Source of the DNA: Eledone cirrhosa
Taxonomy: Eukaryota
DNA: 64,000 bases
Reading direction: 5' to 3'
NCBI GenBank assembly: GCA_964016885.1
Contig: OZ024743.1
Location: forward strand, 344,286,001-344,350,000
Positions 1-64,000 of this stretch are shown here, one piece after another; position 1 is the stretch's first letter, and every line of letters begins with the position of its first letter. The notes beneath the pieces are model-generated. The model was not told where the DNA came from. It worked only from the letters and a program-made list of their open reading frames with translations, and searched no databases. The translations under genes and the position numbers were made by a program.

Positions 1-74
1 ACACATACAAACACACAAACACCCACAACACACAAACACACACACACACAAGCACATGCACTCATATATAATAG

Positions 75-380
75 TCGCGACATGTCCACTTCGCAATCAT
101 TAGGTTCAAATCACGGTCTACTGCGTGACACCTTGGCCCAGTGTCATTTTCCATAGCATATGGTTGACGCACATCCTCTGTCTGGAATTAAGTAGACGGA
201 AACGGTGTGAAAGCCCGTCGGATTGATTTAACTGTACTTTAAATGGCTAGCCTTGTCACACACCTCGGGTTACTCCTCCCTGAGAATTCTTCTAAGGGTA
301 CAACTATCTGGAATATGCTCAGCCACTTACACGATAATTTCATTAGAAGGCAATTCCGTTGATCGAACAAATGGAACATT
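75..380 (+). mobile_element. Decayed SINE sequence of a second family
   Basis: GGTTCAAATC..CTGCGTGACACCTTGG..GTAGACGGAAAC..AAGCCCGTCG, similar to the SINE at 55750-56210. Confidence 0.55.
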
Positions 381-611
381 ATATATATATATATGGTGTG
401 GGATGCTTAAAGCGTCCGTATGCGGTAGGCCGTTTGAGCACTCGATGCTCTTACAGAGCAGAGTATAAGATCACATAAGAAACGGAGAATCAGTGGTGCG
501 ACGAATTAGAATTTATTAGACATATTACAATCGTTTCTCCGGCGACCAGCTCGAGGCACGATCGATGCAAGGATCGAACCTGACTCTGAAATCGCAAGTT
601 CTCCCGATACG

Positions 612-647
<36 letters not shown>

Positions 648-665
648 CACGTCTCTCTCCCCCTC

Positions 666-718
<53 letters not shown>

Positions 719-720
<2 letters not shown>

Positions 721-896
721 CCCCGACGGCTGAGCTCAAGCCGTTTCGACGGCTAATTCTGTCCAGAATTAGCCGTCGAAACGGCTTGAGCTCAGCCGTC
801 GGGGTCTTACTTGTTCCTATTACCCACTCTACTACCCTAAGTATTGAGTACTTTGGTGCGTTATGGTCCACCTGGTTCCTTACCACATTTCCATCG

Positions 897-898
<2 letters not shown>
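719..898. mobile_element. Fold-back element, family C (hammerhead-like, variant core)
   Basis: Perfect 43-bp arms 719-761 and 764-806, plus a tail to 898. Related copies at 5283-5486 and 40133-40288. Lies between microsatellites. Confidence 0.8.
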
Positions 899-1370
<472 letters not shown>

Positions 1371-1639
1371 TGTACACCATCTCTTCCAATCTTCTTTCCG
1401 AATGTGTGTTAAGAAACGTTGAGCGATGGGAAAGTTACATTAAATATAGAACATTGGTATAAATAATAAGACAGTAACTATCATTGGACTCAAACCCACA
1501 CTTTAATGCACATCAGGCAGAAATACTACCATTACGCCCATGTGCACGTTATTTTGAAGTCATACATGCATAGCGTACTTTGATCATTTATACACACTGT
1601 TCCACTTCATCGACTAACATTCTTTCTAATTTAATTGTT

Positions 1640-2680
1640 TTTACTTTTTGGCACAAGGCCAGCAAATACCCAGTGCATTACTGGTACTTTATCTTATCGA
1701 CCCCGTAAGGATGAAAGGCAAAGTCAACCTCAGCGGGATTTGAACTCAGATCGTTAAGGGACGTAACTATGCTGGAAAGCATGGCATCCGACCCTCTACT
1801 GATAGTGCCAATCCACTAATTTAATACCAAATGCCACGTGATAGTGATGCTGTACTTCACTTCACTCTTTAAACTATCTAACCCATCCATACTTCTTCCA
1901 TTCCTTGTTCATCTCTGTGTCAGAATTATACAAAATGAAGTACACAATATCATACAGATTTGCCATCAGTAATGCAAACTTGGTATAACAACGCAGTACT
2001 TAAAATATTGTCCATCTTGAAATGAAGTAATCACAACTGCATTAAATATAAAACATTAAAATATCGTATTTCCCGGCGCCGAAGACGCTCCGTCCTCGAA
2101 GACACACCTTAATTTGAAAAAAAAAAAAAAAAATAAACAAGCTTCGGCCTCCAGGACGCATGGTAGGTTTTTGAGACTTATCTTAGGAAAAGAGTAGCGT
2201 CTTCCTTGCCGGGAAATACGGTAATTGTTTCTAGTTCAGGCACAAGGCCAGGCCAGCAATTTTAAGAGAAGGGAAAATTCGATTAAATCGACCCAGTGCA
2301 TTACTGGTGCTTTATTTATTGACCTTGTAAGGATGAAAGGCAAAGCTTACATCGGCGGGAGTTGAACTCAGAACGTAAAGGCCCGTAACTCTATGCTGCG
2401 AAACATGTTGTCCGACACTCTACCGATACTGCCAATTCACCGCCTTATAAAACATTAAAATAATGATTTCTACTATAGACACAAAGCCAGCAATTTTCGG
2501 GCAGGGGAAAGACGATTAAGTTGATCCCAGTGCATTACTGGTACTTTATTTTATCGACTCCGTAAGGATGAAAGGCAAAGCTAACATTGGCGGGATTTGA
2601 ACTCAGATCGTAAAGGCCCATAACTCTATGCTGCGAAACATGTCCGACGCTCTACCGATACTGCCAATCCACCATCTTAT
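1640..2680 (-). mobile_element. Three copies of the major tRNA-derived SINE (about 1645-1817, 2225-2445, 2465-2675)
   Basis: Reverse complement of GGCGGTGGATTGGCAGTATCGGTAG..GAGTTCAAATCCCGCC..GCCTTTCATCC..GGGTCGATAAAATAAAGTACCAG..GGCCTTGTGCC, with pol III A/B boxes. Confidence 0.88.
2064..2221. mobile_element. Tc1/pogo-type MITE
   Basis: TIRs (T/C)CGTATTTCCCGGC and GCCGGGAAATACGG, with TA on both sides. Confidence 0.8.
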
Positions 2681-2799
2681 AAAACATTAAAATAATGAGC
2701 AGGAAGAGAGAAAAAAGCGATGAGAGGATGAAATTGAATCATGAAAAAAAGGAGAAGGAAGCAATCATTATATTTGTGGCTGGGTGGTATATCTCAGTT

Positions 2800-3042
2800 G
2801 TGCCCCACGGACAGGATGGCTAGCTCATTCCACAAAGAGTTTTCAGCAGCACACGCTGTATCAAATATTCCACGTTACAGATCTCCTTCCTTAGGTGTGA
2901 TGCGTCCCTCCCGATTTTGTTGAGTGAAACTGCATCAGGGCATATCGAACACATCGAATGTTTCGATGGCAACCGGCACTAAATGAAAAGTGGTCAAATC
3001 TCGGTATTTGGTTATCTTCCGCATCTCTGCAGCAGTGCCAGG
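2800..3042 (-). pseudogene. CRE-like non-LTR retrotransposon C-terminal (RLE) fragment
   Basis: Manual translation PGTAAEMRKITKYRDL..LVPVAIETF...KIGR...EYLIQRV resembles the AE.RK..KY..P.A.ET..L.QR pattern of CRE-clade ends. Confidence 0.6.
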
Positions 3043-4273
3043 GTTTATAGTATAATTTTCTTCTCAAACCCACATGTTCCCCCGCTTTTTTTTTCTATTC
3101 CTTCATTATCTACCATCCAAACTTTTCATCCTTACACGTGCTTCTCCTTTCGTCGTTTCATTTCCCCAAACACCACCACCACCGCCACCATTACAACCCA
3201 CCAACACCACCATTACAACCCACACCACCAACAACATTACCACAACTGCACCCTTCTCTTTCTACACACCTTATCACATCACACACCACAACATACCACG
3301 CCACACCACACCATACCAACCCACCGCTATTCCCGTTTTTGCTTTTAAGCGGAACCAGCTTTCCGTTAGTGAATAATTGCTTGTAAAATCATTTCAGATG
3401 AATTGCACAGAAGGAAAATGGCTGCTACCTGTTTAGAAACGAGATTAATTGAACTTTGATTACAGACCGGAATAATATCAGTAAGAGAAAGAAAAGTATG
3501 ACAAGATTTACTTATTCGTTTTCTGGAAAATTCTATTAATTCATGTCACATAATGTCACAGCAGCTGTTGGTTAAAATTTTCACTCTTTGGAGATTTTCT
3601 TAAAGGATGCGAATTAGCTGCTTTCTATTGTGACTACTACAGCTAACTTCCCCGCATACATTTTAATTATGTTACTGTAAATGGTAAACAGGCTTTTATG
3701 CAGCTGACCGAAAGCCTACTCTACTCAATTGCCTTACTCCCCTTGCTTTCCTTTGCATTATCGATATTATTGCTCTATCTAGAATATATATCTTATTAAC
3801 TTTTCTTTTCATTACGGCTTCTCTTTCTTGTTTACTCCTACAGGAGTAGCGCACAAGTTTCCAAGTCTTGGATAGAATCCAATGTAGGAATAAATAAATA
3901 CGTACCACCGATTAATTGGGGTTGAATGCTATTTTTTCTTTGAATCAAAGTTCCGGTGCGACTGGAAGCTGCAGCAAACAGAAGTGTTGTCGGTTAATAA
4001 GGTTGAATATAATAACCCATTATAATTTTAATAAAGGCTCTTCGAAAACTTTAATCTGTATGCCCAAAGGCCGCTAAATGTCCGTCGTTAATACATTCAC
4101 ATACTTACTCATAACCTTCATACACACACACCCTCAAATGTACACAGAAAAACACACATATACATACGTACATAGTATAATTATGCAAGCATATATGAAT
4201 ATGTATGTACATATGCTATATACACACATACACTTACACTAGCCAAACAGGCATATAAACATATAGATTGTAC

Positions 4274-4325
<52 letters not shown>

Positions 4326-4526
4326 TTATATGTACGCATAGATTGAGCTCCCGGTTTCCTGGTAACGTGCCAAATAAGTTTGTTCTTTTTAAAATGTCGA
4401 TGTCCACATCCTGAGGAACGATTGGCTCGCAGATGGCAATTTGAATTGGTTAGAATGAATGATTAGCTATGTGAGGCGGTGAAATCATGTCAGGTCTATT
4501 ACTTTGTAGACATTTACAGTAACATT

Positions 4527-4634
<108 letters not shown>

Positions 4635-4662
4635 GTTGTTGTTGTTGTTGTTGTTGTTGTTA

Positions 4663-4733
<71 letters not shown>

Positions 4734-4734
4734 G

Positions 4735-4950
4735 AATGGCAGAATCGTTAGAGCGTTGAGAAAAATACTTTGTAGCATTTAGTAACGGATTTTTATATTC
4801 TGAGTTCAAAGTCAGCCATGGCCAAGTTTGCCTTTCATCATTCTAATATGGCCGAAGGGTCGATAAAATAAAGTACCTGCCAAGTACTGGGTCGATATAG
4901 TCGGCTTTCTCCTTTCCTCCAAATTGTTAGCCTTCCTTCTTGTGATAATC
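4735..4950 (+). mobile_element. Older SINE copy after (ATT)n
   Basis: TGGCAGAATCGTTAG..TGAGTTCAAA..GCCTTTCATC..GTCGATAAAATAAAGTAC. Confidence 0.75.
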
Positions 4951-5233
4951 ATACTAAGATGAAGGTTTACCAAGCCTGAATGCCCATTACACTGGTTTAT
5001 GGCAACATCACGTCCCTGTGGGCCCGCCAACAGTAGAGTGATAACACTTCTATCTGTGGTGCTTCAGAAGAATCCGCCGCATCACGTGGCAAGACCACGT
5101 CCCCAACATGACAGTTCAAGCAGAGGTAGATCTCCAAAGCACGTTCCCTCTATTTGTTCTCCCCTCTCTCACTTTCTGTCTCTCTCACACACATATATTC
5201 ACAGACACAGACACTCATACATAGACACCCCCC

Positions 5234-5282
<49 letters not shown>

Positions 5283-5285
<3 letters not shown>

Positions 5286-5482
5286 ACGAAGGAGGTGTGG
5301 TAAGGAACCAGATGGACCATAACGCACCAGAGTACTCAATACTTAGGGTAGTAGAATGAGTAATAGGAAAATGTTTAACCCCGACGGCAGAGCTCAAGCA
5401 GTTTCGACTATTTCTGGACTCTGGGAGTTCCGGAAATAGCCGTCAAAACGGCTTGAGCTCTGCCGTCGGGGTTAAACATTTT

Positions 5483-5486
<4 letters not shown>
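5283..5486. mobile_element. Fold-back element, family C
   Basis: Arms about 5361-5421 and 5425-5486. The tail 5283-5360 is homologous to the reverse complement of 815-898. Inside (TA)n. Confidence 0.8.
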
Positions 5487-5538
<52 letters not shown>

Positions 5539-5542
<4 letters not shown>

Positions 5543-5728
5543 TATGTACACGTACATTATAATAAATGTTCGGTAAACCCATACGTACATATATATATGT
5601 GTGCATGTATGTATATATATACATACTACTGTACGTCTGTATACATATATGTATGTACGTATACATACATGCTTACATTTAAGTACCAGCCGTACTAAGA
5701 GTGAGAAATGAAATTTCATTTTTTCCAG

Positions 5729-5731
<3 letters not shown>
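5539..5731 (+). mobile_element. Family A 3' fragment with short inverted arm
   Basis: 5557-5731 is the reverse complement of about 14266-14450. 5539-5556 is a short opposite-orientation arm. (TA)n on both sides. Confidence 0.8.
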
Positions 5732-5779
<48 letters not shown>

Positions 5780-5879
5780 CAGATAGATAGATAGCTACGT
5801 GCACCCATCTACACATACACAAACATCTACACACGCACATACATTAACTCCGTTACTTCATTTGATATACACACACACA

Positions 5880-5923
<44 letters not shown>

Positions 5924-6050
5924 AAATTAAGATAAATCGAAATGAATTTAATCTAAATCAAAATTATGGGTGTCATGCCAGAAAGACATGCGCCATATCA
6001 CCCGCAAAATAAGCTCTAAGATTCTAACGAATAGGTCCGAGCATTTTATA

Positions 6051-6307
6051 ATAACTAGAAATTGATTAACATATAAATAAACATGAATAATCACAGGAGA
6101 TAATTTTTACAAGTGTGTAAGCACACATAGCTAGGTAGGTAACTAAATAAAGTTAACCAGAACTTCAAAAATAGATACGGTATCTATTTTTGAAGTTCTG
6201 GTTAACTTTATTTAGTTACCTACCTAGCTATGTGTGCTTACACAGTTGTAAAAATTATCTCCTGTGATTATTCATGTTTATTTATATGTTAATCAATTTA
6301 TAGTTAT
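6051..6307. repeat. Near-perfect 128-bp-arm palindrome
   Basis: Arms 6051-6178 and 6180-6307 with a 1-nt loop. TA run at the right end. Confidence 0.9.
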
Positions 6308-6339
6308 ATATATATATATTCGGTAAACGACTATCTCCT

Positions 6340-7850
6340 CTGATACAGCATTCACGAAAGGTTGTAACTGTAGAAACAAAGCAAATTGCCCATTAAAAGG
6401 AAATTGCCTTATTAATAACATAGTATATAAATGTAAAGTTAACACTAAGGACTCAACTTATTCATATATAGGAGCCACTTCTAACCAATTTAAAGTAAGA
6501 TTTAATACCCACAAACACAGTTTTAAAAATGCCGCATTAGCTTATACAACATCTTTAGCTGAAATAATTAATAATTATAGAAAGAGGAATATGGATTATA
6601 ACCTGACCTGGAGTGTGCTCAAAAGGGCCACCCCTTATCAAAATAATAGATATGAATGTAGATTATGTTCCCAGGAACTTTTTGAAATAATGAAATCTAA
6701 GGATATCCTATTAAATAAACGACAGGAATTAATTATATCATGTAATCATAAACTGAGAAGAACTTTTAAATATTATAAACCTAATTAATATACACTTTAG
6801 AAATTATTATAATAACACTTTTTTTAAATTAGTTAACCTATAATTAATATTCTACTACTAATGAACTGCATAATTTTATTTCCCTTTTACAGCTATCTTT
6901 TCCTAAAATTTATACCAATAAGTATACATATAAACTATTTTAATTTCAGGTTATGATTCTATGTTCCTTATAATCTATATAAATTTGTTATTTCTCACTA
7001 ATAAATTTACCCCCCCCCCCCATAATAATAATAATAATTATTTTTTTATTTTGCCTTCGTTTTTAACAGCACTCTGCAGTTACATCTAACTCTTATTTAT
7101 CATATCTATATGAATTTAATATAAATTTATCAATATAAATATATCTATCAATTTAATTAATTTATTTTCTTTTTATAGATGTAAACTCCCTATATTTTAA
7201 ATAAGATTGATATTTTTCACTAACACATTTATCGTAAAATTTTATTCTCCTTAGATATTTACATTAGCATTATTCTTTTATAACATCACTTCTTCGTGTA
7301 CCTTTTACCGACTTGACCTATTTTCATCCCTAAAATAATCTTTTCATTCATCATACTCTTTCCATTCAAAACTGAAATCTGCTTTCCTCTACCCCTAAAT
7401 TAAAGTTCTATTACTACTATTCTACCATCTTGACCACTCACTACCTTTCTATTGGTAAATTCAAAACGTGTTCCCAAACAGACCTATTATATTAAATCTT
7501 TGTTGGTTTTTTTCAATAAACAAATATCATTATTTCTGAAGACAGCATATATATGTGTAGGTATGTATATTCCCTCTGATAGTTTGTAAACATTTTACAT
7601 AGATCTATATGATATACATACCAACACAAACATATATATCCTAGAAACGATCGTAAAATGATGAATTTTTTAATATAAGGAACTGTTTCTTTGTTTTTAT
7701 TCATTATTTTTATTAATTTATCTTGACTCTGTTTTCCTGTATTTTTCATCTGAAAAAAAAATTTTTGAATACATCGCTTTTCATGATATTCGGATTACAT
7801 TGAGTTCTTCATACGGATTGGACACTACCGTACATTTTGGTAGATTTATC
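6340..7850 (+). mobile_element. 5'-truncated PLE: GIY-YIG C-terminus plus long AT-rich 3' region with HHR
   Basis: Translation GCNCRNKANCPLKGNCL..IVY..YIGAT..FKVRF, then CRLC..E..LLNKRQE..CNH (ORF ends 6788). HHR at 7527-7664. Ends at (TA)n near 7855. Confidence 0.85.
7527..7664 (+). ncRNA. Type I hammerhead ribozyme with about 100-nt extended stem II
   Basis: Layout TCATTATTT-CTGAAGA-[7543-7643]-GAAAC-GATC-GTA-AAATGATGA. Stem I is 9 bp, stem III is the palindrome ACGATCGT, stem II contains GGTATGTATAT/ATATACATACC and ATATATATG/CATATATAT. Confidence 0.8.
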
Positions 7851-7891
<41 letters not shown>

Positions 7892-8280
7892 TCACCCGAG
7901 AAACAATTGTAATATGTCCAATAAATTCCTTTCGTCACAACATTGATTCTCTTTTTTCATGATATATATATATATATATATATGGAAAGTTATATTTAAA
8001 TTGTTGGGTTACAACGAGTAAATATTTATAACTGATATAAAAGCACTCAACAAGTATTTGGAGTATATTTACGATATTAAATAAATGGAAATTATATTTA
8101 TAAAACCATATTTATTTCATTATATATATTTCAGGGATATCATATTAACAATATGTTATGCCTTATATATATATATATATTTATATATATACAGGGTGTC
8201 CCTGAAAATGTATAGATATTTTGATTACCTGTACAGGAAATATTTAATAGAATCCTGTTGAAGTGAGTATATATTTTTTT

Positions 8281-8402
<122 letters not shown>

Positions 8403-8542
8403 GGTTTGAAGGTTCACCACTGGATAGAGATGGTCATTCCGTATGGTCAATCTTGATGTAATAATATGGAGAGTACTCAACTTAAAGCAGCTCAACCGTC
8501 TTCGTTTGTGTAGTTGGTGGTGCGAGTACGGAGTTAAATATT

Positions 8543-8886
8543 ATAATAAAATAACAGGAAGCTGGACTTGTGTAAATCTTTGAAAGGTTTATTATACTAT
8601 GGTCATTTCAATGACCGTGTTCCGTATGAATCCGGTGATATCATCAGGTATTCGAAATATAATAAATGAATGTAACAGATAAAATCCATGGGGCTGAAAA
8701 TCATAGCTGAGGGCGACCGGCTAAAGTGGAAGATCTAGATGGTCGGTCGTCCTCAGGTCTATGATTTTCAGCCCCATGGATTTTATCTGTTACATTCATT
8801 TATTATATTTCGAATACCTGATGATATCACCGGATTAGTATAATAAACCTTTCAAGGATTTACACAAGTCCAGCCTCCTGTTATTT

Positions 8887-8891
<5 letters not shown>
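8543..8891. repeat. Fold-back (inverted pLTR-like) insertion with HHR
   Basis: Arms about 8543-8722 and 8741-8891. The right arm lacks the 3' half of the HHR. Ends in (TA)n. Confidence 0.88.
8594..8651 (-). ncRNA. Type I hammerhead ribozyme
   Basis: Minus strand: ATAC-CTGATGA-TATCACCG..CGGTCATT-GAAA-TGACCA-TA-GTAT. Stem I ATAC/GTAT, near-palindromic stem III. Confidence 0.7.
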
Positions 8892-8930
<39 letters not shown>

Positions 8931-9374
8931 ATCCCGAACATAACTATCAATATCCATATGATAGCATGAATGTATGTCTTTAGCATTAACAACCCGCAGA
9001 TGATCTTTGAATATACAACCTGTTATAAAAACACATATAAACTGGAAAACATGTTAGGGAAAATATATAGTCAAGTGAACCGAAACTACTATGAGATAAC
9101 CACATCTACCACCACCATCTTATTTATTATCTAATCTGACATTAGAATATGTAGTTTGAGACATGACTCTCGGGAGTACGAAAATCTGTATTTCGTGCAA
9201 GTGTAATGGTAATTTTATCCATCCATCCATCTATTCCTCCATCTATAAATACGTACATACATCCGTACATACATGCATACGTACGTACATACATACGTAC
9301 GTACATACATACATGCATGCATACAGGCAGACATGCATACAGGCATATTTACATATATATGTGCATGAACACAT

Positions 9375-9427
<53 letters not shown>

Positions 9428-9467
9428 TATGTATATATATATGTATAAATGTATATACGTATATATG

Positions 9468-9611
<144 letters not shown>

Positions 9612-10258
9612 TATATATACAGTATATATAACATACACACACACACACATATATATAAAAATATATATATGAATATATATATATAATATAATATATATAT
9701 ATATATGTGTGTGTGTGAGTGTGTGTGTGTGGGCGTATATTTTTTAAATCGATACACATAAATATAGAAACATGTAGTCTAATATGTGTATGTATATTTA
9801 CTTTAATATGGTTTTGATTTGTATGCAAGTACGCATGTATATATATATGTACATGTATACACACATACATACACCATGCGAATATGCACACATACACACA
9901 TATGTATGTATATATATATATATATATACATATATCTTAAGTAAGACGCAATAGTAATACTCCAAAGGAAACAAATGTATTAAACAAAAGAATTAAGAAA
10001 AGATTAGAAAACCAGAAGATGTCCCATAAATAAGATTAACCTTTGTCTACACGAAAATGACTTGAGCGATAAAAGAGTTACAGCATAAGGGGAGATTAAT
10101 TTGTATAAGACATTTTATTTATATCTAAATTATTGTTGCGTTCGTAAAGTGAGATGACATTGTGTACGTATTTGAGTTCGTCAAGAGACTCCGTAGAAAT
10201 ACTCATCAATCAATGACATGGCAGTCTTGTATTTTTTCATCTTTAATAGATTATCTAT

Positions 10259-10350
<92 letters not shown>

Positions 10351-10524
10351 ACACGCGCGCATGATTAAACACATGCAAATCTACACTGTATACATATATT
10401 TATGTATGTATGTATTATATAAATAAATAAATAAATATATATAAACATATACATTTATATATATATGTATATATTTATATATGTATATATTTATATATAT
10501 ATATATATGCATATATATATATAA

Positions 10525-10566
<42 letters not shown>

Positions 10567-11584
10567 GTGTATGTATATATGCATATATATATATATATAT
10601 ATGGATTCAAATGATTATCTATACAGCTGCATATATTTATATATACAGCAATACTCTGATTCTTATACGCACACATACAGGTAATACGTACGTATCTACA
10701 CATATATGGCTGCACATAATTCCTTAATAGATTTTATGTTTACAAATATATGTATGTATACTGTAAGTATCTACTATTGATATACATACATGCACACATA
10801 CATACATATATACATACATATGTACATACATATGTGTGTGAGTGTGTATGTGCGTCGGTACATACGTACAGACACATAATCACACATATGTATGAATGAG
10901 TGTGTTTACATGCATTATATATAGACAGTATTTGCAGTAATGATCTAAATGTGTAGTGGGTGCTTTTGTCATGATATCATGAGTATTCATCAGAAGCGAT
11001 CACATATATCATCAAGTCGAGCTTCGATTCCATTATAGATTAAAGATATAAACGATTTTTGATGAAAGTAGCATCAAAATAGATAATATAATAACAGCAA
11101 CAACAATAACAGCAACACAAATAACAACAACAACAATAACAACAACAGCCACAACAACATTAATAGCAATAACGCCAACAGCAACAATAACTACAATTAC
11201 AACTGTTACGACTACTTCTATGACAACAGCCTTCTGAGTTAAATAACTGCCGAGGAAAACATCTTTGTCTTTCATACTTCTAGGGTCAATAGAATGAATT
11301 ACCAGTCCTAGGAGGAAAATTATTGGATAAGGTATATATTTAAGGTATTTATGCTGACTTTTTGCATTCTGAATTCAAATGCTGTTGTGGCCTACATTGG
11401 TGAAAGCTTTAATTCCTGACGAGGTTCAATATCACCACTTAGCTCCCGAGTATCTTTAGCGGAGTCCACTCTGTTTCAAGCATGATAGATTCCTGTCTCA
11501 CTTCACCAGTATCGCAGACATGTTTACCGCCCTTTCCCTTCTTCTTAAGTAAGCGATAAATAAAGCAGTAACCCTTAATATAAT

Positions 11585-12700
11585 AATGGTTTCTGATTTA
11601 GGTACAAGGTCAGCAATTTTTTCTTTGGGTGGGAGGCGGGGAGGAAAGTCGATTAAATCGATCGCAGTGCGTGATTGGTATTTTATTTTATCGACCCCGT
11701 AAGGATGAAAGGCAAAGCTAGCTTCGGTGGGATTTGAACTCAGAAGGTAAAGGTCTGTAACGCTATGCCACGAAACAGGGTCTCCAACTAAACATAACAA
11801 CACGTTCTAACATAGTGAAATGGCTACTGATTCACGGGTGGAGGATTATAGTCGAATAAATCTTATTCTCTTCAATTAAATTCAAAGGAATAAATGTCGA
11901 TTTCAGCAACATTTGAACACAGAAAAAGGTTTGTATTTAAATACTGCAAGGAGTCATTTTCAGCTGTCTACCGTCTAGCTATTAATTACTCTAATAATTG
12001 TTTCTACTTTTGGCACAAGGCCAGCAATTATCCCAGTGTATTACTGGTACTTTATTTTATCGACCCTGTAAGGATGAAAGGCAAAGTTAACCTCGGCGGG
12101 ATTTGAACTCAGACCATAAAGCGCCGTAATTCTTTGCTGCAAGGCATGGCGTCCGACTCTCTACCGATACTGCCAATCCACCGTGATTTAGGCACAAGGC
12201 CAACAATTTTGGGGGGATTGGAAAGTTGATTAAATCTACTGGTACTTTATTTTATCAACTTCGGAAGGATAAAAGGGAAAGTTGATCTCGGTGTGATTTG
12301 AAATCAGAACATAAAGGGACGTAACTAAATGCTACAAAATATTTTGCCATTGTCCTAATAATTGCTTCTAACATAGGCACTAGGTCCACAGTTTGGAGGA
12401 AGAGGAAAGTCTAGTAAATCGACCCCTGTGCGTGACTGGAACTTTATTTTATTGATCACGAAAAAAGGAAAAGCAAAGTTAACATCAGCGAGATATGAAT
12501 TTAGAACATTAAAAATTTGTGCAACGCTCTAACGATTCTGTCAATCAACCGCTCTTCATTGTCCTAATAATAACAATAATAATAAATGTTTTTAATATAG
12601 GCACAAGGCCAGAAATCCAGATGAAGAGAAAAGTCGATTATATGGACACCAATAGTTGACTGATATCTATTTCATCGACTCCGGGAAGAGGAAAGGCAAC
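11585..12700 (-). mobile_element. Cluster of five SINE copies of differing age
   Basis: Copies at about 11585-11790, 11995-12183, 12190-12350, 12360-12555 and 12595-12700, all in the same orientation. Confidence 0.85.
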
Positions 12701-13420
12701 GTATAATTTATGTGTTAGTCAGAAGGGCTCATACACACAAGCAGAACTCTAAAACATGGGTGGAGTAAAACATGTGGGAGGATGGACAAGTAGAAATTAT
12801 ATAAAAAAAAACGTGGGATGTGGAAAAGACGTCATATAATGAGCATAATGGAAATTGGATATAAGTTAAAAACACGGAATCAATAAATAAGATTATATAA
12901 ATCACACGATAATTGCTACTATATAATTTAAATAAAAAGTAAATGCGACGCAAATTGGGTGGACCACTCATATAGAACTGCGAAACCTGCAGTTGGGTTA
13001 ACTCAGGACTCAGGTCCTCTCTGTCGCTGCTATCTTTCTTCTAGTTTCATTGTTTAAGTAATGACATGTTCCGAAAATATCAAGAAAAAATTTAGGGTTT
13101 GGGGTGACGAAAGAACGACCCACGTATTGGGGATAGATTACATACAATTCTCCATAGCATTGTTCTTCAGTTTTCATTTATATCTTGTTTTTGGCTTTCT
13201 ACAAGTAATTCGAGTTCAGCTCATCAATTTTAACTGAACTTCCAGCCAGGTAATTGTGGGGATCTTTTTAAGTCTTCCACCGATGTTTAGATATGTTTTG
13301 CTTGTCTTCTTTCTGCTCTACTTATCAGTTTTAATACATATTTACCACAGAATGTTGCTTTGTAGCCATTTACTATAGAATGCGCTGTATGGATGCGTGA
13401 AACTGTGGAAAGGAATAAAA

Positions 13421-13555
13421 TTCTTCTTCTTCTTCTTCTTCTTCTTCTTCTTCTTCTTCTTCTTCTTCTTCTTCTTCTTCTTCTTCTTCTTCTTCTTCTT
13501 CTTCTTCTTCTTCTTCTTCTTCTTCTTCTTCTTCTTCTTCTTCTTCTTCTTCTTC
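13421..13555. repeat. Perfect (TTC)n tract
   Basis: Directly visible. Confidence 0.98.
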
Positions 13556-13718
13556 CCCACCACGCCGAAAAATTGTACAATTCATTATCATTATGTTTAA
13601 TAATAATGAGGTCGGCATTTTGTCAAGATTTTTTGTCACCTAATAACTGGGAAGAATAACATGTCGGCCCTTGTGGCTAATAAATGAAATCATTATGATG
13701 AAGATTAATAATGATGAC

Positions 13719-13813
<95 letters not shown>

Positions 13814-14150
13814 AATTAATGATAATTCATTTAAAGAATAACAAGATATAACAAGAAGAAAAAAAAAGTATACAATATAAAGCAACAAACAAATTGAATA
13901 TTTTGCAGAAACGTTCCTCAGGTAAAAAATGACATTTAGCATAATGTATTAGATACGAAAGAGAAAAATCATTGAACAAAGCATTCTGGGTACGCTGATA
14001 ACGACTTCGAAAGGATCGTGGCTGAGGCAAGGAATTATCAATATTAATGACGAAAGGGGAAAAAGAAATGAAACTACATACATACACCCTTGCATACACA
14101 CAGAGACACAAAAGACACACATGCACGCAGACACACACACATATACAAAG

Positions 14151-14233
<83 letters not shown>

Positions 14234-14239
14234 TAAAGC

Positions 14240-14270
<31 letters not shown>

Positions 14271-14540
14271 GGAAGAAATGAAACGAAATTTCATTTCTCA
14301 CTCTTAGTACGGCTGTTACTTAAATATAAGTATGTACACGTACATACATATATGTATACAGACGTACAGTAGTATGCATATACATATATATATACATACA
14401 TGCACACATATATACATGTACGTATGGATTCACCGAACATTTATTATAATGCTCGGTGTGTTTGTAAACAAACATCCCGAATTAAGCCGTACAGTGTTTA
14501 GCAACCATCGTTGCTCATTTGTTCAAAACTGACAAAGGAA

Positions 14541-14581
14541 TGCTGTACTAGTTTCAAGCTTATTAGCTATCGTCAGCAACG
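14541..14581 (-). ncRNA. Type I minimal hammerhead ribozyme
   Basis: Minus strand: CGTTG-CTGACGA-TAGCTAATAAGCTT-GAAAC-TA-GTA-CAGCA. Confidence 0.85.
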
Positions 14582-14860
14582 TATACCTTCCTGCCAGATG
14601 GTTGAACGTCTGAAAGTATATAATTTCCTTGTGCATATTAACGGCTGAGCAGCGTAATTTGCATATCGAGTGAGTTAATCGGCCGGGGTACCGAAAACGA
14701 TAAAAGGAAAAAATGAAACGAAATTTCGTTTCTCACTCTTATCGTTTTCGGTATCCCGGCCGATTAACTCACTCGATATGCAAATTAGGCTGCTCAGCCG
14801 TTAATATGCACAAGGAAAGTATATACTTTCAGACGTTCAACCATCTGGCAGGAAGGTATA

Positions 14861-14901
14861 CATTGCTGACGATAGCTAATAAGCTTGAAACTAGTACAGC
14901 G
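14861..14901 (+). ncRNA. Type I minimal hammerhead ribozyme
   Basis: CATTG-CTGACGA-TAGCTAATAAGCTT-GAAAC-TA-GTA-CAGCG. Stem III is the palindrome ACTAGT. Confidence 0.85.
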
Positions 14902-15119
14902 TTCCTTTGTCAGTGTTGAACAAATGAGCAACGATGGTTGCTAGACACTGTACGGCTTAATTCGGGATGTTTGTTTACAAACACACCGAGCATTATAATA
15001 AATGTTCGGTGAATCCATACGTACATGTATATATGTGTGCATGTATGTATATATATATATATGTATATGCATACTACTGTACGTCTGTATACATATATGT
15101 ATGTACGTATACATACTTA

Positions 15120-15155
<36 letters not shown>

Positions 15156-15620
15156 AAAAGTAAAAGTGGAAAAGCACAGGAGTATATATCCAATTTTTTT
15201 TCTCTAATCTGACAGAATATTCTTATACTTGTTACATTAAATGAATTTAAGTTTTATCAAATATTACCGGTTTCGATTCGAATGTCAATCTTAAATATTA
15301 AAGAAAGTTTGTTCTCATATTCTGTAGGCAGTTTGAACACGTGGAATTTCTTTTAAAAGGTGGGTTGCGAGGGTGGAACAGGTCAGAATTCAAATGATTT
15401 AGTAGAAAATTCTATTGATTTAAACCGAAAGTTCCTTTTCTATTTAGAATATAGGTCCAGTTGGCATAGTATTTTTCTGTGGCATGCGCGCGCACGTAGG
15501 CATGTGTGTATGGGGGTGGGGTGATGGGGTGAGGGTGTCCTTTGTCTCAAGAGTTCAATTACATTTTTCAGGGTTTTATCTATAATCTTTGACTTGTATG
15601 GAACTTTACCCCTTTTTTCA

Positions 15621-15659
<39 letters not shown>

Positions 15660-15683
15660 ATATCTATCTATCTATCTATATAT

Positions 15684-16190
15684 CCGGAGAGAAAGGTGCT
15701 TGCCGTCAGTCCTTTTACTTCGTCGACCATATTACCTACGGCGAAAGAGGCAATATGGTGGACGAGATTAAAAGGACTGAGGGCAAGCACCTTCCTCCCC
15801 GGACAACAACTCATCCACTTCTTTAAGTACCACTTCAGAAGGAAGGTGAGAGTGGAGAGAGAGGTGCTACACCCCAGTAAATTCGCTGAAAGGTGGGTGA
15901 ATGTGGCGAAAATGGCCCGGGTGAATGGGCCTCAACCTGTAGGTTGAGGAAGACAAACAGAGGGAAGACGGGAACACCTACACAACGTGTTCCTGGTGTT
16001 GAGGGTTGTTCTATCCACAGGTTGTAAAACAACCCCGCAGTAACGTTACCCCGCCCCTAATGGAGATTTGAATTGTTTTATTTTTATATAGTTTATTGTT
16101 ATATATCATTGTTACAGATTTTATGTAAAACCCTCCGCCGTCACGTCTTGTAATGTCCCACTTTTGTACGCCCCTGTGGCAAATAAAGAA
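15684..16190 (+). mobile_element. 5'-truncated Tx1-group LINE copy A (ORF2 C-terminus plus 3'UTR)
   Basis: Translation AKEAIWWTRLKGLR...FFKYHFRRKVRVEREVL...MARVNGP matches the C-terminus of ORF2 at 45731. Ends GTCCCAC...GCCCCTGTGGCAAATAAAGAA. Preceded by (TCTA)n. Confidence 0.9.
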
Positions 16191-16686
16191 CTGTGCGTAA
16201 TAGCCATGGCGAAAGAGGTTGTATGGTGGAAGCGTCTGAAAGGACTGAGGTCAGACACCTTTCTCTCTGGCCAACAACTGGTCCGTTTCTTCCGATATCA
16301 TTTCCGAAGAAGGATCAGGATGGAGAGAGAGGTGCTGCACCCCAGCCGTTTTTATGAAAGATGGGTGAAAGTGACGAGAATGGCCCGTGTGAATGGGCCT
16401 TCACTCTACATCAGACTATAGGTGAGGAAGATGAAAGACCAAGGGAGCACCCCTTCTCTGTGCTCCTGAGGAGAAGGGTTGCACACTTTTTTTCGGGGGT
16501 GTGTGCGACCCCCCAAGGCGCCTCATCTCTATTGAGGACTTTGTTATAAGTTTTATTTTTTGTTATATTTTATTTTATTTTTATATATTGTTATTACCTC
16601 CTCCTTATTGAGGACGCCTTGTTTTGTAAACTCCCCCCATTGTACTTGTCCCACTTTTGATGCCCTGGTGGCAAATAAAAGAAACA
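16191..16686 (+). mobile_element. 5'-truncated Tx1-group LINE copy B
   Basis: LCVIAMAKEVVWWKRLKGLRSD...MARVNGPSLYIRL is nearly identical to the ORF2 end. The 3'UTR resembles 45500-45730. Followed by TATCTATCTG repeats. Confidence 0.92.
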
Positions 16687-17437
16687 TATCTATCTGTCTG
16701 TCTATATATCTATTGATAAGATGTAACTAATTAAGACAAGCGATTACCCACCTTTTTCCATCTCAAAAGGTTATATCCCATTTTTATTCTTAAATATTCT
16801 ATAGTGATATGTTTTGTAGTACTTTGCTCGATAGAAATACTTTGAAATTCAAATCTTTCTACGCCCTTCATAGAGTTTCCATAGTTTACATTCGAGCTGA
16901 TAATATAACAACGTTGAAATAGGCGAAAGTGATTGGCTAGTTGGTTTAGTGTAATCGATCCACACCTTTTCTGCATATAGGCAGATGTGAGGTTTGTCAT
17001 TCATTTTTTCCTGCCTCAACTATAACTATTCTGTAGCGATAATTTGTGCGTTGTGGTCCTTTCAATATATACTTTTGGTAAATTAGCTCTATCGCTTTTG
17101 TAGAGCTTTTAATACATCGAATGGTTCTGGTTGCTATTTCTTCTAGTAACCTTGTATTCTATCCGTTCCGCCCGACACATTATAACCATGTGCTCTCTCT
17201 TAACGCACATGTGTTATTTAGTCTTCGATTAATCTTAGTAGTGAGATGAATATAGCTCTTCACTGAATTTTACCCGTAAATTGTCCGGGTATATGATAGT
17301 TATCATGGTAGGTTCGTATATTTCAATTTATCCTTCTGGTTGGGCTCGGTAAACCATCCTATATTAGTCAGTACTTTTTTCACCCTGGTGGTTTCTGTCC
17401 CTTGTTTTTGAACACATATAGTTATATATCTGTGTTC

Positions 17438-17940
<503 letters not shown>

Positions 17941-17955
17941 TAAACAGAGAATAAA

Positions 17956-18193
17956 TATAATAGTAAAAGGACGAATTGTTATGTCTTCATTACGCTTACT
18001 GAGTAGTGACGCGCGTTTCGTTATTGATCAGCTCAAGGTTATCTCATTATCACAGCAGAGGTCCGCCGAGCTTTTGATTCCAGAGTCGGGCCAGTTCGAT
18101 ACAGATCTAACCTTGAGCTGATGAATAGCGAAACGCGCGTCACTATTCAATAAAAGTAATGAAGGCATAACAATTCGCCCTTTTACTATTATA
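17956..18193. repeat. Fold-back insertion with an HHR motif in each arm
   Basis: Arms 17956-18041 and 18108-18193. Ends in (TA)n. Confidence 0.85.
18113..18150 (+). ncRNA. Minimal hammerhead motif (weak stem I)
   Basis: CTGATGA-ATAGC-GAAAC-GCGC-GTC. The inverted partner at about 18008-18031 has a CTGATCA variant. Confidence 0.65.
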
Positions 18194-18207
18194 TATATAT
18201 ATATATA

Positions 18208-18320
<113 letters not shown>

Positions 18321-18614
18321 GTATGTAAGTATGTGTGTGTATGTGTGTGTATGTGTGTATATGTATATATTTATATATCCGTGCGTGTGTGTTTGTGCGA
18401 ATGTGCGCATTTGTCTGTAGGCATGAACCCAAATAATGGAAAAAAGAAATAGTCTGCAATTATGAATTATTCCAATGAATTATTGCAATAAATTATCGCT
18501 GCTAGCTGTTATCTAATTAAGTATTGCTCTATCGATTATTGGGATTAAAAGAGACGCTATAGACCACGTCGTGTAATCCATTATGAAAAGAGGATCAAAT
18601 CAAAGCGTAACACT

Positions 18615-19070
18615 GGTAAAGTTTCTATTGTGCTAAATTAATCATTCTTTGAGAAGTTGAAGTTGCTAGTGAATCTTGCTTGATAACATATTGAATTTCT
18701 TTCAGTTCACATAAATGTGTGTGAAAGCACGTGACCTAGTAGTTAAGGTGTTTGACACATAATCAAAAAGACGTTAGTTCAATTCCCAGGCAGAAGTTTG
18801 TAAAATTTCTATCGTGCAAAATTCCTCATCGTTCTTTGAGTAATTGCAGGTGCTAGATCACACATTGAATTTCTTTCAGTCTACATAAATGTGAGTGAAC
18901 GTGTGTAGCTTAGTGGTATGTTTGTTCGGCTCACGGTCATAACATCGTAAGTTCGATTCCCAAACCGGGTAATGCGTTGTGTCTCTAATCATGGAACTTC
19001 ATTTCACGTTGCTCTAGTACGTGAACAGAAAATGAGTACTAGCGGTAGCAGGGAGTTAACTCACGATGGG
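18615..19070 (+). mobile_element. About 180-bp tandem duplication ending in tRNA-like SINE heads
   Basis: 18615-18790 resembles 18800-18960. A/B-box-like TAGCTTAGTGG..GTTCGATTCC. Confidence 0.55.
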
Positions 19071-20699
19071 CTGAGGAAAATCTTATACTTTCAGTTTATC
19101 AAAGGATAAAGTGTTGGCCACGTCTAACCAGGGACAATATGGAAAAAAGAACAGAAAACAATAACTCCACAAAAATGTTAATATATTTGTTTTTTAGCCT
19201 CAGACCAGCCTTGACCGAACATATATAATCGAAGGCTTTCTAGTTGTGATCAACCCATCTTGTTTTTAGGAATAGTGTATATATGATTACATTTGTAGTT
19301 TTGTGGTATTTGTTGTGGCTCTCTATATTCTAAGCTCAAATCCTGCAGGGATCAATTTTGCTTTTTATCCTTTTGTAGTCGAAAAAGTAAAGTACTAGCC
19401 AAGAATAAAGGATTCGTGGAATTATTAGAGCGTTTGAAAAAATGCCTTGTGGAATTTGTTCCGGCTCTTTGCGCAGTGAAATCAAATCCCACTGCAGTTT
19501 ACTACAGTCGTTTGGTTTAACACCACTACCTAGCACTCTGCATTTGGCAGAGTCCGTTCTTTTCCAAGTATTTCTCTTGTTTGAGGATATCTTCCATCAT
19601 TCCAGCATTAAGGAAAGCTCTGAGAAGCACCATGGCACTGCTCTTCTTTTAAAACACACTATATATATATGTATGTATGTTTGTATGTATGTATGTATGT
19701 TTGTATGTATGTATGTATATATATGTATGTATGTTTGTATGTATGTATGTATGTCACCAGTTGGTGCTACTGGTAACATGTATCCCAGTCCAACCTGTCT
19801 CATGGTCGGGTCGTTGGCGACTAAACTGGCAACCCCACCAAGGTATCTTGGTGAGGAGGGTGACTTTGGACATCCTGCAGGACTAAAAACAAAACCTGTC
19901 ATAGGGTAAAGGAGCTCTTAAGAGTCAATGGCCATCCAAAATCACCGGGAGAGATGACCCCTTAGCCTTTGTCGGGGCAGAATTCTAGCAGGTGGAAAAC
20001 TCTGATATAGCACCTGCAACCCTGATGGTATCCAATGATGTTGACTTGTTCTTCTTTTTGGTAAATATCATCTTGGTTAAGAGAGTGGGACTGGCTTTGT
20101 GCAGTGCCTTTGCTCACTATAAAAGCTTCACGGCACAGGCATTGCTTTATATCTGGAGATCTCTCTGCACTTGTCGTCACATGGTACCATGGGCCCAGCA
20201 CTATGTGTCAATAATTGTCACAAGTGTAGTGTTTGTACCAGAGTTTTCAAATCGCTGGCTGGACTAAAAAGTCACACTTGTTTAGCGCATCGGTAGGTTC
20301 TCCTACATGGATATAAAGTAGTGGCTGTACTCGAAAACGAGTTGGCAGCCACCATGTATGTATGTATGTGTGTGTGTATGTATGTATGTATGTATGTATG
20401 TATGTATGTATGTATGTATGTATGTATGTATGTATGTATGTATGTGTGTGTATTATGTGTGCGTATATGTGTGTGTGTGCTAATGAATGCGTCGCAGGTG
20501 TCGGATAGCGATACGGTTACCAGATATGATGTTTAGTTGCGATGTAAGTGGGCTCTTGCCGGACGAATATGTAACCCCTGACCAAACAACGGTAAGCTAC
20601 TCGGTGAGATGGGCAACTGATGACATTGTTATCTCTCAGCAAAACTTTCACAACGAAGCAATGTAGTCCCCGCAAGTCTGCTGTACGATCAAATTGAAT

Positions 20700-21785
20700 A
20701 AACAATCATACCGCATTTTTCACGTCAGATAGAAATGGGCGCGTGTTGGTCTTGGGCAGAAGGGTCCGTTCGGTAAATTTGCTTGTGGTGGGGCTGCGAG
20801 ATATCCTGTGAGGGGCGGGATGGACGGAAAAATAGTTCATATCCGGGGACCCAAGAGAGGTCCAGACTGGAGAAAATGTTACCAATTGGTAACTGGAACG
20901 TTACCATCTTTACAAGTAAGGAACAAGAACTAGTGGAGGAGGTAAGATATTATCTGGTAGGTATATTTGAGGTTTCCTCAACAAAGTTCTGTGAATCTGG
21001 TATTGTAGATTTGGATGGAAGATGGAAACTCCACTATTTGCACGCGGCGACAGAAAAAAAAACTGCAATGGCGGAAGTGGGGATACTCACAAGTTCCTGG
21101 CTGTCGGAATGAGTTATGGAATAGCTCGCATTCAGAGGGAGGATGTGCTTCTTGACGCTTCGGCTCACAGAAAGGTCTTTGTGGATGGTGCAATTTTATG
21201 CACTACACAGAGAGTCCAAATGCAGTTCATTCTTTAGGAGGCTTGAGGACGAATTAAATGTAAGAATTGCTGAAGCTGGTGGAATAATGCACCAACAACT
21301 GCACTCAGTAATCAAAAGACGGAAGGCACGTGTAAAAGACAAACACGGTATCTTCAATTCGGAGTTCGTGCTTACCTTTGGTCATGAATCTTGTGAAATG
21401 ATCGAAAGAATACAATCGCAAATACAAAATGACGAAATTGGGTTCCTTCAAAGAGTCTTTGGAGCAATGTTACTCGATAGATCAGAGTCGCTCCATCTAG
21501 AGCCGTTACTTCTCTGCTTCGACTTATCCCAACACCGATACTACGGGCATGTCATTAGAATGTTTAAAAAAAGAATCGCTGAACAGATTTTGCGGGCAAA
21601 GCCAACTGGCAGGAGAACCAGAGGTAGACCACAAGCAATAAGGTTGGATAAAATGCATAATCACGCTTGCTCTCGCAGAGGGATCCAGCTAGATTGTTTG
21701 GAGACGGTTGCTTTTGATAGGACTCTTTGGAAAGTGTATCTGAGGACACTGTCCCAAGGATCCTCTCAGGAATAAGGGGACGGAG
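20700..21785 (+). mobile_element. Decayed, internally deleted RTE-like LINE
   Basis: APE start IGNWNVT..KEQELVEE is joined near 21240 to post-RT motifs ELNVRIAEA, LTFGHES, RYYGHVIRM, PTGRRTRGRP. The RT core is missing. Confidence 0.75.
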
Positions 21786-23416
21786 GAAAAATGTTTTGCC
21801 TGAAAATGAAGTAAAATGTACATGTCTCAATTACTTAGACGTTAAACCACAAGTGAGACGTCCAGTTGATTGAACGCCCGAAAGATCGATCCATTCATTC
21901 ATCTATCTAGTCTGTAAACCATCCACCCACTTTAGTTTACTTAGAAATATGAAACTTTGCAGTTAAATGACAACTTGAACACAAATAACTCTTTACCTCT
22001 GTTAAATATATTCAATAAATCAACGCCCATCGGTTTCGACGAAGTGTGTTCCAGTGGGTCGGTAAATGGAACGGCTTACACGTTAGATTACCGTGGAAGT
22101 GGCTAAGTATATCATAGACACGTGTAACTTTAAAGTATTTCTCAAGAAATTTCAGCGTGAGACAGTGAGCAAAAAGCCTAACCCTTTATATTACAAACAG
22201 ACTCAATCAGACGGGTTTCCAGATAATTACCCTCCATCCAAATTCACTACCAAACTTATAGTAAAACGCATTTTCTAAGCTACCACACATCATGACCGAA
22301 CCCGGGAGTTTATGAGGGTTAAGTGAACCTCTTAACCATTTGGCCATGCTGCACACTCATGTTAAATATATTAACCTTTAAACATTTAACACACATCTTT
22401 AACGCGTGAAAGAAAGAATATATATATAGTTATATATACCAAATTTACATACATATATGCACATATACACAGTTAAGGAACACAATTATAATATATTTTC
22501 TGAGTTAAGTTCAATGCATTACAACTTTTACACATATTTTACCTATTACCACTCCAGTTACCCCCACACCACCACCACAACCACCACAATCACCACTACC
22601 ACTGCCACCACCAATACCCCCGCCTCTACGACGAAGTCGACGACGACAACGACCACCACCCATTTCCACCACCACACCACCACCACCACTAATACAGCAG
22701 TACTACACCATGAAATACATATCTAACCCTTTGGGTATATTTTGTTGACAAATTTCTTATAAGATGTTATTTACTCTTCACTAAGGTTGATTCCATCTTT
22801 GCTATTTTTCTGATATTTTTCACTTTTGAAAATTTCGCTTTTATTTTCTGGGGTTACATTTTGTCATTTTTTAAATTACTTTTTGAAAAAAATTGTGTTA
22901 AAATTTTCCTAATATATTTAAAAATGTATTTTTGTGGTTTTATTTTTTTTTTAAGGAATCTTTTGAAAATCTTGCATCGTTTTCGTTGTATCCAACATCT
23001 GCATCTATACCGTTTTCCCAAAACTATCCTCACTGCCCCAAACATCATGAACATAGCCATCATGATGATCACAATCATCATCATCATCATCAGAAGCAGT
23101 AGCAGCCCATCAACACCATCACCAACTCTAGCATCAACCCCAGCATTACCGACAACAACAACACTACCATTATCAACTGTGACAATAACAAAATAATGAT
23201 CATTGTGATCACCATTCACTATCACCGTTATCATAACCATCATACGTACGTTCATCGTCATCATTATCATCATCATCATCATCATCATCATTACCACACT
23301 TATCCAGCATTTTTATCAAAGCTCATTCTTTTCAGTGTGTATCATCAATACCTCTTATCATCCTTGTGCATCTCAGGTAACATACGCACACACAAACACA
23401 TACATGTATGTATAAT

Positions 23417-23519
<103 letters not shown>

Positions 23520-23959
23520 TATAAATATATATATATATATAAATATATATATATATAAATATATATATATGTATATGTATATATATATATACATATATAT
23601 ATTTATATACATATATTCATAGAATAATGAGAAAAACTCAACGCAAGAATAGCTGTTAAAACAGCGAAATGCCGTCAATGAGAGCGTCAGCTAAAACTTA
23701 CCTCAAAGGACAGGATACTGCGGCTAGATGTGTATTGGCCTGCTGAAGTTATAGAAAGAAAGAAGGAAAGAAAAAAAATGAACGAGACAAGATCACACAA
23801 ACATCTTTTAACCTTCTTCAGCTCTCAGACCGGCTGTAGTTTCACACTTTTAAAATTGAGAGTACCACATAAAATTGTCGGTTCATGGAACAGGAAAATA
23901 AATTTCTGTTGGTTTAATGTTTGCAAGATGAAACAAACAAATTAGATAGACAGGCTGAC

Positions 23960-24001
<42 letters not shown>

Positions 24002-24818
24002 GAGAGAGTGAGTGAGAGAGAGTGAGTGAGCGAGAGAGAGAGAGGAGTAAAATGACAAGGAAGAGCAATGGGTAGGAGAAAGAGAGGAAAAGAAGCAGCA
24101 AGAAGGGAAGAGTGGGGTAAGAGAGAGGGAGACAACGGAAGAAGAGAAAAAAGGAAGAAGGAAAGGAATAGCCAACGAACTTCAGGCCATGGTATCCGTC
24201 TAATTGACGGCATTTTGCGGTTTTAACAGCTATTCTTGTGTTGAGTTTTTCTCATTATTCTATGAATTTTAATACACTCGCGCTCCATCTCGATCTTCCA
24301 GAAAACTTTGTTTCTATATTTATTACAGCTATATTAGCTTTCTATTTTATACGGATATCATGGCCTGAGATTCTTTGGCTATTTGCTTGTGTGTTGATTG
24401 CTACTTCTTGTCAGAAGAGAGTCATCCCTTCATTGAATATTGCACCGTCATGAGCACGCAAGTTACTTTTCAGACCCGCTTTTGCAGACACTTTCACAAA
24501 TTTGACACTTGAACTGTCGGTCACTTGAACTGGGTGGGTCTTCATGCTTCCTACAATGTCTGCTTAATCCACCAGCTGACTTGCAAATTGAGCCACACTC
24601 ACTGCAAATGGAGTGGAGTGAGTGGCGATTGAAACATTTCACAAGTGGATCGATTTCTCCCTGGCTCGTGTGATATCAGGGCAACACGAGGCCTGTGTTC
24701 TTACAATCCTACTATTTGGATGCGACAAACGACAGGCATCACGTCAGGCAGCTGTAAAGGTTTCATCAGTATTATATGCGATGCATCCTGAACATCAAGT
24801 GGTCCTTTTACACACCTG

Positions 24819-24849
<31 letters not shown>

Positions 24850-24883
24850 TGTATGTATGTATGTATGTATGTATGTATGTATG

Positions 24884-24914
<31 letters not shown>

Positions 24915-24954
24915 CTATGTATGTATGTATGTATGTATGTATGTATGTATGTTC

Positions 24955-26995
24955 TTCTGGTTTTATAATTTCACAAATTTTTACCAATAGAGAGAGTCAG
25001 TTTCTAACATAGACACAAGACTCTCATTGGAATTTACACAACATCAACTAGGTAGATTATGTCTGCATGTCTGCATGTGTAGATATGGATATTATTTTAT
25101 GTGTGGATGTGTATGCTTTGAGTTGTATGTGTGCATGTGTATATGCTTTGTATCTGTACATGTGTATATGCAGTTATTAGATGCAACATTTTTGGAATGT
25201 TTTACATATTTTTACTGTTCCATTAATGGATTGTACTTGTAACTTCCTAACTAGTTGTGTTCTTTCTCTTCCTGTAAAGCCTAGCTTCTCAAGATTTGTA
25301 TTGAGGCAGTTACTAACATACCCCAGTTCCCCCAATAATCACAGGCATAAATCTGAAGGTGTAATCAGGGTGGAGTATCTGCAGATTTCTCATCAGTTCT
25401 GCATAAATATTCTCCTTTTCGCTAATCTTTGATATTATATTGGCATCTGCTGGGCAGCTAATTTCCACTACTGTGCATGCTTTCTTCTCCCTGTCCCATA
25501 TCATAATATCTGGTCTGTTATGCCTGCATTTTATTGGGGTTTTTACTGGAACATTCCACCAGTACCTCTTTCATATTATCTACATGGATGTCTTCCACAT
25601 TGCTGTAGTTTTTAATGTGTTTGTTATCGGGGCTATCTTTTTTACGAACTGCATTGTACAGTGTTTTGGCCACTACATCATGCCTCATAGGTAGATAGTA
25701 CCCCGATGACATCTTTGGGCAGCTGCTGATGACATGGGTGATATCCTCGATGTTAGTTCTGCAGAATCTGCACTTGTTATCACATCTAGGTGTTTTGCCT
25801 GCATCCCTATCTCTTTTGTGAATCAGGTATTTCGTCTTAATCTCCTGTTCTTGGATTGCAAAAGCGTATCCTTCAATGTGGGAGCCAATATAGCGGTTGT
25901 TGGTCCTAGTTAGACTACTTTGTTTATCTATATTACTCTCACTCTGGAGCTTCCTGGTAACATATCCATGCATGATTCTTTGCTGATAATCATGCAGTTT
26001 TTTCATCCAGGGATTCACTGCGATAGTGCTGAGCGACTTCCCTGGGTGTGAGTTTTTGATTATCACACAGGGAATATGTCTTGGGGAGTTCCTTCCCAAC
26101 TCTCATGATCTTATCTGTTTTATGCAGATAGACTTGCTCGAGAAACGGGCTCCTACGCTCCGAGGTTCGTAGATGTTGTCGGAGAGATATGATGCGACAT
26201 TCAAATGCTGTCTGTACTGATGTTAGGCCTCTGCCTCCCTGCTTACGTTTCAAGTAAAGGCGGTCTATGTCACTGTTAATGTGGAAGTTTCTGGCGTTGT
26301 TTAGTATTTTTCGAGTTCCAACAACAACTGCTCGGATTTCGTCTATCGTGCAATTTAGTATTCCAAACGTCGCTGTTAGGACAGGCACAGCAAACACATT
26401 GTGAGCCACTGTTTTGTTTTGCGCAGAGAGTTCCGATGACCAGATCTTTCTTAATCGGGTGTAGTATTCCCTGGTTACGCGTTCCTTATTACAAATACTA
26501 TTATAGGATATGTTCTCATCTATCCCCAGGTATCTGTAGCAGTCCTCATCAGATATCGGTGAAACAGTTAGACCATTGATGACAATGTTGCTAGATTGGG
26601 TTGTTGTTTTTCCCCGCTTTACAGTCATGTATGAGCATTTATCTTGGCCAAACTTCATTCCTATATCCTTTGAGAATGTTGTAACCAGGTCAAGATTTTT
26701 CTTCATCCCATCCATGTTCTTGCCATAGAGTTTCAGATCGTCCACAAAGAAATTATGGGTTAGGTTCGTATTTCTGTCCTCCCGTGAGCCAATGATGTAT
26801 CCCTCACATTTCTTGAGCAGAAAGGACAAGGGGTTTAATGACAAGATGAATAATATCACAGAGAGACTGTCCCCCTGAAATATACCCCTGCAATATTTTA
26901 TTTTATCAGTGAAAATAGAGTCCCCCCTCTCTGTCTTTAACCTTAGGATAGTAGACCAAGAAGAAGACAGCGTCTCTATGGTTCTGACAATGTGT
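24955..26995 (-). mobile_element. 5'-truncated R4/Dong-like non-LTR retrotransposon (RT, CCHC, restriction-like endonuclease)
   Basis: IFQGDSLS, FFVDDLKLY, Y.YLG, GGRGL, CRFC..EDITHVISSC, RHD, PD.MIWD..VVEISCP, VIIG. Frameshifted. The 3' end abuts (GTAT)n. Confidence 0.88.
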
Positions 26996-27254
26996 ATGTT
27001 ATCTCTTTCTCTTAATTTCGAGTATATTTATTTGACCCGCCACCCTCCTGGTGGCAAGGTTGAAAAAGAAAAGAAATTGTAATGTATGTGTGGATGTGGA
27101 TGTTTCGAGTTGTATGTGTGCATGTGTATATGCTTTGTATCTGTACATGTGTATGTATGTGTATGTATAGTCACAATTTTAAAACAATAGTGTAAGGTCT
27201 TCAAAATGTTTTTAATTAAGCATACAGTATATTGCCAAATATACTATATATACA

Positions 27255-27317
<63 letters not shown>

Positions 27318-27616
27318 ATAATAATAAATTTGAAGACTAAAATCCAAAGAGGGCTCGATAAGGATAAATATATATAAAATATATAAGAACCGTAGAGCAA
27401 ATATTTATTAAAATAACAGATTAAAGATTAATCTGTTATTTTAATTAATACATATATATACATATATATATATGTGTATATGCATACATACATGTATGTA
27501 CATATATTCATAAATAAACACACACACATATCTATATATATGTGTGTTTCTGTGTTAACACACACACACACACACACACACATGCGTTTATGTATATATG
27601 TACATACATGTATGTA

Positions 27617-27683
<67 letters not shown>

Positions 27684-27687
<4 letters not shown>

Positions 27688-28081
27688 TATGTATAGTATA
27701 TTTGGTAATATACTGTATGTTTAATTAAAAACATTTTGAAGACCTTGCGCTATAATTTTAAAGTACTGACTATGTCAATTACTCCTTTTTTCAACGAGGG
27801 AAGGGAGATAAGCTGACAGATCTGTTTCAAACTGTTGGTGTTCATCAGAGCTTAGCACTCGCCGACCTCTGCCGAAAATTATAGAGGCGGGATTCTTATA
27901 GAATTCCAGTAATAATCAGGAACTGATTATACATAGAGATTGCCGGTCCAGCAAAAATAAAAAATTAGGATAGGTGCTCTGAAAAAGCGATGTATACATG
28001 AATGTATGTATAGTATATTTGGTAATATACTGTATGTTTAATTAAAACATTTTGAAGACCTTGTGCTATTATTTTAAAGTA
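27684..28081 (-). mobile_element. Non-coding HHR element, family B: about 1.25 monomers of 317 nt
   Basis: The GTATAGTATATTTGGTAATATACTG...GAAGACCTTG block occurs at 27691 and 28008 with one HHR between. An opposite-orientation fragment lies at about 27166-27255. Confidence 0.82.
27809..27854 (-). ncRNA. Type I minimal hammerhead ribozyme
   Basis: Minus strand: TAAGCT-CTGATGA-ACACCAACAGTTT-GAAAC-AGATCT-GTC-AGCTTA. Perfect 6-bp stem I, palindromic stem III ACAGATCTGT, GUC triplet. Confidence 0.88.
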
Positions 28082-28086
28082 GATGT

Positions 28087-28540
28087 GAAATCGTGTGTTG
28101 AAACCGATATTGTTACATTTGGGATGGTCATATTGCCAGTATTGCCAATAGAAAACGCATGCACCATATGATTTCTATTTTTACACTTTATTTTTATTAA
28201 TGGGTAGTTCGTTAATCTTCTATCGCCACATGTTATGTGACCTCCTCAATTATTATCTGATTTTTTTTGTGCCTTTTCTTCTTTCTGGTCTTAATCTATT
28301 TCTCTATCATCTCTTTTGTTTCACAATAGCCAAAATGGAATAATAGACTAAGATCAGATATGGGAAAAGGCACAAAAGAGAACAGATAGTCATTGAGGAG
28401 GTCACATAACATGTGCCGAAAGAACTTTGATGGGCTAACCACCAATAACTAATATTAAAGATAAAGTGAAATTGTGAAAATCATATGGTGCAGGTGATTT
28501 TTCTTTTTGGCAATACTGGCAACATGACCAACCCTAATTA
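28087..28540. repeat. Diverged fold-back insertion; family shared with about 33590-33680 and 37690-37755
   Basis: GGTCATATTGCCAGTATTGCCAA versus its reverse complement at about 28505-28530. Inner arms TTATGTGACCTCCTCAAT and ATTGAGGAGGTCACATAA. Confidence 0.7.
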
Positions 28541-28625
28541 TAAATATATATATACATATATATATATATATGTATTTGTATATATATATATATATACATA
28601 TATTTATATATAAATATACATATAC

Positions 28626-28660
<35 letters not shown>

Positions 28661-28672
28661 TATATCTATCTA

Positions 28673-28742
<70 letters not shown>

Positions 28743-28750
<8 letters not shown>

Positions 28751-28958
28751 TAAACGGAATAGAAAATGCTGACAAATTGTTCACAGTGAAAAATAGTTTA
28801 ATTAGGAATAAGTGAGAATTAGTAATTGTATTGGTTAGTATTCAGTTTTGGTTTTAAGTTTTACCGGTTGCGCATTTCTAATTCTCACTTATTCCTAATT
28901 AAACTATTTTTCACTGTGAACAATTTGTCAGCATTTTCTATTCCGTTTACCAATATAT
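28743..28958. repeat. Fold-back insertion in (TA)n
   Basis: Perfect arms of about 80 bp at 28743-28822 and 28878-28958. Confidence 0.88.
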
Positions 28959-28988
28959 AATAACTTGTGTGTTACACCTCTATTCTTT

Positions 28989-29050
<62 letters not shown>

Positions 29051-29120
29051 TGTGCGCGCGTATATATATATTATATATAAAATATACATAAATTCATATG
29101 TATATATCTGCACACTCTCT

Positions 29121-29258
<138 letters not shown>

Positions 29259-29567
29259 ATTTGCATATGATTATTTTGATATTATTTTCATCAATTTATA
29301 TTAATAGAATTGTGATCATCACCAACATTAACACTTCTTTTTATTCGTATTACTCATAAACTAGAATCAATATTTGACAGTGCAGAGAAAAAGAAGAAAA
29401 GCAAAACCAACAATATTATATAACAGATAAAAAAATAAAGGCGTTTATCTTACCTCTAATCTCTTTGATCATTCTTTTGTTAACATGATTTCATACCTTG
29501 TGGCATAAGACTTTATTTTTAGGTGATGGTGGCTTGGATAGATACATACATATAAACACGCACACAC

Positions 29568-29602
<35 letters not shown>

Positions 29603-29632
29603 CATATATATATTTGTATACAAATATATATA

Positions 29633-29707
<75 letters not shown>

Positions 29708-29734
29708 TTGTCTGCATATATATATATATATGTT

Positions 29735-29781
<47 letters not shown>

Positions 29782-29788
29782 ATGTATA

Positions 29789-29824
<36 letters not shown>

Positions 29825-29932
29825 CATATACATACATATATATATGTATATTTGTACATATAAATATATTTGTATATTTATATAAAAATATATATTTGTA
29901 TATATATATATTTGTATATATATATATATATT

Positions 29933-30046
<114 letters not shown>

Positions 30047-30358
30047 TATATATATATATACACACATACATACATATATATATGTGTGTGTGTGTACATA
30101 CATGTGTATATGTGTGTATCTCACCTTTCATTTAACCGAACATCTTCGTTATTTTTTTCCCCGTTTATGACGGTGTTTTTGTTTTTGTTTTTCGTTAACT
30201 TTCTTTTTTCTTCACTCTTTTCCTCGTTTCCATTTTTCTTCTCCCCCACCATTTTGCCAATTTTGAGAGTTGAAACCGTGTAAACGTGTATGTTGTTTTA
30301 CTGACGCTTCTAAGTTGCGTTTTTTTATGTTTCTTTTTTACATGCATTATATACATAG

Positions 30359-30537
<179 letters not shown>

Positions 30538-30541
30538 TATG

Positions 30542-30594
<53 letters not shown>

Positions 30595-30891
30595 TTCTCT
30601 TTTTCTTTTCATACCCCTACAGTTACGTACGAGTCTCGACTTAAACTGTTTCACTAAAATTTTTATTAAAAAAAAAAGCTCCTTTCAATAAAAATAACAT
30701 AAACTACTTAAAAATCAACAACAAAACCTTTTCAAAAAAAGAAATAACCCCCCTGAAAAAATACCGAAACAACAGTAACATATATTGACTATATACATGC
30801 ATACATACATACATGCATACATGCATACACACACACACACACACTCACACATAATACTCATATACATATATATATATATATACATATATAT

Positions 30892-30962
<71 letters not shown>

Positions 30963-30969
30963 TATATAC

Positions 30970-31057
<88 letters not shown>

Positions 31058-31069
31058 ATATCTCTCTCA

Positions 31070-31111
<42 letters not shown>

Positions 31112-31324
31112 TTATAGTCATTTTCGGAGTTTTATTTTGCCTCAGCATCTGTTTTACCTTGTAGTATCTTGAAGAAAATATCAACGAAGTCACCCCTACC
31201 GTCACCACCACAATCACGACCACCAGCCAAAAAAGGAGTTTACTGTTTGGTTAACTTTTCTTAAATATTTTCTTTATTTCTGTCTTGCTTTCATTCTTTC
31301 TTCCTTTCTTTCTTTCTTGTTTCG

Positions 31325-31359
<35 letters not shown>

Positions 31360-31468
31360 GCTGTTGTTGTTATTGTTGTTGTCTACACTGTCATATAAAT
31401 GTAAGTTATGGGAAGAGTAACAAAAAAAATAGTGAACAAACAAATTTCTTAATATAAAAGAAATATAT

Positions 31469-31765
<297 letters not shown>

Positions 31766-33339
31766 AATTGTTGCTTTCGATATGATAATAGGGTCTATCT
31801 AGCAAATCAAATTCACACTTAGCTTATTGTTGTTCATTCTATTGACCCATTGATGGATATCCACGATACCAAAACCTGTAGTAATTGAATCCATCACACC
31901 CGAATGAGGTGTATGAGATGCTAAATTTTGGTTTTACAATTGTTACAATTTCATAATTGTACATATTTTCATGTATTTTGTGTTGCCAACATTTTGGTTA
32001 CAATATTTGCGACCAGATCATTGACACGATTTCAGCTGCAGTGAAAAGTGAATAGTAAATATAACAGTATTTGTGTTTTTCGAGTAGCTGAAATAATTGT
32101 TTTCTGATACACCTCTTCCATGAGAATACAATACAAACGAAATATAAAAAAAATCCTGAAGAACTACATTAATAGCATTAAAAATCGTTTATGACACAAA
32201 CAGATCTTACGTAGTAATAATATAGTAGATATACTTGCTACCTAAATTACAACATCTACTATTCCAAATTAAACTAAAACCAGACCAGACAGACCCCTTC
32301 ACAAGGGAGGTGATCCGATTACATGTATTAAAACGTACATTGTATATATTCATATCATAAGTGGCATTTGTAAATCAAGAGAAACCGTCTCTACATATTA
32401 GAACTGCAGGCCTTTATAATATAAACGAGAAACATGAACCCCATTAATATAATAAACCTACTGTCTATCAACGTTGTAAATCCCAACTAAAAAAAGCTTT
32501 AAAAGTTTACAACTCTCACAAATGCTATCAATGGGCGAGACTTCAATATAAGCCCAATCACCGTCTTCCCCATTCATAACATGAATTCGATTCGTTACTG
32601 TACCAATGACTATGTCTCAGAAACTGGTATTTCCCTTGTCATTAATTCATGATCTATACAAAACTCAGGTGAGATGCAGAATTGTGTACTGCAGTCACAT
32701 CTGAAACGGTGCTGCTGCTGTTGCACCCAGATACATCGTAAACCACACCTAGTTAAAGGACACGTTACAAATTCATACGAAATCACTTTCAAACACATAT
32801 CTGCCTCTGTTTTACAGACAGGCTATCTTCTCTCTTTGTTTTTTTCTTTTACGACTAATTCAATGGCGTCTTCTCTGAGCTGTCTAGTCTCATGTTATTT
32901 CCACTGACGTATTCTCGACGTAAAACCTATTTTCAGCCATCAAACCTCATCCTGAAGTCAGATTCTATACTCTCTCAATCGCCTGAAATTCTTTTCCTGC
33001 ACATGTCTTTCCAGCAAATGTTAATTTGTATCAGATTAAACAGAATGTTAACGGCATAAATCTTATCGGTATTGAAGTGCCTGCAAAGGCTATGGGTGTA
33101 CTCCCTTCCGCTAAACAAAATTAATACATACATAAAACAAGTGTGACTAACACGTTATATAGAATATATATATATATGGGATAACAAGTTATCATTTTAG
33201 GTAATCCAGTTAGAGGTTGTGAGTACTCTGTACTATGGATAGTTTTAACGCACGGTGTTCTTTGACTCAAAAAGAGGTTTCCTTAGTTAGGTAGCGAGTT
33301 TACGAGAATTCCCATGCAGATCATTCTTGGAATAATAGT

Positions 33340-33572
33340 AGTGAAAGAGTGAAGAGTAACATGGTTGGCTGTACAAAAAGGGTTTTATTTACAGCATTAA
33401 CAGTTGTTCGTATTCCGATGATTTGATCAGAGACACACACTGTATTTAAGGTCGAGTGACGCAATTTCGAGTGATTAGCGGCCTTTAGACTCACCTGATC
33501 AATGAAACAACTGTTAATACTGTAAATAAAACCCTTTTTGTACGCCGACCATGTTATTCTTTACTCTTTCAC
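33340..33572. repeat. Fold-back insertion with decayed HHR-like motif
   Basis: Arms about 33340-33410 and 33505-33572. CTGATCA..GAAAC-AACT-GTT near 33495-33515. Confidence 0.75.
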
Positions 33573-33993
33573 AACTATATATACATATATTTATGAAATC
33601 GTGTGTTGAAACAAATATTGTTATATTTGTGGAGGGTCATATTGTTATAATATTGCCAGAGATAATAATAAAACACACTGAACAGAATAGAATAACAACA
33701 ACCATACCCAAACACACAATACTGACCTAAGGGAAATATAAATATATACACAAGTACAATAACAACAAACACACATAAACACACACTAGTGGACAAAGAT
33801 AGAATACAAAAACACGTAGACTCAAAACGAACATACACACCAAACAGAAAACACACACGCAAACGCATGCGCAAACAGAGTAAAAAACAAGAAAAAAAAT
33901 ACAATAAAAATGGCTTAGACATTACAATACAACGGGATGAAACAATAGTACCACTGATGATGTCACTGATGTGTGACGAAAAAACTTTGATAG

Positions 33994-34054
<61 letters not shown>

Positions 34055-34807
34055 TCAGGTTATCAATAATGTAGTGATAATATATCGTTACGTTAGAAAT
34101 GAACAGCGTACGTGCAGGTTTGCTCAACGAGTATAAATTATATTCCGGAGAAATGTAGAAAGGATGAATATAAAATGAAAGTGCTTTTGTTAAAAAAGGA
34201 ATTTATTAGGTATTGACATATGTTTCTGTAACAGACCGAATACCTATGTATCGCTGCTTGCGTAATCATATAATGTTAGCAAGTATTCGATAGCAAATGT
34301 ATAATCAGTTGTCACTTCTTCAGAGATTTTGGATAAACTGGATAAAATCAGAAAAATTGAAGTATTTATATTAGTAAAAGAGGAAGGAACAGAGGGGATA
34401 GAATATGACAGATGGTAAAATAATTTACTGCTAAACAAGTATATAATGGGTTTTTAATGAGAATACCATGAGTAAATCTAAATAAGAATTTTGGGAGTGC
34501 CAATTTTAATCTCTACTTGACCAACTGGACAGTGGACAGGGCTGGTTATTTGGTGCAGTAGTATTAATTATAAGTGTCAATTGGGGAAGGGGGAGATTTC
34601 GATTGCTACTAAATAACATCAATGCTAGTAGTCAGCTGGTATTTGCACTAGGGAATTGAATCAAGAAATCAGAAATCTCATTAGAAATCTCATTTTATCT
34701 ATAGCAGTTTGTATTAAAAGGTAAATAATAGAAGAGTTGATAGAATTAAGACTAATAAAGAATGTTCATATCTATTTTGACAATCAAACGGGGATAGAGA
34801 CAGGCGT

Positions 34808-37135
34808 TCAATCCTGGTAGTATTTATAATATGAAAATGTAGATTTTAAGCGATGGTTACAGTATAACGATCGCTCTATTCTGTTATTTAATAAAATGTT
34901 TTTGGATTTCATAATACAAAATAATTCTACATTACATAATTTACAAAATTCCTGTCCATTGGAATATGGGGGGGGGGGGGGGGCAGTCGCTATTATATCC
35001 CATTTTAGGTGAAATTGTTGGTTATTTTCACGCAGCTGCCAAGCCTTGTCTGCGAGTGTTGTTACATAACGCTGGTTTTCATGTTTTATAGAATAACGAT
35101 GTCTATAAAGGCGTGATTTGAAGGAGGTGGCTGTAGATCCCACATAGTACCACTTCTGTCTATCCGATTCGATAGTACATTTGTATACGATGTTGCGTTC
35201 AAGACACTGATTGTTCAACGGACACATTCCTGGTTGGACACAGTTGCAATTACAGTTTTGCGTTGTTGTATTGCCATGGATGGGTTGATGAGGTTGCTTA
35301 TGTAGGACAGGATGTTGTTTGTTGTTTTGTGATGTTATAGCTAATGTTTTACGTGTATTGTTATGTGTTGGAAGGCGTTTATACAACCGTTTAGCGTTAA
35401 GCATTTTTATATGTTGTTCAATATTAGGGGCGGTTGAATATGAAAGTCGAATGGTGTTAGGGTTTAAGATTTTATTATATTTATGTGATGTTGGAAAGTG
35501 TTTTCTAACTAATCGAAAGAATTTTGAGGGTAGATTGGTTTTAATAGATTTGTTATAGACCGGGTTGTACCAGATATACTCCTTACATCGCCTTCTGTTT
35601 GGTGGTGTGCGACTATTATTGTGTCTATTGCGGTAGTGTATGTATGGTGGTGATTCTGTGCTATTTCTACTCCTATGTGATTTATTTTGGGTGTTTTGGT
35701 GATCATTGACTATATACTCTATATTATCTAGGTGACCGGCTTTCCTAAGTGCATCATCATAATACTCGGCATGTTCTTTGAAGGTTTGTTGGTCGGACGA
35801 TAGGCGGGAGATTCTAAGAGAAACATTTCAAGGGATGGATTTAATTATAGAGAGTGGATGGTTAGAACTCGTATTTACATATTTAAGGTTCTCATTTAGT
35901 TTATGGAACGGTTTAATCGTATCTGTATTGAGATTGAAAGTAACATCAAGGAAATTGACCTCTTTGAGGTTATATTCAAATGTAATATTTAATCCTAGTT
36001 CTTTAAAAAGTTTTCTGATATTTTTACGCATCCTTTCTAAATTCTGGTTATTCATATGCTTAACTAATAGGAGCGCATCGTCACGGTAAATTCCACCGTG
36101 GAGATCCTTGAATTTTCCTTGTAATCTGTGGGTGATATAAATTCCCACAAGATCTGTTACTTCCGCCGAATCATTTGAACCCATAGTGATATCAAAATTA
36201 GAAGGTCTATCTTTGCGAACCCAGTAGCTATCATCGAATTTAACTATAGTTTTTCTCGCTTCCATAATAATTTTAATTTCAGCATCCGTAAGGTCGGAAT
36301 TATCCTTAGCGAACGAAAGAGCTTCATGTAGAGTATCAGGTGAAATTGAGGAATAATATTCATCAATATCAAACTGAATAAATTTTGATTTTTTCTTATC
36401 AGTAATGTTGTTAAACCATCTTATTGCTTCATGAGTGTTACCCCATAGTTTAATCTCTACTTTAACCTTAACTTGGGGGATAATTCTGTCTAGTATATAT
36501 TTGCTAATTTTACCTATATCAGATTTAGATGGGCATATAAGTCTAATATTAGGGTTAGTATCGAAGTTTACCTTGTGGTCCTTCAGGTTGAAGGATGGTA
36601 TAGCTGGTGTTAAGGGTTGCGTTCTATCGTCAATACAAAGTTTTTTAACAATATCACATGGCGAGTTGTTGATGTTTTTAAGTGTGGCTTCATTAGTTTT
36701 CCTGTATTTTTTATGCAATTCCTTACGGATGAAGTTATTGTAAGTGTCCACATCCATGGTATATACGTTTGATGTTTTGTCTGCTCTAACAATAATTCCA
36801 TTGGCGTTTTTTAGATTATTGAGCAGTGCCGTGATGTCATTCTGTAGTTTATTGTTCTTACGTTTTGTAAATTTGATCTCCATGATCATATCCATTAGGT
36901 CTTGTTCAAATGCATCCAAAAGTGGGTTTGAGGGTGGGTTCTTGTAAGATTTAAATCCAAATTTATCCTTGTTAAGATCCGATGTTTGGTTTATACGGCT
37001 TTTGTCAAAATGGAATGTTTTCCATCTGATTCGTCGAATAAAATCATTGGTCCTTCGTATCATACCTAGAATATATTCCCTTTTTGCCTGAATAGGTATG
37101 TTTTTTAACGACATATCCAATTGGTGCCTTTCCAT
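34808..37135 (-). CDS. PLE RT/GIY-YIG polyprotein, about 775 codons, one in-frame TGA at 35830-35828
   Basis: RT part: SLKNIPI, ADKTSN, FDIDEYYSSI, FDITMGSNDSAEV, IYRDD, NFLDVTF, SNHP. Reading through the TGA continues open (IWYNP) in frame into CNC..CPL..C, IVY..YYVG.T..FK.R, CKLC..E, LLN..E..CNH. Confidence 0.9.
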
Positions 37136-37344
37136 TTTAGAAGCGTATGCTGAATTAGTTGCTCAACTGTATAGATAAATTCTTATTTAGATTTACTCAT
37201 GGTATTCTCATTAAAAACCCATTATATACTTGTTTAGCAGTAAATTATTTTACCATCTGTCATATTCTATCCCCTCTGTTCCTTCCTCTTTTACTAATAT
37301 AAATACTTCAATTTTTCTGATTTTATCCAGTTTATCCAAAATCT

Positions 37345-37461
37345 CTGAAGAAGTGACAACTGATTATACATTTGCTATCGAATACTTGCTAACATTATAT
37401 GATTACGCAAGCAGCGATACATAGGTATTCGGTCTGTTACAGAAACATATGTCAATACCTA
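37345..37461 (+). ncRNA. Hammerhead in PLE pLTR with about 90-nt stem II (identical copy at 34207-34323, minus)
   Basis: CTGAAGA-[GTGACA..TATCG..CTTGC..GCAAG..CGATA..TGTTAC]-GAAAC-ATAT-GTC. Canonical stem I is poor. Confidence 0.65.
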
Positions 37462-37507
37462 ATAAATTCCTTTTTTAACAAAAGCACTTTCATTTTATAT
37501 TCATCCT

Positions 37508-37580
<73 letters not shown>

Positions 37581-37835
37581 TATATATTTATATCTGTATT
37601 TTTAACCGTTGGTCAATCAATGATAAACATTGATTGCCAGATAAATTAACTATAGAGATATACAGAAGTGAAAACCAATCCAAACCAAACAGTGAGTGTG
37701 TTTTATTATTATTTCTGGCAATATTATAACAATATGACCCTCCCAAAATAACACTATATATATATAAGTTTAGGAATAACCAAAGAGTGCTTAGAAATAC
37801 ATTGTTATATTTGCTAACAGTGTTTCATCCTTACC

Positions 37836-39790
37836 CTATGGCCTGTGTTTGAAGGAGCTTTTGTGGTTATACAAGCGTTCTTTAAACGTAGTCGATGTCG
37901 CCCCTATGTAGGAGTACTCTTTTTGGCCCGCTGTGACATCGCACCGGTAAACAATATTTTTAACGAGGCACTCCCCGTTTAGTGGGCATTCGACCCGCCT
38001 TTTGCAGTTGCAGTTGGGGGTTATGTGTTTGTTGCTACGTTGTCGGTTGTACGTAATCTGTGTGGAGCTGGCATGTAGGTTGTTGTGTTGTGTTGTGTGT
38101 GTTGTTTCGTTCTGGGTTGTGCTAGTGGTTGGTTGTGGTGCTCCCATGTGTTTGCATATTTTTGTCCTATTTGCGTGTGCTATTGTGTCGCCTAGATTTG
38201 GTGTTGTGGAGAAAGAGAATTTGACAGTGTGTCTATTAAAGAGCTTGTGGTATTTATGTATGGGTGGGAAGGATTGGTCAAGAGCTCTGAAGAAGTTTCC
38301 CGGTATATTAGTGGCAACATGTATGGAGTACGGAGCGTTGTACCATGTCACGGATCTGCTTCGGGCTGTACGGTGCTTAGTGTGGTTGTTGTGGTTTAGT
38401 GGTTGCGTGGGTGTGTTTTGGTCAGGCGCATTTGTCATGGGGGCTTCTTGTTATTCTATTGTCGTTAAGTCTCGGGTCTCTATTACTAGGTCATCGTGTG
38501 CTATAATCAGAGTCCTTACTGGGGATGGAGAGTATAGCTTTATCTCCATGGCAGTTTTGTGTAACTCTGCCTGTCCTGCCGGCTAGAGATGGTCTTTGCT
38601 TAGTGTTTGTTCTAGGTGTGGTGTCCTCCTCTATATGGGTTTCTAAATGTCTGTTTGGGTTTAGCAGTGTTGTGATTCTAGTTTGGTTATTTTAATTTAT
38701 CTTCTCATTGTACCCAGCCTTTTCAAGTGCGGAGTTATAATATTCCGTGTGGTGGTTGAGGATAGTTCTGTTCGCCGACAGGTTTGACACTCTGTAGGAA
38801 ACGCTTTTAAATATTGAGTTAATTATGCTCCTAGGGTGGTTGGAGTGTCTGTTGACATATTTTAGGTTTCCGTTTACTTTATGGTATCGGTGGTAGAGAC
38901 CTGTGTCTAATTCTAATGTTTACTAAGAAGTTTACTGTCCTACTGTTGGGTTCTATTTCTACCGCTAATCATTGGGTCTTAAAGATATATCTAAGTCGTT
39001 TGTGTAGTCTATCTAATGGTCTATTATTGAGTCCGCGGGCCATGAGTAGGGCCTCGTCTCGGTAAAAGCCTCCACCCATGGTGGGGATCTCATCCGTTAT
39101 TATATTTAGGAGGTATAGGCCCATTACATCCGTAACCTGTGCGGAGTCACTAGACGCCATAGTAATGTCGAAGCTATTTGGTCTATTTTGTCATTCCCAT
39201 AATTTACTGTCAAATTCTAGTAAAGTTTTCCTAGCTACTAGTATGATGTCTACCTCCTTTCTGGTGGGCATGATCTGTTCATGGCTGAGATCAATGCCTT
39301 GTTTAGGATGACCGGGGATATAGAGGCGTAATAGTTCGCAATGTCCATTTGTACGAATCGGACGTCCGACTTGGTTTCAATGCCGGATAACCAGTCGATT
39401 ACCTCTTTTGTACAGGACCAGAGGCTGAGTTTAGTCCTATTTCTTAGTTCTGGCATTATCCGGTCAATGATGCACTAGCTTAGTCTACCTAGGTTTGATT
39501 TAGAGGGAGCTATGAGTCTGACCGGTATTTTGGACTGAAAGTCCGGTTTGTGGTCCTTAATCGATATCCTCGGTGTCCTAGGGTTGTATGGTTGTGTCCT
39601 GTCGTCTATGGTCAATTCCGTAATTATCATTTTTGCCTGTTTGTTTATGTGTGCTAGGTTTTACCGTGTTGATGTTTTGTATATTTTAGCTAGTTCGTTT
39701 GTGATGCATTTCTTGTAGGTTTTGTACTCCAAATTATAGATGTTTCCGATCTTATCCGCCGGTACAATGATGCCAGGGCTTTTCCCGACT
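37836..39790 (-). pseudogene. Second, decayed and truncated Naiad-like PLE ORF (RT and GIY-YIG)
   Basis: Fragments MDIANYYASI, MASSDSAQVTDVMG, FYRDEALL, WYNAPY, CNCKRRVECPLNGEC..IVY..YIGAT..FKERLYNH. Many frameshifts. (TA)n on both sides. Confidence 0.88.
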
Positions 39791-40052
39791 GTTCGGTGGA
39801 TGTGAGCTCAGACAGGTTTTGTACTCCAAATATATATATTGTTATCCTTTTGGAGGGTCATGCTGCCTATAAAAAAAAATACACACACCTGTTGGTTTTT
39901 ACTTCAATTTATTATAAATTTCTGACTGGTTGGTTCAATAATCGGAGGGTTGTTTTTATCTTGCCAATGCTCTTTCGTCCCACATTCTGGGATCTCCTCA
40001 GTGATTGGTTTATATTTTGTATCTCTTCTTCGTTCTGTCCTACACCATCTTG

Positions 40053-40132
<80 letters not shown>

Positions 40133-40135
<3 letters not shown>

Positions 40136-40287
40136 AAAAAGTATGGTCCCGACGGCAGAGCTTAAGCCGTTTCGCCGGCTATTTCTGGACTATTCATGGA
40201 CTTTTCCTATTTCCCACTCTACTACCCTAAGTATTTGGTACTCTGGTGCGTTATGGCCCATCTGGTTCCTTACCACAATTCCTTTGT

Positions 40288-40288
<1 letters not shown>
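40133..40288. mobile_element. Fold-back element, family C
   Basis: Minus-oriented motif 40133-40195 joined to a plus-oriented tail 40201-40288. Inside (TA)n. Confidence 0.8.
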
Positions 40289-40319
<31 letters not shown>

Positions 40320-40507
40320 TACGCTATTTCCTACGTTCCTCTACACACTATACATCTCATTCTACATTCCCTTACATCTCTCTCTTCCCCACCGGATTAT
40401 GTTACCCGGAGATTTACCCTTCTGCATTGTTGAGGCTTCCAAAACGACAAAATAAAAGTATTATTATTCCACAATGCTTCAAACAAACTTCAATACTCTC
40501 TTATATT

Positions 40508-40575
<68 letters not shown>

Positions 40576-40681
40576 TAGCAGATTAAAGTTTAAGCAAAGA
40601 ATTGATGCTTTCACCCCCCCTTAACGAGATCTTCTGAAACTCGAGCCCTCTTTCGATTTTAGTCTTCAAATTTATTATTAT

Positions 40682-40788
<107 letters not shown>

Positions 40789-41547
40789 TGTGTGTGTATG
40801 CACGTATGTGTATGCACGTATGTGTATGTTTGTGAAACTTTTCAAACACCTCTGTAACAACATGGACACGAGACCATTAATATCGTGTTTTAGAAATGAA
40901 ATATATATTTATATATGAAAATGCATTCATATGTATTTTAAAGTATGGATACGTATTTCTGCCCGTATATTGTATTCCTTTTGCTTCTCAATAAATATTT
41001 TAACAAACCAAAATGTTAATGTTGAAGCTAAAACACAAGTAGGGAATCGTGTGGGCTGGAGAGACGGAGAGATAGAGAGGAGATAGAACTAATAAATTAA
41101 TAAGAACCAGCGAAGATTTTCTAAATTAGTGAAAATTTGACATTTTTCATTTGCTTTGTTAATTAGCTCCTGATTAGCATTCCACTGCATTTAACGCAGC
41201 TTTCGAAACACTGAAAGATTTAAAATTTTTGTTTAGTTTTTGTGTTCGCAAAATAGCTGTTCTTTCGTTGGTAAACAGGAGGTTCCTATATCGATTTCCA
41301 TGAAGTCTTGTGAAAGGTTATGCGTAACACTGCATCCTCAAAATCACTATCTGAGCAAAGATGTGATCAATATGAAAAATGCAAAAGTATGCAGTTTAAT
41401 CATTCCCCTTGCTGCTTGAACTAAAACAGAGAAGTTAAAAATTTAGAATATAGACTGAAGTGAAGCATCGGCTTTGAATACATAAATAAGCTTTACTGAA
41501 TTAATTGGGTACTGTTTTTTCCATTTTCATATTCAGACCTATGTGCA

Positions 41548-42147
41548 TATATATATATACTACTAAAACTGTGTGATTGGTTGCTTACCTGCTTGTCTGT
41601 AATGTAATACAGACAAAAGTGCGCATAATAGGAAAACACTTTAAAAGGAAGTCGCCTCTGAAATGGGAATTCAAATGGAGTAAAACAAGTTTCGCGTAAA
41701 TCGGACTACGGGTTCCCGAGGTAAGGGGTTTTTCCGGGTACCTTCATAAACAAAGAAAGAGAGAGTAGATTGAAAGAGAGAGGAGGAGGAGACAAAGAAG
41801 GAAAATGGAAGAGAACTGGTGTTGTTGTATATATAGATATATATGTGAGTGTATGTGTATATATATATATGTGTGCGTATATGTGTGTGCGTCTATGACC
41901 AGTGCATATAGATCACATACACCTATATATATATATATACACACACACATACATATAAATATATGTATACTCACACACACATTTATATATACATATATAC
42001 ACACACCTATATATATGCGTCTTCCAGTTTCATTTCACATTATATACATGTCTGTGTATATTCTAATTATTTAAAAATTGATTTTAAAACATGATTTAAA
42101 AAAAATATTTTGAAGCGAACGTGACCCGTAGGGTCACGGGTGGTCTA

Positions 42148-42148
<1 letters not shown>
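41548..42148 (+). mobile_element. Non-autonomous Helitron, copy 1
   Basis: 3' hairpin CGTGACCC-GTA-GGGTCACG followed by CTAG|T. Colinear with 52292-52883. Confidence 0.8.
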
Positions 42149-42227
<79 letters not shown>

Positions 42228-42233
<6 letters not shown>

Positions 42234-42430
42234 TAGTGAAATAGAGCTTCCACCGTATTTTTGACTAAGTAATAGTTGGAGTTATATAAATCCACAAAAT
42301 GGAAATCCACAAAATGTCCCATATACGTCAATGCTTATCCTTTTTCCATTATGTGGGTTTTTATAACTCCAACTATTAGTCTAATTTACTAAGTCAAAAA
42401 TACGGCGGAAACTCTATTTTACTATCTAAT
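42228..42430. repeat. Fold-back insertion in (TA)n
   Basis: Arms about 42228-42305 and 42343-42430. Confidence 0.8.
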
Positions 42431-42477
42431 TTTCAAATTCCCCGCTGTTTGTAAACAAAAGGTTAAGCTTTGTATCT

Positions 42478-42606
<129 letters not shown>

Positions 42607-43211
42607 ATATTCAATACTTGAAAAAAAGTCGAGGATATGAAATTACTATTTTTTATTTCATTTTTACACACGTTTCAATACGGCCATTATGTCACATTCA
42701 TTTGCAGAACAACTGGAAATTATCAATTAACAATTATCTACATCGTACATGTTACATACTAACCGTATATCTTCGGGAAAGCTTACATAGAATAAATAAC
42801 ATTTAAAAGAGGTTTAGCCTAATATTGAATTTTAAATATCCTGTTACCCGAACCACCATTATCAACAGAATATTTTAACGGTTGATAACTTAATCGTCCA
42901 CTTTTTACTCCTGAAGAACTGAGGACTTTAATGTGCCTAGAACTTCTTTCATCTTACCACAGCAAATAGTGAAGTACTACACTATAATCATATTTTGTAT
43001 GAAAAATTGACATAATGTCGTAGTCTAATAGCCATTTCTCGCTCAAATGATTTCAAAGTTGTTTAACAAAATATGTAAAACCTGACCAAGTTTAATGTTT
43101 TTCTTCTTTTTGTTCAGGTTGAAGAATGACGTTAACTAGAAATAAAAATGGATCTTGTGTGTTAGAATATGCTCGAACACATCTCAAATGATGTCCATTT
43201 TTCTTTTTTTG

Positions 43212-43247
<36 letters not shown>

Positions 43248-43589
43248 GTATATATCCATGAATGCATCCAATCATCCATACGCTTAGAATTCTTGCTGGA
43301 GTCGTAGTGGCACCGTCTTAACATACGGCGTCTTTGAAGCAATTAAACCAAACGTCGACCTTCACTTTCCAAGACTGAAAACAGCTAATTCCTACCAGAG
43401 AAATAGATAGAAAGAGATCGATTGAAAACGGAAGAATCATTCATATATACATGACTGGTAGTATATTTATCGACCTTGAAAACGATGAAAGATAAAGTTG
43501 ACCTAGGGGTAGTTTGAACTCAGAATGATGATAGCCGCATCAAATACAGCAAAGCATTCACTTTCTCCTGATATTTCTGTCCAGAGTTA

Positions 43590-44290
43590 CAGCATATATT
43601 CCAAGTTATCCCATTTAAATCCATGCATCTTTTGAGGAGCATAGTGAAGTTTAACATAGCGTCATCGCAAACAGACCTAGATATGGACCTGATCTTCTCC
43701 CTGATGTGTTCCTTTAGTTCAGTGATGGTCCTTGGTTTGTTGACATATACTATACCTTATCCTTCAGATAACTGCAATGAAGGAAATCTGGGGTGCTTAA
43801 ATCAGGGTTGTGTGGGGCCCACTTAAAATCAATCATAAAAAACATCACACAATTTATCTTTCAGCAATCCTCATTCATAACTAATTGGAGGTGTATTGGC
43901 TTGCTAAGTCTTCCTGTCTCCGGAATCTATTCATTAGAGAACGATCTGTAACTCCTTTTTGAAGTTTTTCAGGACCTCCACATAGCATTCTTTGTGACTG
44001 TGGCAGTCTTTGTGACTGTGATACAATTTTCTTCGAAGAAGAATTGGACAATGAACACACCCTCAGAAATGGTAGCCCAGATGGTACATTTAGCCGAGTG
44101 AAGAAGTTTCACAGCCTCTTCAATGGATTTCTCTGACACTCAGAGCACATTTTTTCTTAGAGTTAATCTTCTCCTCTAAGTGAAAGTGGGCTTCATCAGA
44201 AGTTCACAGTAGATTCAGAAAATGTGGGTTGTTTTCCACCTTCATCAGTATTTTCGCATAGCCTTTCTCTTGGTCTTATCGGCTACAGTA
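43590..44290 (-). pseudogene. Tc1/mariner transposase remnant
   Basis: Manual translation SDEAHFHL..LHSAKCTIWATIS..FFFEE..TVT and PDF..YLKDKV..NKPRTITELKEHIREKI. Confidence 0.75.
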
Positions 44291-45379
44291 AGCTTTTCTT
44301 TAGTCTTTATTATGTTGGGGTACTTCTTAAGAGCTTATTTGACAACACTTTTGTAAGTTCTTGTTGAAAGATCTTGTCTTTTCTTTCTGTCTTTTCTACC
44401 GCTACTATAATGGCCTCTGCTTATCAGAACTGGTTGACCTCGTGCTACTATCATTCTGACACTTCCATCTCACTCACTTCTCCTATTCTCAATACCCGTA
44501 TTGTGTTCACCCCTATAGGTTTCAGATTAACCACTACTCTCTAGTCCTTCCCCCCAAGAATGTATTCTCTTTGGAATTTTCTCCCAGAACACATCTTTCC
44601 TGTAGGAGTCGACCTACAATAATCTAAACAAAACTAAACACTTGTCTCATTGTTCTCGGAGGGCCTCCAAAAACCAACGAGAACAGCCCCTTACTTTAGT
44701 TATACAAAAAAAAATTCGTAACAACAACATCAGCAGCAACAACTGTAACGACACAACAATAATTATTTGCAGCATCAACAACATAAACAACAATAACAAC
44801 AATAACAGCAGCAAAAAAACCAGCAACAGCAACATTAGTAGCAACAAATCACTCTACCCGTAATCCCCCATCAAGCCGTTAACCTAGATATACTCAGACA
44901 ACGTTTTCATCTCATTAGCAGTTTTTTTTTCTTACTGTAATCAGCGTAAATCTTTGGTAATTACTGATACGTAAGATATGACAGAGGAATATGATAAAGT
45001 GGTTGGGGGAAAAGTAAGATAGATAGAATGGAAGGAAGGAGGGTGATGATTGAATGAAATAAAGGAACAAAAGTTGATTATGGAGAAGTAGGATGTTTGA
45101 AATCATAGAAGCAAGTCAATTGAATTACGAATAATTAAAAAAATATTAGCAGAAATGAATATTCATGAAATTAGTAACAGGGTGGTAAGGAGAGTTGAGT
45201 GAGTATTGTATGTAGCTTTAGCTTAGAGGGGATAAAGAGAGTTAGTGGGTGTTCTGGTAAAGACCAATTTAATGAGAGTCTGTGTGTGTGTAAGAGAGAC
45301 ATAGAGATAGATAGATAGATAAATAGATAGATAGATAGATAGAGAGAGAGAGTGAGAGAGAGAGAGAGAGATAGAGATC

Positions 45380-45417
<38 letters not shown>

Positions 45418-45730
45418 GAGAGTGAGAGAGAGATAGAGATCGATAGATAGATAGATAGAGAGAGTGAGAGAGAGATAGAGATCGATAGATAGATAGATAA
45501 ATTTCTATTTATTTGCCACGAGGGCACAAAAGAAGGGGACATTTACACAGTGGGGGAGTTTACATAAATCGAGTAAAGAAAAAGGAATAACAATAATAAT
45601 ATAACAATAAAAAGTCCTCAAAAGGGAGGGGGCGTGTTGGGGATTGCACATACCCCCGAAAAGTGTGCAACTCTTTTCGCGGGGGAAGCCCAGAGAGGAG
45701 GCGCTCCCCCTTTCCTCTTCACTTCTTCAC

Positions 45731-48700
45731 CTACAGAACAATGTAGAGAGAAGGCCCATTTACACGGGCCATTCTCGCTTCTTTCACCCACCTTTCATAA
45801 AACTGTCTGGGACCAAGCACTTCTCTCTCCATCCTGATTCTTCTTCCGAAGTGGTATCGGAAGAAGTAAACCAGGTGATGGCCGGAGAGAAAGTCACCCG
45901 ACCTCAGACCTTTCAGGCGCGTCCACCACACAACCTCTTTCATCATGGCTATTACGCACAGAAAGACCGCCTCTGCTTCATTTCTGAAGGGAGGAGGCGG
46001 CTTGATGTTCACCACAGACTCGGCGGTTAATCGAATCGGCGCCACACGCGACAGCAGTCGTTCGACGTAGCCCCACAGATCGGCAACGCCCGGGCAGTGT
46101 ACCAGTGCATGCGCAACGGTTTCCTCGTCGCGCACGCATCTGGGACAGATCTTTTTCGCGGGATCCCTGCCCGGGCGCCCGTGTCTGTAGAGCTTTTCTC
46201 GAACGGGCAGAGCCCCCCGGTAACACTGCCAGGCTAGGGACCTCTGGAAGTTGTCCATGGGTCCCGGGCCGAAAGTTCTACCGAACAGGCTGGCCAGTTC
46301 GTCCTCCTCCATGCCTAGCGACTCTCCAAGGGTGTCGTCGCCCCTGCTAGCCACCAACCCTCTATAGAATGTCGAGGTGGATTCTCCACTGACAGTCGGG
46401 TCCGCTTGCCAGATAGCCGTGAGCGCCTGGGCACACTCAGTGTGCCAGTTGCCCAGTTTTCTCGGTCTTTGCTTCACCCAGGATTGCAGTTCGGTGAGCG
46501 AGACGAGCTGTGGGAAGGCTCGCCTCACAAACGGGGCCCACACCGGCTGACCGTTGAGGAATACCTGTAGATGCCGTAGCCTCAATGCGTGCCTACGCAT
46601 CAACAGCCACGGCATACCCAGCCCTCCTTTCGAAGGGTGCTGGCAGCAGATGGATCTCCTCACCATGGGAGGCCGCTTCTTCCAGAGGAACTGGAAGAGC
46701 ATGCGTTCCATGATGGTGAGCTTTTCCTTGGGGCAAGGCACGACGGTCAGGCGGTAGTAGATGACGGACGCTATGTAAGCGTTCGTCACCTCCGCCCGAC
46801 CTTTCAGTGATAGTTTGCACTTGGCCCACTTCTGGGTCAGCGCAAACACCCTGCTCGTCACCTCGCCCCAATTCTTCTCCACCTGGAGGTCCGGTCCGAA
46901 CCAGACCCCGAGCAGCTTCACCGGGCCCTCCGTCCACCGCCCGACGACACCGTCTAACGGCATCGGTTTGCCCCTCCACGTTCCGAGTTGCAAACCGACT
47001 GACTTGTCCTGGTTCAGCTTAGCCCCCGTCAGCCTTTCGTATTCCTCCAGTAGGGTGGCGATCGCCCCGATTTCCGAGGCGTCCGCCACCATTACTGTTA
47101 CGTCGTCGGCATAGGCCGAGACCGCTTTGTGCAATCCCGGTTCCAGGGGTATGCCCCGCAGCAACTCCAACTTCCGCAGCAGTGGCTCGAGAGTCAATAC
47201 GTACAGAAGGGAGGAGAGGGGGCACCCCTGTCTGATGGATCGGGTGATTTGAAACGGCTCCGAGAGGTAGCCGTTTACTTTAATCCTAGAGTAGATGTTG
47301 CCACTGTGCATGGCAGAAATCCAGCCCCTGAAAACGGGTCCGAAGCCCGCCGCCGCTAGCACCGCATCCAGGTAACCATGGTCGACCCTATCGAACGCCT
47401 TAGATTGATCCAAGTTGATCAGGGCCCCACCAAAGCCGGGTTCGTAGCCAACCCTCTCTATGATGTATCGCATGAGGTGGAGGTTGTCGTGAATGGACCT
47501 GGACGGGATAGCGCATGTCTGCGCGTCTCCCACCAAACCACCCACCACAAGCACCAACCTCTTCGCCAACACCTTGGCCAAAATCTGTAACTCTGCATTC
47601 AGCAGAGTTATGGGCCTAAAGTTACTTAAGTCGTCCCCCTTGCTCTCGTCCTTCCTCACTAGCGTGACCACGCCCTTGGTCACAGAACAGGGAATTCTCC
47701 CGTTCTGTTGCCAGTTGCAATAGACAGCCTCGAGGAGTTCGGAGAACAAGACCGGCATAGCTAAATAAAGTTCGTATGGTAGACCATCGAGACCCGGGGA
47801 TTTGCGTCTGCTGCATTGGCTGAGCGCTTCCCCGATTTCAGTGGCTGTGATTGGCCCTTCGCAGCACTCCGCTTCGCCGCTCGAAAGACGCGGTAGACCG
47901 TCGAGGTATGGACCGAAGTCCACATCCCCGTCCGGCCCCCCGCCACCTCCGAACAGTCGAGCAAAGTGCCTTTGAAAGGTCTCGCACATTCGCTCAGGTT
48001 CAAGGATCACCCGTCCATCCTGGTCTCGCAAAGACCGAATGGTGGATTTAATCCCACTCTTGGCTTCTGTCACGCGGGCCCAGCTAACAGCTTTGGTCCC
48101 CTCGTTTCCTAAAGCACGTATTTTACTTCGGACAACGCAGCCTTCGTGCTTCGCGTCAAAGAACTGGCTCAATGCCGTTCTCGTCGCTAACACTCTGGCT
48201 ACGTCTCCGCTCCTAATCGCCTCTTCTAGTTTATCTGTTAACTCCCTTTCCCTCCTATTTCTATTCGCCGCTAGTTCCTTACTGTAACCTATCGAACTTA
48301 CTCTAATCTCTCTCTTTAGAGATATCCACCACCTACTGTTGACGATCGCTCCCGTCAACCGCATCTTAACTAAGCTACTAATCCGGTTTCTGTAATCTTT
48401 CTTTGTCGGTAAGGACAAGTTCATCTTCCAGTAACCGGGACCCTGTCTATGCGTTCTATCAAGGTTGACCACGCAGGTCACTAATTTGTGATCTGAATAG
48501 CCAACCATGATCAGTTCTGGACAACTAAATACGTCCCTATCCTTACTCCTAACCAAAAACCTATCTAGGTACGATCTAGATTGTCCACTGCGGTTTGCCC
48601 AGGTCCAGGTTGGCGCAGTTGGACAATCTAGTCGAAATCTATCGACCAGGTCGAATCGATCGAGTAACCCCTTGAGGCTGCTACACCCCCCTCTATCGGG

Positions 48701-49169
48701 ACATGCCCCTGCATAGTCCCAACGCGCATCTAGGATTCCATTCCAGTCCCCCACTAAAAGCAGGGAACGCGACGTTCCTAGAAAAGTCTCCAGACGTTGG
48801 AAGAAGTCGGCTCTTTCCGCCCCGAAGGGAGCATAAAGACCGACCAGTCTGAAAGCCCCGCCTTCACCACCTCCGACGTCCAGCACCAGTAATCGACCCC
48901 CCGGGTCCGAGTGAACAATCTGTACGTCGAGAGTCAGACGTTTATCCAGCAGTACGGCAACTCCCCCCCCCGCCTCCGGGTTGACAGAGAGATGCGTGCA
49001 TCTCAAAGTCATCGAAGGCGGGCGCCAGCTGTCTCACGCTGCTGATCCGACTCTCGCAAACAACCATCACATCTATACTTTGTGACCTGAGGTCACTTAG
49101 AAGCTTTGCTTGCTTCCAAGCTGAGCTCAGGCCACGCGCGTTCAAACAGCCAACTCTCAATTGATCTAT
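45731..49169 (-). CDS. LINE ORF2: APE endonuclease, reverse transcriptase, C-terminal Zn finger (one frameshift near 48963-48971)
   Basis: APE motifs: VGCLNARGL (ORF 48942-49160), GDWN, YLDRF, SDH. RT motifs: KSPGLDG, FRPITLLN, LDQSKAFDRV, RQGCPLS, YADD. C-terminal CPRC..ET..HAL..C. The N-terminal piece joins the 1093-aa ORF across a C9 run. Confidence 0.92.
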
Positions 49170-51002
49170 TTTGGTGTTGAAAGTGAAGAAAGAAAAGCAC
49201 TTACCTCTCCGGGTTGCGTAATTTCCATGGCATCAGGTGTGTTGGGTGGAGGGATGTTTTGTGGTGGTGTGGGGGTACACGTGTGTGGTGGGGTTGGGGT
49301 ATTTGGAGTTGTGTCAGGGAGAGGGGCGGTTATGGGGAAATCTTTCAAGAGGACGCGATTCAACGGTTTTAAACAGGGGGGGCTCACGTCCCGTCTAAAT
49401 TGTTCTTTTAAGGAACGATAAAGGTCCAGAGGGACCTTTATCATTTTTAAATGGGTGAAGTTCTCTGTTGAGATAAAGTTTGGCCCTTCGGTCTGCACCA
49501 TAGGGTTATTGTTTATTAATTTAACCAGTTTTTTGTTTTCTTTATTTATATATGTGTATTGCAACGTCTTTTTTTGTGATGCTGTCAATGTTTCGGAGAG
49601 GGGAGGCGCAGATTTATTTTTGTTTGTTGAGGGTGGGGTGTTTTTGATTGGAGTTGGTGTTTGTGTGTGGGTTATTTGTGGTGTGCTGGGTGTGTGTTTT
49701 CTTTTTTTTCTTTTAACTTGTCTGAAGGCTTCTCCTCCTTCTTCTTCAGAAGTTGGGGGAAACTCTTCAGCGCTAGGTGGGAGGGACGTGTTGTGTGGTT
49801 GTTTTTTTTTTGCGGGAGGGGTAGATTTGTTACTGTTTTTTTTATTATTTGTTTGGAATGGGTTTTGTGGTGGTGGTGGTGGTAATGTTTGTGTCGTGCT
49901 TGTGGTTGGTGATGGTGGTGGTGATGTTTGTGTTGTGGTTGGTGGTGGTGATTTTTGTGTCGTGCTTGTGTTTGGTGCTGGTGGTGGTGATGTTTGTGTT
50001 GTGTTTGTGGTTGGTGGTGTCTGTATTTTGTTTGCTGTGTGTGGTATTAGTGTATTTTTGGAGGTGGGTGGTGCTGGTGTACTGTTTGTGGTGGGTGTGG
50101 GCAATAGTCCTTTTTGGGGGATACGTTTCGGGCAGTTAGCCTTAACGTGTCCCCTTTCCATGCATAAATAGCATGCTGGTCTTCTCCCCTCTACAATTAT
50201 GTCTATTGGGGTAAGGTCATCCAGCCAGATGCGATCCGGGATTTGTGCTATTCTTTCGGGCCTCATTTGGACTAGTATGTCGAGGCCCATTCCCAGGAAT
50301 GCATCTCCAGTTGCCTTCCCCATTGACAGCATAGTGTCTTCGCCCATATCAATGAAGCCAGCAATAGCCCACCAGAAGTCCATTGTGGGCAGCATTGTTT
50401 TTACTTTTATTCTCTGTGTTCTTCTACCCATGTAGGAGGGATAGAAGCTATATGTTGTCGACGAGAGTGGGCTTAGGGAAAGCTGAACCGCCGTTTCTTT
50501 GTCTCTTGTTAGGACCGAAATGCTGCCATAGAGTCGGTCCTTTCGTATGAAGAGAATATTCTTCATATAGTCTTTTAGGACTAACTCTATTTCCATTTGG
50601 CTGGGCTGTGCTGGCTTTCTTGACTGGTTTAGTATAGTTCTGTATATAACTGTGTTTTCTGCTCTGGCTTTCTTGAATTCTGGGGGGGGAGTTAATGGAA
50701 AACATTCCGTTCTCCCCCAAAACAATATGTTTCTTTGCTTCGGCCAGTTTTTCTCTGGCGGCAGTTAGGTCAATTGGTGTGTATGTAATGGATTGCTTTG
50801 TTTTCTGGGCGAAAGTTGCCCTGTCGTTATTTGTATTATTTTCTGTTTGTTTGTTTTCTGTTTGCTCATTTTCCTTAACATTTGTTTTTTCATTTTGTTT
50901 GTTTGTTTCAATGTCTAATTTTGTTGTAATTATTTTTTGTTCTTCAGACTTGGGGGGCGTGGCAGAGCTAATGGCAGACATGTCTGCCATCTTTTCCGCC
51001 AT
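49166..51002 (-). CDS. LINE ORF1, gag-like CCHC zinc-knuckle protein with Pro/Thr-rich tail (one frameshift near 50682-50689)
   Basis: CYLCMERGHVKANC fits CX2CX4HX4C. ORFs 50448-51029 and 49166-50725 join across a G8 run. Likely start MAEKMAD at 51002. Confidence 0.85.
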
Positions 51003-51427
51003 GCTGCCAAGAAAGAAATTTTTCGGCAAAAATAGATATTTATTTTACCCCCTAAAAAGGGGGTAAATGCAAAAATGTTTCCCTAAATAACAGGGGTTAG
51101 TGTTCCAAATGTGTTGCACTAAAAAATTTATCCGGTACTTACAATAGTAAGGGTAAATCCCGATGGAATAGCGGAGCCGATGCGAAGCGTGTCTTACTCT
51201 ATCAAGATAGATAGATAGATAGATAGAGATCAATAGATAGATAGATAGAGAGGGAGAAAGAAAAAGAGAGAGAGAGAGAGAGAGAGAGGAGGAGGATAAG
51301 GAAGGTTGAAGAAGAGAAATAAGAAGAATGAAAAGAAGGAGAGGAAGAGGAGAAAAGGAAAAGAAGAAGGTGTTGAAGAAGAAGAAAAAGAAAAAGGAAA
51401 ATATGAATAATGTATTATAGTGTAGAG

Positions 51428-51806
51428 CAGAGGCTCTCAACCATTTCCCCACTTTAAAAGCAAATATATATATATATATAGTAGTTAGTGGAATAGGTAG
51501 ATGAAGTGGATGAAGAGAAAGTAGGAGATGAAGAAGGGAGGAATAGAAGCACAAAAGAGAACAAAGTTGATGTTGATGAAAAAGAAGCATAGAGGTATTT
51601 GGACTATAGTAAATTAGCGGTTCTCACTTATTTCCCCTTGATCTCGTAAAATTATCAGCTCCCTCCAAATGAAACTGTTTTTCTCTCTCCTATTTTCTAT
51701 ATTAATTTTCAATGGGTCCCTTGTCAAGGTAAACCTCACAAACGCTCAAGGTTTCTATAATCTCTCTTTATTGACGTTACAGCTTCCTCTCCTTTGAGAA
51801 ACACTG
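51428..51806. mobile_element. hAT (Charlie-like) non-autonomous element
   Basis: TIRs CAGAGGCTCTCAAC and TTTGAGAAACACTG. Exact 8-bp TSD GTGTAGAG at 51420-51427 and 51807-51814. Confidence 0.8.
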
Positions 51807-51874
51807 GTGTAGAGAAATGAAAAGGGAAAAGTATCGCATGAAAAATATTAACGGAAAGTCATTATTATTGTTTT

Positions 51875-52270
51875 GGCGGTGGATTGGCAGTATCGGTAGA
51901 GGGTCGGACGCCATGCTTTGACGCATAGAATTACGGCCCTTGCCATTCTGAGTTCAAATCCCGCCGAGGTTAACTTTGCCTTTCATCCTTATGGGGTCGA
52001 TAAAATAAAGTAGCAGTAATGTACTGGGTATTTGCTGGCTTTGTGCCAAAAGTAGAAACAATTATTATTGTTTTGGGCGGTGGATTGGCAGTATCGGTAG
52101 AGGGTTGGACGCCATGCTTTGACGCATAGAGTTACGGCATTTGGGATTCTGAGTTCAAATCCCACCGGGGTTAACTTTGCCTTTCATCCTTACGGGGTCG
52201 ATAAAATAAAGTACCAGTAATGCACTGGTTAATTGCTGGCCTTGTGCCTAACGTAGAAACAATTATTATT
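51875..52270 (+). mobile_element. Two head-to-tail young SINE copies
   Basis: 51875-52068 and 52076-52270, each ending AGAAACAATTATTATTG. Confidence 0.9.
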
Positions 52271-52291
52271 GTTTTGGGAAAGTAGGTACAA

Positions 52292-52663
52292 TCTATATAT
52301 TACTAAAAGTCTGTGATTGCTTGCTTGTTTGCTTGTCTCGAATGCAATACAGCCCAAAGGGCGCATAATGGGAAAATACTTTGAAAGGAAGTTGACCCTG
52401 AAATGGGAATACAAATGGAATAAAAAAAGTTTCGCATAAATCAGAGGACATGTTCCCGAGATATGGGGTTTTCCGGATACCTTCATAAACACAGAGAGAG
52501 AGAGAGGAGACAGAGAAGGAAAGAGAGAGGGAGAGCTGGTGTTGTGAGTATATATATATATATGTGATTGTGTGTGTATATATATATATGTGTGTGTATA
52601 TGTGTGTGTATGTGTCTATGACCAGTGGATATAGATCACAGACACCCACATATATATATATAT

Positions 52664-52697
<34 letters not shown>

Positions 52698-52883
52698 GTA
52701 TACACACGCACACATTTATATATGTACATACACACATATATATATATGTGCCTTCCAGTTTCATTTCGCATTATATACATGTCTGTGTATATTTTAATTA
52801 TTTAAAAATTATTTTTAAGTGAACATTATTTTAAAGAAAATATTTTGAAGTGAACGTGAGCCAACGGGTCACGGGTGGTGTAG
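52292..52883 (+). mobile_element. Non-autonomous Helitron, copy 2
   Basis: Starts A|TCTATATATTACTAAAAG, has the subterminal hairpin, ends GTAG|T. No TSD. Confidence 0.8.
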
Positions 52884-53033
52884 TGTAAATTAAAACTACA
52901 ATGTTGAAAACTAGAGAATAATAAAGTAGGAACAAATATACTTTTACCTTATATTTCATGTTATTTCAAGGTTATCACCTCTTAAAAAGAAGGAAACGGT
53001 GTGTGGCCTTATTGGTGATCTCCATTATCAGTA

Positions 53034-53358
53034 TGGTGGATTGGCAGTATCGGTAGAGGGTCGGAAGCCATGCTTTGCAGCAAAGAGTTACGGCCCTTTA
53101 TGGTCTGAGTTCAAATCCCGCCGAGGTTCACTTTGCCTTTCATTCTTACGCGGTCGATAAAATAAAGTATCAGTAATACACTGGGATAATTGCTGGCCTT
53201 GTGCCAAAAGTAGAAACAATTATTAACGAAAGATTATGGCCCTTTATGTTCTGAGTTCAAATCCCGCCGAGGTTAACTTTGCCTTTTATCCTTACGGGGT
53301 CGATAAAATAAAGCACCTGTAATTGCTGGCCTTGTGCCAAAAGTAGAAACAATTATTA
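53034..53358 (+). mobile_element. One full and one 5'-truncated SINE copy
   Basis: Same consensus. AACGAAAGATTAT is repeated after each copy. Confidence 0.88.
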
Positions 53359-53499
53359 ACGAAAGATTATACAAGTAAATTGAACACAGATCACACAGAA
53401 CTGGAACAAATACCCAGTTATATAATCTATGTTTTAACTACTTTGCCATTTCACACTTTATATGTAGAGAATGTGAAAGTGAGAGAGAAAGAAAGAGAA

Positions 53500-53995
53500 A
53501 AAGAGGAATAGAATGAAAGAGTAAGAATGAATAAGAAAGAATAAGAATAGGATAAAAAGAATGAGAAAGAACGACTAAGAAAGAATAACAAGAAGAGAGA
53601 AAGAATGATAAGAAGAAATAACGGAGAATAAGAAAGAATAAGAAAGAATATTAAAGAATAAAAAAGAATAAGAAAGAATAAGAAAGAATAAGAAAGAATA
53701 AGAAAGAATAAGAAAGAATAAGAATAAGAAAGAATAAGAAAGACTAAGGATATTCTTTCTTGTTCTTATTCAAGAACAAGAAAGAATATGAAAGAATAAG
53801 GATAACAAAGAATGAGAAAAATAAAAGAATACAAAAGAATAAGAATAAGAAAGAGTACAAAAGAATAAGGATATGAATAACATATACAATGAAAGAGTAA
53901 GAAAGTGTAAGAAACACAATGAAAGAGTAAGACAGAGTAAGAAAGAATAATAACGATTTAGATTATGGAAGATTAAGTCTAAGAAGAAATAAGAA
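53500..53995. repeat. Degenerate (AAGAATAAGA)n purine repeat
   Basis: Perfect core at about 53660-53740. Confidence 0.85.
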
Positions 53996-54019
53996 AGATT
54001 TAGACCCAAGTCCAACAAT

Positions 54020-54423
54020 TATAGGAAAGGGAAATACCTATTACATCGAAATCAGTACTTTGGTTGGTAATTATTTTATCGACCCCGGAAGAAGAACAGG
54101 TAAAATAGGCATCGGCAGGATTTGAACTTAGATTGTAAAGAGCCGTAACTAAATACAGCAAAGCATCTTGTCCCACGCTCTAACGATTCGTCCAATCCAT
54201 CAATAATGGTTTCCTATTTAGGCACAAGGCCAACAATTTTGAGAGAAGGGGAAAGTCGATTAAATCGACTCCAGTGTATTACTGGTATTCTAGTTCATTG
54301 ACCCCATAAAGATAAAAGGCAAAGCTAACCTCGGTGGGATTTGAACTCAGAACGTAAAGGGCCAAAACTCAATGCAGCTAAGCATGGTGTCCGACGCTCT
54401 ACCGATACTGCCAATCCACCGCC
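54020..54423 (-). mobile_element. Two tandem SINE copies
   Basis: About 54020-54200 and 54205-54423. Confidence 0.85.
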
Positions 54424-54600
54424 CTATAATGATTATAATAATAAGATAAATTGTAATAGCAGTGGCAGCAGCAGGAGTAGTAGTAGTAGTGGTGGTAATA
54501 GTAGTAATAGTAGTAGGGGTGCTAGAAGAAGAAGAAGAAGAAGAAGAAGAAGAAGAAAAAGAAAAAGAAAAAGAAAAAGAAAAAGAAAAAGGTAAATAAA

Positions 54601-54641
<41 letters not shown>

Positions 54642-54792
54642 GAAGAAGAAGAAGAAGAAGAAGAAGGAAGAAATGAAGGAAAAAGAAGAACGAATAAGAA
54701 AGACTACGAAAGAATAAGAAAATAATCCGCAAAAACATGAGGATGATTGAAGGTGGTGAAAGAAAAAGAAAGATGAAATATAGAAACGTGAA

Positions 54793-55374
54793 AGAAATAC
54801 AGATATGTAGAGAGAGAAAGAATTATAGATATCTAGAGAAAGAATTATAGAAAGAGTTACAGATATGTAGAGAGAGAAAGAGAGAAAGAATTACAGATAT
54901 GTAGAGAGAGAAAGAGAGAAAGAGTTACAGATATGTAGAGAGAGAAAGAATTACAGATATGTAGAGAGAGAAAGAGAGAAAAAGAGAAAGAGTTACAGAT
55001 ATGTAGAGAGAGAAAGAGAGAAAAAGAGAAAGAGTTACAGATATGTAGAGAGAGAAAGAATTACAGATATGCAGAGAGAGAAAGAATTATAGATATGTAG
55101 AGAGAGAAAGAATTATAGATATGTAGAGAGAGAAAGAATTATAGATATGTAGAGAGAGAGAGAGTTACAGATATGTAGAGAGAGAAAGAGAGAAAGAGTT
55201 ACAGATATGTAGAGAGAGAAAGAGAGAAAGAGTTACAGATATGTAGAGAGAGAAAGAGAGAAAGAGTTACAGATATCTAGAGAGAGAAAGAATTATAGAT
55301 ATGTAGAGAGAGAGAATTATAGATATGTAGAGAGAGAGAGAGAGAGAGAGTTACAGATATGTAGAGAGAGAAAG
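54793..55374. repeat. Minisatellite, about 26-42-bp unit AG(A/G)TTA(C/T)AGATATGTAGAGAGAGAA
   Basis: About 19 visible units with variable GAGAGAAA spacers. Confidence 0.92.
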
Positions 55375-55519
55375 ATAAAATACGACTGTAACAAAATGAA
55401 AATAAGTAAGAGTATGAAAGAAGAATATTGAAGAAAACTCTTTAAAAAAATAGAGCAACACGAAAAAGATGTGAAAGAGATTTTTCATTTTTAGTAACTA
55501 TTTCAGGAACAAATAGTTT

Positions 55520-55714
55520 CAAACAAGGCCATCAATTTTTGGGGAGGAGAAAGTCGATTAAATCGACCCCAGTGCGTGACTGGTACTTTATTTATCGACC
55601 CCGTAAGGATGAAAGGTAAAGTTAACCTCGCGTGATTTGAACTCTTAAAGGGCCGTAACTCTATGCTGCAAAGCATGGCGTCCGACCCTCTACCGATACT
55701 GCCGATCCACCGCC
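55520..55714 (-). mobile_element. SINE copy with target-site duplication
   Basis: TATTTCAGGAACAAAT flanks both sides (about 55499-55514 and 55717-55732). Confidence 0.88.
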
Positions 55715-55843
55715 CTTATTTCAGGAACAAATGGACACAACATAATCGAAGGGTTAAGGAGATCACTTCACAATCATTAGGTCCCATGTTCGATTCCAAT
55801 GTGTGAAAATTTGGACAAATGTCATTTACCATATCCTCAAGTC

Positions 55844-56161
55844 CAGGGGTGTGCAACATATTCCATTGGCGAGCCACTTTTGAACATTGGAACAACTATT
55901 AGGGCCATTAATATTTATTAAGCACTATTCCAAAGATTCACCACGACTTCTTTCCATAACATGGAACTGGTAAATTATAACACACATATCCCTATCATTG
56001 AAGCCCTTCAGTATAGATCATCTAACAGAAAATCGTATTACTGTTACGAAAAAAATTCTAAATAAGCCTACAAGGTAAAAATCAAAAACGGTCATCGCGG
56101 GCCACTCTGACTGGTCTAGCGGACCGGATTATGGTCCGTGGGCCACCTGTTGTACGCCCTG
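55844..56161. mobile_element. hAT MITE nested in a SINE
   Basis: TIRs CAGGGGTGTGCAAC and GTTGTACGCCCTG. 8-bp TSD CTCAAGTC/ATGAAGTC (6 of 8). The flanks form one SINE related to 75-220. Confidence 0.72.
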
Positions 56162-56399
56162 ATGAAGTCGATCTATACCTTGTGAGTAAAACCGGGTAGA
56201 CGGAAACAGTTGTGTGTGCGTGTGAAGTTTGAGGTTTTTTCTTTTTCTTGTATTTGCGTTTTTGTTTTTTTTTCGCTACGAGAAGACGAAATCATTGTTT
56301 GTTTCAGATGATTGTGTGTTTCTCTGTATGTTTATGCGTGTGTTTATTGTTTGGAGGGGAGGGAGTGGGAGAGCTTTCTTCATCTTCCCTTTAAGTTGA

Positions 56400-56960
56400 A
56401 TCCGTATTAGTTGTTGTTGATGATGATGTAGTTGCTGCTACTGTTGCTGGTGCTGTTTCTTTTTCTGTTGATGTCCCGGCAACGGAGCTTTGCAACCCTC
56501 TGCATTTTCCGGCTGAGTGCAGAATGCTCACAGATGTGTCACTTCGCCGCATCCGAAGCAGAGTGGCTTTCTGCTCTTAGTGATCACTTGTATTAGACCC
56601 GCCCTGTAGGCGAACATAGTCCGGGATATTTTTAAGTTGGTTCTGCCTGATTTGGAGAAAAATCTCCAAATCCATCCCTGACCAGTCTTCTCTTAGCGTT
56701 TTACTTATGTCTAGGAGGGTACCATCAGTACCATCCTTGACCACGCATCCTAGGGGTCCCCATTATTTCAGTCATGGCGGGATCCTGGTAATGCGGACCT
56801 TCATCGTTCTTTTGCCCGTATAGGATGGGTACATAATAATGTAGTGTAGTCCGGGTGTCTCATGGCAAGGGCCTAGGTTCTGAACAGCACCGAGACGGTG
56901 CTGAAATGTTTGGCCCTTGCTAAGTACTCAATGTCTTCTCTGATGCATTCCAGTTTTCAC
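56400..56960 (-). pseudogene. Decayed Tx1-type ORF1 fragment
   Basis: Manual minus-strand translation gives YPSYTGKRTMKVRITRIP (cf. YPSYMGRRTQRIKV in ORF1 at 50.4 kb) and a CFGCGEVTHL*AFC knuckle. Confidence 0.7.
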
Positions 56961-57024
56961 TTGTCTGTTAATATGTATGTGAATATGTCTTGACAGACTA
57001 AACAACAAAGGTGATAATGATAAT

Positions 57025-57275
57025 AATATGGAAAATGAAAACAGAAACATTACCTATAATAATAGGTGAACTAGGGAGGATAAAAAAAACTCACACAGAC
57101 AAATACATAGCCAAAACCCTAGGACTTACAAATATATAAGAATACAAAAGATCGCACTACTAGGCACTGCACACATATTACGAAAAGTGCTATCAATACA
57201 ACGGAAACAACATCAGCAAAAACTACACTGCTCATACCCAAGGCGCACAGAGCAGTGCTCGGTAAAGCAGTAATG
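57025..57275 (+). mobile_element. 3' end of another R4/Dong-like LINE
   Basis: Translation LPIIIGELG and IQKIALLGTAHILRKVLSIQ. Followed by (TAA)/(TAG)n. Confidence 0.7.
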
Positions 57276-57322
57276 ATGTAGAATAGAAATAATAATGGAA
57301 ATAATAATATTAATAGCAGTAA

Positions 57323-57379
<57 letters not shown>

Positions 57380-57478
57380 CAACAGCAGCAGTAGTAATGG
57401 TGGTAGTGGTGGTAGTGGTGGTAGTGATGATGGTAGTGGCGGTAGTAGTAGTGGTAGTAGTAGTTGTAGAAGTAACAG

Positions 57479-57549
<71 letters not shown>

Positions 57550-60502
57550 ACATCTTGTATTCTCAGTTACTCAACACCCCTGAAATCAAGATAAGCTCCG
57601 TTCGCTCTTTTCAAACTTGAAGAAAAAAAAATGGACGCAAAACATTAAATCATCGAAAGTACGAGTGAAAGAATTTCTGAATGAATGAAATGAGGTAAGC
57701 CGAACGTGAATCGAACTATTGTCGCAAAAAAGCAAATCTAGTTGAGTGTAGTGTAATGTACTACAACTCTTGGTTTCCTCGAACGAAGCTTTATGACTTT
57801 ATCTCAAAATATTGTTTACGATATTATATTTTTGTTTTGAATAACCACCATTATCTTGTTATAAAATTATTGTTGTTATTGCTAGAATTGATAATACTGT
57901 TGTCATTGTTATTGCCAATGATGATGATGAGGATGATTATAATGGTAGTGGTGGTAGTAATGATGATGATGATGATGGGGATGATGGTGAAGATGGCACT
58001 GATGGTAATGATGACGATGATTATGGCAATGTCGTTCCTTAATGAATGAGATACACAGAATAATTGGATTAGCTATCATATCTCTATTAGAGCTTCTATA
58101 ACAAATGTTATGCACCTTCATGGGTTCCTGCACCACAACAATATAATACATTGTTCTCTCATTAAAACAGCCTAATCCTAATATCAACAATTTACACGAC
58201 AGAGAAACAAGAATCCATATTGATGACAAATTAACCTGCACACAAATATTGTCCTATTCAGAGTTAGGGTTAGGGTTAGGGTTAGATTTCTGTAAAGTCA
58301 TGTGTCCCCATGAATAGGACAAATATTGTTATATCCAATAGACTCATATTTCTATCCAGTGTTAGAGTTAGAGTTAGGGTTATTATTTGAGATAAGTATA
58401 TAGTATTTTAGAAACATATGTCAGGACAACACTCCTCAACTTTAAAGTGCATAAAAAATAAAAAGCTATAAGAATAATGATAATTTTAAACGTAAACATT
58501 ACATAAACTCACAAGTTATGGGGTATGATATAGTCGACTTTAACAAAACAGTTGTGGATTGTTTATTTTATCAACCTATGAGTTTTGACTCACTATTTTC
58601 AAGCTCTTTCGTTTCTATTTTTTCCGATAGTCTTCAATCATTCTTCAGTTTCCATCTCCTCCTCATCATCGCAAAACTACGTATGCTCTGTTTCTTCTAC
58701 CCTCTAGTTATTCCTGTGCCGGAAGTGGACACATTTTGTTTTCTCGTTTGAATTCCGGTGCTAGTGGCACTGATGTTGAAACGATTTGATTAGTTTCAGC
58801 TCTAACTATCGCTATGCTCGAAAAGAAGGATGCTCTGGATAGAGCGTTTTAGAAGCCAATGTCTTCTGCTTTGGATCCTGTTGCTGTTGCTCTCTCTGCT
58901 GCTGTCTGCCATCTTATTTTTTATGTTGTCTTTTCTCCTTCGTTTGAACTAACAGTCCTGAATAAGTGGTATACGTGTAGCACCTAAACCTCCTGATGTG
59001 CAAACCCAGTCTGATTTAACTATTCAATAAGATACAATGCATTCAATAGGATACAGTCTTCTGAATGTGGTACATGGTTGTGCTTTAGATGTGTGTCTTT
59101 GTTTGAATATAGTTGTTAATACAGTAGCGGGGTGTGTAATGAGGATTGATTGAGGGTGATAAATTCAAGGGTTTGGTTATAGCATTTTGTTTTTGTGCGA
59201 TATATTTATGGTATTCAGAGAGATGGTTAATTGTACATGATTTTCTTTCATGATTCTGATGAAGGAGATGGCGGATTCAATATGTGTTACTTTCAGTAAG
59301 TTTGTCAGGGTTTTATTGTTTTTGCTGATGTAGGAATGTCGTTGCTGTTATGTTTTTTTAATGTTGATACTTTTGTATGTGTACAGCTGTGTTTGAAAAT
59401 TATAAGAACATATTACTGTAATTTAAGGCATGCTAATGTTATTCCCGTGTGTATGTAGCTAATTAAATGATAAAACATATATACAATCATTTTATGCAGT
59501 ATTCGAATTGATAACAACGACTATTATGGATACTATGTAGAGATACAGATAGAAGCTACGAGCGGAATCACGTGACATATGACGTCAGCATGATTTAATC
59601 ATCAATCCTTAAGCAGTTTCGCTTGGTAGTAATTTTCGATTTTGCTTATGTTAAGTGTAGTGTGGTGTAATATTTACATTTTCTGGTCTATTTCCGAAGA
59701 ATTTGCTTTGCTTTACTTTCCTTTCTAATAATTCCATGTTTAGCTTCTTTATTCAACTTCTGTTATTGTCCCCACAATTACCTAGATGCAAGTTCTTACA
59801 TATCAACCAGCTGATTGACACACGGTGAATGTTATAGAGGTTATTACACAACGTGATAATATTTAAAATATTAACGTAAAGATATTTAATATTTATATGA
59901 AATATGTTTTATAATAAAATCACAGAAATTTAGAAAAATGATAACACACAGTCAGTAACGACGGATCAAGATTTTGACCCTCTCTATTGAAAGATCATGA
60001 GATAAGATCGAGGTGAATTTTATGTTGCTCTCATTTAAACCTTACAGAATTCCATCTGAAAGTACACATTGTGAAATTAATATAAATTTCAAATATTAAC
60101 AACATAAGTATTGAAGAAGTGATACATGTATATATATATATTTAGTTTCATTTGCATTAGGTGGCTTGGTAGAAGCGTTAGAGCATCGGATTAATTGCAT
60201 TATAATTTGTTCCGGCCCACTGAAGTTAACTTTGCTTTTCATTCTTTCTGGTCGATAAGCAAAGCTGTAGATTAGCTTAGATTAGCTTGTGGTATTTGTT
60301 CTAACACTGTGCATTCTAAAAAGTCCCATTTATTGTCACCAGAAATGCGGCAACGCTTCTTCCAGGAGTTCTTGGGGGCATATAGAATCTACAATGTTCC
60401 TTTGGTCCGATTTTTTGATCGGCTCTTTGCCCTTCATGCAATAATTTGAGGTGTAAGCCTTTTTCTTAGCAGGAGAGTATCATTACGTTTTTATCTAAAT
60501 GG

Positions 60503-60618
<116 letters not shown>

Positions 60619-60627
60619 ATATATATA

Positions 60628-63040
<2,413 letters not shown>

Positions 63041-64000
63041 AACGCGTCTCTTGCATTCGTCGGTCTGATATACGAAGAAGAATTTCTGTGGAGAGTCAGA
63101 AATAGAATCTGCAAGGAAAAAAGAAATAAAATATATAAAAACTATATTTTGATATATGCAAAAATTTCAGCTCGTTAAGCTCGCCGAACCATTCTCTATA
63201 AGTGTCTTTTATTAGCGAAAAGCATCGCATTATAGTGAAAGTTGCATACATACAGATTGCCCAATAGATTTCAAATTAACTTCATCCACTTTTCCGATAG
63301 ACAATTGGACAGCTATGGAAAATTTATGCACTTCCAAGTAACTCAATTAATTTTCAGAACAATGAAAATGTAACTTTTGCATTGGAGAATAATTTTTGTT
63401 TCTTTCGCAGCGTTACTATCTAAATATGAAGATGGTGTAAGTAAGGTAAAGAACTTTTGACGAAAATTCAATGCTAAAAGTGAAGAATTTATACCAAAAG
63501 ACAATAAACAAAGTATTGAAAACGGTGAATTCAAATGTAATTTATGCTTGAAATTGTGTCAATTATATCTATGTACAGCTATACTGAAGCGATAATTATA
63601 TGAAGACCGTTGTCGATGCTAATACAGCTTCCACTCATTTACAGATTAATGAATAACGGCGAGGAAAAGGAAGAGGGTATGATATGTGGTGGTAATGGTG
63701 GTGATAGTAATAGAGGGGGAACATTGTGAAAGATAGAGAGAGAGGAGGGAAAAACGGAGTGAGAGAAAGAGAGGGAGTGAGGGAGAGAGAGTAAAAGAGA
63801 GTGGGAAAAGGAGGGAAAGAGGGAAAAAGGAGAGAGATAGAGATAGAGATAGAGATAGAACAGGTTTGGGTAAGATGCTGAGTGTGTAATGGTTAGGTCC
63901 ATTCTCTGCCGTCTGTTAATGTACCAGTGAAATAAAAGCGAAAAACGACCGTGATTTCAAGTCAATGTTTAAATACGGAAAATAGAATATGTTTGAAGCA

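Follow-up and report, generated by a model that had tools for sequence, protein, structure and literature searches.

An ORF-less hammerhead tandem repeat in the genome of Eledone cirrhosa: a probable non-LTR retrozyme with Penelope-type insertion anatomy

The window analysed here, a stretch of 64,000 nt from Eledone cirrhosa (assembly GCA_964016885.1, contig OZ024743.1, forward-strand positions 344,286,001 to 344,350,000), contains at positions 14266-15125 a single insertion in a (TA)n tract, consisting of two inverted arms of an ORF-less repeat, hereafter family A (Table 1). Its first 41 nt (14266-14306) recur at 14701-14741 with 38 of 41 positions identical at an offset of 435 nt, the remaining offsets being at background level, and the inverted arm (14742-15125) is about 95% identical to 14321-14702; the recurrence and the inverted copy had both been pointed out in an initial annotation of the window. 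The same annotation recognised one complete type I hammerhead core, and the core itself (CTGACGA..GAAA-CTAG-TA) is indeed complete, but it occurs twice, once per arm, at 14576-14546 (minus) and 14866-14896 (plus), and the ribozyme strand runs opposite to the direction described there. In each arm the ribozyme strand points outward, its RNA 3' end being the outer end that adjoins (TA)n (position 14266 for arm 1). The arms are joined through a 3-nt microhomology at 14739-14741, and the 5'-inverted integration previously envisaged is supported. A search with Rfam models returned no hammerhead match. The longest ORF on either strand of the circular monomer comprises 66 aa, as expected of a unit described as ORF-less. 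Both further copies listed for the window were recovered; the single-arm copy is 88% identical and has a GUU triplet, the short two-arm copy proved to lack a hammerhead, and all three insertions adjoin (TA)n.

Table 1. Features of family A in the window (window positions; E1 and E2 are the two fixed 3' sites described in the text).
Feature	Positions	Strand	Remarks
Arm 1, 476 nt	14266..14741	- (RNA sense)	3' end at E2, the distal priming site, followed by (TA)n; 5' truncation at inversion
Penelope-type tail, 55 nt	14266..14320	-	between fixed 3' sites E1 and E2; contains hairpin
41 nt of previous tandem unit	14701..14741	-	terminal redundancy of the initial annotation; varies between copies
Type I hammerhead	14524..14600	-	stem I extended and bulged, stem II short, stem III palindromic; core 14576-14546; cleavage predicted after 14546
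Octamer ATGCAAAT	14657..14664	-	conserved with sister family
Arm 2, inverted copy without tail	14739..15125	+	3' end at E1, the proximal site, followed by (TA)n; shares a 3-nt microhomology with arm 1
Second hammerhead	14842..14918	+	core 14866-14896; predicted cut after 14896
(TA)n target, left	14152..14267
(TA)n target, right	15126..15152
Older single-arm copy	17545..17936	-	E1 end into (TA)n; hammerhead core 17793-17763
Short two-arm copy without hammerhead	5539..5732	+	tailed plus arm 5555-5732, short inverted arm 5539-5556

The 31-nt core has 10,046 exact matches in the 3.0-Gb genome (control, 0), and 400 kb sampled without regard to the family contained one clear further insertion. Units measure 412-464 nt (median 428; 36 distinct units), have a GC content of 0.37 and form pure head-to-tail arrays of up to ~25 units; the monomer had been called rather long, a description that does not hold against the 350-390 nt of mussel retrozymes (PMC7229834) and the published range of 51-972 nt (bioRxiv 10.64898/2026.07.22.740005). 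Insertion ends were compared in two sets of loci, namely 80 loci drawn from the first exact core matches along contig C1, where weak matches (<78% identity or <40 nt) and arms cut by the locus edge were dropped, and a further 54 loci, some of them selected for their E2 end. In the first set, 104 of 121 arms end at two fixed 3' sites lying 55 nt apart (E1, 50 arms; E2, 54 arms), and 85 of these 104 continue into (TA)n, which upholds the targeting suggested for the window copies; in the second set, 83 of 97 arms stop at one of these two sites. Where both ends of an inverted pair are canonical, E1 is combined with E2 in 23/23 cases of the first set and 16/20 of the second (39/43 in total), while the other four second-set pairs use the same site twice (two clean, two nested or complex). 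The 5' ends, by contrast with the fixed 3' sites, are scattered across the whole unit, and 62 of 121 first-set arms exceed one unit in length. Because of this scatter, the 41-nt redundancy is particular to arm 1 and reflects a chance truncation just upstream of the tail; the repeat itself is real, but it is not a fixed terminal repeat, being accounted for by part of the 55-nt tail together with that truncation. A pile-up of 5' ends at the ribozyme cut was considered and rejected (1/121, 0/97 and 1/90 arms versus ~2.5% expected by chance), in samples that under-represent arms stopping at the cut, most of their loci having been selected by an intact core or by the upstream half.

Several features together point to an RNA intermediate: 3' ends are fixed and 5' ends scattered, the tail is confined to one side, insertions target (TA)n, and one A>G cluster is strand-specific (see below). 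The same features make it very improbable that family A is a DNA-level satellite or fold-back element spread by recombination with its hammerhead as a relic, a reading that can draw on the local duplications present inside arrays.

The hammerhead is not merely of the minimal PLE type (PLE, Penelope-type element) assumed earlier, since its extended bulged stem I resembles that of retrozyme motifs; stem III is a short palindrome, and short-stem-III motifs are described as cleaving better as dimers (PMC6155905). A sister family, A2/A3, is collinear with A and has units of 465-468 nt in which the core is kept and the stems are rewritten; the exact A2 core has 2,600 matches, and a degenerate pattern returning mostly A3 has 5,590. 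Among ten natural variants, 11 of 22 stem pairs are changed on both sides, and 90.5% of cells pair in the hammerhead alignment versus at most 43% when it is slid; with related alignment rows and a structure largely derived from the same alignment, these figures are to be taken as support, and not as a probability, for stems apparently kept by compensatory changes between the two families. The circular monomer folds with a z-score of -7.0 for A (25 shuffles) and -9.8 for the sister family, better on the ribozyme strand, and in the predicted circular fold the extended bulged stem I closes the cut ends. Inverted pairs of A2/A3 with two canonical ends are all of the E1+E2 type (15/15 and 16/16; 31/31), the tail is ~70 nt long, and the arms reach 5-17 kb on one or both sides of young insertions. 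Very young A2/A3 insertions with inverted arrays of 9-19 kb lie at L361-L362, L365-L366, L400-L401 and L405-L406. The octamer ATGCAAAT is conserved between A and A2, and an snRNA-type promoter, an idea known from newt satellite 2, was considered and rejected: five host U2 upstream regions are without the octamer within 320 nt, and no convincing PSE match was found. Host U2 snRNA genes occur in tandem clusters (L221-L250).

The genome harbours many PLEs, intact Hydra- and Neptune-type ORFs among them. A Hydra-type PLE at window positions 34040-37510 encodes a reverse transcriptase (RT) with a C-terminal GIY-YIG domain (RWK, DKT and CxCx5C motifs; one stop) and has an inverted 5' arm, a 113-nt tail and the same two-end layout as family A; its relatives elsewhere in the genome include many near-identical intact 781-aa open frames, and the 3' region of the window element yielded no canonical hammerhead core. 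Several families of Neptune or Poseidon type were detected through GIY-YIG, clade names being given by motifs and not by a tree, and the named relatives of a resident PLE are bivalve proteins. Four Neptune-type PLEs (L142, L152, L157 and L159) show degenerate hammerhead-like cores and a tail likewise on one arm only. The window also contains a second, decayed Hydra-type PLE at ~37800-39800 and an endonuclease fragment at 6327-6788.

Compared with five sampled PLE families, the ends of family A show no resemblance above shuffles, and a likeness of its 3' end to Neptune ends, drawn by eye, was discarded on the same comparison. The initial annotation had held that copies running into an RT ORF would reduce the unit to a pseudo-LTR; among 215 family A 5' flanks none joins a PLE ORF. 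Six of these flanks carry a PLE C-terminus at a distance of at least 565 nt, with (TA)n or another element in between in the four that were read, and of 221 tails followed by an unusual base 30 were examined as well, none of them continuing into an ORF. These flanks and tails, together with the pure arrays of up to ~25 units, speak against the unit being the pseudo-LTR of an autonomous PLE outside the sampled ones, which we regard as unlikely, even though the sampled candidates are a small part of the whole (the best 135 of 38,930 RT and the best 150 of 10,596 GIY-YIG candidates were scored, and 50 GIY-YIG loci read) and 24 of 57 Xenopus retrozyme families are stated to match known transposable elements, nearly all at PLE termini (bioRxiv 10.64898/2026.07.22.740005). 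One candidate for an autonomous parent, L057 (G000:C1:18488155-18491185), was rejected: it is a family A dimer inserted antisense in a Hydra ORF with a 9-nt duplication, and later copied again with the host element.

With partial tandems, an inverted 5'-truncated arm, a one-sided tail and an AT-rich target, the insertions have the anatomy of PLEs, for which tandem or inverted insertions with a one-sided tail are described (PMC8557442). Mobilisation of Penelope type, as already supposed in the initial annotation, is likely on this anatomy and not on sequence similarity. Endonuclease-bearing PLEs such as Hydra, Neptune and Anolis Poseidon (PAc) are described with partial tandems, an inverted 5'-truncated copy, a one-sided tail that goes back to two RT start sites, targets that are AT-rich or (TA)n, and a hammerhead (PMC8557442, PMC11167929); family A differs in lacking an RT-endonuclease ORF and in a tail of 55 nt (sister, ~70), compared with the 30-40 nt usually cited. 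In vitro, PAc is reported to show no strand difference in start site (PMC11167929), whereas the genomic pairs analysed here use one site per arm. Other ORF-less head-to-tail insertions, presumed to rely on borrowed PLE enzymes, have been described as non-autonomous PLE derivatives (Li et al., 2026, bioRxiv 10.64898/2026.07.22.740005; Chlamys elements such as MRC1, PMC8557442), and in these, terminal sequence is often held in common with an autonomous family; for family A no such partner was found among the five sampled.

Judged by its sequence, family A also conforms to the definition of non-LTR retrozymes, having short tandem units with neither LTR nor ORF, each containing a single type I hammerhead whose core and stems are intact, and a monomer that is low in GC (0.37) and highly self-paired (z -7.0). 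The metazoan non-LTR retrozymes of mussel, coral and axolotl are likewise described as tandem units that are non-coding and low in GC, each with one type I hammerhead, a short palindromic stem III, high self-pairing, thousands of copies and co-existing PLEs (PMC7229834). The unit of family A is slightly above the 170-400 nt stated there; the passages of that paper on these elements do not describe insertions with two fixed ends and inverted arms in (TA)n, and it demonstrates circles and cleavage for the mussel, coral and axolotl elements, whereas family A is known here from the genome assembly. Taken together, the insertion at 14266-15125 belongs, with a probability of about 0.8, to a high-copy ORF-less hammerhead tandem repeat, a non-LTR retrozyme likely mobilised in trans by the RT-endonuclease of a PLE of the same genome. 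Family A is thereby an example of a described class, whether named non-LTR retrozyme or non-autonomous PLE, and a 2026 preprint argues that animal retrozymes are non-autonomous PLE derivatives (bioRxiv 10.64898/2026.07.22.740005). A literature search in which subscription journals were thinly covered found no report of a cephalopod hammerhead repeat, nor of inherited A-to-I edits in retroelements. The value of the family lies in its use as a test system for the inverted, tailed insertion of PLEs and for retrozyme movement through circles, the genome combining a very young sister family of thousands of units, a near-strict rule of one site per arm, kilobase-long arms and intact candidate RTs.

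The anatomy suggests the following course of insertion. Tandem copies would be transcribed, and a PLE protein would nick both strands of a (TA)n tract; reverse transcription would then be primed by one strand at E1 and by the other at E2, which lies 55 nt further downstream, a single RNA molecule probably serving both, consistent with the description of the PLE tail as the distance between two RT start sites (PMC11167929). Both cDNAs would pass ribozyme sites and unit junctions before stopping at random, the template being uncut at the ribozyme site while copied, and their joining by microhomology would leave two inverted arms with a tail on one side.

As to that template, a self-cleaved and re-ligated circle is slightly likelier than a linear multimer left uncut, and either kind may be in use. 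Circles have been demonstrated for the retrozymes of mussel, coral and axolotl (PMC7229834). Two young A2/A3 insertions without substitutions over 19 and 25 full units in both arms (columns near gaps masked) fit rolling-circle copying; their haplotype is, however, shared with five more loci (69 units at 7 loci in all), so that uniform arrays could also seed linear multimers. The competing account, in which a non-autonomous PLE is copied only from uncut linear multimers, the hammerhead being inherited and circles irrelevant, is the less probable one, short of an even chance. It gains from such uniform source arrays, from the heterogeneity of other arrays, in which some arms combine alleles of different subfamilies or have patterns of period 2 or 3, which count against a monomer circle as sole template, and from the retroposition of the core-dead copy L164 (see below). 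In vitro work on PLEs is also in its favour, since hammerhead mutants are reported not to block insertion and uncut RNA to be the main substrate of an Anolis PLE (PMC11167929); in Xenopus, 8 of 9 retrozyme dimers were without in vitro cleavage (bioRxiv 10.64898/2026.07.22.740005). What weighs against exclusively linear templates is the maintenance of the stems by compensatory changes between families, the 5-17 kb arms of young insertions, given that 5' truncation should shorten linear lineages, and insertion L396, in which two consecutive tandem units of one arm share variants found nowhere else in the assembly, although this variant cluster is partly compensatory and may mark a rare subfamily.

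The A>G cluster invoked above lies in L164 (675-1527 of G000:C1:83456479-83459506), a family A insertion in which an ADAR-like cluster extends across the hammerhead and is common to both arms. In the arm covering a 74-nt hammerhead stretch, 10 of 24 adenosines read G on the RNA strand; compared with a copy of the same subfamily, the other arm shows eight differences, all of them A>G and all common to both arms; apart from these changes, the two arms differ at 7 of 253 sites. The genome has two exact matches to this haplotype, one in each arm, and its hammerhead core is broken, yet the copy was retroposed. Clustered A>G changes are a signature of ADAR hyper-editing, which is described as favouring inverted-repeat duplexes and as strongest in octopus and frog (PMC5625713). 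It is likely that one edited RNA was copied into both arms, while gene conversion between the arms, or a source locus that carries the edits and escaped the exact search, could also account for the shared changes. On the likelier reading, L164 links its two arms to a single RNA sequence and hints that A-to-I edits may be inherited once an edited RNA has been retroposed; a precedent is provided by avian retroviral copies with A-to-G hypermutation.

Such A>G clusters are rare, being present in one insertion out of 134 in family A and in one out of 73 in A2/A3. T>C clusters were absent, and single units yielded one G>A and one G>T cluster. Among variants shared by all units of an insertion, A>G outnumbers T>C in family A (16 versus 3, 7 of the 16 coming from L164) and in A2/A3 (21 versus 15), as it does among lineage-level variants of family A (16 versus 5); the bias did not repeat in a fresh A2/A3 set (4 versus 5), and a family-wide A>G bias, being mixed and not cleanly replicated, was rejected. 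A triple A>G change first thought private belongs to the small lineage of 69 units at 7 loci. That one circular retrozyme RNA, at times subject to ADAR hyper-editing, serves a PLE RT as rolling-circle template for both arms, with priming at two sites, is a tentative proposal, to which we give a little less than even odds; if true, RNA edits would be written into the germline genome and could found new lineages, and they would record both a circular template and a PLE mechanism with one RNA and two cDNAs.

Other hammerhead or hammerhead-like motifs occur in short TA-flanked repeats of the window (17960-18190, 27825-27848, 8606-8647, 33954-33981 and 39973-40001), and at least eight further hammerhead families are present in the fetched loci, among them L080, a tandem of 310 nt whose arms are inverted. 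Also frequent is a short repeat flanked by TA (5283-5485, 40166-40290 and ~640-800), which has fold-back ends, lacks a hammerhead core and may be another non-autonomous PLE. Finally, the minus strand of the window carries at 45731-50764 a two-ORF LINE-like element with an open endonuclease-RT frame of 1100 aa.
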